Below, in pieces: positions 1-64,000 of a stretch of 64,000 nt of DNA. Source of the stretch: an uncultured Chloroflexia bacterium (GTDB taxonomy: Bacteria; Chloroflexota; Limnocylindria; Limnocylindrales; CSP1-4); the NCBI GenBank assembly GCA_963713975.1, contig OY970218.1:2304001-2368000 (forward strand). Reading direction: 5' to 3'. Numbering within the stretch: the first letter of the stretch is position 1; every line of letters begins with the position of its first letter. The notes under the pieces were generated by a model that searched no databases, had not been told where the DNA came from, and worked only from the letters and a program-made list of their open reading frames with translations. Both the position numbers and the translations under genes were made by a program.

Positions 1-1
1 G

Positions 2-388
2 GACCCCGGCACGGAGCTGTTCCACGAGGGCCAGGTGACGGACTCGATGTCCATCGTCCTCGTCGGCCGCGTGGCCCTCCGCACCCTCGTCCCGGAGCGG
101 GGCATGGTCACGATCCTGACCGTCGAGCCTGGCGACATCGTCGGCTGGTCGGCCATCGTGCCCCCGCACCGGGCGACGTCCGTGGGGATCGCGATCGAGC
201 CGGTGACGCTCCTGGACTTCCCCGGCGAGCGACTCCGATCGCTCCTGCGGGCCGACAACGCCCTTGCCGCGTCCGTCTACCCGCGGGTCCTCCAGGCCGT
301 GAGCCGACGCCTCTCGGCGACCCGGCTCCAGCTGCTCGACCTGTTCGCACGTGAGGAGTGGGGACGGCCCGAGGTCCAGTCGTGGTGA
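2..388 (+). CDS. cNMP-binding (Crp-like) domain protein, 5' partial
   Basis: Frame is open from the window start: ..TELFHEGQVTDSMSIVLVGRVAL..TVEPGDIVGWSAIVPPHRATS, a typical cNMP beta-roll. Stop overlaps the next GTG (GTGA). Confidence 0.8.
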   Translation, partial: DPGTELFHEGQVTDSMSIVLVGRVALRTLVPERGMVTILTVEPGDIVGWSAIVPPHRATSVGIAIEPVTLLDFPGERLRSLLRADNALAASVYPRVLQAVSRRLSATRLQLLDLFAREEWGRPEVQSW

Positions 389-2424
389 CCGACGAGCGTC
401 TGCCCTACGCACCGTATCCGGTGCCGACCGGGACGGCCGTCGGCGCGCCGCCATCTCCGGTCCTGTCCGGAAACGGAAGCGGGCCATGGTTCCTGGCGCA
501 CGCGAACCTCGGCGTGCTGATCGACCTCCTGCGCGAGGACGGCCGCACGGTGATCGGCCCGACGGTGCAGGACGGCGCGGTCGTCTATGCCGAGATCGAG
601 TCCGTCGACGACCTGCCGACCGGGATCGGCGACGAGCAGGTGGCGGGCCACTATGGCCTGGTCACCCACGGAGACCACAGGGTCTTCGACTACAACGTCG
701 GACCCCTCAGCCCCAAGCGCTGGACGTTCCCGCCGGTCGTGCCGCTCAACGTGGGCCGGCGCGACGGGAAGACTGTCACCTTCGAGCCGGCACCCATCGA
801 TCCGCCGAGGCTCGCCTTCCTCGGCGTCCGCGCATGCGAGCTGGCCGCCCTGGGCATCCAGGATCGCGTGTTCCTCGGCGGCCCGTACACCGACGAGGAC
901 TACCGCGCCCGGCGCCAGAACGCCCTCGTGATCGCCGTCAACTGCACCACATCCGCATCGACCTGCTTCTGTACCTCCATGGGCACCGGGCCCGAGGTCC
1001 GGGGTGGCTACGACCTGGCCATCACGGAGCTCGACGAAGGGTTCGTGATCCGCGCCGGCTCTTCGGAGGGCGCCGACATCGTCGCCCGGATGCCGGTCCG
1101 CGGCGCGGATGCCGGCCAGATGTTCCGGGCCGCCGAAGCGGTTGGCAAGGTGGCCGCTACGATGGGCGACGCCGTCTCGACCGCGGGCCTGCACGACCGG
1201 CTCATGGCCCAGTTCGACAGCCCCCAGTGGGCGAAGGTGGCCGAACGGTGCCTGTCGTGCGCGAACTGCACGATGGTCTGTCCGACCTGCTTCTGTTCCA
1301 GCGTGACGCAGCGGTCCGACCTGGACGGCGGCGTGTCCACGTCCGAACGGGTCTGGGACTTCTGCTTCACCGCCGGTTTTGCCAAGGTTGCCGGTGGCAA
1401 CTTCCGAAGCCGGCCGCGCGACCGCTACCGGCAGTGGCTGACCCACAAGTTCGCGACCTGGGTGGACCAGTTCGGGACGTTCGGATGTGTGGGCTGCGGC
1501 CGATGCATCGCGTGGTGCCCGGTGGGCATCGACATCCGCCAGGAGCTGCTCGCCGTCGCGCCGCCGCTGGCCGTCCGCCCCGAGCCAGCCCACGCGCAGC
1601 CGGTCGCGGCGACGCCGGGCTACTACGCCACCGCGCGGATCGTGTCCGTGCGCACCGAGACCCACGACGTCACCACGCTCACCGTCGGTGACGTGGACCC
1701 TGCGTTCCTGGCCGGGCAATTCGGCCAGTTCGCGATGGTTGCGGTCCCGGCCTTCCCGCCGGTGCCGATCTCCATCTCCCGCTTCGGGCGCGACACGATC
1801 GACCTCACGATCCGGGCTGCAGGTCCGGCGACCGCGGCGATCATCGGGATGGGTCCGCGCGACGAGATCGGCGTGCGCGGCCCGCTGGGGACATCGTGGC
1901 CGATCGAGCGGGCAATGGGCCACGACGTGGTCATTGTCACCGGTGGCATCGGGCTTGCACCGCTGCGGCCGCTGATCGACGGCCTCATCGCCCAGCGCGA
2001 CCGGTTCGAGGCGATCCGCCTCTACTACGGCGCCCGGACCCCGGGCGACCAGCTGTACCGCGAGGAGCTGCGCGGCTGGGCGGCCAGGGGTGACGTGGAC
2101 GTCAAGCTCATCGTCGATCGCGAGGGTCCGGGGTGGACCGGTCCCGTCGGCGTGGTCACCCACCTGTTCGACCGGGAGACCTGGGACGGGGAGCGATCCC
2201 TGGCCTTCGTGTGTGGCCCGGAGCGGATGATGGAGGCCACGGTCGAGGCCCTCGAGGGCCGCGGACTGTCCTCCGATCGAATCTTCGTCACGCTCGAACG
2301 GCACATGGAGTGCGGGATCGGCCTGTGCGGACACTGCCAGACCGGCCGCCTGTTCGTGTGCCGGGACGGGCCCGTGTTCGCCCTCTCACAGCTGGGCGAC
2401 GTCTTCGGCAGGGAGGGCATGTGA
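385..2424 (+). CDS. Group 3b [NiFe]-hydrogenase fused beta (4Fe-4S dicluster, AsrA-like) + gamma (FAD/NAD(P)-binding, 2Fe-2S) subunit
   Basis: N-half has CLSCANCTMVCPTCFC and CVGCGRCIAWCPVGID. C-half has GVRGPLG, TGGIGLAP, VCGPERMM and ERHMECGIGLCGHCQ..VCRDGPVF. Start chosen at the GTGA overlap. Confidence 0.88.
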   Translation: MTDERLPYAPYPVPTGTAVGAPPSPVLSGNGSGPWFLAHANLGVLIDLLREDGRTVIGPTVQDGAVVYAEIESVDDLPTGIGDEQVAGHYGLVTHGDHRVFDYNVGPLSPKRWTFPPVVPLNVGRRDGKTVTFEPAPIDPPRLAFLGVRACELAALGIQDRVFLGGPYTDEDYRARRQNALVIAVNCTTSASTCFCTSMGTGPEVRGGYDLAITELDEGFVIRAGSSEGADIVARMPVRGADAGQMFRAAEAVGKVAATMGDAVSTAGLHDRLMAQFDSPQWAKVAERCLSCANCTMVCPTCFCSSVTQRSDLDGGVSTSERVWDFCFTAGFAKVAGGNFRSRPRDRYRQWLTHKFATWVDQFGTFGCVGCGRCIAWCPVGIDIRQELLAVAPPLAVRPEPAHAQPVAATPGYYATARIVSVRTETHDVTTLTVGDVDPAFLAGQFGQFAMVAVPAFPPVPISISRFGRDTIDLTIRAAGPATAAIIGMGPRDEIGVRGPLGTSWPIERAMGHDVVIVTGGIGLAPLRPLIDGLIAQRDRFEAIRLYYGARTPGDQLYREELRGWAARGDVDVKLIVDREGPGWTGPVGVVTHLFDRETWDGERSLAFVCGPERMMEATVEALEGRGLSSDRIFVTLERHMECGIGLCGHCQTGRLFVCRDGPVFALSQLGDVFGREGM

Positions 2425-3263
2425 TGGTCGCCGTCGCCGCCCGGCCCCGTCTGCGTGTCGGCATCGTCAAGATGGCGTCCTGCGACGGCTGCCAGCTCAC
2501 GCTCCTCGACCTCGAGGACGAGCTGCTGGCGCTCGGGGACCGGTTCGAGATCGTGGAGTTCCCCGAGGCAAGCTCGCTGCGTTCGGCGGGTCCATACGAC
2601 GTCCTGCTCGTCGAGGGCTCGGTGAGCACGCCCGACCAGGCGGCGGAGATCGTGGACCTCCGCCGTGAGGCGAAGCTCCTCGTGACCATCGGGGCCTGTG
2701 CCAGCTACGGCGGCATCCAGGCGCTCCGCAACTGGTCCGATCACGACGAGTTCCGTGCCGCGGTCTACGCCCACCCCGAGTTCATCGAGTCCCTGGCCAC
2801 CGCCACGCCCGTGTCGGACCACGTCAAGGTCGACGCCGAGCTCCACGGCTGTCCGATCAGCCCCGAGCAGCTCCGCGAGGTGCTGGTCTCGGTCGCGGTC
2901 GGGCGCCGTCCCCAGATCCGCGAGGAGGCCGTGTGCCTTGAGTGCAAGCGTCGTGGCGCCGTCTGCGTGATGGTCGCGCGCGGCATCCCCTGCCTGGGGC
3001 CCGTGACGCAGAACGGCTGCGGGGCGCTATGCCCCACCTTCGGTCGCGGCTGTTACGGCTGCTTCGGGCCGCGGGAGCAGGCGAACACGGACAGCCTCGC
3101 GCACGTGTTCGAGATGGGTGGTCGCGAAGGGGAGGATCTCAGCCGCCTGTTTGCGGGGTTCACCGGCTGGGCCGGCCCGTTCCGCGCCATCGTCGGCGAG
3201 CACGGGGGTCCTCCCGGCATGACGCCGGCGGCCTCTACGGAAGGAGTCCGCGATGGGCGGTGA
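2424..3263 (+). CDS. hyhS: Group 3b [NiFe]-hydrogenase small (delta) subunit
   Basis: Motifs SCDGCQ, EGS, GACASYGG, GCP, CLECK, CLGPVT..GCGALCP..GCYGCFG. Start overlaps the upstream stop. Confidence 0.9.
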   Translation: MVAVAARPRLRVGIVKMASCDGCQLTLLDLEDELLALGDRFEIVEFPEASSLRSAGPYDVLLVEGSVSTPDQAAEIVDLRREAKLLVTIGACASYGGIQALRNWSDHDEFRAAVYAHPEFIESLATATPVSDHVKVDAELHGCPISPEQLREVLVSVAVGRRPQIREEAVCLECKRRGAVCVMVARGIPCLGPVTQNGCGALCPTFGRGCYGCFGPREQANTDSLAHVFEMGGREGEDLSRLFAGFTGWAGPFRAIVGEHGGPPGMTPAASTEGVRDGR

Positions 3264-4608
3264 CAAGGGCGGCGCGCTCGTCAAGGACGCTCCCGGCGCC
3301 GAGCGCGAGTTCAAGGTCCCGTACATCACCCGGGTCGAGGGAGAGGGCAGCCTGGACCTGCGGGTCCGCGACGGAGAGGTGGTCGAGGCGCGCCTGAAGA
3401 TCTTCGAGGCGCCCAGGTACTTCGAGCGCATCGTCGTGGGCCGGACCGGCGACGAGGTCATCGACATCGTCGCGCGCATCTGCGGCATCTGCCCCATCGC
3501 CTACCAGATGACCGCGGTCCACGCCTTCGAGGACTGCTACGGAGTGGAGATCGACCCGGCGGTCCGTGCGCTCCGCCGTCTCCTCTACAGCGGCGAGTGG
3601 ATCCAGAGCCACGCCCTGCACGTGTACCTGCTGCACGCTCCGGACTACCTCGGCTATCCGTCCGCGCTGGCGATGGCCGTGGACCACCGGGCGGTCGTGG
3701 AGCAGGGCCTTGCCCTCAAGAAGGTCGGCAACCAGCTGATCGCGGCCCTCGGCGGCCGGCCGATCCACCCCATCTCCGTGCGGGTGGGCGGCTTCTCCAA
3801 GATCCCGCGACGTGCCGACCTGGACGGGATCCGCCAGGCGCTTGACACGGCCGTGGAGCAGTCGCTCGCGACCGTCCGCCTCGTGGCCACGTGGGATCCC
3901 CCTGCGCTCGAGCACCCGCAGCCCCTCGTGGCGATGCGGCACCCGGACGAGTATCCGTACAACGACGGCCGGATCGTGTCGTCCGATGGGCTGGATATCG
4001 CGCTCGGAGCGTGGACCGAGGCATTCGAGGAGCACCAACTGGAGGGCTCCAATGCCCTCCACGCGAGGACCAGGGATGGCGAGGTCTACCTCCTGGGCCC
4101 GACCGCCCGCCTCGCCCTCGCCGAGGAGGGCCTGCATCCCATCGCGCGCGAGGCCCTCGAGGCCACCGGCCTCCGCGACGCCATCAGGACGAACATCCAC
4201 CGCTCGATCGTGGCCCGGGCGGTCGAGCTCCTGCACGCCTGCGCCGAAGCCCGGGACATCATCGACGGCTACCGCCCGTCGTCCGCGCCAAAGGTCCCAT
4301 GGTCGCCACGCGCCGGTGTGGCCGCCTGGTCCACGGAAGCCCCTCGGGGACTCCTCCACCACCGGTACGAGATGGACGAGAAGGGCCACGTGGTCCACGC
4401 CCAGATCGTCCCCCCCACGAGCCAGAACCAGGGAGCCATCGAGGCCGATCTGACGGCGTTCGCGCCGAGCGTCCTCGATCTTCCCCATGCCGAGGCGGTC
4501 CACCGCCTGGAGATGCTGGTCCGGGCCTACGACCCGTGCATCAGCTGCGCGACCCACTTCCTCGATCTCCGGATCCTGGAGTCGGGCGCAGACGAGGGAA
4601 TCACATGA
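3253..4608 (+). CDS. hyhL: Group 3b [NiFe]-hydrogenase large (alpha) subunit
   Basis: RVEGEG, L1 RICGICPIAY, EAPRG and L2 DPCISCATH, followed by a cleavable C-terminal extension. Confidence 0.95.
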   Translation: MGGDKGGALVKDAPGAEREFKVPYITRVEGEGSLDLRVRDGEVVEARLKIFEAPRYFERIVVGRTGDEVIDIVARICGICPIAYQMTAVHAFEDCYGVEIDPAVRALRRLLYSGEWIQSHALHVYLLHAPDYLGYPSALAMAVDHRAVVEQGLALKKVGNQLIAALGGRPIHPISVRVGGFSKIPRRADLDGIRQALDTAVEQSLATVRLVATWDPPALEHPQPLVAMRHPDEYPYNDGRIVSSDGLDIALGAWTEAFEEHQLEGSNALHARTRDGEVYLLGPTARLALAEEGLHPIAREALEATGLRDAIRTNIHRSIVARAVELLHACAEARDIIDGYRPSSAPKVPWSPRAGVAAWSTEAPRGLLHHRYEMDEKGHVVHAQIVPPTSQNQGAIEADLTAFAPSVLDLPHAEAVHRLEMLVRAYDPCISCATHFLDLRILESGADEGIT

Positions 4609-5123
4609 CCCAGCTCGCCCCGCCGTCGGTCCGTCTTCTCATCTGCGGCAACGCGGACCGGGGAGATGACGGAGCGGCCCTGAGCGCCGTTGCCACGCTC
4701 CTGCCGTCGCTGCCGTCAGCCCTGCTCGAGCGCATCGAGGTCCGCCGTTGCGGCCACCTCCGCGTGGAGGACCTGACCGACGTTCCGGCGGGTGAGCTGA
4801 CCCTCGTGGTCGATGCCGCCGTGGGCATTCCGCCTGGCCACGTCGTCACCCTGCCGATCCGCCAGATCCTGTCGGACGCCGCGTCCCCCGCGCCCCGGTC
4901 GTCGCACGAGCTGCCGATCGACCAGGTCCTCGGCCTGGCGGACACGCTCCGCCCGGGCGGCCTGCCGGGCGGCACGTTCATCGGCATCGGGGGGCGGAGG
5001 TTCGGCTACGGCCGCCCCCTGTCGAGATCGGTGCGGCTCAACATGGCGACCTTCCAGGCCGCGATCGCCGCCGAGCTTGGGCGCCTGACGCGCGTGCCCG
5101 AGGGCCCTGCCGCTTCGGGGTAG
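4605..5123 (+). CDS. Hydrogenase maturation protease
   Basis: CGNADRGDDG, VVDAA and SSHEL motifs; ATGA overlap with the large-subunit stop. Confidence 0.88.
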   Translation: MTQLAPPSVRLLICGNADRGDDGAALSAVATLLPSLPSALLERIEVRRCGHLRVEDLTDVPAGELTLVVDAAVGIPPGHVVTLPIRQILSDAASPAPRSSHELPIDQVLGLADTLRPGGLPGGTFIGIGGRRFGYGRPLSRSVRLNMATFQAAIAAELGRLTRVPEGPAASG

Positions 5124-5178
5124 GCCCAGGGTCGCCGCCGGGCCCGATGCGCCCCGGAGCAGTCCGTCCGCGCCCGGG

Positions 5179-6204
5179 TCAGCCCAGGACCGCGCGCAGG
5201 AAGCGGCATGCCCGCAGGGTCACCCACGGGCTCGCGACACCCGGCTCGTCGACGTCCGCCCAGAGCTTGCCGCGATACGGGTACTCGTTCCGCCACCGGC
5301 CGGCCTCGTCCTGCTTGGCCAGGATCCGGTCCGCCAATGGGCCCAGGCGGGGGTCGGCCGCGTGCCCGGCGTCCACGAGCACCTCGCCGGCCTGCAGGAT
5401 GTCCGCGACGTACCCGGACGGGAACCCGAGCCGGAACCACCCGCGCGAGATGCCCCCACCCCAGCCAGCCGGGTAGGCCGCCACGGACGGATCGACCGAC
5501 AGCAGCAGATCGGCGCCCGCGGCGATCCCTGCCTCGACCAGCGGATCCCGCTCGTCCCTCGGGATGGCCTCGAGGCCCCGGAGCGCCTTCACTGCACCCC
5601 AGGCACACGGTAGGCCCTCGTTGACGCCGCAGGCGAAGCCCGGCCCGGACGTACCCGAAGCGTAGTACCGCGGGGCGCCTGGACCTCCGACGATCGCGCG
5701 TGCCTGCCAGTCCACCGCCGCGGCAACCCTCGGGTCGCGCAGCCACCCGAGGGCGATCAGCGCCCGCAGCAGGTTGCCGCCCAGGCAGTGGAGGACCGAG
5801 GAGGGTGGCGGGGGCCGGTCCGCCCGGTGGGACCCGGAACAGCCGAAGCCCCCGGAGTCCGCCTGCGTGTGGGCGAGCACGTACTCGCAGCCCGCGGCGA
5901 TCCGGGGGTCGTCTGGATCCGCGCCCAGCTGTTCGAGCACGATCAGGCTCCAGACCGTGCCCCGGTACTTGGGGGCGTACCCGGGTCCCGGTTTGACCCA
6001 CCATCCCGCCGGGTCCTGGGCATCGAGGATGGGCGCGATGGGCCCACCCGCCATGGCGGCTGCCCGCGCCGCGACGACATCCGGGTCGTCGGCGGGCCGA
6101 TCCTCGAGCCAGCGGAGGGCGAGTTGTGCGACGGCGGGCCGTGAAGCGTCGAGAAGCCATGGCCTCGGGTCGCCACGGAGCGAGTCCAGCCACCGGGCGG
6201 CCAT
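5179..6204 (-). CDS. Prenyltransferase/squalene-cyclase-like (alpha/alpha toroid) repeat protein
   Basis: QW-like repeats ILDAQDPAGWW, LAHTQADSGGF and ILAKQDEAGRW; last gene of the OFOR operon. Confidence 0.6.
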   Translation of the reverse strand: MAARWLDSLRGDPRPWLLDASRPAVAQLALRWLEDRPADDPDVVAARAAAMAGGPIAPILDAQDPAGWWVKPGPGYAPKYRGTVWSLIVLEQLGADPDDPRIAAGCEYVLAHTQADSGGFGCSGSHRADRPPPPSSVLHCLGGNLLRALIALGWLRDPRVAAAVDWQARAIVGGPGAPRYYASGTSGPGFACGVNEGLPCAWGAVKALRGLEAIPRDERDPLVEAGIAAGADLLLSVDPSVAAYPAGWGGGISRGWFRLGFPSGYVADILQAGEVLVDAGHAADPRLGPLADRILAKQDEAGRWRNEYPYRGKLWADVDEPGVASPWVTLRACRFLRAVLG

Positions 6205-6210
6205 GTCGCG

Positions 6211-6762
6211 CTACGCGATGACCGGTTCCAGACCGGCCTCGTAGCCGGCATCGAAGGCAGCCAGGTCGGCCGCGACCAGGTCCGGCCGCTTGTCGCCGAG
6301 CAGGATCGCGAGCGCCCGGTGGACGCTCGCGGGCTCCACGAACCGCCGCCGTCCGACCAGTGCCCCCAGCGCCACCACGGAGACCAGCTTGTCGTCGCCC
6401 GCCCGGCGTGCCAGCGACGTGCACGGGACCTCGAGGACGTCCAGATCATCGCGACCGGGCTCCGCCTCGATCAGCGTGGTGTTCACCACCAGCAGCCCGC
6501 CCTCGGCCACCAGTGGTGCGTACCTCGCCATCGACGGCGGGTTGAGGACGACGGCATGGTCCGCGCGGTCCACGACGGGGGAGCCGATCACCCGGTCCGC
6601 GACGATCACCGTGCAGGACGCCGTGCCGCCGCGCATCTCCGGACCGTATGAGGGGATCCACAGGACCTCCCGGCCCTCCAGCATGGCGGCCTCGGCCAGC
6701 ACCTTGCCGGCGAACAGGATGCCCTGGCCACCGAACCCGGCGAAGATGGTCGAGCGCTCCAT
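6211..6762 (-). CDS. 2-oxoacid:ferredoxin oxidoreductase gamma subunit
   Basis: AGFGGQG and SYGPEMRGG motifs; GGAGGAG SD upstream of the ATG at 6762. Confidence 0.92.
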   Translation of the reverse strand: MERSTIFAGFGGQGILFAGKVLAEAAMLEGREVLWIPSYGPEMRGGTASCTVIVADRVIGSPVVDRADHAVVLNPPSMARYAPLVAEGGLLVVNTTLIEAEPGRDDLDVLEVPCTSLARRAGDDKLVSVVALGALVGRRRFVEPASVHRALAILLGDKRPDLVAADLAAFDAGYEAGLEPVIA

Positions 6763-6764
6763 GC

Positions 6765-7642
<878 letters not shown>

Positions 7643-7646
<4 letters not shown>

Positions 7647-8830
7647 CGCCCGCCCTCCTCGTCCGGGGTTCCGGCGGGGATCGGCGTGCCTGCTCCCGCG
7701 AGCGACCACGCACGGCGAGCCGCGGCCACGACCTCGTCCGGGGTGGGCACGACGCCGCCCATGCGGCCGTGGAGGGTCACGGGGACCGCCCCTGCGATCG
7801 CGAGGCGGACGTCCTCGACCAGCTGCCCGGCCGACAGCTCCACGGTCAGGACGGCTCGGGCCGTGGCCGCTGCGTTGCGCAGCTCGGCCGCGGGGAAGGG
7901 CCACAGCGTGATCGGTCGGAACAGGCCCGCCCGCAGTCCCTGCGATCTTGCCCGCTCCACGGCGGTCCGGGCGACCCGTGCCGCCGTCCCGTAGGCGACC
8001 AGGATCACCTCGGCATCCTCGAGGTCCTCGCCGGCCCACCGGATCTCACGATCCGTGATCTCGGCGTAGGTGGCCTGGAGGGCCAGGTTGGTCCGCTCGA
8101 GGTCCTCGGCGTGGAGGTTGAGCGACCTGATGGAGCGCGGCTCGCGTCCTGCCGCACCCTCGATATTCCAGTCCGGGGACTGTCGCTCGAGCTGCGGGAA
8201 CGTGGGCTGCACGGGTTCCATCGCCTGGCCCAGGATCCCGTCGGCAAGGATCATCACGGGCGTCCGGTAGCGCTCGGCCAGCGCGAAAGCGTCTCCGACC
8301 AGCTCGATGGCCTCGGCGATCGACGACGGGGCGAGGACCGGGACGTGGTAGTCGCCGTGACCGTGGCCCTTCGTGGCCTGGAGGTAGTCGGCCTGCGCGG
8401 CTCCGATGCCGCCGAGGCCGGGCCCGCCACGCATCACGTTCACGACGACGCATGGCAGCCGGGAGCCGGCCATGTAGCTCATGCCCTCGGCCATGAGGCT
8501 GATCCCGGGGCTGGAGCTCGAGACCATGACCCTCGCCCCGGCGGCAGCGGCCCCCAGGGCCATGTTGATCGCCCCGAGCTCACTCTCCGCCTGGACGAAG
8601 ACGCGACCCTCCTCCGGCATCCGGCGCGCCATCCACTCAAGCAGCTCCGCCTGGGGGGTGATCGGGTAGCCGAAGTAGGCGTCGCACCCTGCCGCGATCG
8701 CGGCCTCGGCGATCGCCTCGTTGCCCTTCATCAGGACGCGGCCCCCGGTGGCGGACGGGTTGCCGGTGCCCGGATCTGGGGCCACGAGGTGGGGGGGCGC
8801 AACCCCCGCCGTTCGAGCGAGGACGGCCAT
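7643..8830 (-). CDS. 2-oxoacid:ferredoxin oxidoreductase alpha subunit (VorB-like)
   Basis: [28 protein letters not shown] and MRGGPGLG motifs. Confidence 0.92.
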
Positions 8831-8835
8831 GCGAC

Positions 8836-9120
8836 TCAGGCCTCCCTGGGGCGGGCGAAGACGGTAAGGGCGGCATCGGGGCACATCCGGGCGCACTTGG
8901 CGCAGCTGGTACACGCCTCGGGGCGAACCAGGTGGACCGCGTGATGGCCCATCGCGTTCACGGATTGGGTGTCGAGGGCGAGCGCGCCGGGCTGACAGGC
9001 GTCGATGCACAGGCCGCAGCCCTTGCAGCGATCGCGCGCGACCAGGATGGGCCGGAACGATTGGGTGCCGCCGTCCTGGCGCCGGAATGGGGCGTCGACC
9101 AGCGGTGCGGACTGGGCCAT
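8836..9120 (-). CDS. 2x[4Fe-4S] ferredoxin, OFOR delta subunit
   Basis: [12 protein letters not shown] and [13 protein letters not shown]; GGAGGT SD. Confidence 0.9.
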
Positions 9121-9181
9121 GCTTGGCACCTCCAGGACCCGAGGATGGGCTGCTAGCGGTCGGCGCGCGAGGACCCAAACG

Positions 9182-9682
9182 TCATCTCTGCGAGGGCCGG
9201 TCATCCCCTCTGCCGACGAGGGCATCCACCCGGTCCGGCGTGCCTACGCGCGGAGGTTCATCGCCGGCCAGCGCCCGCACGTGGGCCACCAGCTCCTGCT
9301 CCGAGAGGCGCTCCGCCGCAGCCGAGTGCACCACGCGTCGTCGTCCGTGATGACGGTCGGCCTCGCGCAGGGTTCGCTCCAGCTGGCCGCGGAGCACGCC
9401 CGGCCCGACGACCATCACGTCGTCGATGACGGGGACGCGGTCCGCAACGTTGCCAACGAACTGGCGCAGGCTATCGCGCCGGGCTCGCTCGGCGGCGTCG
9501 GCCGTGCCTCCTCCCTGCCGAACCGCCGGGTCCATGCGGACGTGGCCGCTCGACTTGTGTCGCCCCGGCACGTCGGAGCGGATGCGCTCCACGGTCGCCC
9601 GGTCGTCCCAGCGCACCACGATGGCTTCCTCGCTGTCGATCCAGACAAGGGTCGTCGCTCCCTCGTCCCTTCGCGCGTGCAT
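9182..9682 (-). CDS. Host-attachment / bacterial eRF1-like (baeRF) family protein
   Basis: VWIDSEEA near the N-terminus, RQFVGNVADRV..VMVVGPG core and ERLSEQELVAHVR end; family recognised from memory. Confidence 0.6.
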   Translation of the reverse strand: MHARRDEGATTLVWIDSEEAIVVRWDDRATVERIRSDVPGRHKSSGHVRMDPAVRQGGGTADAAERARRDSLRQFVGNVADRVPVIDDVMVVGPGVLRGQLERTLREADRHHGRRRVVHSAAAERLSEQELVAHVRALAGDEPPRVGTPDRVDALVGRGDDRPSQR

Positions 9683-9880
9683 GGATCGCTCCGATCGGCG
9701 GGTCCGCTGGACCCGCACCACATGTCGGCCGCCAGGGCCCTGCGACCCCAAGGGCGCCTCCCGCAGCATGCGCACGGGCGAGGGTGTTTGCCAGTGGCAT
9801 CCGGCGGTCCTGCGACAGCCCGATGGCCCGTCGTCCCCAAGCCCGGCTCTGCCGTGCACGGCCGTTTCGACGACCGGGCG

Positions 9881-9942
9881 CCGGCCCGTAGACCGCCGGC
9901 CCGCAGTCCGGCCCGTAGACCGCCGGCCCGCAGTCCGGCCCG
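9881..9942. repeat. 27-bp direct tandem repeat (2.3 copies)
   Basis: CCGGCCCGTAGACCGCCGGCCCGCAGT at 9881 and 9908, then CCGGCCCG at 9935. Confidence 0.9.
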
Positions 9943-9999
9943 GGCCATCGCGACCGCCGGGACCCGGGAGGTCCCGGCCGCTTGTGACGGATGGCACTC

Positions 10000-10015
10000 A
10001 TGCGCATTTGCGAAT
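10000..10015. promoter_or_regulatory. Putative ArsR/SqrR-type operator
   Basis: Imperfect palindrome ATGCGCA-TT-TGCGAAT (ATGC-N8-GAAT) abutting TACCAT, just upstream of the ArsR gene. Confidence 0.5.
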
Positions 10016-10033
10016 ACCATGATGATTGCACGC

Positions 10034-10378
10034 ATGGACGAGATCACGATCCTGCAGGCCGAGGTCCTGAAGACGCTCGCAAACCCCCGACGCTTGGAGA
10101 TCCTCCACCGCCTGGCGGAGGGACCCTGCGAAGTGCGACGGCTCGCCGACGAGCTCGGTGTCAGCCAGCCCAACGTCTCCCAGCATCTCTCGGTCCTGCG
10201 GAACGCGGGTCTCGTGGACGCGGAGCGCGACGGTCGCGAGGTCAGGTACCGGCTTGCCGATCCCGACGTCATCACCGCGTGCGCCGTCATGCGCGGCGTC
10301 CTCCAACGCCGCCTCAGTCGACTCGGCCGCCTATCGCTTCAAGATCAGGTCGCCACTGAGCTCGTGGAGATCCAGTAG
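10034..10378 (+). CDS. ArsR/SmtB family transcriptional regulator (possible persulfide sensor)
   Basis: LKTLANPRRLEIL..SQPNVSQHLSVLRNAGLV..R.GREVRY; two Cys (GPCEV, TACAV). Confidence 0.9.
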   Translation: MDEITILQAEVLKTLANPRRLEILHRLAEGPCEVRRLADELGVSQPNVSQHLSVLRNAGLVDAERDGREVRYRLADPDVITACAVMRGVLQRRLSRLGRLSLQDQVATELVEIQ

Positions 10379-10399
10379 TCAAGGCGAGGAGCCACGCGC

Positions 10400-10813
10400 A
10401 TGGACGAATCCATCAACCTGGTGCTGTTCTCGGGCACGGATGACAAGCTGCAGGCTGCCGCCGTGATGGCCGCCGGGGCCGCCGCCCTGGGCAAGCCCGT
10501 CAACATCTTCCTGCAGTACTGGGCGCTCCGCAGCTTCACTAAGGCTGAGATCGGCGCCGATCATGGCCTTGCCGCCGAGGCCGGCGAGACCGGCCGCCAG
10601 AACGTGGATGCCCTTGCGAAGGCTGGACAGGCCAGCTGGGCCGAGACTCTGCGCCAGGCCAAGGAGCTGGGCGAGGTCGACATCCAGGCCTGCTCGCTGT
10701 CCATGGACGTCCTCCAGATCGAGGACGAGGACCTGGACCCGCTCGTGGATGGCGTCGAGGGCGTGACCGCCTTCTATCTCAATGCCGGCGACGGCCGCAT
10801 CATCTTCATCTAG
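10400..10813 (+). CDS. DsrE/DsrF-like sulfur carrier (DsrE2 family)
   Basis: LVLFSGTDDKL..AAALGKPVNIFLQYWAL..QACSLSMD; C-terminal IIFI. Confidence 0.82.
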   Translation: MDESINLVLFSGTDDKLQAAAVMAAGAAALGKPVNIFLQYWALRSFTKAEIGADHGLAAEAGETGRQNVDALAKAGQASWAETLRQAKELGEVDIQACSLSMDVLQIEDEDLDPLVDGVEGVTAFYLNAGDGRIIFI

Positions 10814-10819
10814 GAGAGC

Positions 10820-11050
10820 ATGGACATGGCAGACCAGCAGGTCGACGCACGCGGGCTGAACTGCCCGATGCCGATCGTCAAGACCGCCCAGGCCATCAAG
10901 GGCCTCACATCGGGCCAGACCCTCGAGATCCTTGCCACCGACCCGGGGTCGGTCAAGGACTTCGCCGCCTGGTCCAAGTCCACCGGCAACGAGCTGGTGG
11001 AGCAGACCGTGGACGGTGGCGTGTACCGCTTCGTCATGCGCAGGAAGTAG
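10820..11050 (+). CDS. tusA: TusA family sulfurtransferase
   Basis: VDARGLNCPMP motif and ATDPGS..D; 76 aa. Confidence 0.92.
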   Translation: MDMADQQVDARGLNCPMPIVKTAQAIKGLTSGQTLEILATDPGSVKDFAAWSKSTGNELVEQTVDGGVYRFVMRRK

Positions 11051-11058
11051 GGACCGAG

Positions 11059-11607
11059 ATGACTGTCGCCGAATCCACCATCACGCCCGAGACGCTGCCG
11101 GCCCCCGCCGCGGAGCCCGAGGCGGCGACCAAGCCCCAGAGCCTCGCGTTCATCTGCTACAGCGGTGAGCTCGAGAAGATCTGGGCGGGCATGATCCTGG
11201 CCTCCACCGCGGGTGCGATGGCGATGCCGACCAAGGTCTTCGTGACCTTCTGGGGCCTCCAGGCCTTCGTCAAGGACGGCAAGCGCATCACCGGCGAGAA
11301 CTGGATGCAGAAGATGATGTCCGCGATGCAGCGCCCCGGCATCGCCCATCGCAAGCTGTCGAAGATGAACTTCCTGGGCATGGGTCCCTGGATGATGCGC
11401 AAGCTCGCCAAGCAGTACAACGTCGCCAGCCCCAAGGAGCTGCTCGAGATGGCCCAGCTGATGGGCGTCGAGTTCATCCCCTGCCAGATGACCATGGACA
11501 TGTTCGGCCTCAAGCGCGAGGACCTCATGGATGGGATGGGGGAGCCGGTCGGCGCCGCCACCTACCTGGGCTTCGTCGCCGAGGGCGCGTCGCCGATCTT
11601 CATCTGA
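11059..11607 (+). CDS. DsrE/DsrF-like sulfur carrier (DsrE2 family), second copy
   Basis: FVTFWGL, LSKMNFLGMG, IPCQMTMDMFGL and VGAATYL motifs. Confidence 0.88.
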   Translation: MTVAESTITPETLPAPAAEPEAATKPQSLAFICYSGELEKIWAGMILASTAGAMAMPTKVFVTFWGLQAFVKDGKRITGENWMQKMMSAMQRPGIAHRKLSKMNFLGMGPWMMRKLAKQYNVASPKELLEMAQLMGVEFIPCQMTMDMFGLKREDLMDGMGEPVGAATYLGFVAEGASPIFI

Positions 11608-11682
11608 TCTCTCCCTCGCGGGTGGCGGTCCGTCCCCGGTCGTCACCCACGGCGTCCCAACCGTGAAGAAGGATTTCCCACC

Positions 11683-11931
11683 GTGACTGAGACCGCTATC
11701 CCGCCCGTGACCCGCACCATCGACGCCCGCGGCTCCTTCTGCCCGGGCCCGCTGATGGAGCTCATCCGCGGCATGAAGGAGTCCGAGGTCGGCGAGGTGA
11801 TCGCCGTCCTGTCCACGGACAAGGGCAGCAAGACCGACATCCCGAAGTGGGTCGGGAAGGCCGGCCACAACCTGATCGGTGTGTTCACCCGCGACGGCTA
11901 CGACGAGCTGATCGTCGAGAAGGTCCGGTAG
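11683..11931 (+). CDS. tusA: TusA family sulfurtransferase, second copy
   Basis: IDARGSFCPGPLMELI and STDKGS..DIP.W. Confidence 0.88.
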   Translation: MTETAIPPVTRTIDARGSFCPGPLMELIRGMKESEVGEVIAVLSTDKGSKTDIPKWVGKAGHNLIGVFTRDGYDELIVEKVR

Positions 11932-11938
11932 GCGTCCC

Positions 11939-13138
11939 GTGCAGCACGTTGTCGTCCTGGGCGGCGGAGTTGGGGGAACCCTCTCCGCCAACCTGATCGC
12001 TCGCAAGCTCAAGAAGCGCATCGCGGCCGGCGAGGCCAAGGTGACGGTCGTCGACGCGACCGGCAATCACGCCTACCAGCCCGGCTACATGTACATCGCG
12101 ATGGGCCAGGAGCGCGCCGAGAAGCTCGTCCGTCCGGAACGCAAGCTCCTCGACGGCAACGTCGACCTGATCGTGGACACCGTCGAGCGCATCGACACGG
12201 CCGGCCAGGTTGTCGAGCTCGCGTCGGGGCAGCGCCTCGAATACGCCCAGCTCGTGATCGCCACGGGCTCGCGCATCGTCCCGGAGGAGATGGCCGGCTT
12301 CGACACCGAGGCCCACCACTTCTACTCCGCGGAGGCTGCCGCCAAGCTGCGAACGGCACTCGATAGCTTCGAGGGCGGCCGCATCGTCATCGGCATCGCG
12401 GGCATTCCCTACAAGTGCCCGCCGGCGCCGCTCGAGGTGGCATTCCTCGTCGAGTCCGAGCTGCGCGACCGCGGCCTGCGGGCCAAGAGCGAGCTCACCT
12501 TCCTGTCGCCGATCAACCGCGCGTTCACCATCGAGAGCGTCTCCGAGATGGCCACGCCCATCTTCGCCGAGAAGGGCATCAACCTCGAGCTCCTGGCCGG
12601 CGTGTCCGAGATCGACGCCGAGCGCAAGGTGGTCATCACCGACGCCTTCGAGGAGCACCCGTACGACCTGCTGGTCTGCGTGCCCCCGCACAAGGGCGCC
12701 CAGGTCCTCATCGACTCCGGGCTCGCGCCCAAGTCCGGCTGGCTGCCCACCGATCGCCAGACCCTCCAGGTGAAGACGGTCGCGAAGCCGGCCCCGGGCC
12801 AGGCCGACGAGGACGTTCCGCGCTACGCGAACGTCTACGCCCTGGGCGACACGACCGACCTGCCGTTGTCCAAGGCGGGCTCCACGGCGCACTTCGAGGC
12901 GCCGATCATCGCCGAGCGTGTGGCCGCCGCGGTCGAGGGGCGCGAGCCCAGCGGCAAGCACGCGGACTACACCGGGAAGGTGATGTGCTTCTTCGAGGTG
13001 GGCGACGGGAAGGGCACGCTCCTCCAGTTCGACTACGACCACCCGCCCAAGCCTCCCAAGCCCGGCAGGATCTGGCACCTGGGCAAGATCGTGTTCAACA
13101 AGACCTACTGGCACACGGTGCCCAAGGGCCGCGTCTAG
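11939..13138 (+). CDS. sqr: Sulfide:quinone oxidoreductase-like flavoprotein (type III SQR family)
   Basis: GGGVGG FAD motif, YQPG, YKCPPAPLE, YALGD, KAGSTAH and VMCF (second redox Cys). Confidence 0.82.
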   Translation: MQHVVVLGGGVGGTLSANLIARKLKKRIAAGEAKVTVVDATGNHAYQPGYMYIAMGQERAEKLVRPERKLLDGNVDLIVDTVERIDTAGQVVELASGQRLEYAQLVIATGSRIVPEEMAGFDTEAHHFYSAEAAAKLRTALDSFEGGRIVIGIAGIPYKCPPAPLEVAFLVESELRDRGLRAKSELTFLSPINRAFTIESVSEMATPIFAEKGINLELLAGVSEIDAERKVVITDAFEEHPYDLLVCVPPHKGAQVLIDSGLAPKSGWLPTDRQTLQVKTVAKPAPGQADEDVPRYANVYALGDTTDLPLSKAGSTAHFEAPIIAERVAAAVEGREPSGKHADYTGKVMCFFEVGDGKGTLLQFDYDHPPKPPKPGRIWHLGKIVFNKTYWHTVPKGRV

Positions 13139-13231
13139 CAGTCCTCCCCACCTGCCGCGTTTCGCGCCTGTCGCCCGCCACCAGGGGCGGGACACCAATC
13201 CGATCGCCGCCGTCCCGCCTACAATCCCGGG

Positions 13232-13264
13232 GTGAGTTGCCACCACCCCGGGATCTTCGCGTGA
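13232..13264 (+). CDS. Putative leaderless uORF MSCHHPGIFA coupled to the aminotransferase
   Basis: TACAAT (13220-13225), 6 nt, then GTG; its stop TGA overlaps the GTG at 13261. Lies within an 11-bp hairpin (13224-13254). Confidence 0.4.
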   Translation: MSCHHPGIFA

Positions 13265-14607
13265 GCGGCCGCGTCTTCCTCCGCTCCGCCTGGCCGGACC
13301 CGGCCGTCGCCGTGTCGGCGCACGACTCCACGATCGTCGATGCCGGCGGGCGGGAATACCTCGATGCCGCCGGCGGTGCGGTGGTCGTCAACGTGGGACA
13401 CGGACGACACGAGGTTGCCGCGGCCGCGGCCGAGCAGGCTGGCCGCCTCGCCTACGCCCATGGGTCCGCATTCACGACCGAGGCGCTCGAGCAGTACGCG
13501 GCGGCGGTGGGTCCGCACCTGCCCATTGACGACCCCTTCCTGTACCCGGTCTCGGGCGGCTCCGAGGCCATTGAGACGGCACTCAAGATGGCACGGGCCG
13601 TGCACCTGGCCCAGGGCGATGTCGACCGCCAGATCGTGTTCGCCCGGTGGGGGAGCTACCACGGCAACACGCTCGGAGCGCTGGACCTGTCCGGCCGTCG
13701 GCCGCTGCGCCGTCCGTACGAGGGCTGGCTCGGCCGCTTCCGGCACGTGAGCGCCGCCTACCCGTACCGAGCGGACGAGCCGGGCTCGCAGGCGCTCGGC
13801 ACCGCCGCCGAGCTGGCCGATGAGCTGGAGCGGGCGATCAGCGCGGCCGGGCCGGGGACGGTTGCCGCATTCGTGGGTGAGCCGATCGTCGGTGCGACGC
13901 TGGGTGCCGTGGAGCCGCCGGACGGCTACTGGCCGGCGATCGCCGAAGTCTGCCGGCGCCACGGGGTGCTGCTGATCGCGGACGAGGTGATGACGGGCTT
14001 CGGGCGGACCGGTGCCTGGTTTGCGATGGACCACTACGGCGTCCGACCGGATCTCCTGGTGGCAGCCAAGGGCGCGACGTCGGGCTACTGGCCGTTCGGG
14101 TTCGTGGCGACGTCCGGCGACGTCCGGGCCGCGATCTCCCGCGGCGGCGCGTTCGTGCACGGGTTCACGTACTCGCACCAGCCGGTCGCGGCCGCCGTCG
14201 CGCACGAGGTGCTGCGGATCATCGAGGCCGAGTCGCTGGTCGAGGCGTCCGCGGTCAAGGGCGAGCGCCTGCTGGCGCTGTTGCGCGCGCGGCTGGGCGA
14301 CCACCCGGCGGTCGGCGACATCCGCGGGCGCGGGCTGATGGTCGGCGTGGAGCTGGTGCAGGACCGCGAGACCAAGGCGGCGTTCCCGCGTGGCGCCCGA
14401 CTGACCGAGACCGTGGTCCGCATCGCCCACGGGCGCGGGCTGCTGCTCTACTCCGGGACCGGGAACGCGGACGGGACGAACGGCGACGTCATCCTGCTCG
14501 GGCCGCCGTTCGTGGTCACGGACGCGGAGCTGGCACGGATCGTGGACGGCCTCGGCGATGCGCTGGACCTGGCGCTGGAGACCGTCGAGACGCTCGGGCG
14601 TCCCTGA
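13261..14607 (+). CDS. Class III PLP aminotransferase
   Basis: YLDAAGG..VGHG, SGGSEAIE, SYHGNT, LIADEVMTGFGRTG, AAKG and RGRGLM. Confidence 0.92.
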   Translation: MSGRVFLRSAWPDPAVAVSAHDSTIVDAGGREYLDAAGGAVVVNVGHGRHEVAAAAAEQAGRLAYAHGSAFTTEALEQYAAAVGPHLPIDDPFLYPVSGGSEAIETALKMARAVHLAQGDVDRQIVFARWGSYHGNTLGALDLSGRRPLRRPYEGWLGRFRHVSAAYPYRADEPGSQALGTAAELADELERAISAAGPGTVAAFVGEPIVGATLGAVEPPDGYWPAIAEVCRRHGVLLIADEVMTGFGRTGAWFAMDHYGVRPDLLVAAKGATSGYWPFGFVATSGDVRAAISRGGAFVHGFTYSHQPVAAAVAHEVLRIIEAESLVEASAVKGERLLALLRARLGDHPAVGDIRGRGLMVGVELVQDRETKAAFPRGARLTETVVRIAHGRGLLLYSGTGNADGTNGDVILLGPPFVVTDAELARIVDGLGDALDLALETVETLGRP

Positions 14608-14648
14608 CGAACCTCAGCGGCGGACTGGCGGCGTCCGTCGGTCTGGCG

Positions 14649-14928
14649 GCGGGTGGGTCGCCCGCGAGTCCGCGCCCGCGACGTGCGGAGCCCCGAAACC
14701 CGAACGATCCAAGGCCGGTCCCGGCCGCCGGGCGGCCAATGGAACGTTCGTAGCTTCTGCCTTGCTCGCTATGGCGAGCACCGGGAGCGCCTGATCGCCG
14801 AATCCTGGCCCGCTGCTCGTCTGGGCGAGCGAGACAGCGGTTGTGGGCCCTTGTTCGCTCGCGTCGCGGCCGGGGGAAGCACGCGGATGGCTCGCGCCGC
14901 GGCCGGGGACAGCCCGCCGCCCACTCGC
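14649..14928 (+). ncRNA. Candidate structured RNA or miniature repeat element (unassigned)
   Basis: Three nested long-range stems enclose four hairpins in a non-coding gap between convergent genes. Wobble pairs favour the + strand. Confidence 0.4.
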
Positions 14929-14941
14929 GCCCGCCGGGCGC

Positions 14942-15502
14942 CTACCGGCGCGCCGAAGACGCGCGGATCACCACGAAGCCGCCCAGGCCGAGCAGAATCA
15001 GCGGCCAGAACAGCTCGCTGAAGCCCGGGATCGCGAACGACGACACCCCGATCAGCGCGAGGATGGCGCCCAGCCCCGCTTGCCAGCCAACGCCGCCGCC
15101 GCTGACCGCTCGGACGAGCGCGATGAACAGGAACGCGAGGCCCAGGCACAGCGTCCCGAGGCCCGACTGGTCCTGCACACCGGCCGCGACGAGCAGGTCA
15201 GGCGCGGCGAGCGCGGTGATGATCGCGCCAAGGTAGAGGGATCCGACCCCCCGGTTCACCAGCCACGAGACGAGGAACGCCACACCCACTGCGAGGAACA
15301 CCAGGGAGCCCGCCGTCTCGAGCGCCGGGAATGCGGTCCGCAGCAGGAGCAGGACGCCGAATACGAGGAGGAAGATCCCGAACCAGGGCAGGCGGCTCCG
15401 GCCCCGTGGTGCGCCGCTTCCGGTCCACTCCCAAGAGTAGGCACGGACCACGTCGCCCTCGATCACGTCGCCCGTGACGGGCGTCTCCCGTCGCTCGGTC
15501 AT
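14942..15502 (-). CDS. Membrane protein (LiaF/DUF5668-like TM repeats)
   Basis: About 5-6 hydrophobic segments, WFGIFLLVFGVLLLL and LFWPLILLGLG; GGAGGA SD. Confidence 0.75.
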   Translation of the reverse strand: MTERRETPVTGDVIEGDVVRAYSWEWTGSGAPRGRSRLPWFGIFLLVFGVLLLLRTAFPALETAGSLVFLAVGVAFLVSWLVNRGVGSLYLGAIITALAAPDLLVAAGVQDQSGLGTLCLGLAFLFIALVRAVSGGGVGWQAGLGAILALIGVSSFAIPGFSELFWPLILLGLGGFVVIRASSARR

Positions 15503-15594
15503 GTCGTCCTCCAGTCGCTGAGAGGCCGAGCGTAGCGCGCCTTGCGTCGCGAGGCTCCACGGACCGGTCGCGACGGGTCTACGATGCCCGCGAG

Positions 15595-16533
15595 ATGCCG
15601 CACGTCATGACCGTCCAGGGCCCGGTCGACCCTTTGACCCTGGGTTTCATCCTTCCTCATGAGCACACCCAGTGCACGCTCTGGCACATTCAGGACCGCT
15701 GGGACTACTGGGAGCTCACGCCGGACGAGCCGGTGATCCTCGAGGAGCTCCGCCTGTTCAAGGAGGCCGGCGGGACCGCACTGGCGGACCTCACGCTGCC
15801 CGGGATCGGGCGGAACCCCGCCTGGCTCCTGCGGATCAGCGAGCTGAGCAGGCTGCCCATCGTCATGGGCGGCGGTTGGTATCGCACCGCCTATTACCCG
15901 CCCGAGGTGCTCATCGAGCGCCGTTCGGTGGACTCCCTCGCCGAGGAGCTGGTCCACGATGCGACCGTCGGGGTGGGGGAGAGCGGGATCCGGATCGGGA
16001 TCCTGGGCGAGATCGGCACCGACAAGCCGTGGGTCACGCCAGCCGAGGAGCGCGTGTTCCGCGCCGTCGCCCGGTGCTCGCGCCGCACCGGCCTCGCGGT
16101 CTCGACCCACGCGGTGCTCTCCGACGTGGGCGCCGCACAGCTGACGATCCTCGAGGAGGAGGGCGTCGACCCGGGAAGGGTCGTCATCGGCCACGCGGAC
16201 AGCTACCCGGTCCTGGACCACTACCTGTCGCTGATCGAACGCGGTGCTTCCATCGAGTACGACTTCCTGGGCATGTCGTTCACGGTCATGGAGCGGCTGG
16301 GCGAGGAGCGGATCATCGACCTGCTGCTGGAGCTGCTCCATCGGGGCCACGCCGATCGGGTCCTGCTCAGCCACGATGTCTGCCACAACAGCCAGCTGCG
16401 CCACTACGACGGCAACGGCTACACGTACCTGACGTCGACGTTCCTGCCGCGGCTGCGCGAGCGAGGCGTGTCCGAGGCGGAGATCAAGCAGCTCACGGTC
16501 ACGAACCCGCGGCGGATCCTCACGATCGGCTAG
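15595..16533 (+). CDS. Phosphotriesterase-related amidohydrolase (Php/YhfV family)
   Basis: VMTVQGP, PHEH, GEIG, STH, IGHAD, LSHD and NPRRIL. Confidence 0.9.
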   Translation: MPHVMTVQGPVDPLTLGFILPHEHTQCTLWHIQDRWDYWELTPDEPVILEELRLFKEAGGTALADLTLPGIGRNPAWLLRISELSRLPIVMGGGWYRTAYYPPEVLIERRSVDSLAEELVHDATVGVGESGIRIGILGEIGTDKPWVTPAEERVFRAVARCSRRTGLAVSTHAVLSDVGAAQLTILEEEGVDPGRVVIGHADSYPVLDHYLSLIERGASIEYDFLGMSFTVMERLGEERIIDLLLELLHRGHADRVLLSHDVCHNSQLRHYDGNGYTYLTSTFLPRLRERGVSEAEIKQLTVTNPRRILTIG

Positions 16534-16607
16534 GGCCTGGCCCGGGAATTCGAGACGCCGGCCACCCGTGAGGGCGACCGGCGCCGGACCTGCGCTGTTC
16601 GGAGGGG

Positions 16608-17048
16608 TCAGGCGAGCGCGGCGTCCACCGACAGCTCGACGTTGCCCTTGAGCGCCTGTGACACTGGGCAGCCGTCCTTGGCCGCGTTGGCGAGCTCGAC
16701 GAACTTCGCCTCGTCGATGCCGGGAACCGCGCCGCGGACGGTGAGGTCACTGCGGGCGATCATCCAGCCGGCGTCGCCCTTGTCGAAGGTCACGACCGCC
16801 TTGACGTCCAGCTTCGTGGCCGGAGTGCCGTTCTTGGCAAGCTGGGAGGAGAAGGCCATCGAGAAGCACGCGGCATGGGCCGAGGCGATGAGCTCCTCGG
16901 GGCTGGTCCGCCCGTTGTGCACCTCGGTGCGCGACGCCCAGGTCACGGGGAGCCGGCTGAACGTGCCGGACGAGACGTAGTCGATGGTGCCGCTCCCACT
17001 GAGCAGGTCGCCGTTCCAGGTCGCCTCTGCGAACCGGGTGATCGCCAT
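16608..17048 (-). CDS. osmC: OsmC family peroxiredoxin
   Basis: A.W.GDL..GSG, SPEELIASAHAACFSMA and AKDGCPVSQAL. Confidence 0.92.
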   Translation of the reverse strand: MAITRFAEATWNGDLLSGSGTIDYVSSGTFSRLPVTWASRTEVHNGRTSPEELIASAHAACFSMAFSSQLAKNGTPATKLDVKAVVTFDKGDAGWMIARSDLTVRGAVPGIDEAKFVELANAAKDGCPVSQALKGNVELSVDAALA

Positions 17049-17116
17049 CGGAGCCTCCTTGGCATGGGGTGGGGGGATGGATGTGGAGCCCGGGCGTAGC
17101 CCACGCCCTCTAGGGT

Positions 17117-17145
17117 GCCACGGGCGGCGCCGAGCCGCCCGTGGC
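17117..17145 (-). terminator. Hairpin downstream of the RND gene
   Basis: GCCACGGGCGGC-N5-GCCGCCCGTGGC, a perfect 12-bp stem; no U-tract. Confidence 0.55.
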
Positions 17146-17162
17146 TGGTGGGTGCAAAGACC

Positions 17163-20100
17163 TCAGGCGGGCGTCGGTTGTGCCTCGACCGCGTCCGGGG
17201 TCGCGTCAGCCCGCTTCCCGCGCCGCCAGTGGCGCGCCCCATCCACGAGTGAGTACACGACCGGGATAACGAGCAGGGTGAGGAACGTCGAGGTGAACAG
17301 GCCGCCGATGACGACCGTGCCGAGCTCGGCCGCGATGATGCTGCCCTGGTTGAAGCCCGCGGCGAGCGGGATCAGGGCCAGGATCGTGGCGATCGCGGTC
17401 ATCAGGATCGGTCGCAGGCGCGTCCGGCCACCCTCGATGAGGGCCTCCGTGGTCGCCATCCCCTGCGCCCGCAACCGTTCCACCAGGTCCAGCAGCACGA
17501 TCGCGTTGGTCACCACGATGCCGATCAGCATCAGCATGCCGATCAGGGCACTGACGCCGAGCGGCTTGCCCGTGAAGTACAGGGCCGGGAGGGCTCCGAT
17601 GGTCGCCAGCGGGAGCGTGAACAGGATGATGAACGGCGTCACGAGAGAGTTGAACGTCAGGACCATCGCCACGTAGACGACGAGGATGGCCACGCCCATC
17701 GAGAAGAACAGGCCACCGAACGCCTCGTCCATCTGCGCCGAGACGCCGGCGAGCCGGACGTCCACGCCCTGCGGGATCCGGCCCGCGGCCACGAGATCGT
17801 CGATCTCGGCCTGGACGTCCATGCTGACCTTGCCCGTGTTGGTGGACGCGATCTCGGCTGAGATCGAGGCCGCGGGCGCCTGGTCGATGCGGGTGATGGA
17901 GCCCTGGGCGTCGACCTGCTCGACCGTCGCCACATCGCCCAGCGGCAGTTTGGCGACGGCCCCGACAGACAGGGCGGAGAGATCCTCGACCGAGCCGACG
18001 GCGGCCGGGTCCACCTGGACGAAGACGTCCGTGGCCGCCCCGTTCTCGTCGAGCACGATGCGCGTGGCGACCGTGCCGACGAGCGCGCTCCGGACCTCCT
18101 GGGCGACCTGGGCGGCGGTGAGGCCCACCATGATCGCCTTGTTCGGGTCCGGGGTCACCTGGATCTCGGGCGTGCCCTTGGACAGGTCGGACTTGAGGTT
18201 GAGCAGCTCGGTGTTGCCCGACAGCGCGGCCAGGACCGCGTCGTTGGCCGTGGCCACGTCGGTGGCGTTCTCGCCCGAGACCACGACGTTGAGGTTGTTC
18301 GACGTGAAGCCGGCAGACTGCGAGACCGCGACGTCGTAGCCGTCGGTCTTGACCGAGGCGAGGGAGTCCGAGAGGACCTTCGCGTATTCCGTCAGGTCGA
18401 CGGTATCGACCAGGCGGACGACCAGCCGGGCGCTGTTGGCAGGCAGGCCGCTCATGGACGCGACGACGGTCTGGAAGCCGGCCTCGCCCTCGCCCGGGAT
18501 GGACGACTGGGTGAGCTCGACGTTCTCATCGGCCGCGAGGATCTGCTCGGCCTGCTGGGTCTTCTCCAGCACCGCCTGCGAGCTGGAGCCGGCGGGCGGC
18601 GCGATGGTGACCTGGAGGATGTTCTCGCCGCCCGCGTTGATGAACGCGGTCGGCAGCAGCGGTGCCAGGGCCGCGGTGGCCATGAACAGGACGACGGCGA
18701 CGCCCACCACGCCCAGCTTCGTCCCGCGGCTGCGGAGGGCGAGCTTGATGGTCGGCGTGTAGGCCTTGATCCAGATGGAGTTCTTGGGCTCGCCGTCCTC
18801 GTCGACGTTGCTCTTGACTTCGCGGATGAGCAGGTACGCGAGCACCGGCACCACGGTGAGGGCGCAGATGAGCGAGGCGAGGAGCGCGAAGGTCACCGTG
18901 AGCGCGAAGGGCAGGAAGAACTGGGACACGAGGCCGCCGACGAAGCCGAGCGGCAGGAAGACGCCGACCGTGGTGATCGTCGCGGCCGTGATGGCGCCCG
19001 CGACCTCCTTCGGTCCCTGGATCGAGGCGGTCAGGCGGTCCTCGCCGAGGGCACGATGCCGGTAGATGTTCTCGAGGACGACGATCGAGTCATCCACCAC
19101 CCTCCCGATGGCAACCGCCAGGCCGCCCAGGGTCATGATGTTGATGGTGACCCCGGTTGCCTGCATGACCACGAGGGCCGCGAGCAGCGAGAGGGGGATG
19201 CTGACCGCCGCCACGAGGGTGGCGCGGATACTGAACAGGAACAGGAAGATGGTCAGAATGGCGAACATGGCGCCCAGACCGCCCTCCCGGAGCAGGCCGT
19301 CACGGGACTCCTTGATGAAGTCCGAGAGGTCCGAGACCACGGTGACCGTGACCGCATCGGCGTGCTGGGCACCCAGCTCGTTGAGCTTGGCCGTCACCTC
19401 GTCCGCCACCTGGACCGTGTTCGCGTCCGAGGTCTTGGAGACCGAGAGCGAGAGTGCCGGCTGGCCGTTGGTGCGCGAGTAGCCGGTCGTCGCCACTCCC
19501 TTGAGCTCGACCGTCCCGAGGTCGCCGATGGTGATGGGCGTGGGCGGGACGGGCACGGCGGATGCTGCCGGGTCGTCCGACGCTGCGGGGTTGGCCGGCA
19601 TGCCGCCGGCGCCCGCCGGGGCCGCCACCCCGACGACGAGGTTGGCCACCTCGTCCACAGAGGAGATGCGGCCGATGGTCGAGACCGGGATCTTCGAGGT
19701 CTCGTTGGTGACCTGACCGGATGGGAAGGTCAGGTTGTTGGCCGCCAGGACCCCCGTGATCTGGGCCAGGGAGACGCCGTTCGCAGCCAGCTTGTCGGGG
19801 TCGAGCGTGATCAGGACGCGCTGCTCCTCGCCACCGGTGACGTCGACGCTGCCGACGCCCTCGATGCCCAGGAGGGCGGGCTTGATCTCGTCCTGGGCGA
19901 TGGCCGCCGCCTCGGCGAGACCGTCCTCGGAGTTGGCGGCGATCGACGCGATGATGACCGGCGAGGAGTTGATGTTGAGCGCAGTGACTTGCGGCGTGAC
20001 GCTGGCCGGGAGGCCCGCGTTCTGCAGGTTCTGCTCGATGGCCGCCCTGATCTCCTTGACGTCGGACCCGAATGCGAACTGCGCGACGACCAGACCCAGC

Positions 20101-20363
20101 GAGTTCGCCGAGGTGGACTGGAGGCCTTCGAGGCGCGGTACGCCGGAGACGGCCCGCTCGATCGGCTTGGTCACCTGCTCCGCCACGTCGGCGGCACCGG
20201 CGCCGGGCAGCGGCGCGACGACGGTGATGACCGGGAACTCGATGTCGGGCAGGAGCTCTTGCTTGAGATTGCCCCAGGCGAGCAGCCCGGCGATGAACAG
20301 GGCTCCGGCAAGCAGGAGCGTGACGCTCCGCTTGGAGACGGCGAACTCCGAGAGGCGGCTCAT
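17163..20363 (-). CDS. RND efflux permease (AcrB/SwrC family)
   Basis: 1066 aa; ELLPDIEFP, VVDDSIVVLENI, GIVVTNAIVLLD and RLRPILMT motifs. Confidence 0.95.
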   Translation of the reverse strand: MSRLSEFAVSKRSVTLLLAGALFIAGLLAWGNLKQELLPDIEFPVITVVAPLPGAGAADVAEQVTKPIERAVSGVPRLEGLQSTSANSLGLVVAQFAFGSDVKEIRAAIEQNLQNAGLPASVTPQVTALNINSSPVIIASIAANSEDGLAEAAAIAQDEIKPALLGIEGVGSVDVTGGEEQRVLITLDPDKLAANGVSLAQITGVLAANNLTFPSGQVTNETSKIPVSTIGRISSVDEVANLVVGVAAPAGAGGMPANPAASDDPAASAVPVPPTPITIGDLGTVELKGVATTGYSRTNGQPALSLSVSKTSDANTVQVADEVTAKLNELGAQHADAVTVTVVSDLSDFIKESRDGLLREGGLGAMFAILTIFLFLFSIRATLVAAVSIPLSLLAALVVMQATGVTINIMTLGGLAVAIGRVVDDSIVVLENIYRHRALGEDRLTASIQGPKEVAGAITAATITTVGVFLPLGFVGGLVSQFFLPFALTVTFALLASLICALTVVPVLAYLLIREVKSNVDEDGEPKNSIWIKAYTPTIKLALRSRGTKLGVVGVAVVLFMATAALAPLLPTAFINAGGENILQVTIAPPAGSSSQAVLEKTQQAEQILAADENVELTQSSIPGEGEAGFQTVVASMSGLPANSARLVVRLVDTVDLTEYAKVLSDSLASVKTDGYDVAVSQSAGFTSNNLNVVVSGENATDVATANDAVLAALSGNTELLNLKSDLSKGTPEIQVTPDPNKAIMVGLTAAQVAQEVRSALVGTVATRIVLDENGAATDVFVQVDPAAVGSVEDLSALSVGAVAKLPLGDVATVEQVDAQGSITRIDQAPAASISAEIASTNTGKVSMDVQAEIDDLVAAGRIPQGVDVRLAGVSAQMDEAFGGLFFSMGVAILVVYVAMVLTFNSLVTPFIILFTLPLATIGALPALYFTGKPLGVSALIGMLMLIGIVVTNAIVLLDLVERLRAQGMATTEALIEGGRTRLRPILMTAIATILALIPLAAGFNQGSIIAAELGTVVIGGLFTSTFLTLLVIPVVYSLVDGARHWRRGKRADATPDAVEAQPTPA

Positions 20364-20824
20364 GCGGGATCCTTTCGCTGGGCGAGATGCGCTGCGGCCC
20401 GGTCGAGCGCGGAGAGCGCGTCGTGGAGCAGGGCGAGGTCAGAGTCGGAGACGTGGGTGAGGAGCTCGCGCATCTGGCGTGCGTTGAGCTCGCGGAAGCG
20501 GTCGATGAACTCCCGCCCCGCCTGCGTCAGGCCGACCACGACCTGGCGACGGTCGGCGGTGTCCTCGCGGCGCGTGGCGAGGCCGTGGTCAACGATGCGG
20601 TCGACGAGGCCGCTGACGGTGGACAGCGAGACGCCCAGGCGCTGGACGAGCTCCGACATGTGGAGGTCACCCGCGGCCCCGAGCAGGTACAGGAGCTTGG
20701 CCTGGGGCATCGTGACGTCGATCTCCAGGAACTCGGGAGCATGACCGCCGGCCAGCCGCTGCATGAGCGACTCGAACCCGGCGATCACCCCGTCGATGGC
20801 GGTCGTGCGAGCGATGGTGGTGAT
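20360..20824 (-). CDS. MarR family regulator (start uncertain: ATC 20824, GTG 20788 or ATG 20764)
   Basis: VTMPQAKLL..STVSGLVDRIVDHGL..DRRQVVVGLT.AG; ATGA overlap with the RND gene. Confidence 0.85.
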   Translation of the reverse strand: MTTIARTTAIDGVIAGFESLMQRLAGGHAPEFLEIDVTMPQAKLLYLLGAAGDLHMSELVQRLGVSLSTVSGLVDRIVDHGLATRREDTADRRQVVVGLTQAGREFIDRFRELNARQMRELLTHVSDSDLALLHDALSALDRAAAHLAQRKDPA

Positions 20825-20850
20825 GGCAGCTATTCCTTCGGTTGAGGCAG

Positions 20851-20873
20851 ATGCTTCGGTAGCACCGAACCAT
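20851..20873. promoter_or_regulatory. Putative MarR operator
   Basis: ATGCTTCGGT-AGC-ACCGAACCAT (9/10 inverted repeat), between a minus-strand TATCGT -10 and the marR SD. Confidence 0.6.
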
Positions 20874-21024
20874 TCGGCCGGGACGATACAACGGATTGCC
20901 GGATCGGCCCCGCGCCGGAGGCTCGCGGAGTCGTGGTGCTGTCGACCGACCGCCTCGGGTAGCATCAGCCGCGAAGGGCCTCGAACCGTCCGTAGGGACG
21001 CGGGGAACTCGCAGGAGGACGACG

Positions 21025-21501
21025 ATGAACCTCGTGACGCGTTTCCGGCTGCAGCGCCGGCCCGGCCTCGTGCTCCTGGCCCTGGTTGCCACGCTGGTGC
21101 TCGGAGGCTGCGGATCGGCTGCCGCCACGCCGACGCCCACCTACGGGCCCGTCACGCTGGAAGGGACCGAGTGGGTGCTCCTGAACTACATGGACGCCAC
21201 CGGCGCGGTCTTCACCGTCCCGATGGCGGTCACGCCGACCGCGAAGTTCGCCGGCGGCCAGTTCTCCGGCTTCGCGGGCTGCAACACGTTCAGCGGCCCG
21301 TACACCCAGGACGGCGAAACCATCCACATCGGGCCGCTGGCGGGGACCAAGATGGCCTGCGACGAGCCGCTGACCGCGGTCGAGATCGCGTACGTCCGCG
21401 CGCTCGAGGTCGTCAACACCGCCCGTGCGGCGGGTGACTCCCTGCTCCTGAACGACAGCGACGGCAACAACGCGCTCGAGTTCCAGCGGGCCTCGAACTA
21501 G
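21025..21501 (+). CDS. META (HslJ-like) domain lipoprotein
   Basis: Lipobox LGGC; LEGTEWVL, SGFAGCNTFSGPY and TKMAC; GGAGGA SD. Confidence 0.88.
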   Translation: MNLVTRFRLQRRPGLVLLALVATLVLGGCGSAAATPTPTYGPVTLEGTEWVLLNYMDATGAVFTVPMAVTPTAKFAGGQFSGFAGCNTFSGPYTQDGETIHIGPLAGTKMACDEPLTAVEIAYVRALEVVNTARAAGDSLLLNDSDGNNALEFQRASN

Positions 21502-21584
21502 CGGCGGCCGAGTGTTCCGCCCGCCATCGACCGCGACTCCCCGCCGACGCCCCTGCTGACCGGCGACGCCCCGAGCATGCCCGC

Positions 21585-22856
21585 GTGAGCCAGGCCCATC
21601 GATCGGTGTCGGCCGCGGCCGCGCGCCGCTTCCTCGTCCGCCGCCACCTGCTGGCGCCCCCTCGCGCCCTGCCCGCCGAGCCCGCATCGGTGATGCGCGT
21701 CATGGACCGGCTGGGCTCGCTCCAGTTCGATCCCCTCGAGGTGGCGGGCCGCAACCACGACCTGGTCCTGCTGGCGCGCGTGGCCGGGTACCGGCGGAGC
21801 TGGACGGACGACCTGCTCTACCGCGACCGCGTGCTGTACGAGACGTACAACAAGATGCTCTCGATCGTGCCGACCGCCGAGCTCCCGTGGTACCGGATCA
21901 CCTGGGACCGGCGGCGCGAGGGCCACGATGGCGGGGCGTTCGACGAGCACGCGCCGCTGGTGGAGGAGCTCCTCGAGCGGATCCGGGCCAGCGGCCCCCT
22001 GTCCTCCACGGACGTGGAGCCTCGGGCGGCGATCGACTGGTACTGGCGGCCCACCAACCAGGTGCGTGCCCTGCTGGAGGCGCTCGGGGAGGCCGGCCTC
22101 CTGGGGATCGCCAGGCGCGAGGGCAACCGTCGTGTCTACGACCTCGTCGAGCGACTGTTCCCGGCGGACCTCCTGTCCCGGCGGCCTCCGGAGCGCGAGC
22201 AGCTGCGGCACAAGCTGCTGTCACGCTTCCGCGCCAACGGCCTGCTGGGCGCGACGGGGGAGTACACGCTCTGGGCCGGGACGGGCAAGGCCCCGGAACG
22301 CAGGTCCCTGCGCGAGGAGCTGGTCGACCTGGGGGAGATCGTCCCCGTCGACGTCGAGGGGCTCCGCGGGGTGCGGTTCATCCCCGGCGACGAGCTCGCC
22401 ATGCTGGATGCCGCTGAGGCAGAGGTCGGCATGGCTACACCGATGGAGGGGGCCGGCGTCGCGTTCCTCGCCCCGCTGGACCCGATGGCCTGGGACCGGG
22501 ACCTGCTGCTCCGCCTCTGGGGATTCGACTACCGCTGGGAGGTCTACGTCCCCGCCGCAAAGCGGCGATGGGGATACTACGTGCTGCCCCTGCTGTTCGG
22601 GGACCGGCTCGTGGGCCGGATCGAACCGCGGATCGACCGCAAGACCGGCACGCTGCGGGTCCTGGGCGTCTGGTGGGAGGACGGCTTCGACCCCATGTCC
22701 GACGCGAACCCGGAGTTCATCGGGGCCGTCGCCGAGGCGCTGCGGGCCCACATCGCCTTTGCCGGCCTGCGCAAGGCCGCCATGCCCAGGACGGTGCGGG
22801 ACCGGGCGTTCGCCGCGGCCGTCCGGGCCCACCTGGAGGAGCACGTGCCGACGTGA
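21585..22856 (+). CDS. ycaQ: YcaQ/AlkZ-family crosslink-repair DNA glycosylase
   Basis: LQFDP (QxD), RNHDLVL..R, FLAPLDP..WDR, FDYRWEVYVP..KRRWGYYVLP and VGRIE. Confidence 0.88.
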   Translation: MSQAHRSVSAAAARRFLVRRHLLAPPRALPAEPASVMRVMDRLGSLQFDPLEVAGRNHDLVLLARVAGYRRSWTDDLLYRDRVLYETYNKMLSIVPTAELPWYRITWDRRREGHDGGAFDEHAPLVEELLERIRASGPLSSTDVEPRAAIDWYWRPTNQVRALLEALGEAGLLGIARREGNRRVYDLVERLFPADLLSRRPPEREQLRHKLLSRFRANGLLGATGEYTLWAGTGKAPERRSLREELVDLGEIVPVDVEGLRGVRFIPGDELAMLDAAEAEVGMATPMEGAGVAFLAPLDPMAWDRDLLLRLWGFDYRWEVYVPAAKRRWGYYVLPLLFGDRLVGRIEPRIDRKTGTLRVLGVWWEDGFDPMSDANPEFIGAVAEALRAHIAFAGLRKAAMPRTVRDRAFAAAVRAHLEEHVPT

Positions 22857-23341
22857 ATGCCGACGCCTTTCGCCAGTACTACGACTACCACTTCAGCGAG
22901 AACCGCACGATCTGGGACTCGTACGTCATGAAGATCTCGGACGAGCAGTTCACGCGGGAGTCCGGCTACTCCGCCGGATCGGTCCGCGACCAGGTCGTGC
23001 ACCTCGCGTCCGTCGACGACGCGTGGTTCGGCGACCTTCGAGGCGCGCGGCCGCCGGACTCGCCCGATCCCGCCACGCTCGCGGACCGGGACGGCATCCG
23101 CGCGTACTGGGATGCCGTCGAGCAGCGCATGCGCGAGTACCTGGCGGGACTGCGCGACGACATGCTGCTCGAGAAGCCGTTCACGGAGGGCGAGGACAAG
23201 GACCTCATCCTGTGGCAGGTACTCCTCCACGTCGCCAACCACGGCACCGATCACCGGGCCCAGCTGCTCAGGCTCCTGCACGACCTTGGCGTCGAGACCG
23301 TGTCCCAGGACTACATCTTCTACGCGTACGACCACCCGTAG
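22853..23341 (+). CDS. DinB family protein
   Basis: Y..YH..EN, SVRDQVVHL...D..W and LLHVANHGTDHRAQ; GTGA overlap. Confidence 0.88.
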   Translation: MNADAFRQYYDYHFSENRTIWDSYVMKISDEQFTRESGYSAGSVRDQVVHLASVDDAWFGDLRGARPPDSPDPATLADRDGIRAYWDAVEQRMREYLAGLRDDMLLEKPFTEGEDKDLILWQVLLHVANHGTDHRAQLLRLLHDLGVETVSQDYIFYAYDHP

Positions 23342-23391
23342 GACCATCGCACCCGTCGCGCGCGGCCGCATGGCGCCGCCACGCCGGGACG

Positions 23392-24657
23392 TCAGCCTCC
23401 GGTCGTCCGCCCGATCATGCCCGCGCCGACGGTCTTGTTCGACGCCTCGTCCACCAGGATGAACGACCCTGTCTGCCGGTTCTGCTGGTACGGGTCGACG
23501 AACAGGGGCTGCGTCACCCGCAGCTGCACGCGGCCGATCTCGTTGAGGACCAGCTCCGTGGCCTGCTCGTCGCGGTGCAGCGTGTTGACATCGATCCGGT
23601 AGCTGAGCTCCCTGACCAACGCCTTGGCCCAGCGGGTCGTGTGCTTGATCGCATACTTGCGCCCCGGCATCAGCGTCGCGCTCTCGTCCATCCAGCACAC
23701 CTGGGCATCGACGTCCTGCACCACGGACGGCATGTTGTGCGGCCGGCAGAGCATGTCGCCCCGTGAGATGTCGAGCTCGTCGGCCAGGGTGATCGTGACC
23801 GCCATCGGCGGGTAGGCCTCCTCGACCTCGCCGTCGGCGGTCTGGATCGAGGCGATCGTGGACTCGAGGCCGCTGGGCAGGGCGACGACCCTGTCGCCCG
23901 GCTTGAGCACGCCGGAGGCAACGGTCCCCGCGTACCCGCGATAGTCGATGACGTCGTAGGACTGCGGCCGGACCACGTACTGGACGGGGAACCGGACGTC
24001 CACGAAGTTGCGGTCCGACGCGACGTGCAGCCGCTCGAGATGCGAGAGGAGCGGTGACCCGTCGAACCACGGCATCCGCTTCGAGCGTGTCACCACGTTG
24101 TCGCCCTGGAGCGCGGACACCGGGATGAAGGTCAGGTCGCGGACGCGGAGACGGGTTGCGAACTCGCCGAACTCGTCGCGGATGGCCTCGAACACGGACT
24201 CGTCGAAGTCCACGAGGTCCATCTTGTTGACGCACACGACAACGTGCGGCACGCCCAGCAGCGTGGCCAGGAAGGCGTGCCGACGGCTCTGCTCGGTGAT
24301 CCCCTTGCGGGCGTCGAGCAGGATCAGTGCGACGTCTGCCGTGGAGGCGCCCGTGACCATGTTGCGCGTGTACTGCGTGTGGCCGGGCGTGTCCGCGATG
24401 ATGAACTTGCGGCGCGGCGTGGCGAAGTAGCGGTAGGCGACGTCGATCGTGATGCCCTGCTCGCGCTCGGCCCGCAGCCCGTCGGTCAGGAGGGCGAGGT
24501 CCGTGAAGTCGTTGCCGCGATCACGGCTCACCCGCTCGACGGCCTCCAGCTGGTCCGAGAAGAGCGCCTTGCTGTCGTACAGCAGGCGGCCGATAAGCGT
24601 GCTCTTGCCGTCGTCGACGGATCCGGCTGTCGCCAGCCGGAGGAGGTCCATCGGCAT
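23392..24657 (-). CDS. cysN: Sulfate adenylyltransferase subunit 1 (GTPase)
   Basis: AGSVDDGKSTLIGRLL, EREQGITIDVAYRYF, DTPGH and NKMD; no fused CysC domain. Confidence 0.96.
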   Translation of the reverse strand: MPMDLLRLATAGSVDDGKSTLIGRLLYDSKALFSDQLEAVERVSRDRGNDFTDLALLTDGLRAEREQGITIDVAYRYFATPRRKFIIADTPGHTQYTRNMVTGASTADVALILLDARKGITEQSRRHAFLATLLGVPHVVVCVNKMDLVDFDESVFEAIRDEFGEFATRLRVRDLTFIPVSALQGDNVVTRSKRMPWFDGSPLLSHLERLHVASDRNFVDVRFPVQYVVRPQSYDVIDYRGYAGTVASGVLKPGDRVVALPSGLESTIASIQTADGEVEEAYPPMAVTITLADELDISRGDMLCRPHNMPSVVQDVDAQVCWMDESATLMPGRKYAIKHTTRWAKALVRELSYRIDVNTLHRDEQATELVLNEIGRVQLRVTQPLFVDPYQQNRQTGSFILVDEASNKTVGAGMIGRTTGG

Positions 24658-25559
24658 CAGAAGTAGCCTTCCCGCTTGCGGTCTTCCATCGAGGTCTCGC
24701 TGGTCTTGTCATCGCCACGCGTGGCACCACGCTCCGTGATCCGGACGGCGGCGATCTCGGCGACGATCTGGGCCACCGTGTCGGCGTCCGACTCCACCGC
24801 GGCGGTGAGGTTGGCATCGCCGACGGTGCGGTAGCGGACCCGCGCCACCCTGGCGACGTCGCCGTCGCGGACGGGCGTGAACTGGTTCACGGCATAGAGC
24901 ATGCCGTCGCGCTCCACGACCTCGCGTTCCCGGGCCAGGTAGAGCTCCGGGATCTCGATCTCCTCGGCCTGGATGTACGTCCAGACATCGAGCTCCGTCC
25001 AGTTGGACAGCGGGAAGACCCTGATGCTCTGGCCCTGGTGGACCCGGCCGTTGTAGAGGCTCCAGATCTCGGGTCGCTGGTTCTTGGGGTCCCACTGGCC
25101 GAACTCGTCACGGAACGAGAACACGCGCTCCTTGGCCCGGGCCTTCTCCTCGTCGCGCCGGGCCCCGCCGAACAGCGCGTCGAAGCGGTGGCGCTCCGCC
25201 GCCTCCAGGAGCACCGGCGTCTGGATCCGGTTCCGCGAGCCGTTCGGCTCCTCCTGCACGAGGCCGCGCTCGATGGCGTCCGGGACGGAGGCCACCACCA
25301 GCGTGAGGCCCAGCTTTTCGATCCAGCGGTCCCGGTAGGCAAGGATCTCGGGGAAGTTGAGGCCCGTGTCGACATGCATCACCGGGAACGGGATGCGTGC
25401 CGGCGCGAACGCCTTGCGGGCGATGTGCAGCATCACGATCGAGTCCTTGCCGCCCGAGAACAGGAGGCACGGGCGCTGCATCTCGGCCGCGACCTCGCGG
25501 AAGATGTGAGTGCTCTCGGCTTCCAGGGCGCGGAGCTGGCTCAGGACGTGGGTGATCAT
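24657..25559 (-). CDS. cysD: Sulfate adenylyltransferase subunit 2
   Basis: FSGGKDS, GGARRDEEKARAKER, WDPKNQRPE and SMEDRKREGYF. Confidence 0.96.
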   Translation of the reverse strand: MITHVLSQLRALEAESTHIFREVAAEMQRPCLLFSGGKDSIVMLHIARKAFAPARIPFPVMHVDTGLNFPEILAYRDRWIEKLGLTLVVASVPDAIERGLVQEEPNGSRNRIQTPVLLEAAERHRFDALFGGARRDEEKARAKERVFSFRDEFGQWDPKNQRPEIWSLYNGRVHQGQSIRVFPLSNWTELDVWTYIQAEEIEIPELYLAREREVVERDGMLYAVNQFTPVRDGDVARVARVRYRTVGDANLTAAVESDADTVAQIVAEIAAVRITERGATRGDDKTSETSMEDRKREGYF

Positions 25560-26422
25560 GGGCGTGCTCCTGGCTCCTCGTCCGAGCCCGACTCCGCCAG
25601 CAGGCGGCGCAGGTGGGCGAGGAGCGCGGGGTGGCAGACCACGAGGTCGGGAGACCAGGGGTCCGGCTGGTTGTAGAGCAGGGGGGACCCGTCGAGCCGG
25701 GTCGCGACGAGCCCCGCCGCATGGGCGACGGCGACCGGCGCCGCCGAGTCCCACTCGAACTGGCCCCCGGCGTGCACGTAGGCGTCGGCCGTCCCGTCCA
25801 CGACGGCCATGACCTTCACGCCGCAGGAGCCCATCTGGACCAGGTCCACATCGTCACGCGCCGCAAGCCGCTGCACGACCGCCGGTGGTCGGGTCCGGCT
25901 GGCGGCGATCCGCAGGGGACGGAGACCGGCGAGGACCTCCTCGGGACCGGTGCCCGGGGTTGGGGCCACGCTGGCGGTGTCGAACGCCTGGTCCCGCGCC
26001 GGGAGCGCCACGGCGCCGGCGACGAGGCCCCGGCCGGCCTCCCACAGGGCGACGTGAACGGCGAAGTCCGAGCGCCGCGTTCCGTCCGGGACCATCTCGG
26101 CAAACTCGCGGGTGCCGTCGAGCGGGTCGATGATCCAGACGCGGGCCGCGGTCAGCCGGCGCTGGTCCTGCTCTGCCTCCTCGGACAGGATGACGTCATC
26201 GGGTCGTGCGTCCGCGAGGGCTGCAGCCAGCCATGCCTGTGCGGCGGCATCGCCCGCGTCGCCGAGCGGCTTCCCGGCGGCAGGCACGTCCCCGGCGCTG
26301 GCGCGCTCGCGAAGGCTCATCAGCACGCGGCCGGCCCCGGTGGCGAGGATCGCGGCCAGCCGGGAGTCGTCGATGGGGTCCGGGTTCGGTGCGATCGAGT
26401 CGTCCACGCGCTCGCTGGTCAC
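25556..26422 (-). CDS. cysQ: 3'(2'),5'-bisphosphate nucleotidase (PAP phosphatase)
   Basis: ILSEE, WIIDPLDGTREF, SRTR, MGSCGVK and EWDSAAP; start approximate. Confidence 0.9.
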   Translation of the reverse strand: MTSERVDDSIAPNPDPIDDSRLAAILATGAGRVLMSLRERASAGDVPAAGKPLGDAGDAAAQAWLAAALADARPDDVILSEEAEQDQRRLTAARVWIIDPLDGTREFAEMVPDGTRRSDFAVHVALWEAGRGLVAGAVALPARDQAFDTASVAPTPGTGPEEVLAGLRPLRIAASRTRPPAVVQRLAARDDVDLVQMGSCGVKVMAVVDGTADAYVHAGGQFEWDSAAPVAVAHAAGLVATRLDGSPLLYNQPDPWSPDLVVCHPALLAHLRRLLAESGSDEEPGARP

Positions 26423-26530
26423 CAAGGCCTGCCTGCCATCATCCGTCGCTTCGTGCTCCCGCGTCGTGCTACAACACCGCGGCGGGGCCCGGATGGGGCC
26501 GCGCGGCCGGACCGAAGTTATCATCCACGC

Positions 26531-26578
26531 ATGCCTTGCACCGTCCGGACCCGGCCGCGCGCGCACGCGACCCGATGA
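26531..26578 (+). CDS. Putative leaderless uORF MPCTVRTRPRAHATR coupled to tauE
   Basis: TATCAT (26519-26524), 6 nt, then ATG; its stop overlaps the tauE ATG (ATGA). tauE has no SD. Confidence 0.45.
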   Translation: MPCTVRTRPRAHATR

Positions 26579-27579
26579 TCTTCGACCTGCCGCTGGCGAT
26601 CGGCGGGCTCGTGGTGGGCATCGTGGTGGGTCTCACCGGCATGGGCGGTGGGGCGCTGATGACCCCGATGCTCGTGTTCGTGTTCGGGGTCAACCCGCTG
26701 ACGGCGATCTCGAGCGACATCGTCGTGAGCCTCCTCATGAAGCCCGTCGGTGCGGCGGTCCACCTCCGTCGTGGGACCGTGAACAAGGACCTTGTGAAGT
26801 GGCTCTGCGTGGGCTCGGTGCCCATGGCGTTCGCCGGCGCCTGGCTCATCTCCCAGATGCCCATGGAGCAGGTGGACGAGATCCTCAAGCGGGTCCTGGG
26901 GATCGCGCTCCTCACGTCCACCTTCGGGTTGTTCGTCCGCGCGTCCCTGCAGATGTGGCGCAACCGCCTGCCGCTCGGTGAGGGTCCCGCCCCCATGACG
27001 CGGCCGGCGCCCGTGGTGGTCCGGCCGATCCGGACGATCATCCTCGGGGCCGTGGCGGGGCTCATGGTCGGCCTGACCTCGGTTGGCGCGGGGTCGATCG
27101 TCGTGGTGACGCTCCTGCTCATGTACCCGCGCCTCAAGGCGTCCTCGCTGGTGGGCACCGATCTCGCCCAGGCGATCCCGCTCGTGGCCGCGGCAGCCGC
27201 CGGCCACCTGTTGTTCGGCGACTTCTCGGTCGTCCTGGCCGTGCCGCTGCTGGTGGGGGCGATCCCGGGGGCGTGGATCGGGGCCCAGATCTCCAGCCGT
27301 GCGCCGGGCGGCGTGATCCGGCGCATCCTGGCGGTGATCCTGCTCGCGACCGGTTTGAAGTTGCTCGGTGTGCCCGACATGCTCGTGATCCTCGCCGCAG
27401 CCGCCGCGGTCGCCTTCGCGTTCGTGGCGTGGGGCCTCATCAGGAACCGGGTCGCCAGCCCCGCGGCGCGCACCCGCGGCCGTGCCGGGGAGCCGGTGGC
27501 GCCGGGTGGTCAGGGCGGCACACCCCGCCCGGCCGTCGCCGACGACACGGGCCCCGAGCCCGAGGGCCTGGGCCGGTGA
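26575..27579 (+). CDS. TauE/SafE family sulfite exporter-like membrane protein
   Basis: GLTGMGGGALMTP, GLTSVGAGS, LVGTDLAQA and GAIPGAWIGA. Confidence 0.9.
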   Translation: MIFDLPLAIGGLVVGIVVGLTGMGGGALMTPMLVFVFGVNPLTAISSDIVVSLLMKPVGAAVHLRRGTVNKDLVKWLCVGSVPMAFAGAWLISQMPMEQVDEILKRVLGIALLTSTFGLFVRASLQMWRNRLPLGEGPAPMTRPAPVVVRPIRTIILGAVAGLMVGLTSVGAGSIVVVTLLLMYPRLKASSLVGTDLAQAIPLVAAAAAGHLLFGDFSVVLAVPLLVGAIPGAWIGAQISSRAPGGVIRRILAVILLATGLKLLGVPDMLVILAAAAAVAFAFVAWGLIRNRVASPAARTRGRAGEPVAPGGQGGTPRPAVADDTGPEPEGLGR

Positions 27580-28862
27580 CCGGGGCCGACGGGACCGGCC
27601 GGCCGGCGGAGATCGCCGGACTGCCGCGACGGGTGCTCGACGGGGATGGACTGGACCGCCTCGAGCTCGTGCTCGGCGGCTGGCTCCCCGCGTCCGCGCT
27701 CCCCGTCTCTGCGCTCCCGTCGGCCGGCGACGGGGAGGTCGTCCTCACGGATGCCGAGAACACCCCACTGGCCGTCGTGGCGGCCGGGCCCGGGATCCAC
27801 GACCTGCCGGCGGTCCGGGCGCTCGCGCCGCTCGCCCGCGGCTCGGGGCCACACTGGGACCCGGCCGTGCGCCTCGATGCCGCCGCCGTCCGCGCGCGCC
27901 TCGGCGATCCAGCATGGGACGCGACCGCGATCGTCGTGGACACGGTGCCCACCCAGACGATGGTGGAGACGGCGGCCATGCTCGGGCGGACATACCCCGT
28001 GGTGGTGGTCGTCGCACCCGGACGCACGCCGCGACCCGCGGGCGAGGTCGGCTGGGCCGGGCTCACCCGCGCCGCCTGGGCGATGGCCGACCGGCTGGAG
28101 GCGGCGGCACCGGGCCGCTCCGTCGTGCGCCTCGTGGTCCCGTGGCCTGAGGGCCGGCATCCGGAGCTCGAGCGGGCCGGCATCGGGGCCTGGGTCACGC
28201 TCTCGGAGCTGGGTTCCGAGGAGGACGCGGCACGCGTCGCCGCGCTGGACGCGCACGTCGAGCAGGAGCTGGCAGCCGTCTACCCGCCCGTTTCGGCCCG
28301 CGAGGTCCTGCGCGCGCGCCGGGCGGCGACCCACGCGGGCGCTGTCGTCCTGTTCACCGGCTTCTCCGGGTCCGGCAAGTCCACGATCGCCCGCGCCCTC
28401 GCCGACGCCCTCGAGGACGACGGACGCCGGGTCACGCTGCTCGACGGGGACGAGGTCCGCCAGCACCTCTCGGCGGAGCTGGGCTTCGATGCGGCGTCCC
28501 GGGAGCGCAACGTGGAACGCATCGGGTGGGTGGCGTCCCAGGTCGCGGCCCACGGAGGCATCGCGGTGGCGGCACCGATTGCGCCATTCGCGTCGTCACG
28601 GGCCCGGGTCCGCGCGATGGCCGAGGCGGACGGAGCCTTCGTCCTCGTCTGGGTGAGCACGCCCCTCGAGGTCTGCGAGGCCCGCGACCGGAAGGGGCTG
28701 TACGCCCGCGCCCGCGCTGGCGACGTCCCGGAGTTCACGGGGATCTCGTCGCCTTACGAGGCACCGCAGGACGCCGACCTGGAGGTCGACACCACGACGA
28801 CGGACGTCGGCGACGCCGTGGCCGCGATCCGATCCCTGCTGGAGACACGCCTGGACGCGTGA
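27576..28862 (+). CDS. cysC: Adenylyl-sulfate kinase with a degenerate N-terminal Sat-like region
   Basis: C-terminus has FTGFSGSGKST, LLDGDEVR, APIAPF, CEARDRKGLY and FTGISSPYE. N-terminus has DRLELVLGG and LTDAENTPLA, resembling Sat. Confidence 0.9.
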   Translation: MTGADGTGRPAEIAGLPRRVLDGDGLDRLELVLGGWLPASALPVSALPSAGDGEVVLTDAENTPLAVVAAGPGIHDLPAVRALAPLARGSGPHWDPAVRLDAAAVRARLGDPAWDATAIVVDTVPTQTMVETAAMLGRTYPVVVVVAPGRTPRPAGEVGWAGLTRAAWAMADRLEAAAPGRSVVRLVVPWPEGRHPELERAGIGAWVTLSELGSEEDAARVAALDAHVEQELAAVYPPVSAREVLRARRAATHAGAVVLFTGFSGSGKSTIARALADALEDDGRRVTLLDGDEVRQHLSAELGFDAASRERNVERIGWVASQVAAHGGIAVAAPIAPFASSRARVRAMAEADGAFVLVWVSTPLEVCEARDRKGLYARARAGDVPEFTGISSPYEAPQDADLEVDTTTTDVGDAVAAIRSLLETRLDA

Positions 28863-28899
28863 GTGATCGCGGCGGCCTGCCCGTCGCAGGTTCGGCGTG

Positions 28900-30159
28900 T
28901 CAGCCCCTGCGCAGGCGCCTGCCAACGGATCGGGCCCGGCGGGTGAGCAGCCCACGAGCCCGCCTCGCGACGATGCCCGCCAGGTGGAGCGTGGGCACCA
29001 GCTCCACGCCGGAGGGCTCGCCACCCTGTTCCGCATCCTCTGTATCGCCATGGCGGGCAAGCCCGCTTGCCGTCAGGACGCCGATGGTCATCGATGCTGC
29101 GACCTCGGGCGGGATGCCGACGACGGCCGGGACGCTCTCCACGGCCCCGTCCAACGGTCCCGTCGCGAGCAGCTCCAGGTCACCGACGACACGGACGCCG
29201 GAGCCGCGGATCCCGTCGACCATCTCCCGGGCGATCTCCGTGGCTCGGTCTGCCGCCCATGCGGGCAGCATGATCCGTTGCCATTCCGGCGACGGGGTAC
29301 GAGTCGTCATGTGCTTCGCCGCACCGAAGTGCATCACCTTCTGCAGGAGATCCGGATCGAGGTCGGCCTTCCGGAAGGCGATGTTGAAGGCCCTGACGGC
29401 CTCGATCTCGGGCAAGGTCAGGGACCTGTTCGCGAGTGAGCGGTCGGACACCAACGTCCCCGTCTCCAGGCCGAGCAGCTTCTCGAACACGCGCAAGGAT
29501 CCATCCGGGGCTCGGTCGTCCACAACGACAACGCTGATGCGTTCGACACCCGTCACCGCCGCCCAGCGCCGGATGAGGGCATCGTGCCGGTGGCGGCGCC
29601 AGAACGTCGGCGTCGTGGTGCCGCCGTCCTCCTCGAGCACGGCGTGCAGCCATGGCTCGAAGCCACGCCGCAGTCCTGACTTGACGTACTGCTGCCATTG
29701 CGACGGCAGGAGCTTCGCCAGCGGCCGCAGGGTGAGGACGACGTGGGTCAGATCGCCGCCCAGGTCCTCGATGATCCGAGGGATGACCTCCGGGGTTGCA
29801 TCGGCGAGGAGCTCGCTGCTGACCACCACGCGGGGCTCCGCCGCCGTGCGCACCTCGTGGGCCAGCGAGGTCCAACGCGAGATGGGGCTCGATGACAGGA
29901 CGCCCGTGAATGACGAACGCCCGGTCACTGCCAGGACTGCCGCCCTGGGATGGCGCCCGCGGCCCGCATATCGCACGCCTTGCACGAGCATCGCGCTTCG
30001 AGCCAGGTGGAGCGCGCCCTGCAGCGTCGTCGTCCCGGTCTTGGGTGGTCCGATGTGCACCAGCCTCGTGCCTTCGGGCAGCAGCAGCGAGCGGTCCGCG
30101 GGTCCCAGCTCCATCGCTTCGGTCAGCGCGTTTCCTGCAGCCGCTGGATCACGCCCCAT
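28900..30159 (-). CDS. Sulfotransferase-like P-loop protein
   Basis: HIGPPKTGTTTLQ (5'-PSB-like), VVSSELL, LRP....PSQWQQ (3'-PB-like) and NRSL. Confidence 0.72.
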   Translation of the reverse strand: MGRDPAAAGNALTEAMELGPADRSLLLPEGTRLVHIGPPKTGTTTLQGALHLARSAMLVQGVRYAGRGRHPRAAVLAVTGRSSFTGVLSSSPISRWTSLAHEVRTAAEPRVVVSSELLADATPEVIPRIIEDLGGDLTHVVLTLRPLAKLLPSQWQQYVKSGLRRGFEPWLHAVLEEDGGTTTPTFWRRHRHDALIRRWAAVTGVERISVVVVDDRAPDGSLRVFEKLLGLETGTLVSDRSLANRSLTLPEIEAVRAFNIAFRKADLDPDLLQKVMHFGAAKHMTTRTPSPEWQRIMLPAWAADRATEIAREMVDGIRGSGVRVVGDLELLATGPLDGAVESVPAVVGIPPEVAASMTIGVLTASGLARHGDTEDAEQGGEPSGVELVPTLHLAGIVARRARGLLTRRARSVGRRLRRG

Positions 30160-30187
30160 CCTGAGGTGGACCGCATCGGCCGCCGGG

Positions 30188-31402
30188 TCATGCCGCGCGG
30201 CCTCGCCTAGGCGAGATTCCGCGGAGCACTGCGCCCCGGACGCGGCGCAGGATCACGGCGATCAGCTGCGGCGTCGAGACGCGTGCAACCTCGATGGGCT
30301 CGATCCAGACGTCTCCGGCCCCTCGTCCGCCGTGCGGCCGGGCCAGCCCGCTTGAGATCAGTACCCCCATCGCCATGCGGGCGGCTACCTCGGGGGTGAC
30401 CTGGACCTCGGGAGCCGGGTTCTCGCCGGCCCGACCCTCCTGGACCCGCGTGAGGCTGTCCAGGTCACCGACGATCCGCACGCCGGACGACGCGATGACC
30501 GGGATCATGGTGGAGGCCACGGCGGCCGCGCGATCGAGCGCCCACTGCGGAGTCTCGATCCGCGCTTCCCCGGGACCTGGGACGCGCATCTTCATGTGGA
30601 TCGCGGACCCGAACCGCATCGACTTGGCGTGGACGGCGCGGCTCACGCCCATCTCCCTGGCCGCCACGTTGAAGTGCCGGACAGTCTCGATCTCGGCAAG
30701 GGTCATGGATCGGTTGGCGAGGTCCCGATCCGGGGCGAGCGTGCCCTCGCTGAGGCCGAGCATCTCCCCGAACGCGCGGAGGAGCATGGAGTGGTCGTGC
30801 TCGTCGACGACGACCGCCGTCATCCGCTCCGGCCCCACCACGTCCGCCCAACGTGCGATGAGCTGGTCGTGCCGGTGCAATTTCCAGAATGGTTTGGCGG
30901 GACGGCCCGGCGGGTCGCCAAGCACGGCGCGCAGCCAGTCCTCATACCCCAGGTGCGCCCCGGCCTGGACGTTCTGCTGCCACTGGGACGGCAGGATCTT
31001 GCCGAGCGGTCGCAGCGTGACGACGATGTGCAGCCGGTCCCGGTCCAGATCGTTGACGATCCGCTGAATGATGTCAGGCGTCGCCCAGGAGAAGAACTCG
31101 CTGCTGACGACGACCCGCGGCTCGCGGGCCCTCCGGAACTCGCCCACGAGGTCCCGCCAGTACCGGATCGACGGTGGCGTGTCTGTCGAGGTGGGCGCGT
31201 TCTGGCCGGTGACCGCGCGGACTGCGCTCGCCGGGTTGCGGGTCCTCCCGACGTGGCGGACGCCCTGTGCGAGCATCGCGGGGCGGGCACCGTAGAGGGC
31301 CGCCTGGAGCGAGGTGGTGCCGGTCTTGTGGGGCCCGATGTGCACGAGCCGGGCGCCCTCGGGCAGGAGCAGGTCTCGCCGGTCCAGGACCTGTTCGCTC
31401 AC
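30188..31402 (-). CDS. Sulfotransferase-like P-loop protein (tandem paralog)
   Basis: HIGPHKTGTTSLQ, VVSSEFF, LRPLGKILPSQWQQ and NRSM; collinear with the neighbouring gene. Confidence 0.72.
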   Translation of the reverse strand: MSEQVLDRRDLLLPEGARLVHIGPHKTGTTSLQAALYGARPAMLAQGVRHVGRTRNPASAVRAVTGQNAPTSTDTPPSIRYWRDLVGEFRRAREPRVVVSSEFFSWATPDIIQRIVNDLDRDRLHIVVTLRPLGKILPSQWQQNVQAGAHLGYEDWLRAVLGDPPGRPAKPFWKLHRHDQLIARWADVVGPERMTAVVVDEHDHSMLLRAFGEMLGLSEGTLAPDRDLANRSMTLAEIETVRHFNVAAREMGVSRAVHAKSMRFGSAIHMKMRVPGPGEARIETPQWALDRAAAVASTMIPVIASSGVRIVGDLDSLTRVQEGRAGENPAPEVQVTPEVAARMAMGVLISSGLARPHGGRGAGDVWIEPIEVARVSTPQLIAVILRRVRGAVLRGISPRRGRAA

Positions 31403-31476
31403 GCGTGCCCGCTCCTCTCCGCTTTACGATTCCGCCCAAGTCTAGCGTGCGTCCGGCCGGTGCTAGAGTCGCCGCC

Positions 31477-32706
31477 ATGGGCATCGAGATCAGGACGGCT
31501 GTCCCGGCCGAGTTCGAGGCGGCCATCGACGTCATCAGCACCGCCTTCCTGGAGCGGCCGGACCTGCGGCTCGTGGCGGAGTCGGTCAGTGACTCCTGGG
31601 ACCCGGAGCGCACCTGGATCGCGTTCGACGGCGGGCGTGCCTGCGGCACCTTCCGCTCCTGGCCGACCGAGCTGACCGTTCCCGGCGGCGCAATGCTCCC
31701 GGCGGCTGCCGTGTCGGCCGTGACGGTGCTTCCCAGCCATCGCCGGCGGGGGATCCTCACGGGGATGGCGGCGAAGGAGCACGCGGCATTGCGCGAGCGC
31801 GGCGAGGTGGTCGGCCTGCTGTACGCGTCCGAGTACCGGATCTACGGCCGGTTCGGCTACGCACCGGGCACCCGCTGGACAGACTGGATCGTCAACGCCC
31901 GGGCCACTGGCATGCACGGCTCGCCGTGCGGCAGCGTGGAGCTGGTGGCGCCCGATGCCTCGGTCAAGGAGACGCTCAAGGCCGTGTTCGACGCGTCGAG
32001 GATGCGGCAGGCCGGCGAGATCAGCCGTCGCGACGTGGCATGGGACTTGCGGCTGGGCCTGCGCGACGAGCCCTGGGGAGAGCGGTGGAAGGGATGGGTC
32101 GCGCTGCACCGCGACACCGCGGGCACCGTCGACGGGTACGCCCGCTACAAGGCACAGCCCAAGTGGGAGGAGCACCTGCCGCAGGCGACGCTCGAGGTCC
32201 CGGAGCTGGTCGGGCTTACGGACGCGGCCTACGCGGATCTCGTGCGGTTCCTCCTCGAGGTGGATCTTGTCAGCACGGTGAAGCTCGAGGGCCGCCGCGA
32301 GCAGGAACGGGTTCGTTGGCTCCTGACCAACGCCCGGGCCGCCAGGCCGGCGGAGGCCGGTGACGCCCTCTGGGTGCGCTTGTTCGACCTGCCCCGCGCT
32401 CTGGCCGCCCGGACCTATGGGCGGTCGGGCAGCCTCGTGCTCGAGGTTGTCGACGACGTGGCGTGGGGTGGCACGCAGAGGCTGCTGCTGGACGCGTCGC
32501 CCGACGGGGCTACCTGCCGCGACACGGACCGCTCGCCCGATCTCACGCTGCCGGTGGCGGCGCTGGGTGGCGCGTACCTCGGTGGCACCCGCCTCCGTGA
32601 TCTCGCGATCGGCATCGGGGCGGACGAGCATCGACCTGGCGCGCTCGAGGAGGCCGACGCGCTGCTGCGCACGGTCGATGAGCCGTGGTGCTCGACGTTC
32701 TTCTAA
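31477..32706 (+). CDS. Eis-family GNAT acetyltransferase with SCP2-like C-terminus
   Basis: VTVLPSHRRRG, LYASEYRIYGRFGY, LGGAYLGG and terminal PWCSTFF; leaderless (TAGAGT + 7 nt). Confidence 0.9.
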   Translation: MGIEIRTAVPAEFEAAIDVISTAFLERPDLRLVAESVSDSWDPERTWIAFDGGRACGTFRSWPTELTVPGGAMLPAAAVSAVTVLPSHRRRGILTGMAAKEHAALRERGEVVGLLYASEYRIYGRFGYAPGTRWTDWIVNARATGMHGSPCGSVELVAPDASVKETLKAVFDASRMRQAGEISRRDVAWDLRLGLRDEPWGERWKGWVALHRDTAGTVDGYARYKAQPKWEEHLPQATLEVPELVGLTDAAYADLVRFLLEVDLVSTVKLEGRREQERVRWLLTNARAARPAEAGDALWVRLFDLPRALAARTYGRSGSLVLEVVDDVAWGGTQRLLLDASPDGATCRDTDRSPDLTLPVAALGGAYLGGTRLRDLAIGIGADEHRPGALEEADALLRTVDEPWCSTFF

Positions 32707-32769
32707 GCCGCCGAGGACCTCCAGGCAGCCTCGGTCGCCCACCCGCACCCGGCACCGTCGAGGGCCCCG

Positions 32770-32812
32770 TTGACGAATCGGCCGGTAATTCCGATAATTC
32801 TGCTAGGGATTA
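32770..32812 (+). promoter_or_regulatory. sigma70 promoter of sufB with an overlapping AT-rich inverted repeat
   Basis: TTGACG (32770)-17 nt-GATAAT (32793); TAATTCC..GGGATTA inverted repeat at 32786-32812, Rrf2/IscR-like. Confidence 0.6.
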
Positions 32813-32894
32813 GCCCGCGACCCACGTCCCGGGGTCGCGGCACTCCCGCAGCGACGACCCTCACGTGCGGCCGCCGGCCCTGATCGGAGCAGCG

Positions 32895-34298
32895 ATGACC
32901 TCGACCCGCGACCTCGTCAAGGACGAGCGCGACCAGTTTGCCTTCCACGACGACATCGTCTACCTCGCGGAGACCAAGCGCGGCCTGACGCAGGAGACCG
33001 TCGAGGAGATCAGCCGGTTCAAGGACGAGCCGGACTGGATGCTGCAGTACCGCCTCCGCGCGTACGACCACTTCGTGAAGCGGAAGATGCCAACCTGGGG
33101 CGGCCGCCTCGCGGACATCGATCTCGACAAGATCGTCTACTACCGCAAGCCGTCCGAGCGCGAGGAGAAGTCCTGGGACGACGTCCCGGAGCAGATCAAG
33201 GCGACGTTCGAGAAGCTGGGCATCCCGGAGGCCGAGCGCAAGTTCCTCGCCGGCGTCGGCGCCCAGTACGACTCCGAGGTGGTCTACCACTCGGTTCGCG
33301 AGGAGTTGTCCAAGATCGGTGTCGTGTTCATGGGCACCGACCAGGCGCTCAAGGAGTACCCGGAGATCTTCCGCAAGTACTTCGGCACGGTGGTTCCCGC
33401 CGAGGACAACAAGTTCGCCGCCCTCAACGCGGCCGTGTGGTCCGGCGGCTCCTTCGTGTACGTGCCCAAGGGCGTCGAGGTCCCGCTTCCGCTCCAGGCC
33501 TACTTCCGCATCAACGGCGAGAACACCGGCCAGTTCGAGCGGACGCTGATCGTGGTGGACGAGGGCGCCAAGGTCCACTACATCGAGGGCTGCACGGCCC
33601 CGATCTACGCGACGGATTCGCTCCACGCGGCCGTCGTGGAGGTCGTCGCGCTGGCCGGCTCGAAGGTGCGCTACACGACGATCCAGAACTGGTCCAACGA
33701 CGTCTACAACCTCGTGACCAAGCGCGCCCACGCCTACGAACGATCGACGGTCGAGTGGGTCGACGCGAATACCGGCTCGCGTCTGACGATGAAGTACCCG
33801 GCGATCTACCTGCGGGGCGAGGGAGCCACGGCCGAGGTCATCTCGGTCGCGGTCGCCGGGCGTGGCCAGCACCAGGACACCGGAGCCAAGGCCGTCCACC
33901 TGGCGTCCAACACCACCTCCCGGATCGTGTCCAAGTCCGTGTCCAAGGACGGCGGCCGGGCAACGTACCGTGGCCAGTTGCGCGTCGCCCCCGGGGCCAC
34001 CGGCGTCACGGCCAGCGTGCGCTGCGACGCCCTGATGCTCGATGATCAGAGCCGCAGCGACACCTACCCCTACATCGACATCCAGGAAGACGACACGACG
34101 ATGACCCACGAGGCCACCGTCGGCAAGGTCTCCGCGGACCAGGTCTTCTACCTGATGAGCCGTGGCCTGACGGAAAACGAGGCGACGAACCTCATCGTGC
34201 AGGGCTTCCTCGAGGTATTCACGAAGGAGCTCCCGATGGAGTACGCGATCGAGTTCAACCGGCTCGTCAAGCTGGAGATGGAGGGGTCACTGGGATGA
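32895..34298 (+). CDS. sufB: Fe-S cluster assembly protein SufB
   Basis: [39 protein letters not shown] and YLMSRG. Confidence 0.97.
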
Positions 34299-35689
34299 CG
34301 GAGGTCGCCCAACCCTCGTCCCTCGCCGGCGGCACCGCCCGTCCGCCGCGCAGGGCCCCCGCCGATCTGCCGTTCACGTTCGTCAACCGGTCGCTCGTCG
34401 ACGCGATCTCGAGTGCGGCCGCGGAACCCGCGTGGCTGCGCGAGGACCGGCTCGCCGCCCTGACCGCCTTCGAGGCGCTGCCGGTGGAGGGCAACCTCCT
34501 GTACACGCCGTACGTGGACCTCCGCGCCGCGTCCCTCGATGGGGCCGTCCCGTACGCTGCCACGGTGGCGAACCCACTCGTGGGCGACCGCCCCGAGGAG
34601 GTCGCGGGGCTCCTGGAGATCAGCGAGGACGGCGTCGCCGTCGGCTCGCTGGACGATGCGGCCCGAGGGGCCGGTGTCCGGCTGACCACGCTGGCCGATC
34701 TCGTCGCCCGCGACGAGGCGCTTGCGCGTGAGCTGCTCGAGGGTGCGCCGCTCCTGCCGTCCGGCGAGAAGCTCGCGGAGCTCTCGCGTGCGGCATGGAC
34801 CCAGGGCGTCGTCGTGCACGTCCCCGCCGGCGTTCGTGTAGAGCGGCCCATCGTGCTGCGTTGGTCGCTCGGTGCGCCCCGGACGCTGATCGGCCGGACG
34901 CTCATCGTCCTCGGCGACGGGGCAGAGGCCACCGTGGTGGAGGAGCTCGTCACCGGTGACGGGGTCCAGCCCGGTGCGCAGGCGCTCCTGTCCGCCACGA
35001 CGGAGATCCGTCTCGGTGCCCATGCCCGGCTGGCGATGGCCAGCCTCCAGGAGCTGGGGCCCGACCAAGTGGTCTTCCAGCAGCGCCGGGCCGACATCGG
35101 TGAGGGTGCCGACCTGCGCTGGGCGCTCGCGCAGCTCGGCGGCCGCCTCGTGCGCTCGCGGGTCGACAACGTGCTGACCGGCGACCGGAGCACGGTCGAG
35201 CAGGTCGAGATCGTGTTCGGCTCTGACGACCAGCTGCACGACCTCACCTCGTATACGCGCCATGTCGGGCACGACACCACGGGACAGCTACTCAGCAAGG
35301 GCGTCCTCCTGGACAGGGCCCGGACCTACATGAAGGGCCTGATCCAGATCGAGAAGTCCGCCATCGGGACGGACAGCTTCCTGGGCGAGTTCGGGATGAA
35401 CCTCTCGAAGGCGGCCCGCGCCGTGGCCATCCCGTCGCTCGAGATCGACCAGCCCGACTGCCGCCGGGCCATGCACAGCTCGTCGGTGGGGCCGATCGAC
35501 GAGACCCAGCTGTTCTACCTGGAGAGCCGCGGCATCCCGCCGGACGAGGCCCGCAAGTTCATCGTGCTCGGGTTCCTGGAGCCGGTGGTCGCCCGGGTGC
35601 CGCTTGAGGAGGCGCAGGATCGCCTGCGCGAGGCGCTGGAGGCCAAGTGGGCCTCCGGGCTCGCGACAGGCACTGTGACGGCGGCCTGA
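34295..35689 (+). CDS. sufD: Fe-S cluster assembly protein SufD
   Basis: [34 protein letters not shown]. Confidence 0.88.
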
Positions 35690-36030
35690 GCAGGGTCATC
35701 GACCTCCTCGGCGTTGACGAGCTCGAGGAGGGGGAGATGCGAATGGTCTGGGTGGACCAGACCGATCCGGTGCTGGTCGTGCACCTCAACGACGAGTTCA
35801 CCGCGATGCAGGGCACGTGCTCGCACGAGTACTTCGAGCTGGACCGCGGGTTCCTGACCGCCGGCACGCTGACCTGCGCCCTGCACCTGTCCCGCTTCGA
35901 CCTGTCGGACGGCGAGCCGCTGGACCCGCCCGCCGAGATGCCGCTCGCCGTGTACCCGGTGGAGATCGTGGACGGCCGGGTGACGATCGAGGTGGCGGAC
36001 GGGCCACTCGAGGTCAACGAGGAGGCGTAG
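35686..36030 (+). CDS. Rieske [2Fe-2S] ferredoxin (start uncertain: CTG 35686 or ATG 35737)
   Basis: CSH..CALH..RFDLSDG..PPA..PL.VYPV. Confidence 0.88.
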   Translation: MSRVIDLLGVDELEEGEMRMVWVDQTDPVLVVHLNDEFTAMQGTCSHEYFELDRGFLTAGTLTCALHLSRFDLSDGEPLDPPAEMPLAVYPVEIVDGRVTIEVADGPLEVNEEA

Positions 36031-36078
36031 GACAGGTGCGCGGCCTGCGCCCGTCGCCCGGCAGCTCCATCGCCGGCG

Positions 36079-36786
36079 TCAGTCGATCAGGGTCCCGCCG
36101 TTGATGTCCACGATCTCGCCCGTGATGTAGCCGGCCTCGGAGCTGGCGAGGAACGCGACCAGCGCGGCGACCTCGTCCGTGGTTCCCAGGCGGCCGACGG
36201 GCACGCGTCCCGCGAGGTCGCGCTGCCCCCCGAGGAGCTCGGTGTCGATCAGCGCCGGCGCCACCACGTTGGCCGTGACCCCGTCCCGGGCATACTCGGC
36301 GGCGACCGATTTCACGAGCGTCATGAGGCCGGCCTTGGACGCCGCGTAGGCCGCCGAGCGGGCTCCGCCGGACTTGCCGGCGGCCGCCCCAACCCCGATA
36401 ACGCGCCCGTATCCCTGCTGGCGCATCCCGGGCATCGCACGGCGGATCGCCAGGAACGGGCCGGTCAGGTTGATCGAGAGGGTCCGCTCCCAGAGCTCGG
36501 TCGATGTCTCGGTGAGCGGGACCAGGGGCAGGATCCCTGCGTTGAGCACGAGGACCGTGACCGGGCCAAGCTCCGCCTCGATCCGGGCGAACGCGGCGTC
36601 GATCGCGGCCTCGTCGCTGACATCCGCCTCGATGCCCAGGAGCCCGGGCTCGTCCGGCGGCGTGAGGTCCAGCGCGGCAACCAGGGCGCCGTTGGCGGCG
36701 AGCACCTGGGCGACGCGCAGGCCGATGCCCCGACCGGCGCCCGTGACGAGCGCGACGCGATCCTGCAGTCCATCGACCCTGACCAT
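36079..36786 (-). CDS. SDR family oxidoreductase (FabG-like)
   Basis: TGAGRGIG, NAG, YAASK and INGG; own GGAGGA SD and TACGAT -10. Confidence 0.9.
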   Translation of the reverse strand: MVRVDGLQDRVALVTGAGRGIGLRVAQVLAANGALVAALDLTPPDEPGLLGIEADVSDEAAIDAAFARIEAELGPVTVLVLNAGILPLVPLTETSTELWERTLSINLTGPFLAIRRAMPGMRQQGYGRVIGVGAAAGKSGGARSAAYAASKAGLMTLVKSVAAEYARDGVTANVVAPALIDTELLGGQRDLAGRVPVGRLGTTDEVAALVAFLASSEAGYITGEIVDINGGTLID

Positions 36787-36845
36787 GGGATCCTCCACGT
36801 TATCGCCTGCAGTCGCCGGGCACCGTCCCGGATCGTAACGGTAGC

Positions 36846-37812
36846 TCAGACCATCGGGCCGGCGTCGGTCTCCGCGACGGGCTCGAAATCGCCCCTCGGA
36901 TCGGACCTGCAGCACCAGGGCTCCAGCGAGCACGAGGGCGCCGCCCACGATCTGCACCGGCACGAGGGCTTCGCCCAGCCATGCGGCAGCAAGGAGCACG
37001 CCCACCACCGGCTCGAGCAGCATCAGGATCCCCGTCTGCGTACCCCCGATGGTCCGGATCGCGGTGAGGAACAGCAGCGACGACAGGCCGGCCGACGCGA
37101 CGCCGGCCAGGATCAGGGCCGGCCACGGGTCGACCGATCGGAACGGCACCATGAGCGCGTCGCCCTGGCCGGCAAGCAGGGCGATGACGAAGGCCCCCAC
37201 GATGGACGTCGCCAGGATCACCAGGGTCGCGGCGTCCGCCGGAACCTGCGAGTAGCCGCCGCGGCTCACGCTCACGAACACAACCTGGCTTGCCGCGGCG
37301 GCCAGGCCCAGGAGGATCCCCAGCGGGTTCACCGAGAGCCCAGCCGAGCCGCTCATCCCACCGACGAGGACCAGCACCACACCACCGAACGAAAGGAGCA
37401 GGGCGAGCGCCCGTGGTGTGGTCATCCGTTCGCGACCCAGGGCAATGTCCACCACGACCACGCCGGCGGGGTAGAGGTAGAACAGCATCAGCGCCAGGGC
37501 GATGGGGACCAGTCCAAACGCGGTGAAGATCGAGACGTTGAGGGTCACCCCCATGATCGCGGCCGTGGCGAGGGCGAGGCGTCCGCGGCCGGACAGCCCG
37601 CGGATGGCTCCAACCGACGGGCGGGCCCGGCCCCTGGCAGTGATCAGGATCGCCAGGAACGCCACCCCCAGGATGGCGCGCCATGCGGTGAAGGCCACGC
37701 CCGTGACACCGGCGTCGGCGCCGAAGCGGGCAAGGGGCCCCAGCATGCCGAACAGGGCCGCCGCGGAAACGGCGGCCAGCGTGCCGATCAGCGGTGCGCG
37801 ATCACGGGGCAT
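36846..37812 (-). CDS. EamA/DMT family transporter (probable 1-nt frameshift near the 3' end; reads through into the SDR as given)
   Basis: About 10 TM segments with LLEPVVG..WLGEAL..QIVGG. Removing one base from the C4 run at 36892-36895 gives a stop at 36846. Confidence 0.8.
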
Positions 37813-37848
37813 GACGGCACATGGTAGCGGCCGCGCTCGCAGCCTGAG

Positions 37849-38583
37849 TCAGGGCCGGGAGCGCCGACGGCCGGCGAGGCCGACAAGGGTGCGTGCCGTC
37901 CAGGTCCCGACGTAGGCCCCGATCACGCCGCCGAAGACCGCGCCCAAGGCGATCGTGCCCACGACCGTGGGGCCGGTGAGCTCGAGCGCCAGGCCCACCC
38001 CGGCCGTACCGCCGAGGAGCGTCCCCGCGATTCCGGCCATGACCTCCGCGACCTGCCGCCGGGTCACCGTCACGAGGTCCGCCGGATCCTCGGCACGGTG
38101 GCGCCAGCGCAGGACCGGCGGCAGGAGCCAGGCCGTGCCGGCCGCCATGAGCAGGATCCCGGCTCCGGCCATCCACAGGCCCGGGGCGATGCCCCCGGAG
38201 CCACCCCGGCGCTCCCACGCGCCGATCTCCTCCAGCGCGGCTCGCTGTCCGTTGACCCACGTGGCGGCGGCGAGCAGGACCAGCATGGCGGGCGCGATGC
38301 GGACCGTGCGGATGCGCGACGTTGCGGCGGTGCGATGGAGGGTGAGCACCCCGGCCCCGAGTGACACCAGGATCAGCATCAGGCCGTCGCCGGCTCCAGC
38401 CAGGCCGCTGAAGAACACGGGCTCCACGCCCAGCTGGCCCGGCGCGGCTCCCTCCGCCCATGGCATCAGTCCCGCGACCACGGCCGCAGCCGCCCCGATC
38501 CCCACGACGATCCGCGCCGGGGTCAGGAGCAGCGAGGCAAATCGGTGGCCCCTGGTGGGCTCCCAGCGCATCCATTCCTGCAT
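37849..38583 (-). CDS. Hypothetical membrane protein
   Basis: Several hydrophobic segments, a MPW motif and coding-like codon usage. Confidence 0.65.
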   Translation of the reverse strand: MQEWMRWEPTRGHRFASLLLTPARIVVGIGAAAAVVAGLMPWAEGAAPGQLGVEPVFFSGLAGAGDGLMLILVSLGAGVLTLHRTAATSRIRTVRIAPAMLVLLAAATWVNGQRAALEEIGAWERRGGSGGIAPGLWMAGAGILLMAAGTAWLLPPVLRWRHRAEDPADLVTVTRRQVAEVMAGIAGTLLGGTAGVGLALELTGPTVVGTIALGAVFGGVIGAYVGTWTARTLVGLAGRRRSRP

Positions 38584-38619
38584 GTCGACGGCCAGTATGG
38601 CCCGGACCGCCCGGGGCGC

Positions 38620-39618
38620 TCAGCGCGGAAGGATCGTCCCGAGGCCCCGCTCCGCAGCCGCCTCGAGGATGGCCGAGCCGAAGACCACGTCGGCGAGCCC
38701 GGTCCCGAGGTGCGTGACCACCACCCTGCCCGATGGGCGGGCGAGCCCGTCCGCCAGTGCCTCGCCCAGCATCGCCGACGGGTCCGGATAGCCGTCGAAG
38801 CTGCCGAGCTCCCGGTTGGCCAGGAACTGGCCCGTGTGGTCCACGAGGAACAGGTCGGCGTCGCGCGCGACCTCGGCCGCGCAGTAGGTCGCATAGTCGA
38901 CCGGCACGACCAGGGCGTGCGGCACCAGCCAGTCGTTGGTCATGACCTGGCGCTCGGGCGGCGGGACGAACGAGGCCACCGTGACCACGACATCCGCTCC
39001 CTCGACGGCGTCGCGCGCCGAGGTCGCCACGACCGCTGCTCCGACGCCCGGCGTCCTGCGTGCCAGGTCGGCCAGGCCGGCGGCCCGCCCCGGATCGCGG
39101 TCGAACACCGCCAGCTGGACGCCCGGCAGCACATGCCCCAGGACCGCGACGTGGCTGCGGCCCTGGACGCCTGCGCCGACCAGGGTGGCCCGCGGAGCGT
39201 GCGACACACGAGGCGCGAAGGCGCGGATCGCCACGCCACTGACCGCCGCCGTCCGCTCGGCCGTGATCGGCCCCGCGTCAAGGATCGCGACCGGCACGGT
39301 CGTCACGGGGTCATTGAGCACCAGCAGCCCGTGGATGCCGGCCAGGCCGGCCGCGTTGTTGGCCGGGTTGCCGGAGACCCACTTCATCCCGAGGCGGTCA
39401 CCGGTTCCGTCGGCAGCCGCCCCGGGCAGGAGCGCGGGCATCGCGTGGGCGAACGACATCGCCGGCCGGGGGTGGACCCCGATCTTGGGCGGCAGCTCGG
39501 CTCCCCCGGCCAGCCCGCGCAGGGTCAGATCTGCGAGGGCAAGCCGTTCAGGCACCGACGGCATGGCCGCCACGACATCGTCGGCGGTGAGATAGCGAAG
39601 CGCCGGCAGCTGGGTCAT
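38620..39618 (-). CDS. Ornithine cyclodeaminase / mu-crystallin family protein
   Basis: HAMPA, GMKWV, ITAERTAAVS, GAGVQG and GTGLADV; leaderless (TACACT + 6 nt). Confidence 0.88.
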   Translation of the reverse strand: MTQLPALRYLTADDVVAAMPSVPERLALADLTLRGLAGGAELPPKIGVHPRPAMSFAHAMPALLPGAAADGTGDRLGMKWVSGNPANNAAGLAGIHGLLVLNDPVTTVPVAILDAGPITAERTAAVSGVAIRAFAPRVSHAPRATLVGAGVQGRSHVAVLGHVLPGVQLAVFDRDPGRAAGLADLARRTPGVGAAVVATSARDAVEGADVVVTVASFVPPPERQVMTNDWLVPHALVVPVDYATYCAAEVARDADLFLVDHTGQFLANRELGSFDGYPDPSAMLGEALADGLARPSGRVVVTHLGTGLADVVFGSAILEAAAERGLGTILPR

Positions 39619-39673
39619 GGCCGCAGTGTAGGCTCGCCGGTCGGATCGCCTCCACCTTGGGTAGTCTGGGAGC

Positions 39674-40891
39674 GTGAACATCGCGCAGAGCCTCGAGAAC
39701 CTGCGACTTGAGCAGGATGCGATCGCCCTCTACGACGCGCTGGCCGGCATCGAGAAGGAGCCACGACGCGCCGAGGCCTTCCGCCACATCGCGGACAACG
39801 AGCGGCGCCATGCCGCCATCTGGGCGACGCGACTCCGAGAGCTGGGGGCCACGGTTCCCCCTCCCGCCCCGCCACGGTGGCGCGTCCGGCTGATCATCGT
39901 CGGGGCACGCATGTTCGGGACGCGCGCGGTCTCGGATCTCGTCAAGGCCCTCGAGGGCGACGAGGTGGAGGTCTACGACGCCCAGGAGGCGAACCCCGAG
40001 ATCGAGGCGATCGCTGCCGACGAACGCGAGCATGCCGAGATCTGGAAACGGCTCGATGACGAGCCCAGGGACAAGGGCGCGTCCGGCGGCGCCAGGGGTC
40101 GGGCCCGGCGCCAGACGGCCACCGAGGTGGTCACCAGCTCGGACCACCCCGCCGTCGACGGCGATGCCGGCGGTTCGGAAGCGATTGCGAAGGGCGAGGC
40201 CTGGCACCGGGGAGGCGCCCGCTCCGGAACCCTCCGCGCGATCATCTTCGGGGTCTCCGACGGACTGGTCTCCAACCTCTCGCTGGTCATGGGCGTCGCC
40301 GGTGCCTCCGACCAGGGCAGCCTCATCCTCCTGGCCGGGATTGCCGGCCTGCTCGCGGGCGCGTTCTCCATGGCGGCCGGCGAGTACATCTCGATGCAGA
40401 GCCAGCGGGAGCTGTTCGAGCGCCAGATCGCGCTGGAGCGAGCGGAGCTTGAAGCGATGCCCGAGGAGGAGCAGAGGGAGCTCGCGGCCATCTACGTGGC
40501 CAAGGGCTTCCCGCGCGACGAGGCCGAGCGGATCGCGGCCCGGGTGTTCCGCGACCCGGAGCTTGCGCTCGACACGCTCGTCCGCGAGGAGCTGGGCCTG
40601 GATCCCGATGAGCTGGGGTCGCCCTGGGGCGCGGCGTCCGGATCCTTCCTGGCGTTCGCGGTCGGCGCGATCATCCCGGTGCTCCCGTACCTGGTCGCCA
40701 GCGGCACGACCGCGTTCCTGGCGAGCCTCGGCCTGAGCCTGATCGCCCTGTTCGGCGTCGGCGCCGCGGTCAGCCTGCTGACCGGGCGGAGCATGCTCTA
40801 CAGCGGCTTCCGGCAGATGGGCATCGGCGCTGCGGCCGCCGCCGTGACCTACGCCGTCGGTACGGTGATAGGTGTGGGGGTGGGCGGGTGA
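39674..40891 (+). CDS. Rubrerythrin/ferritin-like + VIT1/CCC1 iron transporter (MbfA-like)
   Basis: ExxH pairs (NERRH, DEREH), followed by IFGVSDGLVS, AGAFSMAAGEYIS and SFLAFAVGA. Confidence 0.9.
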   Translation: MNIAQSLENLRLEQDAIALYDALAGIEKEPRRAEAFRHIADNERRHAAIWATRLRELGATVPPPAPPRWRVRLIIVGARMFGTRAVSDLVKALEGDEVEVYDAQEANPEIEAIAADEREHAEIWKRLDDEPRDKGASGGARGRARRQTATEVVTSSDHPAVDGDAGGSEAIAKGEAWHRGGARSGTLRAIIFGVSDGLVSNLSLVMGVAGASDQGSLILLAGIAGLLAGAFSMAAGEYISMQSQRELFERQIALERAELEAMPEEEQRELAAIYVAKGFPRDEAERIAARVFRDPELALDTLVREELGLDPDELGSPWGAASGSFLAFAVGAIIPVLPYLVASGTTAFLASLGLSLIALFGVGAAVSLLTGRSMLYSGFRQMGIGAAAAAVTYAVGTVIGVGVGG

Positions 40892-41205
40892 TCGACGACG
40901 ACCTCCGTGCCCGCCTGCGCCAGGAAGGGCTGGACGCCGGCGCCTGGTCGAACGGGCCGCTGGACCGGTACTCGCCCCACGGACACGACTACGACAAGGT
41001 GCTGGCGTGCGAGTCGGGCTCGATCCGCTTCGGGCTGCCGGACCGGGGGGTGACCATCGACCTCGAGGCCGGGGACCGCCTCGACCTGCCGGCGGGCACG
41101 CGGCACGATGCCGTCGTTGGACGAGAGGGCGTGACCTGCCTGGAGGCACACCTGCCGGCCGGCAGCCTGGCGCAGTTGCGGCGGCACGCCGCCGGGACCT
41201 GGTAG
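40888..41205 (+). CDS. Cupin domain protein
   Basis: HGHDYDK..GS..F and GDRLDLPAGTRH. Confidence 0.82.
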   Translation: MIDDDLRARLRQEGLDAGAWSNGPLDRYSPHGHDYDKVLACESGSIRFGLPDRGVTIDLEAGDRLDLPAGTRHDAVVGREGVTCLEAHLPAGSLAQLRRHAAGTW

Positions 41206-41227
41206 GCCGGGTCGTTCCGGCCGGCGG

Positions 41228-42178
41228 TCAGGGCAGGCTGCCTACCGCCACCAGCGCATCGGGCGCCAGCTCCAGCTCGTAGGACGGGACGGCGGCCGGC
41301 ACGACCAGCGTCTCCCATGTGTCGATCGCCTCGAGCCACCGGCCGCCATCGGTGCCATCGGTGCCACCTGCGGCCGCCCCGCCCACGAGGGCCGTCACGA
41401 CCTCCGGGCCGTCGCCCGCGGGCCTGCGCACTACCCGGGACGGACCCCTGAGGAGCTCGAGCCGGAACTGCGGCACCTCGAGCACCCCACTCACCAGGAG
41501 GAAGTTGGTGCCGACGGGCACCGCGTGGCGTCCCGGATCGACGGTGCGCAGCGCCTCCGCGACGTGCAGGTCGCGGCCGGTCGGCCGCCCCCAGTCCGAG
41601 ATGCGGAACGTGAGGTCGGACGGCTGCTCGATCTCGTAGACGAAGGTGTCGGCGCCGATCGCGTGCAGGGTGCCCGCCCCCAGGAGCAGGGTGTCCCCGG
41701 GCGTGGCCGGCTCGTGCCGGCAGTGCTCGTGCGAGACGGTGCCATCGGCGATCGCGGCCATCAGCGCCCCATCCTCGAGGTCCTCCCGAGGTCCCGTGAC
41801 CAGCTCCGCGCCCCGTCCCGCATCGATCACCACCCAGGCCTCGACCTTGCCGACGGCGGCCGGTCCGTACAGCTCGCGTGCGAGCACGTCGTCGGGATGC
41901 ACCTGGAGCGACAGCCAGTCGGCTGCGTCGATGAGCTTCACCAGCAGCGGGAACCGGGCGCCGAGGAGCGCCATTCCGCGCCGGCCGACCAGGGTTTCGC
42001 CCATCGCCGCCGCGAGCTCGTCCAGCGTGCTGGGCCCGCCGGCGGTCGGCACGACCGAGGCAGGGCCGGCGAGCCACAGCTCACCGATGTGCGCCTCCGC
42101 GGGCCCAAGCCTCGCGCCGGCCCATGGCCGGACGCTGGGCTCAGGGACCGGTCTCATGGGGCGCAGGGGACTGGGCAT
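41228..42178 (-). CDS. manA: Class I mannose-6-phosphate isomerase
   Basis: GELW, FPLLVKLIDA..LSLQVHP, K.EAW, GTLHAIG and EIEQPSDLTFR. Confidence 0.88.
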   Translation of the reverse strand: MPSPLRPMRPVPEPSVRPWAGARLGPAEAHIGELWLAGPASVVPTAGGPSTLDELAAAMGETLVGRRGMALLGARFPLLVKLIDAADWLSLQVHPDDVLARELYGPAAVGKVEAWVVIDAGRGAELVTGPREDLEDGALMAAIADGTVSHEHCRHEPATPGDTLLLGAGTLHAIGADTFVYEIEQPSDLTFRISDWGRPTGRDLHVAEALRTVDPGRHAVPVGTNFLLVSGVLEVPQFRLELLRGPSRVVRRPAGDGPEVVTALVGGAAAGGTDGTDGGRWLEAIDTWETLVVPAAVPSYELELAPDALVAVGSLP

Positions 42179-42243
42179 GAGCAGGAGGAGCCTCCGGCGT
42201 GCGCTGTGGAAGTGGCATTGTAGGGCGGAGGGTCCGGGGAACG

Positions 42244-42275
42244 ACGAACGCCCCGGCCGGAGCCGGGGCGTTCGT
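42244..42275 (-). terminator. Strong hairpin after the small ORF
   Basis: ACGAACGCCCCGGC-CGGA-GCCGGGGCGTTCGT, a perfect 14-bp stem. Confidence 0.7.
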
Positions 42276-42296
42276 GCAGTAGGCTGTGGAGTACGC

Positions 42297-42431
42297 CTAC
42301 CGGCGACCGAGCGTCGACCAGAGAAGGGGATTGTCCTTCTGGTTGCTCGGGCGTCGAGGCTCCTCGGTGCTCAGCACGATGCTGATGATCGAGAACACCG
42401 CGAGGAGCGCGAACACGGCAACGACGACCAT
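42297..42431 (-). CDS. 44-aa single-TM small protein (not in the ORF track)
   Basis: MVVVAVFALLAVFSIISIVLSTEEPRRPSNQKDNPLLWSTLGRR; GAAGGTG SD and a downstream hairpin. Confidence 0.7.
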   Translation of the reverse strand: MVVVAVFALLAVFSIISIVLSTEEPRRPSNQKDNPLLWSTLGRR

Positions 42432-42583
42432 GTATGCACCTTCGCTAACGGGGCCTGGCCGCGGACCATGGTGGGTCCCGCCGGCCGTTCCGGCGGGGTC
42501 GACACCCCGAAGTACCCTATGCTCCGCATCATACCTAAGAAATCAAGGCGCGACAACCATTCCGCCTAACGAATAGGTACCAG

Positions 42584-43093
42584 GTGAGCAAGAACGTCCG
42601 TCTCAGCGACACCGATGCCCGGGTTCTCGACATTCTCCAGTCCGATGGCCGCCGTTCGTACGCGGACCTCGGCACCGAGCTCGGGATGGCCGGGCCGTCC
42701 GCCCACGAGCGGGTCAAGAAGCTCGAGTCGCGCGGCGTCATCCGCGGCTACTCGGCCGACGTGGATCCCGCGGCCGTGGGCCTGTCCGTCCTCGCCTTCA
42801 CCTGGGTCACCCAGGCGCCCGGCACCGTCGCCCTGGACCTGACGCCGGACTTCGCGGTGGTCCCCGAGATCGAGGAGTGCCACCACATCACCGGTGCCGC
42901 CGACTACATCCTCAAGATCCGCGCGCAGGACATGGATCACCTGGGCGCGATCGTCCGACGGGTGCAGACGACGCCGAACGTCTTCTCGACCGAGACGGAC
43001 GTCGTGTTCAGCACCGGGTTCGAGAACCGCCCGCTGCCGCTCGCGCCAGCGGGTGAGGACGCGGCGGGAACCGGGCGGCGCGGGATCGAGTAG
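42584..43093 (+). CDS. Lrp/AsnC family regulator
   Basis: D..VL..LQ.DGR.SYA.LG..RVKKLE..GVIRGY; ECHHITG.ADY.LK. Confidence 0.93.
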   Translation: MSKNVRLSDTDARVLDILQSDGRRSYADLGTELGMAGPSAHERVKKLESRGVIRGYSADVDPAAVGLSVLAFTWVTQAPGTVALDLTPDFAVVPEIEECHHITGAADYILKIRAQDMDHLGAIVRRVQTTPNVFSTETDVVFSTGFENRPLPLAPAGEDAAGTGRRGIE

Positions 43094-43142
43094 GGGATCG
43101 ACCCGAGGCCCGCACGCGGCAGGCCAGGTGGTGCGTGATCCG

Positions 43143-43475
43143 TCAGGCGTGGTCGCCGGGGTCAGCCTCGAGAGAGTCCGGATCGCCGGTGGCGATGCGA
43201 TCCCGCTCCAGGGCCTTGAGCTCGGCCGGATCGACGAACGTGTCCGGGGGCGGGAACCCGAGGTAGCGGCGGTGCGCCCGGAGGACCTGCTCGGCCCGGT
43301 CCGCGTCAAGCTGCGGATCGTCGATGAGCCTCGCGATCCAGCCGGCCTCCGCGGCGACCTCGGCCTCGCCGATCTCCTCGTCCCGTCGGCGCGAGTCGGC
43401 CAGGATCAGCCACGTGAGGGCGCCGCCGACGACCACGCCGACGATCAGGAGCCACCAGTTGAAATCGGTGCTCAT
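43143..43475 (-). CDS. Hypothetical protein with an N-terminal TM helix
   Basis: WWLLIVGVVVGGALTWLIL followed by an acidic soluble domain. Confidence 0.7.
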   Translation of the reverse strand: MSTDFNWWLLIVGVVVGGALTWLILADSRRRDEEIGEAEVAAEAGWIARLIDDPQLDADRAEQVLRAHRRYLGFPPPDTFVDPAELKALERDRIATGDPDSLEADPGDHA

Positions 43476-43513
43476 CGCCCGGCCCGACCGCGGGTGAGGA
43501 CAGAGGACTGCAT
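43472..43513 (-). CDS. Putative leaderless uORF MQSSVLTRGRAGR
   Basis: TATCCT (43527-43522), 8 nt, then ATG; its stop overlaps the downstream ATG (ATGA). Confidence 0.35.
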   Translation of the reverse strand: MQSSVLTRGRAGR

Positions 43514-43570
43514 CGCGGCCGAGGATAGCCGACCCGGCACGGCCGCGCGACGGGCCCTACACTCCCGTCG

Positions 43571-44593
43571 ATGCCCATCCTGCTGTCGCCCTTCCTGCTG
43601 CCGATCATCGCGCTGATCCAGGTCACTCCCCAGCCGGTGGCGTTCCAGCTGGGACCCATCCCGGTCTACTGGTACGGGCTGTGCTACGCGGCAGGCCTCG
43701 CGGCCACCTACTGGGTGATCACGAGGGAGGCGCGGCGTCGGGGGCTGAACGCGCGTCTCGTGGACAACGGGATCATCATCGTCGGCATCGCCGCGCTGAT
43801 CGGCGGCCGCCTGTATCACGTCATCGACCAGTGGCAGCTCTACCAGGACGACTTTCTCAAGATCGTCACGCCGCCCTACACCGGCCTCGGCGTCTATGGC
43901 GGCATCCTCACCGGCACAGTGGTCGCCTGGCTCCTGATGCGTCACTGGCACCAGTCCTTCTGGCGCTGGGCCGACGTGATCGCCCCCGGCATCTTCGTGA
44001 TGCAGGCCATCGGCCGCTGGGGCAACTTCTTCAACCAGGAGCTCTACGGTCCGCCGACCGACCTGCCGTGGGGCATCACGATCGAGTGCGCGTACCGGGT
44101 GCCCGCCTATCCGTGCACGACCTTCCCGTTCGCCACCACCGGCTTCCAGCCCCTGTTCCTGTATGAGTCCATCAGCGGCCTGCTGGGGGCCGTCACCCTG
44201 CTCTGGCTGGCTCGCCGGTACGGACCCCGGATGCGGCCGGGCGACCTGTTTCTGATCTTCCTCATCTGGTACGCCGCGGTGCGCCTTGGTCTCGAGACGC
44301 TGCGGACGGGCAACTGGACGCTCTTTGGGGTTCCCACGGCGATGCTCGTTTCCGCGGCCGTGATCATCGGAACAATGCTGGTGCTGGTGATCCGCCACCG
44401 TCCGCGGGCTGCGGAGGGCGACCGCTGGGGTGACCCGCCTCCGGCCGGGACCGACGCCGGCGACGAGTCCGGCATCGACGGTGACATCGGCACCGAGGCT
44501 GGCATCGGCACCGAGGCTGGCATCGGCACCGAGACCGCCGATGCGCTCATGGACGGCGAGCGACCCCCGGTCGACAACGGCGATGGGGCCTGA
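43571..44593 (+). CDS. lgt: Prolipoprotein diacylglyceryl transferase
   Basis: YWYG, GGRLYHV, QAIGRWGNFFNQELYG and FLYES; leaderless (TACACT + 7 nt). Confidence 0.93.
   Translation: MPILLSPFLLPIIALIQVTPQPVAFQLGPIPVYWYGLCYAAGLAATYWVITREARRRGLNARLVDNGIIIVGIAALIGGRLYHVIDQWQLYQDDFLKIVTPPYTGLGVYGGILTGTVVAWLLMRHWHQSFWRWADVIAPGIFVMQAIGRWGNFFNQELYGPPTDLPWGITIECAYRVPAYPCTTFPFATTGFQPLFLYESISGLLGAVTLLWLARRYGPRMRPGDLFLIFLIWYAAVRLGLETLRTGNWTLFGVPTAMLVSAAVIIGTMLVLVIRHRPRAAEGDRWGDPPPAGTDAGDESGIDGDIGTEAGIGTEAGIGTETADALMDGERPPVDNGDGA
44485..44533 (+). repeat. 18-bp in-frame tandem repeat (2.7 copies) in the lgt tail
   Basis: CATCGGCACCGAGGCTGG x2 plus a partial copy; encodes IGTEAG repeats. Confidence 0.85.
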
Positions 44594-45572
44594 CCCCAGG
44601 ACCCCCGGCCAGACCGACTCGCCCGAGCCCATGGCCGAGCCAGCAGAATCCGACGCCCCGGCCAACGCGGGCTCCGACCCCGAGCATCACAACGCAGCTG
44701 GCGCCGCGAAACCCCGGCGCCCGCCCTCGCGCCTGACCCCCGACGTCCTCGAGGCCGGACGGCAGGCCGGCGCCCGGGAGGGCCTCGGGTGGCTGGGCCG
44801 CGAACCGGAGTCGCGCGCCTCCTTCCTCTACCGGATCCTGCGGCTCGTCGCGCGCTTCGTCATTTTCGTGGTCTTCCGGTTCCGGATCGAGACGTCCGGC
44901 CGGGAGCTCCTGCCGCATCGTGGGGGGTACCTCCTGATCGGGGCAGCGCACCGCGGCTGGATGGACCCGTTCGTGGTGATGCACGCGATCCCCGCCGAGC
45001 CCCGGGCCTGGTTCCTGGGCAGCGGACCGTCCACCTTCACCTCGAGGTGGCGGGAACGCCTGATCCACCGCCTCGGAGGGCTGCTGCCCGTATGGCGCGG
45101 CGGCCTGGGCGTGGAGGGCCACGTCGCCTCGGCACGGGCCGTGGTGGGCAACGATGGCGTCTTCGTCCAGATGCCGGAGGGGACCGTGAGCGGACCCCCG
45201 GGGCGCCTCGGGCCGTTCCGTCCCGGCGCGGCGCTCATCGCCATCCGGACGGGAGCGCCGATCGTGCCACTGGCGATGACAGGAACGGAGGAGCTGTACA
45301 TCGGGCGCCGGATGGCGTCAAAGGTCCTCGCCCCGACCTCTGCGCGGGCGCTCCTTGGCGACGCCCTGGGTGGTGTGCCGCCTGAGGAGGGGAGCCGCGA
45401 GGAGCTGGAGCTGGCGAAGACGCTCTCGGACCGGCTGGCGGCGCTGCTGGGTCCGGAGGTAGAGGCCATGCACCCGTTGACCATGGACCCGCCGGATCAC
45501 CCGAGACGGCTCCGCAAGCGGCTCACATGGCTGTTCCTGAGGCCGGGCCGGCTCGATCGGGACGAGGCCTGA
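44583..45572 (+). CDS. Lysophospholipid acyltransferase (PlsC family); start uncertain
   Basis: HRGWMD (HX4D), MPEGT, FRPGAA and APIVP. Confidence 0.85.
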   Translation: MGPDPRTPGQTDSPEPMAEPAESDAPANAGSDPEHHNAAGAAKPRRPPSRLTPDVLEAGRQAGAREGLGWLGREPESRASFLYRILRLVARFVIFVVFRFRIETSGRELLPHRGGYLLIGAAHRGWMDPFVVMHAIPAEPRAWFLGSGPSTFTSRWRERLIHRLGGLLPVWRGGLGVEGHVASARAVVGNDGVFVQMPEGTVSGPPGRLGPFRPGAALIAIRTGAPIVPLAMTGTEELYIGRRMASKVLAPTSARALLGDALGGVPPEEGSREELELAKTLSDRLAALLGPEVEAMHPLTMDPPDHPRRLRKRLTWLFLRPGRLDRDEA

Positions 45573-45799
45573 GCCATGCCGCGCGCGCCCGAGCCGGATC
45601 CGCCCAGCCGGCGCGCGGTGCCTGCCTTGGGGCCGAACGGCCTTCGCCCGACCGTTGCCCGACCCGCTACAATTCCCCGCAACTTAATCGCAACCTTGAC
45701 TGCGAAAGCCGACTCTCGGGCCCCATCGCCCGTCATGCGCGGCCGGTCATGCACCCATCGCGGTCACCTGTGTCCGCGCTGCAGCCGAGGTATCCGATC

Positions 45800-47398
45800 A
45801 TGACGTCCACCACCCCCGCTGCCGCCACCGCCATCGGCGGCACTATCGTGGCCAACCTTCCCGTCGCCGAGCTCTATGAGCGCGCCATCCGCGCCGGCGA
45901 GGGCACCATCGCCGCTGAGGGCCCGCTCGTCGTCCGCACGGGTCAGCACACCGGCCGTTCCCCCAAGGACAAGTTCGTGGTCCGCGAGCCCTGGAGCCAG
46001 GACAAGGTCTGGTGGGGCGAGGTCAACCACGAGATCAGCGAGGAGCACTACGACCGGCTCCGCGCCCGCCTCGTGGAGTACGTCGCGGACAAGCAACTCT
46101 ACGCGCAGGACATGTACATCAGCGCGCACGAGTCGCACCGCCGCAGCCTGCGCGTCTACACCGAGACCGCGTGGGCCAGCATCTTCGCCCGCAACCTGTT
46201 CCGGCGCCCGCCGCAGGAGGACCTTGCGTCCTTCGTGCCCAACTTCACGATCATCAACGTGCCCAGCTTCGAGGCGGATCCGGCCACCGAGGGGACCCGG
46301 ACCAGCACCGCGATCCTGCTCCACCTGCAGCGGATGGAGATCATCATCGTCGGCACCATGTACGCGGGCGAGATCAAGAAGTCCGCGTTCACGGTCATGA
46401 ACTACCTCATGCCGGACGAGGGCGTGCTGCCGATGCACTCCTCGATCAACGTGGGCAAGGACGGCGATTCCGTCATCTTCTTCGGGCTCAGCGGCACCGG
46501 CAAGACGACCCTGTCCGCGGACCCGGAGCGCAGCCTCATCGGCGACGACGAGCACGGCTGGGGCGATGGCTACACCTTCAATTTCGAGGGCGGCTGCTAC
46601 GCCAAGACGATCCGCCTGTCCTCGATGTACGAGCCGGACATCTTCGCGACCACCAAGCGCTTCGGGACGATTCTCGAGAACACGGACATGATCCCGGAGA
46701 CGCGTGAGCTCGACCTGGACTCCGAGCGGTTCACCGAGAACACCCGTGCGGCCTACCCGCTCCACTTCATCGGCAACGCCGATGCGACGGGTGTTGCGCC
46801 CGGGCCCGACCACGTCGTGTTCCTGACCGCCGATGCCTTCGGTGTCCTGCCGCCCATCAGCAGGCTCACCCGGGAGCAGGCGGCCTACCACTTCATCAGC
46901 GGCTATACGGCCAAGCTCGCCGGCACCGAGATCGGCGTCAAGGAGCCGACCGCCACGTTCTCGGCCGGTTTCGGGGCCCCGTTCCTGCCGCGTCACCCCG
47001 GCGAGTACGCGCACATGCTGGTGGATCGGCTGGACCAGTTCGACGTCCCGGTCTGGCTCGTCAACACCGGCTGGACCGGGGGCCCGTATGGCACCGGCCA
47101 CCGGATGAACATCGCCCACACCCGGAACATGGTGAGGGCAGCGATCAACGGGGAGCTGGACGGCGTCGAGACGGTGATGGATCCGGTCTTCCGGGTGGCC
47201 GTCCCGGTGACCGTGCCGGGCGTCCCCGACGAGATCCTGGTCCCGCGCAACACCTGGTCGGACAAGGGCGCCTACGACGAGGCAGCCCACCGGATCGCGG
47301 TGATGTTCCACGAGAACTTCGCCAAGTACGCGGATGGCGTGTCCGAGGGCATCCGCAATGCGGGCCCGACCGCCGTGGACCCGTCGGTCGAAGCCTAG
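45800..47398 (+). CDS. pckA: Phosphoenolpyruvate carboxykinase (ATP)
   Basis: TGRSPKDKF, YAGEIKKS, FGLSGTGKTTLS, IGDDEHGW, NFEGGCYAK and NTGWTGG. Confidence 0.97.
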   Translation: MTSTTPAAATAIGGTIVANLPVAELYERAIRAGEGTIAAEGPLVVRTGQHTGRSPKDKFVVREPWSQDKVWWGEVNHEISEEHYDRLRARLVEYVADKQLYAQDMYISAHESHRRSLRVYTETAWASIFARNLFRRPPQEDLASFVPNFTIINVPSFEADPATEGTRTSTAILLHLQRMEIIIVGTMYAGEIKKSAFTVMNYLMPDEGVLPMHSSINVGKDGDSVIFFGLSGTGKTTLSADPERSLIGDDEHGWGDGYTFNFEGGCYAKTIRLSSMYEPDIFATTKRFGTILENTDMIPETRELDLDSERFTENTRAAYPLHFIGNADATGVAPGPDHVVFLTADAFGVLPPISRLTREQAAYHFISGYTAKLAGTEIGVKEPTATFSAGFGAPFLPRHPGEYAHMLVDRLDQFDVPVWLVNTGWTGGPYGTGHRMNIAHTRNMVRAAINGELDGVETVMDPVFRVAVPVTVPGVPDEILVPRNTWSDKGAYDEAAHRIAVMFHENFAKYADGVSEGIRNAGPTAVDPSVEA

Positions 47399-48412
<1,014 letters not shown>

Positions 48413-48429
48413 CGCACCCGGCCACCCGG

Positions 48430-48456
48430 CGCTCCCGACCCGATCCGGGAGCGTTT
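48430..48456 (+). terminator. Intrinsic terminator after mdh
   Basis: CGCTCCCG-N8-CGGGAGCG followed by TTT. Confidence 0.6.
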
Positions 48457-48687
48457 CGTGGTGCGCGAGCGCACCGGGTACGGCGCCCACGCACCGGAAA
48501 CCGCGCAGGCGCCGTACCGTGGGACGAATTTCACATGCTCGCGCCGTCGTGAGTGCGAGTAGGCTGTGCCTCGCGCCGGCGGATGACTGGCCGGCCCCGC
48601 ATGACCCGGATTCGCTTTGCCCGCGGATCCCTGCACGCTGTGGCGCATCGGCGCCCGAGGAGTCCAGGCATCGCCTGGGGGAGGACC

Positions 48688-51600
48688 ATGAACCGGAGGC
48701 TGGTAGCCGCACTCGCCGGCTCCATCATGCTCGTTGCCACGATGCTGCCCGTGACGGCGATGGCGGCAGGCCCGACCCGCAAGGTCGAGCGAGTCCAGAT
48801 CGGCAACATCGATCCCTCGTTCCGCCCCTACCTGGCGGACACCAAGCGCCAGCTCACGGTGGTGCTCCAGCTGGCCGACGACCCGGCCCTCGCGGTCGAC
48901 GGGCTGTCGAAGGCGCAGCAGAAGACCCGTGCCGGGTCCCTGCGCACCAAGCAGCAGGGCCTGGACAAGAAGATCAGCGCCGCCGGCGGCAAGGTCACCG
49001 GCCGCTACCAGTACGCCTATAACGGCATCCGCGTCCGTGCCACCGGCAAGCGCCTGAAGGACCTCGCCGCGATCGCGGGCGTGGTCGCGATCCGGCCCCT
49101 CAAGACCTACACGATCGACAATGTCCGCGCCGTTCCGTACGTCGGTGCGCCCGCGGCATGGCAGGCCAACGGCGCCACCGGCGAAGGCGTGACGATCGCC
49201 GTCATCGACACCGGGATCGACTACACGCACGCCGACTTCGGGGGCCCCGGCACCTCGGCTGCCTACGACGCGAACAACCCGACCGTGATCGAGCCAGGCT
49301 CGTTCCCGACCGGCAAGGTCATCGCCGGCTACGACTTCGCCGGCAACGACTACAACGCGGACAGTGACGGCAGTGCCGCGACGCCCACCCCGGATGCGGA
49401 TCCCCTCGACTGCGGCGACCACGGCTCGCACGTCTCCGGCACCGCGGCCGGACAGGGCGTCCTTGCCAACCACTCGACCTACGCCGGACCCTATGACGAG
49501 TCCATCTACGCCGACAGTGGCAAGTTCACCGTGGGTCCGGGCGTGGCGCCCGAGGCCAAGCTTGTCGCCCTCAAGGTCTTCGGATGCGAGGGCTCCACGA
49601 GCCTCGTCGTCGACGCCCTCGAGTGGGTCGCCGCGTACAACGTGTCGCATGCCGATGGCATCGACGTCGTGAACATGTCGCTCGGCGCGCCGTTCGGCTC
49701 CAACACGGATCCCGACGCCATCGCCACCAACAACCTGGTCGATACGGGCGTCGTCGTCGTGGCATCCGCCGGCAACGAGAGCAGCGTTCCCTACATCACG
49801 GGCGCCCCGGCTGCGGCCACCCAGGCCATCTCGGTCGCCGCGCTCGACGCCTTCCCGACGGTGCCGCTCGCGACCGTGGATCTCCCCGGCGCCAACGACA
49901 TCCCGGGCATCAACCAGAACGCCTATCCGGCGTTGCCGGTGAGCGGCACGCTGCACGCGGTGACCCTCGCCCCCAACGAGTTGAGCCTCGGCTGCACCGC
50001 GGCCGACTACGACCCGGTCTCGGCCGGCAAGATCGTGGTGGTCCGGCGCGGTGTCTGCGCGTTCGTGGACAAGGGCGCCGCGGCCGAGGCGGCCGGGGCC
50101 ATCGGCATCATCGTCGTCAACCGTACCGACACGAACCCGGGCGAGTTGCCGACCTTCATCGGCTACAACCCCGAGATCTTCGAGATCCCGATGGTCGGGA
50201 CCGACCTGACCGCGGACGCGGCGTTGATCGCAGATGACGGCAACGCCGTGACTCTCAAGTCGGCCGGCAGTTCTCCGAACCCCACCTACCAGCAGATCGC
50301 CGACTTCAGCTCGTCCGGCCCGCGCTATGCCGACGGCTGGCTCAAGCCGGATGTGGCCGCTCCGGGCGTGAACCTGATGTCCGCCCTGAACGGTTCCGGC
50401 TGGAACGGCACCACCTACTCCGGCACCTCCATGGCCGCCCCGGTGACGGCCGGCGTGGCAGCCCTCGTTCGCGAGGCCCACCCCGCCTGGTCGCCGTTGC
50501 GGGTCAAGGCCGCTATCGCCAACACGGCGGATGCGAGCGACTCGATCGTCGACTACGACCCGCTGCGCTCCGGCGCCGGTGTCGTCCAGGCCGACCGCGC
50601 CGTGTCCACGGCCGTGCTGGCCACCACCAGCGATCGCACAGCGAGCCTGTCGTTCGGGTATGAGCCGGTTAACGGCTCCTACTCGGAGAGCAAGTGGATC
50701 AAGCTCACCAACACCGGTTCACGGGATGCCTGGTACACGCTCGAGGCATCCTCGCCGCTGGTCAAGGTCTACCCGTCCAAGGTCAAGGTCAGGGCTCGCA
50801 ACTCGACCTCGGTCCTGGTGCGCGCGTACCTGTCCAAGTCGCAGGTCGCGGCGCTCCCGTCGGCCGACCAGTTCCTGACCGGTGACATCGGCGGCCTGAG
50901 CACGCTGTCGGGCGTGGTGACCGCCACCCCGTACCGCACGAGCGCGGCCGGCGTCTACTCGCTCCGCGTGCCCTACCTGCTGGTCCCGCGCGGCCTGTCG
51001 GACGTGTCCGCGGAGTTCAAGGCACAGTCCTCGTCCAAGGGGCACTCGTCATCCACGAGTGACCTGGTCGGGGCGCTCTCGCTCCGGAACTCCGGTATCC
51101 ACAGCGGCTATGCCGACACCTACGCCCTCGGTGTCAAGGACGCCAAGGGTGATGGCACCAACGGCACCGACGTCCGCGCGGTGGGTGTCCAGACCCTGCC
51201 CGGCGAGGTGTTCGGTGCGGACGCTTCCGACCGGGGCATCCAGTTCGCGATCAACATGTACGACCGCTTCGCCACCGCCGCGCCGAACGAGGTCGACGTC
51301 GCGGTCGACACGGATGCTGACGGCCAGCCGGACTACTACGTGGTCGGCATCGACGATGGCCTCCTCTTCGCCGGGGCCTACGACGGCGTGTACATCAGCG
51401 TGATCTTCGACGCCGAGACGTTCGACATCGTCGACGCCTGGCTTGCCGACGCGCCGATGAACGGCTCGACGCTGATCCTGCCGGCTCTTGCCAGCGACCT
51501 CGGCCTGGCCGAGGGGTCCGGGTCGTTCACCTACTGGGTGGCGGCATATGACGGGTTCACGGGCGCGGTCGACGAGACCGGTGTCTCCGCTGCGTTCGAC

Positions 51601-51804
51601 GCCTACGCCCCGGCGCAGTCCACGGGCGACTTCGTCGAGGTGCCCGCCAAGGGCAAGGTCAGTGTTCCCGCGTCGGCCACCAAGCCCGGCAAGGACTTTG
51701 GGGGATGGATGGTCGTCACCATGGACGACCGGAATGGCGCCAGCCAGGCTGACATCGTCCTGCCACCCAAGGACCACGGTCACGATCACGGCCACGGCCA
51801 CTGA
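48688..51804 (+). CDS. Secreted S8 subtilase (Vpr-like; I9 propeptide, PA domain)
   Basis: Signal peptide; catalytic triad VIDTGID, HGSHVSG and GTSMAAP; PA motif RRGVCAF..K; His-rich tail. Confidence 0.93.
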   Translation: MNRRLVAALAGSIMLVATMLPVTAMAAGPTRKVERVQIGNIDPSFRPYLADTKRQLTVVLQLADDPALAVDGLSKAQQKTRAGSLRTKQQGLDKKISAAGGKVTGRYQYAYNGIRVRATGKRLKDLAAIAGVVAIRPLKTYTIDNVRAVPYVGAPAAWQANGATGEGVTIAVIDTGIDYTHADFGGPGTSAAYDANNPTVIEPGSFPTGKVIAGYDFAGNDYNADSDGSAATPTPDADPLDCGDHGSHVSGTAAGQGVLANHSTYAGPYDESIYADSGKFTVGPGVAPEAKLVALKVFGCEGSTSLVVDALEWVAAYNVSHADGIDVVNMSLGAPFGSNTDPDAIATNNLVDTGVVVVASAGNESSVPYITGAPAAATQAISVAALDAFPTVPLATVDLPGANDIPGINQNAYPALPVSGTLHAVTLAPNELSLGCTAADYDPVSAGKIVVVRRGVCAFVDKGAAAEAAGAIGIIVVNRTDTNPGELPTFIGYNPEIFEIPMVGTDLTADAALIADDGNAVTLKSAGSSPNPTYQQIADFSSSGPRYADGWLKPDVAAPGVNLMSALNGSGWNGTTYSGTSMAAPVTAGVAALVREAHPAWSPLRVKAAIANTADASDSIVDYDPLRSGAGVVQADRAVSTAVLATTSDRTASLSFGYEPVNGSYSESKWIKLTNTGSRDAWYTLEASSPLVKVYPSKVKVRARNSTSVLVRAYLSKSQVAALPSADQFLTGDIGGLSTLSGVVTATPYRTSAAGVYSLRVPYLLVPRGLSDVSAEFKAQSSSKGHSSSTSDLVGALSLRNSGIHSGYADTYALGVKDAKGDGTNGTDVRAVGVQTLPGEVFGADASDRGIQFAINMYDRFATAAPNEVDVAVDTDADGQPDYYVVGIDDGLLFAGAYDGVYISVIFDAETFDIVDAWLADAPMNGSTLILPALASDLGLAEGSGSFTYWVAAYDGFTGAVDETGVSAAFDAYAPAQSTGDFVEVPAKGKVSVPASATKPGKDFGGWMVVTMDDRNGASQADIVLPPKDHGHDHGHGH

Positions 51805-51859
51805 GCATCGGCCAACCGGCCATCGGCCGGCAGCATTCTGGCGCAACACGGTGCTCGGC

Positions 51860-52378
51860 TCAGCCCGGGCCCGGCGGATCCTCGCACCACCTGACGTCAC
51901 CCTGCTGGGTGGCCCGGTAGTCGTAGCGCTGCCCGCCGGCCTCCACGACGACGCGGTAGCCCGGGGTGACCGCATCCGTGTACATGAACCCGCGCACCGG
52001 GCACCCCAGGGCGCCGTTGGGCCAGGTCATGGACTGGGTCGATACGACCGTGACCGTCGTCGGGTCCACGCCGGCGCGGGCCGCCGCGTCGTCCACGGCC
52101 GCCTGGATCACGTCGGGCGGGACCCCCTCGCCGGGGTCCCCCGAGCCCGGGAGAACGGGCACCCGAGTGATCCCCGGCTTCACGGTGACGTCAGGGACGG
52201 GGGTGAGGTCCGCGCCGCCGGCCGGGGAGGTGGCCGTCTCCGCTGGTTCATCGGTGGGTGCAGCGGGGCTCGCCGGGGTGGCGCCGCCCGCAGCGCAGCC
52301 GGCGGCCGAGAGGGCCAGGAGCGCTGAGATCGCGAGTCCGCGGGCGATGCTCCCGCGCGTTCCGGTGCTGGTCTTCAT
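51860..52378 (-). CDS. Hypothetical lipoprotein
   Basis: Lipobox AAGC, Pro/Thr linker and TWPNGALGCP..GFMYT.AVTPGY domain. Confidence 0.78.
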   Translation of the reverse strand: MKTSTGTRGSIARGLAISALLALSAAGCAAGGATPASPAAPTDEPAETATSPAGGADLTPVPDVTVKPGITRVPVLPGSGDPGEGVPPDVIQAAVDDAAARAGVDPTTVTVVSTQSMTWPNGALGCPVRGFMYTDAVTPGYRVVVEAGGQRYDYRATQQGDVRWCEDPPGPG

Positions 52379-52498
52379 GCCGATCGGACGGTCTCCTTTG
52401 CGCCGTGGTTCCACGGAGGCCTCCCGATTCCACCATACGCGGCCGGATCACGTCGACTCGCCGGCGGGAGCCCGGTGGCACGGTAGACTGCGGCCGTC

Positions 52499-53461
52499 GT
52501 GCTGCCCCTCGTCGCCTCCCGTGCCGTCATCGAGCTGGCGTTCAGCCCCATCGTCGCGATCGGGGACTGGAACATCCGCCTCGAGATCATCGCCATTGCC
52601 GGCGTGGTCTTCATGGCACTCGTGGTGGCCGCTGTCGTCGCCCGGCGCACCCCGGTGGACATGGCGCGGCCCGCCGATGCGCCCGGAGCGAACCCGGGCG
52701 AGCGGAACCACCTTCGCGCCGACGACCTGTTCTACATCGCCGTGGCGGCCGTGCCCGGCGCCGTGGTCGGGGCCCGCATCGGCTACGTCCTCGTGCATCT
52801 CGACTACTACCAGGCGACCCGGGTGTCGGTCCTCGACCTGAGCCAAGGCGGGCTGGAGCTCGCGCTCGGTGTCGTCGGCGGGATCCTCAGCGCAGCGATC
52901 GTGGCGGCCATGCTGGATGCCCCGCTGGGTCGCTGGATGCACGCCGCGGCGGTCCCACTGCTGCTGGCGCTTGCGGGCGGCAAGGCGGCCATGATCCTGG
53001 GCGGCAGCGGTCAGGGCCAGCTCTCGGACGCCTCCTGGGCCACCGCCTACGTCTCACCGGGACCCTGGGGATCCCTCGCGCCGGCGCTGCCCGCCAACCC
53101 GTCGCAGGCCTACGAGTCGATCGCGACCGTCATCGTCCTCGTCGTCCTGATGTCGCTCGTCGTGCTGGGCGTGTTCCGCAGCCGCAACGGCGAGGCGCTT
53201 CTGGTAGGCGTCGCGGCGTGGGCCAGCGCGCGCGCGGTCGTGGCCACGACGTGGAGGGACCCGGTCGTGCTGGGGCCGCTGCGGGCAGACCAGGTCATCT
53301 CGATCTCGATCGCGGTCGGCGCCGTGCTGCTGCTCCTCCTCGTCCGGAGGACGGTCGCGGCCCGTGCGCGACGCGTGCCGGCGGGCGATGGTGACGGGAC
53401 GGCGGCGGACGCCGGCGGCGGACCGGACTGGCCGGATCCGGAGTCACGGCCGCTGATCTGA
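52499..53461 (+). CDS. Lgt-family membrane protein, divergent paralog
   Basis: GARIGYV, GGL and PSQAYE retained; the GRxGNFxNxE signature is replaced by GKAAMILGGSGQG. Confidence 0.75.
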   Translation: MLPLVASRAVIELAFSPIVAIGDWNIRLEIIAIAGVVFMALVVAAVVARRTPVDMARPADAPGANPGERNHLRADDLFYIAVAAVPGAVVGARIGYVLVHLDYYQATRVSVLDLSQGGLELALGVVGGILSAAIVAAMLDAPLGRWMHAAAVPLLLALAGGKAAMILGGSGQGQLSDASWATAYVSPGPWGSLAPALPANPSQAYESIATVIVLVVLMSLVVLGVFRSRNGEALLVGVAAWASARAVVATTWRDPVVLGPLRADQVISISIAVGAVLLLLLVRRTVAARARRVPAGDGDGTAADAGGGPDWPDPESRPLI

Positions 53462-53476
53462 CGGCGCATTCCCGGG

Positions 53477-54694
53477 CTACAGGGCCGCCCACAGGACGCC
53501 AGTCAGCTCCTCGTCGGTGAGCACGACCGGGTTCGTGCGCATGGAGCTGCCGCGGGCGTCGGCGACGATCGCGGGGATGCCTGTCTCGTCGAGACCGAAG
53601 GCACGCAGCCCCGGGGTGCCCAGGGATGCCGTCCAGGTCCGCAGGGATCCCACCAGGGCCGCGCGGGCCCCGTCGGCCGGCGTCTGATGCGGGAGGCGCG
53701 CCAGCAGTCGTCCCAGCGTGGCGTACCTGCCGAGGGCCGGTGACGCGGGCGAGCGTGCCTCCAGGGCGGCCACGTTCGCTGCCGTGATCCCGGCCAGGGT
53801 CGCGCCGCAGGCGATGCCGTGGGGGATGGGCAGCTGTGCACCGAGCGGCGACGCGAGGCCATGGACCCCGCCGAGACCCGCGTGGGCAAGGCAGATCCCG
53901 GATAGCAGGGCCGCATACGCCATACGGGACCGCGCCGCGGGTGCGTCCGGGCCCTCGGGATCCGCGTGCCAGGCCAGCAGGCCATCGCGTGCCGCCTCCA
54001 GCCCCGCGAGGGCAAGGGCGTCCGTGATGGGCCCGGCGTTCGTGGAGACATACGCCTCCAGCAGCTGCGTGACGGCATCCATGCCGTTGGCGGCGATCCG
54101 CACCGGGTCTGCGCCGGCCAGCAGGTCCGGGTCCACGATCGCGTCGGCCGCCACCAGCCGCTCGTCGCGGAACGAGCGCTTGTAGCCCTGCGGTCCACGC
54201 TCGGTGATGACAGCGTTGCGCGTGGCCTCGCTGCCCGTGCCTGCCGTTGTCGGGACGGCAACCAGCGGGACGGGCATTCCCTCGTAGGCGCGATAGCCGG
54301 GCAGCCCTTCGAGGTGGTCGACGACGCTGGCACCGGAGCGGACCAGCCCGGCGATCGCCTTCGCGGCATCCAGGACGCTGCCACCGCCGACGCCGAGGAC
54401 CACATCGACGGCCGCCGTTCGGTTCGCACCGATCGCCGCATCGACCACGGCGGGGGAGGGCTCGTCCGTGATTGCCACCTCGCCCGCGACCGTGACCCCG
54501 GCCGCCGCCAGACCCGACAGGAGCGCTTCGCGCCGCCCCGAGGCCGCCAGGGACCTGCCGCCGGTCACCAGCAGCACGCGGGACCCGTGGCGCGCCACGA
54601 TCTCGGGGACGCGGGCGACTGACCCGCTCCCGAAGGTGATCCGCGGGATGCGCCCGAGGGCGAAGGAGGGGATGGACCCGTCCTCGCCGCTCAC
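53477..54694 (-). CDS. Iron-containing alcohol dehydrogenase
   Basis: GGGSVLDAAKA, PTTAGTGSEAT, GMDA..Q..E, HGLA and HGIAC; GTGA overlap. Confidence 0.92.
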   Translation of the reverse strand: MSGEDGSIPSFALGRIPRITFGSGSVARVPEIVARHGSRVLLVTGGRSLAASGRREALLSGLAAAGVTVAGEVAITDEPSPAVVDAAIGANRTAAVDVVLGVGGGSVLDAAKAIAGLVRSGASVVDHLEGLPGYRAYEGMPVPLVAVPTTAGTGSEATRNAVITERGPQGYKRSFRDERLVAADAIVDPDLLAGADPVRIAANGMDAVTQLLEAYVSTNAGPITDALALAGLEAARDGLLAWHADPEGPDAPAARSRMAYAALLSGICLAHAGLGGVHGLASPLGAQLPIPHGIACGATLAGITAANVAALEARSPASPALGRYATLGRLLARLPHQTPADGARAALVGSLRTWTASLGTPGLRAFGLDETGIPAIVADARGSSMRTNPVVLTDEELTGVLWAAL

Positions 54695-54996
54695 GACGCC
54701 GGTGTCTCCGGGCAGAGGCCCTCGTAGCGCACGCCGTGGCGGGGCTCGACGAACCAGTCGGCGACCGTGTCGCGCCAGGTTGCGTAGTGGGTCGTGGCCT
54801 TGTGGGCCTTCGCGGCGGCCTCGTCGACGTACCACTCGTACAGGACGAACCTGGTCGGGTCCTCCGCGGACCGCAGGACATCGAAGCGGAGGTTGCCCGG
54901 CTCGCGCACGGAGGCCTCGTGGTTGGCACGCGTCGCCGCGAACCACTCGTCGGCATCATCAGGCTTGACGTGGCAGTGGACGAGGGTCACGAACAT
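54691..54996 (-). CDS. ABM-domain protein (LsrG-like)
   Basis: EPGNLRFDV, F.LYE.Y and AHK.T.HY..W. Confidence 0.88.
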   Translation of the reverse strand: MFVTLVHCHVKPDDADEWFAATRANHEASVREPGNLRFDVLRSAEDPTRFVLYEWYVDEAAAKAHKATTHYATWRDTVADWFVEPRHGVRYEGLCPETPAS

Positions 54997-55192
54997 CGGG
55001 AGGCTCCATCGGGTGGCGGCGGGTTGCGCACCGAATCTATGCCTTTCGACCGGCCGGCACCGACCACGGTGGGTCGGGTGGGCCCTCCGGCACGGCCACG
55101 CCGGGACGAGATCCCCCCGGACGGCACTGTCCGCGCCGGGACGCAGGTCCGAGGCTGGCGATCATCGGTGCACTCATCCCGGAGGACCGTCC

Positions 55193-55606
55193 ATGGCCCG
55201 TCAGTTCGTCGTCCAGCTCGACAACCACCCCGGAGAGCTCGCGCAGCTGTCGCGGTCCTTTGCGCAGCGCGGCGTCCAGATCCATCACGCGGCCTGTGCC
55301 GGGACGGGCCCGCTGCAGTGCATGTTCGTGACGTTCACCGATGACGATGCGGCGCGCTCCGTCCTGCGCGGTCTCGGCCACGAGTTCATCGAGGGCGAGC
55401 CGGTCATGGTCGAGATCCCCGACGAGCCGGGCAGTCTGGGCGTGGTCAGCCAGAAGCTCGCCGATGCCGGCGTGAACGTGACGGGGGTCATCCAGGCGGG
55501 CCGCAAGCCCGGCAAGCTCGAGATGGCGTTCTGCGTCGATGACGAGTGCAAGGCCCGCGAGGCGCTGGGCCTGCATGTCGAGGATTGCGTCGGCTGCACG
55601 GACTGA
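55193..55606 (+). CDS. Tandem ACT domain protein
   Basis: LDNHPGELA..GVQI and IPDEPGSLG..LADAGVNV; GGAGGA SD. Confidence 0.85.
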   Translation: MARQFVVQLDNHPGELAQLSRSFAQRGVQIHHAACAGTGPLQCMFVTFTDDDAARSVLRGLGHEFIEGEPVMVEIPDEPGSLGVVSQKLADAGVNVTGVIQAGRKPGKLEMAFCVDDECKAREALGLHVEDCVGCTD

Positions 55607-55711
55607 CGGGCGACTGACAGCCCTGCGGGTACAGCAGGGCCCGTACGTGGAACGGCGGCCCGCCCCCTGGGTCGAGCCGCCGTGGTGGGGCCGTCTGCCC
55701 TCGGTTGAGCG

Positions 55712-57106
55712 TCAGGATTTGCGGGCGTAGTCCGCGCGGCCACGCTTGATGAACTTGCCGTGTCCGGCGGGACCGGTCCACGCGCCATCACGGACCACGA
55801 TGGTGCCGCGGGACATCACCACGTCGGAGCCGCCCTTGACCTCCATGCCCTCGTAGCAGCTGTAGTCCACGTCCATGTGATGGGTCTTCGCCGACAACAC
55901 GTGGGCGCGGTCCGGGTCGTAGACCACGATGTCGGCATCGCTGCCGACCGCGATCGCGCCCTTCTGCGGGTACATCCCGAAGATCTTCGCGGGCGCCGTC
56001 GAGACCACCTCGACCCAGCGCTCCCTGGTCAGCTTCCCGTCGTTGACCGCCTGGTGCATCAGGTCAACCCGCTCCTCGACGCCGGGGAGGCCGTTGGGGA
56101 CCTTGCGGAAGTCGCCGCGTCCCATCTCCTTCTGGCCGTGGAAGTCGAACGGGCAGTGGTCCGTCCCGATGAGCTGGAGATCATCGCGCTTGAGCGCATT
56201 CCAGAGCTCCACGGCGTGGTCCTTGGTACGCAGGGGCGGCGAGCACACGAACTTGGCGCCCTCGAACCCGTTGCCGAGGTCGTCGAGCGTCAGGTACAGG
56301 TACTGCGGGCAGGTCTCCGCCCAGGCCATCGCGCCGCGGTTGCGCGCGGCCATCAGGGACTCGAGCGCCTCCTTCGCGGACATGTGCACGAAGTAGACGG
56401 GGACGCCCGCGACCTCGGCGAGCCGGATCATCCGGGTGGTCGCCTCGCCCTCGAGGCGCGAGTCGCGAGCGAGGCCGTGGCCGATGGGATCGGTCACGCC
56501 TGCGTCGATCTGCGCGGCCGCCAGGATGTCGATCACCGGGCCGTTCTCGGCATGCATCAGGATGAGGCCGCCGTTCTTCTTCGTCTGCTGCATCGCCCGG
56601 AAGATGTGGTCGTCCGGGGAGAGGAAGACGCCCGGATAGGCGGTGAACAGCTTGAAGTCCGGGACGCCCTCCTCGACCAGCTGGTCCATCTCGGCCAGGG
56701 TCGCGTCGTTGACGTCCGACATGATCATGTGGAAGCCATAGTCGAGGACGGCCTTGCCTGCGGCCTTCTCGTGCCAGACCTCAAGGCCCTCGTGGAGCGG
56801 CTGGCCCTTCGACTGGACGGCGAAGTCCACGATGGACGTCGTCCCACCGAACGCGGCCGCCCGGGTGCCCGTCTCGAAGGTGTCCTTCGCGAACGTGCCG
56901 CCGAAGGGCAGCTCCATGTGGGTGTGGGCGTCGATGCCGCCCGGGATCACGTACTTGCCCGTCGCATCGATCGTCTCGTCCGCGGTGACGCCGGCGGCGG
57001 CCAGGTCCACGCCGATCTGGGCAATCAGCTCGCCGTCGATGAGCACGTCGCCTGGGTACGAGCCGTCTGCCGTCACGATCAGGCCGTTGGTGATCAGGGT
57101 GCGCAT
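55712..57106 (-). CDS. hydA: Dihydropyrimidinase
   Basis: PGGIDAHTH, GGTT, FKLF, HAENG, ETCPQY, CSPPLR, TDHCPF and PNGLPGVE. Confidence 0.95.
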   Translation of the reverse strand: MRTLITNGLIVTADGSYPGDVLIDGELIAQIGVDLAAAGVTADETIDATGKYVIPGGIDAHTHMELPFGGTFAKDTFETGTRAAAFGGTTSIVDFAVQSKGQPLHEGLEVWHEKAAGKAVLDYGFHMIMSDVNDATLAEMDQLVEEGVPDFKLFTAYPGVFLSPDDHIFRAMQQTKKNGGLILMHAENGPVIDILAAAQIDAGVTDPIGHGLARDSRLEGEATTRMIRLAEVAGVPVYFVHMSAKEALESLMAARNRGAMAWAETCPQYLYLTLDDLGNGFEGAKFVCSPPLRTKDHAVELWNALKRDDLQLIGTDHCPFDFHGQKEMGRGDFRKVPNGLPGVEERVDLMHQAVNDGKLTRERWVEVVSTAPAKIFGMYPQKGAIAVGSDADIVVYDPDRAHVLSAKTHHMDVDYSCYEGMEVKGGSDVVMSRGTIVVRDGAWTGPAGHGKFIKRGRADYARKS

Positions 57107-57272
57107 GAGTCCTCCTCGGGGTCGATTCCCGCCGGGCGCGCCGGCGCGGGGACGCTTGGCGTGCCTACATCGTAGCCACGTTGGGGTGGCCGGTGGGGCC
57201 GTGTTTGACGTGGCCTCCGGGGCCGGGCACCCTCAAGGGGCCAGGGCGGCCCGCCCAACCCAGGGAGGAGCG

Positions 57273-57687
57273 ATGGAACCGCCCCCGGCGGCCCAGGTTC
57301 CGGTCCGCTACCGCACTCGCGACCGGGTGGCGATCGCGATCCTCGTCACGGTGATCGCGCCATTCACGGCGCTGGCATGGCCGTTCGCGCTCATCACTGG
57401 GCTCGTCATCGGCCGCGCGCAGGTGGGCAGGCTGCAGGGCGAGACCCCTTCCATCGCCGAGCGGGCGATCCGTGTCCTTGCGGTGACCGGCGGCGTCGTG
57501 GGGATGATGGTGTTCGGCCTGATCCTCGGCGGCCTCGTCTCGTTCCTGATCGCGGCGCTGGCCCCATTGTCCGTGCAGCGGGCCGCCGGTGGGACACCGC
57601 GCCAGAAGGCAGGGGCCACGCTGTTGCTGGTGACGCTGCCGACGCTCGTCTGGCTCCTGGTGTTCTCCGGCCCCCCCGGTCCGCTGA
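57273..57687 (+). CDS. Hypothetical membrane protein (probable 1-nt frameshift in a C7 run; runs to 57812 as given)
   Basis: GGAGGAG SD and about 4 TM segments. Deleting one C at 57671-57677 puts the TGA at 57685-57687 in frame and removes the overlap with the opposite gene. Confidence 0.6.
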
Positions 57688-57708
57688 CGCTGGTCCGCAG
57701 AGGCGGCT

Positions 57709-57918
57709 TCAGCCGAGCGGTAGCGCAACGGGGATTCCCACGGCGGCGGTCATCCCAAGCTGGACGAGCCAGGCGAACGTCGCTGCGCCCACCGCCGCTA
57801 TGGCGGCCGTGAAGGCGAGCGTGGCCATGGACTTCCGGCGCCGTTGCTCCCGGCGCGCTGCGGGACCGTCCGTCTCCCAGTAGGGATCGCGACGGGAGAA
57901 GTGAGAGCGAACGGACAA
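57709..57918 (-). CDS. 69-aa small membrane protein
   Basis: GGAGGT + 5 nt + TTG start; MSVRSHFSRRDPYWETDGPAARREQRRRKS then a hydrophobic C-terminus. Confidence 0.6.
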   Translation of the reverse strand: MSVRSHFSRRDPYWETDGPAARREQRRRKSMATLAFTAAIAAVGAATFAWLVQLGMTAAVGIPVALPLG

Positions 57919-58110
57919 GACGGCACCTCCAGCGCGACGAGTGTCCACCCTGCCGGCCCCGCGGCGCGAGGGGGACCTCCTTCCCCTGACCCCATACCGG
58001 ACCACCCCGGACCCAATCGCCGGGCAGCCGGCTCCGGTGATCCCCGGGGATGGCGGTGCGCCGGGGCACCGGTACCCGGCGGGCGGCCGACGCGTGGGCC
58101 CCCAGGGGGC

Positions 58111-59121
58111 TCAGTACACCGCGGGCGCCACGTCGCGCATGGCCGGGATGATCTCCCTGCCGTAGAGCTCCAGCTGCTCTTCTTCGTTCCCGTTCATCAG
58201 GTACAGGTTGAACTGGTTGACGCCCGCGTCGGCGAGGGCCCGCAGCCGCTCGATGTGCTGCGCCGGCGTTCCGACCAGGCAGAACCGGTCCACGATGTCG
58301 TCCGTCACGAACGAGGCGTTGGAGCTGCCGACCTCGGCGTGGTGGAGGTAGTCGTAACTCTCGCGATCGTGGATGTAAGCCGTGAGCTCTTCGGGCAGGT
58401 CCTCGCGGGGATACTTGTTGACCAGGTCCACCACGTGATTGCCGACGAGGGCAGGGAACCAGCGGGTGCGGTCGCGGCCATCGGCGAGGTCGCCCACGTG
58501 CGCCGGCGCCGCCGCCATGACCTGGACGTGGTCAGGATCGCGTCCCGCGGCCGCGGCCGATTCGCGCACCTGGGACACGAACCACCGGATCAGATCCGGG
58601 TCCCCGATCTGGAGCATCGCCCCGTCAGCGATCCGCCCGGTCAGCTTGAGCGCCACCGGGCCGTACCCGGCGATCCACACCGGGAGCGGGTGCCCGGGCG
58701 TCCAGGGCAGCTCCAGCATCGTGCCCTCGAACTCGATAGCGCGTCCCTCGACGAGTGCCCGGATGACGTGGACCGCCTGCTCCAGGTCCTTCATGGTCGT
58801 GGGGGCCTTGCCCAGCACGCGGCGCGCGGAATTGCCACGGCCGATGCCGAGGTCCATCCGTCCGCCCGAGAGTTCGTTGATGACCGTGAGGGCCGAGGCC
58901 GTGACCGTGGGCTCGCGGGTCGCCGGGTTGGTGACGCAGGTGCCCAGGCGCATCCGCTCGGTGGCCTGGGCCATGAGCGTGAGCAGGGGATATGGATCCC
59001 GCCACAGGACGTGGCTGTCGAACAGCCAGCCGTAGTCGAAACCCGCCGCCTCTGCCTGTCGGGTGAGGGCGATCGTCCGCTCGATCGAGTGCTCTGGCTT
59101 GATTGTGAACCCGAACTGCAT
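58111..59121 (-). CDS. LLM-class putative F420-dependent oxidoreductase (TIGR03842-like)
   Basis: AEAAGFDYGWLFDSHVLW, GTCVTNP.TR, GIGRGNSA and AGYGP..L..TG..ADG; located next to hydA. Confidence 0.85.
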   Translation of the reverse strand: MQFGFTIKPEHSIERTIALTRQAEAAGFDYGWLFDSHVLWRDPYPLLTLMAQATERMRLGTCVTNPATREPTVTASALTVINELSGGRMDLGIGRGNSARRVLGKAPTTMKDLEQAVHVIRALVEGRAIEFEGTMLELPWTPGHPLPVWIAGYGPVALKLTGRIADGAMLQIGDPDLIRWFVSQVRESAAAAGRDPDHVQVMAAAPAHVGDLADGRDRTRWFPALVGNHVVDLVNKYPREDLPEELTAYIHDRESYDYLHHAEVGSSNASFVTDDIVDRFCLVGTPAQHIERLRALADAGVNQFNLYLMNGNEEEQLELYGREIIPAMRDVAPAVY

Positions 59122-59242
59122 GTGGTCCTCCTGTGGGGGCCCGGGAGAATCAAGCGGCTCGGCTGCCCTCCTCCTTGGCAGCCGAGCCGCGCGGGATCAT
59201 ACCGGACGTCGCCGGTCCGGCAACCGTGCCGTTCGGCCCTGC

Positions 59243-60091
59243 CTACGGCCTGACGAGATCACCGTACTGGTCGGGGCGCCGGTCGCGGTAGAACTGCCAC
59301 GTCTGGCGGACCTCGTTGATGATGTCGAAGTCCATGTCGCGGATGATCAGCTCCTCGTCACGGGGGCTGCCCACCGCGCCCACGAACTGGCCACGCGGAT
59401 CCACGAAGTAGCTCTGGCCGTAGAAGTCGTCGGGGCCGATGTCGGACTCGATGCCGACGCGGTTGATCGTGCCGACGAAGTAGCCGTTCGCGAGGGCGTG
59501 GCTGACCTGCTCCACGCGCCACAGGTACTCGGACAGGCCGCGGCTGGTGGCCGAGGGGATCATCACGATCTCGGCGCCGTTGAGGCCAAGGGCGCGAGCA
59601 CCCTCCGGGAAGTGGCGGTCATAGCAGATGTAGACGCCGACCTTGCCGATCGCCGTCTCGAACACCGGGTAGCCCATGTTGCCGGGGCGGAAGTAGAACT
59701 TCTCCCAGAACCCCTGGACGTGCGGGATGTGCGTCTTGCGGTACTTGCCGAGGTAGCTGCCGTCCGCGTCGATCACGGCGGCCGTGTTGTAGTAGATCCC
59801 CGACGTGGAGTCCTCTTCGTACATCGGGACCACGAGGACCATGCCCGTCTGCTTGGCGAGGTCCTGCATCCGCTTTGTGGTGGGGCCGTCCGGGATCAGC
59901 TCCGTGTAGCTGTAGTACTGCTTCTCCTGCACCTGGCAGAAGTAGGGCCCGTAGAACAGCTCCTGGAACAGCATGACCTGGGCGCCCTGCTTGGCCGCCT
60001 CGTGGGCGTATCCCTCGTGCTTCTGGATCATCGACTCCTTGTCGCCGGTCCAGGTTGCCTGCAGGAGTGCGCCGCGGACGATACGGGGCAT
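59243..60091 (-). CDS. Nitrilase-family C-N hydrolase, probable beta-ureidopropionase
   Basis: FQELF.GPYFC, YRKTHIP, FWEKFYF.PG and YICYDRHFPE (E-K-C triad). Confidence 0.9.
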   Translation of the reverse strand: MPRIVRGALLQATWTGDKESMIQKHEGYAHEAAKQGAQVMLFQELFYGPYFCQVQEKQYYSYTELIPDGPTTKRMQDLAKQTGMVLVVPMYEEDSTSGIYYNTAAVIDADGSYLGKYRKTHIPHVQGFWEKFYFRPGNMGYPVFETAIGKVGVYICYDRHFPEGARALGLNGAEIVMIPSATSRGLSEYLWRVEQVSHALANGYFVGTINRVGIESDIGPDDFYGQSYFVDPRGQFVGAVGSPRDEELIIRDMDFDIINEVRQTWQFYRDRRPDQYGDLVRP

Positions 60092-60243
60092 AGGTTCGAT
60101 CCTCCTCGAGCTAGTGCTCACTCGTGCCGCCCGCCCGGGCGGCGGCCACCCGCGACGTCGGCCGCGGCGGCGAATGGGCGGAGCATAACGCCGCCCGTCG
60201 AGGGGTATCCGGCCCCACCGGCACATGTGGGACAGGCCGGATG

Positions 60244-60480
60244 TCAGTGGCAGGCGCCCGACCCGGCGTCGGTGAATGACTGGCCAGTGACGGGGATGAA
60301 CCGCCAGTCGTAGCCGCCGGCCCGGAGGGTGAGCCTGAGCACGCCGTAGGTGCCCGTGTTCCGGACCTCGCTGTTGGCGCGGATGGTCGCGAATGGCCGT
60401 GGCGGTCCACCGGCGGTCCCGACCACGAACTCCCGGATCCCGTCCGGCAGCGGACGCGGTGCGAAGGTCCCAAAGTCGGG
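60244..60480 (-). pseudogene. 3' remnant of a metallophosphoesterase gene
   Basis: DGIREFVVGTAGG..NSEVRN..TYGVLRLTL..GYDWRFIPV.G.SFTD.GSG.CH* resembles the C-terminus of calcineurin-like phosphatases; the N-terminal catalytic motifs are absent. Confidence 0.65.
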
Positions 60481-60631
60481 CGACGATTGGCCCTGTCGGC
60501 GGGGGGGCCTCGATTGTCGATTGTCCGCGGCATCAGCCGCGTCGTGCGACTTGGGGGGTCGCCGGGCGCAGTCGCGTCCAGGAGCGACGGGCCTCACCCT
60601 CATCAAGGTCGCGGCTCGTCTTGGAGGAGAC

Positions 60632-61852
60632 ATGAGGACGCACCGAGCGACCGCACTTGCCGTGGGGGTCATGCTATTGACGGCTTCGGCTCCCGTCGTT
60701 AGCGGCGCCACGCCGGACCTTCGCGCCGTGGCACCGCCTGGCATCGATCGGTCCGCACTCGCCAGAACTCCGAGCGGCCCGGTTGTGGCAACAGGCAGCG
60801 TGATCGACGCCACCGGCAAGCGCGCGGCGGGCGGCATGGTCGCGGCCGTTGCATGGCCGGCGTCCGAGGTGCTCGAGACAATGAAGGTCGGAGACAGTCT
60901 GACGACGCGAACCATCGGCTGGGCCGTAGTCAGAGCCGACGGTACCTGGACCCTGAAGGTCGACCCGTCGACGTTGACGGGGAGTTACGTCGCCCCAGAC
61001 GGCTCGCTCAACCTTGACTTTGTGGCCTGGGACGCGACGTCGACTGGGTGGTGGGCAGCGCCCGTGTTCCTCTCCCAGGACGACGTCGTGAACGCCCGTG
61101 GCAAGACCGCCTCATCCGCGCCGCCCGCGACGAAGGCAGCTGGCAATGTCGAAGTCGCCCTCACGGCTGCACTGGCCGAACCGCTGGCCGGCACAGCGAC
61201 GCAGTCGGTTCGCACCACCGAGACCTCAGCACCGGTCGTCGCCGCAGCGTGCGCGCCCGGCAGCCTTGTCTGGGACCTGCTCTCGACGCAGAACACGAAG
61301 GCCGCCATCGGCGCGACGTGGCCGTCGGGGACGGGCCAGACCGGCAACATGAAGACATCGACGGGACATGACACGTCGATTGGCGTTGGGTTCAGCGTCT
61401 CCGGAGCATCTGGCTCGTTCGGCCTCAACGGGATGACGACCATGAACGACTCGGTCGGCGCAGAGTGGAACTACTCGGGCAATTACCGGATCTACCGGGC
61501 CGGGGTGCAGTACGGCAAGTATGGTCACCGATGGTGCGGCGCGAGCTACTACGAATATCAAGCGCGCGCCATCGGGCCGACCGGGACCTTTGACTCCCTC
61601 GCCACGACCAACAAGCTGTTCACCCACTGCGACACGCAGGGCGCCGGAACATGGAGCCGCGAGACCAAGACCGGCACCAGCTACACCCTTACGACGGGTG
61701 TCGAGCTCTCCAGCCTCATCGGCGTCGACCTCAAGTCGTCATCGACGTGGACGACGACGCATACCCTCTACTACAAGTTCACTCAGACTGGCCACCTATG
61801 CGGGAGCGATGCGCTTCCGGCGACGGCGTCCCAGGTCAACGCCAAGAACTAG
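60632..61852 (+). CDS. Secreted hypothetical protein, Ser/Thr/Gly-rich beta-type C-terminal domain
   Basis: GGAGGAG SD, signal peptide, 406 aa; more A/T-ending codons than the flanking genes. Confidence 0.8.
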   Translation: MRTHRATALAVGVMLLTASAPVVSGATPDLRAVAPPGIDRSALARTPSGPVVATGSVIDATGKRAAGGMVAAVAWPASEVLETMKVGDSLTTRTIGWAVVRADGTWTLKVDPSTLTGSYVAPDGSLNLDFVAWDATSTGWWAAPVFLSQDDVVNARGKTASSAPPATKAAGNVEVALTAALAEPLAGTATQSVRTTETSAPVVAAACAPGSLVWDLLSTQNTKAAIGATWPSGTGQTGNMKTSTGHDTSIGVGFSVSGASGSFGLNGMTTMNDSVGAEWNYSGNYRIYRAGVQYGKYGHRWCGASYYEYQARAIGPTGTFDSLATTNKLFTHCDTQGAGTWSRETKTGTSYTLTTGVELSSLIGVDLKSSSTWTTTHTLYYKFTQTGHLCGSDALPATASQVNAKN

Positions 61853-61869
61853 GGAGCCTTGGAGGCATC

Positions 61870-62493
61870 GTGCGACGCCGGTCGATTCTGCTGCTCGCCA
61901 TTCTGATCGCGATCGGCGTCGCCGCCTTCTTGAACCTCACGATGGCCGCGAATGCTGGTCCTCATGCCGATGGCAAGGGAGACCTTGCCTTCATGAACAA
62001 CCCTGATGCCTGGATCGGCTCGGGAGCCGATTCCGCAGCTTCGGGAGCCGCGGACTACACATGGGGCATCCCGGTGTGCGACGCGACCGGGACGGGTGCC
62101 ATCGTGCTCGACAGCGTCGAGCCGACTGGCAGCCTAGGAGCCGGTGCGACCCTGATTGGGGCGCTCACCCATCGGATCGGGACAGCCGACGACCACGGCG
62201 TCTCGCAGGTTCCAGGCTATCCGCCATATGACGCTCTCCCTGGAGTGACACTCCGCCCCATCGCCGGAACCGCTGTGACGGACCCGTGCTCCAGTAGTGC
62301 CAGAACCGAAGTCCTGGTCGGCTTGCGCATGGCGTCTACTGCCGGCGGTGGCTGGCGAGGCGTGAGCATCAAGTACCACGTCCGTGGGCGACCGCAAACC
62401 CTCCTCGCCAACGAGTACATCGTGATCTGCGGGACGGCCTTGACGTGCGAGGACATCGCCCGCGACATGCCGTCCTCGTCACCGGTGCGCTGA
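61870..62493 (+). CDS. Secreted or membrane-anchored hypothetical protein
   Basis: GGAGG SD + GTG; MRRRSILLLAILIAIGVAAF; four Cys; atypical codon usage. Confidence 0.75.
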   Translation: MRRRSILLLAILIAIGVAAFLNLTMAANAGPHADGKGDLAFMNNPDAWIGSGADSAASGAADYTWGIPVCDATGTGAIVLDSVEPTGSLGAGATLIGALTHRIGTADDHGVSQVPGYPPYDALPGVTLRPIAGTAVTDPCSSSARTEVLVGLRMASTAGGGWRGVSIKYHVRGRPQTLLANEYIVICGTALTCEDIARDMPSSSPVR

Positions 62494-62831
62494 CAACCCT
62501 TGGCCAGGACGCTTGGGTGGAGGCCTGCAGAGCGCGACCATCGCGCGGTGCCGCCCGCGTGCAACACCTGGCCAGCGTGGCCAGTACGTGTCCCGCGGCA
62601 GCACCCCCTGGACCCTCTCGGGCTCGGATAGGCAGGCCGGACTTGGACGCCTCGATCGCGGTGATGCGGCGCGTATCGGAGGAGATCCGGGCCGACTGAC
62701 TGGCCGGCGTAACCCGCCTCGCGCGTCGCGCCACGCCGTCCGGCCTGCTCCGCGCTGTGCTGTAATGGCCTTCACGTCTGACCTCGAACTTGCACGGGCG
62801 GGCCCCTGACGCCCCCCGGATCGGAGGAGTC

Positions 62832-64000
62832 ATGGGCACCAGCGAACCCGGCATGACCAGCGAGGAGATCGTCGCCCTCTCGCGCGCACACACGCTTTTC
62901 TCGTGGTCTGTTCAGGGCGCGCTCGCCCCGATCGCCATCGACCACGCGGAGGGCGTCTACCTGTACACCCCCGAGGGGCAGCGCATCCTGGACTTCAACG
63001 CCCAGCTGATGTCGGTCAACATCGGCCACGGTGACAAGCGCGTGATCGAGGCGATCAATGCGCAGGCGGCCAAGCTCCAGTTCGTGCAGCCTGCCTTCGC
63101 CACCGAGGTCCGCGCACGGCTCGGTGCCAAGCTGGCCGAGATCATGCCCGGCGACCTCAACAAGGTGTTCTTCACGCTCGGCGGGGCCGAGGCGGTCGAG
63201 AACGCGATCAAGCTCGCCCGCCACTACACGGGCAAGCACAAGCTCCTCGCCCGCTACCGCGCCTACCACGGCGCCACGGCCGGGGCCATGACCCTCACGG
63301 GCGACTACCGCCGATGGGCCAACGAGCCGGGCATCGTGGGTGTCGTCCGCTACCCTGATACGCACCGCTGGGGCGAGAAGGAGCCGCGCCCCGTCGAGGA
63401 GTCCCTCAATGGCCTCGAGGACGTCATCAGGTACGAGGGCGCCCAGACCATCGCGGCCGTGTTCCTCGAGACGGTCGTTGGGACGAACGGCATCCTCATC
63501 CCGCCCGACGGCTACCTCCAGGGCGTCCGCGACCTGTGTGACAAGTACGAGATCCTGATGGTCGCGGACGAGGTCATGGCGGGCTTCGGGCGGACCGGCA
63601 AGTGGTTCGCCATGGACCACTGGGGCGTCACGCCCGACCTCATGACGATGGCCAAGGGCCTGACGTCGAGCTACCTGCCGCTCGGCGCGGTCGCGATGCG
63701 CGACCACATCGCCGAGGCGATGGAAACGAAGATGTTCTACGGGGGCCTGACGTACAGCAGCCACCCCGTCAGCCTCGCAGCGGCCCTGGCCACGATCGGG
63801 GTCTACGAGGAGGACGACCTCATCGGCAATTCCGCCCGGATGGGTGCCGTGATGCGGGCCCACCACGAGCGGCTGGCCGCCAAGCACCCGAGCGTTGGCG
63901 CCCACCGCAACATCGGCCTGTTCGGCATCCTCGACCTTGTCCGCTCGCAGGATCCGTGGACGCCGCTCACGCCGTTCAACGGGACCAGTGACGAGATGAA
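62832..64000 (+). CDS. Class III aminotransferase (probable beta-alanine aminotransferase), 3' partial; absent from the ORF track
   Basis: GGAGGAG SD; FSWSVQ, AEGVY, LDFNAQL..VNIGH, GGAEAVENA, AYHG, ADEVMAGFGRTG and MAKG. Confidence 0.92.
   Translation, partial: MGTSEPGMTSEEIVALSRAHTLFSWSVQGALAPIAIDHAEGVYLYTPEGQRILDFNAQLMSVNIGHGDKRVIEAINAQAAKLQFVQPAFATEVRARLGAKLAEIMPGDLNKVFFTLGGAEAVENAIKLARHYTGKHKLLARYRAYHGATAGAMTLTGDYRRWANEPGIVGVVRYPDTHRWGEKEPRPVEESLNGLEDVIRYEGAQTIAAVFLETVVGTNGILIPPDGYLQGVRDLCDKYEILMVADEVMAGFGRTGKWFAMDHWGVTPDLMTMAKGLTSSYLPLGAVAMRDHIAEAMETKMFYGGLTYSSHPVSLAAALATIGVYEEDDLIGNSARMGAVMRAHHERLAAKHPSVGAHRNIGLFGILDLVRSQDPWTPLTPFNGTSDEM

Follow-up and report, generated by a model that had tools for sequence, protein, structure and literature searches.

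The window analysed here is a stretch of 64,000 nucleotides from the 3.62-Mb genome of an uncultured Limnocylindria bacterium of the Chloroflexota (genome G000). Within it, two convergent genes frame the region of interest. Upstream, on the + strand, lies a class-III aminotransferase gene (13261..14607; Pfam PF00202, E 1.1e-81), whose start was taken from a GC3-based gene caller and whose stop is the TGA at 14605-14607. Downstream, on the - strand, lies a gene for a predicted membrane protein of 186 aa (14942..15502) with matches to 0 Pfam families. Aminotransferase orthologs were found in 70 of the 70 genus genomes searched, and syntenic orthologs of the membrane protein are 70-80% identical among the 11 relatives examined. 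An intergenic spacer of 334 nt separates the two genes (14608..14941), most of which is filled by the repeat described below. The host DNA is very GC-rich, with 73% GC in the 451-nt stretch searched for inverted repeats.

An earlier note on this DNA had singled out about 280 nt of the spacer (14649-14928) as a nested multi-stem structure and considered it a novel non-coding RNA, a ribozyme or a structured miniature element. Its view that no credible coding sequence lies here agrees with our results: the GC3-based caller placed no gene over the region, and the single-base indels that separate the three closest paralogs rule out a coding frame. Its failure to recognise a known RNA family was likewise borne out. 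Searches of Rfam at the gathering score returned 0 matches in the whole window, and at E<=10 the interval 14400-15200 gave only chance matches to mir-1538 (E 1.8) and MEG8_1 (E 8.2). Between 14300 and 15300, on both strands, we detected 0 terminator-like sites (a GC-rich hairpin followed by a U tract) and no promoter-like site. A BLAST search of the spacer against 40 relatives recovered only GC-rich chance matches of 22-38 nt.

Three long-range stems were read from the sequence of the + strand and pair as the earlier note had claimed, with one G-U pair each. These are outer stem 1 at 14649-57/14920-28 (GCGGGTGGG/CCCACTCGC), outer stem 2 at 14663-70/14889-96 (CGCGAGTC/GGCTCGCG) and outer stem 3 at 14676-85/14860-69 (CCGCGACGTG/CGCGTCGCGG), and their 5' strands (14649..14685) and 3' strands (14860..14928) are paired in the window copy. 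Two of the hairpins, CGAACG/CGTTCG (14701-14750) and TGCTCGC-TATG-GCGAGCA (14763-14780), can likewise be read from the sequence. The four hairpins said to be enclosed by the outer stems hold as local alternatives and not as the minimum-energy structure. That structure is a single long fold-back, with the left arm of hairpin 14763-80 paired to the right arm of 14810-40.

Comparison with dinucleotide-shuffled controls, a check suggested in the earlier note, places the fold of the window copy modestly above chance. Over the full 280 nt the + strand reaches -157.4 kcal/mol, the mean of the shuffles being -146.2 (z -2.17; equalled by 5 of 200); the - strand has a z of -1.70, with 10 of 200 shuffles folding equally well. 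A 162-nt core (14717-14878) gives -90.1 kcal/mol on the + strand (z -3.09, 3 of 200 shuffles) and -75.4 kcal/mol on the - strand (z -2.29, 4 of 200 shuffles). The + strand of this core is 15 kcal/mol more stable because the mismatches there are G-U. The outer stems do not behave as conserved structure, as their pairs are lost in the two closest paralogs. With the window copy counted among the three sequences, 44%, 62.5% and 77% of the outer-stem cells are paired, and covariation is no better than in shuffles, 105 and 288 of 500 of which reach the observed values. The caution that high GC favours chance stems therefore applies to these outer stems, given that the paralogs do not keep the pairs.

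Copies and four-box design of the repeat

A search for homologs within the genome, also advised in the earlier note, did find further copies, first by BLAST and then with covariance models. BLAST of the spacer against its own genome yielded two of them, L002 and L003, 77% and 79% identical. The window copy, L002 and L003 have a core of ~170 nt in common, where column identity is 87% and indels of one base occur. Local alignment extends the homology with L002 to ~240 aligned nt on the + strand at 85% identity (14647..14902; genome positions 2318647-2318902), and the extra outer arms of the window copy are common only to this closest paralog. Two covariance models were built, R1 from the three G000 copies and R2 from six sequences, and they score the window core at 165-168 bits. 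Over 70 genus genomes, R1 matched only in G000 and in a second genome, G051, where its three matches were weak. R2 detected 10 loci in G000, 21 distinct loci in G051 and one in a third genome, G079, and none in the remaining 38 of the 41 genus genomes searched. A motif search added an eleventh G000 copy, at 539.6 kb, which brings the total for this genome to 11; this copy and the one at 421 kb are full length.

The unit common to all members is a long imperfect palindrome of ~160-165 nt, which in the window occupies 14719..14884 on the + strand as judged from the boundaries of homology with L003, from R1 and R2, and from the fold. An alignment of 25 copies resolves it into four boxes and three spacers in the order P1 (GGCCGCC-N-GGCGGCC), v1, P2, v2, P3, v3 and P4, the last being the mirror of P1. 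In the window copy, the terminal palindrome P1 (GGCCGCC-G-GGCGGCC, 14723..14737) forms the left inverted terminus and P2 is the hairpin or palindrome TGCTCGC-TATG-GCGAGCA (14763..14780). The central spacer v2 (14781..14814; CCTGATCGCCGAAT) forms the tip of the fold-back. P3 (GCTCG-TCTGG-GCGAGC, 14815..14830) repeats the P2 palindrome at a distance of 51 nt, and P4 (GCTCGCG-T-CGCGGCC, 14857..14871) forms the right terminus and is the partner of P1 in the fold-back. Across the family, P2 and P3 consist of GCTCGC, a loop of 4-5 nt and GCGAGC plus two flanking pairs, which makes an 8-bp stem.

Conservation follows these divisions. Mean pairwise identity is 0.78, 0.69, 0.76 and 0.71 in boxes P1 to P4 and 0.50, 0.35 and 0.52 in spacers v1 to v3; v2 is well kept within the window subfamily and essentially random family-wide. 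Of the 25 copies, 23 have units of 161-164 nt, and the other two carry an insertion of 10-12 nt. When the box motif was allowed up to one mismatch, it occurred 8 times in G000 and 28 times in G051, compared with 0 in a reversed control, and all 11 P2-P3 pairs found in G051 were spaced by exactly 52 nt. In the 164-nt copies of G051 the four boxes are centred on positions 14, 56, 108 and 150, giving intervals of 42, 52 and 42 bp; the corresponding distances in the window copy are 41.5, 51 and 41.5. A CRISPR-like reading of the constant 52-nt spacing was rejected, given two repeats only per unit, mirror symmetry and no array.

Because the boxes are mirror-symmetric, a single strand of the unit can fold either as local hairpins or as one long fold-back, and this dual folding of a palindromic unit gives rise to the nested stems that the earlier note described. 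Minimum-energy folds of many of the 25 copies are a single end-to-end fold-back, and the rest fold back only partly. The loops of P2 and P3 are mostly CATCA; three copies have TGATG at both loops, and in one copy one loop is flipped, as expected from inversion between the arms of a palindrome. RNAalifold applied to a MAFFT alignment of the 25 sequences returned only two local hairpins with 10 pairs. This limit arises because the spacers are not aligned in register, so the fold-back was evaluated along a fixed antidiagonal and against a named structure (see below). Some copies contain a hammerhead-like CUGAUGA...GAAAC; the order of its elements is wrong when judged by eye, it has no Rfam match, and the candidate was dropped.

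Beyond the genomes that carry the family, little was recovered. At E<=0.1, with 150 candidates scored in each, 0 of the five closest relatives had a match, and 150 other genomes of the order from 28 genera gave 0 matches at E<=0.001 under stricter filters. A strict double-P2 pattern was found at six loci, all in a single Limnocylindrales MAG among the species genomes scanned. A P3-to-P4 pattern hit 71 metagenome loci, 6 of which are true members according to R2, and the plasmid and phage collections contained nothing similar to the repeat family. A two-word pattern for the window subfamily was also scanned against species genomes and discarded, as its 85 loci are close to the chance estimate and nhmmer confirmed none of them (best E 0.026). 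The family is thus lineage-restricted, patchily distributed and low in copy number, with 1 to 21 loci per genome. It adds to the catalogue a low-copy repeat family from an uncultured Chloroflexota lineage (Limnocylindria) with an unusually regular four-box design.

Genomic context, mobility and shared sites

All 26 copies examined are intergenic, 9 of them between convergent genes, 13 between co-directional genes and 3 between divergent genes, with one lacking a call for at least one neighbour. Where both neighbours were called, convergent or co-directional placement accounts for 22 of 25 copies. At L002 the neighbours are divergent genes for a TPP enzyme and a LacI regulator, and L003 sits inside a 2-oxoacid dehydrogenase operon, antisense to it. 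Some G000 copies form subfamilies that are 77-83% identical at unrelated loci, namely the window copy with L002 and L003, the copies at 3224 and 1783 kb, and those at 3069 and 768 kb. Homology between paralogs ends sharply at P1 and P4. The exception is the pair formed by the window copy and L002, whose homology continues for a further ~72 nt at the 5' end and 18 nt at the 3' end.

Comparison with related genomes bears on how the copies came to their sites. The closest relative is G013, which is 88% identical to G000 over a 3.2-kb gene where G051 is 80% identical. At the L003 site, the DUF-E2 spacer measures ~44 nt in G013 against ~263 nt in G000, with flanks alignable on both sides; the compared interval is bounded by the stop of a small upstream gene and by a conserved leader (CGCCGTCGCGGGATGCGC...). 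The site is filled in G000 and empty in G013. The spacer that holds the window copy, between syntenic flanking genes, is reduced to ~10-20 nt in four relatives (G069, G070, G017 and G082), spans 60-110 nt in three other syntenic relatives and ~1 kb in G013, and in two further relatives is ~290-340 nt long and contains an unrelated element. Mobility of the unit is supported by young duplicates in new places, one of these places being empty in the closest relative.

The agent of any such movement was sought among known transposition systems, in a search for a parent element that covered PF01797, PF07282 and PF01548 in G000 together with the genes around clustered G051 copies. A six-frame search for the Y1/RAYT domain PF01797 found it absent from G000, G051 and G079 (the control matched 6 of 14 named genomes), and G000 has neither the TnpB zinc-ribbon PF07282 nor the IS110 domain PF01548. 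Three clustered G051 copies are surrounded by ordinary genes of metabolism and regulation, with no parent element among them. No target-site duplication was seen at five paralog-pair junctions or at the filled/empty site, where flank divergence of 12-17% limits resolution. In G051 no copy is more than 71% identical to another and the median is 61%, so this genome gives no sign of recent activity.

Several copies occupy comparable places in the two richest genomes. For five of the 11 G000 copies, a G051 copy is found near the orthologous genes. The window copy and the one at 421 kb each occupy an interval that also holds a G051 copy, and in the window copy's orthologous spacer the G051 copy has the same orientation; the 3224-kb copy has the same flank as a G051 copy, and those at 2471 and 3493 kb are one gene away from the place of a G051 copy. 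None of L002, L003 and the copies at 1783, 3069 and 768 kb has a shared-site partner in G051. The shared sites could mean that copies were retained in place for a long time, suggesting host function and not mobility, and the pattern would follow if old inherited copies were joined by later duplications in G000, which implies constraint on the boxes in place. Boxes conserved far above the spacers within a unit of near-constant length are indeed not expected from plain neutral decay. Weighing against ancestral retention, shared-site copies are no more alike (~0.55-0.58) than the background (0.57-0.61), closer relatives are without the family, and the shared spacers are filled by other, unrelated sequence in further species. 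Such spacers may be permissive landing spots, which would raise the odds of coincidence. On present data we prefer neither ancestral retention nor repeated landing.

Strand tests and competing explanations

We give a probability of roughly two in three to the explanation that the flagged region belongs, as one copy among others, to a lineage-restricted family of small palindromic repeats between genes, of the same kind as REP dimers, BIMEs, REPINs and hairpin-type MITEs. The best reading is that the family is new within this known kind and has no recognisable transposase. The unit would spread, or have spread, by occasional copying into permissive intergenic spacers, perhaps through a hairpin or cruciform intermediate or by means of an enzyme that recognises the boxes. 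The boxes may be conserved as recognition targets of the copying process or of a host protein. The window locus itself would not make an RNA of its own; at most, transcripts reading through from one or other of the convergent genes might end in a long stable hairpin.

Three other explanations have to be set against a palindromic repeat of this kind. One is that the stems arose by chance in GC-rich DNA between genes and mark no real feature, to which the modest z-score of the 280-nt fold, the 5 shuffles in 200 that equal it, and the 29 inverted pairs in 451 nt, as expected at 73% GC, would all be congenial. It is refuted by the eleven homologous copies in this genome and the 21 loci in another species, with scores up to 168 bits, and by a box motif that recurs in both genomes and never in the reversed control, so its probability is negligible. 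A structured non-coding RNA (an sRNA, a cis-regulatory element or a ribozyme) transcribed from the + strand could draw on the z of -3.09 for the core and on the strand signature described in the earlier note, whose non-Watson-Crick pairs were G-U on the + strand and A-C on the - strand. In the window copy and its two young paralogs that signature is real. The + strand is favoured by 14.7, 22.8 and 8.2 kcal/mol, G-T mismatches in the fold-back outnumber A-C mismatches 41 to 15, and the consensus fold of the three sequences reaches -85.5 kcal/mol on the + strand against -65.9 on the - strand. However, these three copies share one ancestor, so their bias counts as one observation, and the signature is absent family-wide: averaged across 25 copies the two strands differ by -0.17 kcal/mol, 11 of 25 copies favour the modelled strand, and the mismatches number 197 G-T to 172 A-C. 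Orientation between co-directional genes, by GC3-based gene calls, is 7 sense and 6 antisense of 13. L003 runs antisense to the operon that contains it, and L002 has divergent genes as neighbours; the sequence upstream of the copies is not conserved and no promoter-like site was seen. Nor do the paralogs keep the outer stems, the Rfam search at E<=10 gave nothing beyond two chance matches, and close relatives are without the family.

Covariation adds little to the case for a selected RNA fold. When 14 ungapped copies of 164 nt are compared along the fixed antidiagonal, 750 of 1120 cells are paired where 756.6 are expected from column composition; pairing is thus no higher than expected, which indicates that departures from the palindromic consensus are not compensated. 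Over all 25 sequences, 39 chosen pairs are 86.3% paired compared with 84.1%. Double-sided changes in the fold-back are somewhat in excess (43 cells against 27 +/- 5.2, with 0 of 500 shuffles reaching 43 in these 25 related sequences), which is weak evidence because the copies are related and fall into subfamilies. With random orientation, no family-wide strand bias, no Rfam match and no promoter-like site, the proposal of a novel non-coding RNA or ribozyme is left unsupported, and we regard a transcribed structured RNA as improbable. The flagged 280-base region is probably not a dedicated RNA gene or ribozyme. Of the possibilities that the earlier note listed, the structured miniature element is the one that fits a dispersed family of palindromic, non-coding repeats. 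A false candidate for a novel ribozyme or non-coding RNA is thereby removed, and the case illustrates that, where GC content is very high, a repeat of palindromic design can look like an elaborate RNA fold, complete with a seeming G-U bias between the strands.

The remaining explanation replaces selfish DNA with a site recruited by the host, in which the four boxes would be a phased array for a dimeric DNA-binding protein, such as an architectural, topological or termination factor, and would be kept by selection. This would account for boxes at 0.69-0.78 identity beside spacers at 0.35-0.52, for the nearly invariant unit length, and for box centres 42, 52 and 42 bp apart in the 164-nt G051 copies, close to 4, 5 and 4 helical turns, although such phasing could be coincidence. 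Loops of P2 and P3 that can be flipped between CATCA and TGATG without loss of the rest are what duplex recognition would allow, and the five G000 copies that share G051 neighbourhoods are exactly those without a young paralog partner of higher similarity. However, neither the five closest relatives, G013 among them, nor 150 other genomes of the order have the family, so any such function would need to be dispensable. Shared-site copies are no more alike than copies at unrelated sites, repeated landing can explain the coincidence of sites given the unrelated fillers in the same spacers, and no candidate protein was identified. We consider a host-recruited site unlikely. A broader formulation is slightly easier to entertain, although still tentative: the unit might be a constrained four-box module, acting as DNA or as a single-strand hairpin, whose boxes and 42/52/42-bp spacing have been held since before the two species split while the spacers were randomised. 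Such a module might be a binding array for some protein that part of the genus has lost, or a mobile element that depends on a hairpin and is served by an enzyme other than the known Y1/RAYT transposases.

Comparison with known repeat kinds

A literature search did not find the P-box motif strings or a description of repeats in Limnocylindria. The family is compared here with known kinds of palindromic repeat by their general properties. REPINs are reportedly linked to RAYT tyrosine transposases (Bertels and Rainey are said to have described them in 2011). They resemble the present repeats as doublets of inverted palindromes that form one long hairpin, are dispersed between genes and leave no target-site duplication. 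The three family-carrying genomes differ in having no Y1/RAYT gene, and the repeats differ in having no cloud of near-identical copies. They also lack a conserved GTAG tag; it is present in the window copy at 14750-53, where the aligned sequence is GTGG in L002 and GCGG in L003. Assignment to the REPIN/RAYT system was rejected on the missing RAYT gene.

E. coli BIMEs, RIME, ERIC and Correia-type elements are mosaics of ~100-170 bp made of short palindromic modules in transcribed intergenic DNA, and they bind host proteins (gyrase, IHF) or act as RNA hairpins. The repeats described here share the intergenic position and the several short palindromic modules. They differ in having no sequence relation to these elements and in belonging to another host phylum. 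The likeness to MITEs lies in small size, lack of coding capacity, the inverted termini P1 and P4, sites that are filled or empty between species, and subfamilies. Unlike MITEs, they have no observed target-site duplication and no detected parent insertion sequence with the same termini, and for this reason a MITE assignment was rejected; their copies are, in addition, old and divergent.

The closest description is that of REPs. In the 2013 survey by Di Nocera, De Gregorio and Rocco (PMC3733652), REPs are 20-40-bp tagged stem-loops, found mainly between convergent and co-directional ORFs and often arranged as mirror dimers that fold into one large hairpin. Such dimers, as portrayed there, are like the family reported here in their short stem-loop units with a repeated palindrome (the loop is 4-5 nt here), in mirror-paired units that fold separately or as a single hairpin, and in spacers similar in length and different in sequence. 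They are also alike in their convergent or co-directional placement (22 of 25 copies here) without a dedicated transposase. Our family differs from REP dimers in its low copy number of 1 to 21 loci per genome, in two further palindromes (P1 and P4) that serve as fixed termini, and in its nearly fixed total length. The survey leaves open how transposase-less REP-type repeats are maintained (PMC3733652). If the boxes and their spacing reflect a protein partner, the four-box unit would offer a handle on that question.

Within the REPs, the CGTC-tagged superfamily is described in the survey as having no dedicated transposase, an unpaired CGTC tag (with TGTC and CCTC as variants) at one stem end, stems with complementary A-T residues in the first and second position, and a short CCA tail (PMC3733652). 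Membership of the present family in that superfamily is not established by comparison with this description. Set against that description, P2 and P3 stems here start with CT, TC or TT paired with AG, GA or AA/GG, and there is no CCA tail. Immediately flanking the P2 and P3 stems the consensus is (C/T)GT(C/T), and a minority of copies have the exact CGTC or TGTC, 9 of 25 on the 5' side of P2 and 5 of 25 on the 3' side of P3.

Terminal duplications and transposase genes

Short tandem duplications that take in the terminal palindrome (P1/P4) were found in several copies of the palindromic intergenic repeat family, both in the source genome (locus L118) and in the related genome G051 (loci L131 and L153). 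Beside the 3493-kb copy of the source genome (L118, contig C1 about 3493120-3493190), the 21-nt unit GCATCGGGCGGCCGCCGGGCG occurs three times, and the copy that G051 carries in the orthologous spacer has mirrored duplications on its two arms. Such duplications suggest that the termini of the repeat undergo slippage or are copied from one arm to the other.

Several copies of IS110-type transposase genes (PF01548) occur in G051 (L235 and L237, contig C121) and in another genome of the genus, G067 (L236 and L238, contig C1), where a search with R1, the covariance model built from the window copy and its paralogs L002 and L003, returned no family copy. Genes of this type are absent from the source genome, and their distribution therefore does not track that of the repeat family.

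Other occupants of the aminotransferase/membrane-protein spacer

The spacer between the aminotransferase and membrane-protein genes, which holds the window copy, is occupied in two other species, G052 (L148 about 2690-2980) and G016 (L152 about 1075-1415, minus strand) by another conserved element of ~250 nt that is unlike the palindromic family. This element contains two GACTGTCAGTCA-like words along with long complementary segments, bears no relation to the palindromic repeat family, and matched nothing in Rfam at E<=0.01. In G005, tandem 12-nt units (GACGCAGAAGCG and variants) fill the same spacer (L150 about 2665-2775).

Sequences neighboring other family copies

At the 421-kb locus, where the source genome and G051 each have a family copy, the closest relative of the source genome, G013, instead has ~390 nt (L245, contig C27 about 828435-828823). 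This filler contains CCAGATGTCCGTGTCACGGCCCGT, TCAGATGCACACCTGGCGGTCCGT, GGCAGACGTCCACCCCGCGGCCCGT, and, inverted, GACATCTGGCGG, four loosely repeated words in all, and may represent another repeat family. Of a gene that G069 has in full, only the final part remains in the source genome, to the right of the 421-kb copy (L122, contig C1 about 421230-421390). The alignment of the two ends in ...CCCCCAGACGAATCCGAGATGGTCCCA, and the partial gene looks like a remnant.

A conserved leader, CGCCGTCGCGGGATGCGC(G/A)ACACTAGG, lies ~45-60 nt upstream of the start of the 2-oxoacid dehydrogenase acyltransferase (E2) gene in the source genome, G013, and G057 (L003 about 1712-1784, and the matching place in L244 and L243). 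This leader may be a promoter or operator retained beside the L003 insertion site. At L002, AATCGATTAC flanks the spacer between the divergent TPP-enzyme and LacI-regulator genes on each side (1168-1182 and 1855-1869), and the two copies may serve as operator half-sites for the LacI-family regulator.
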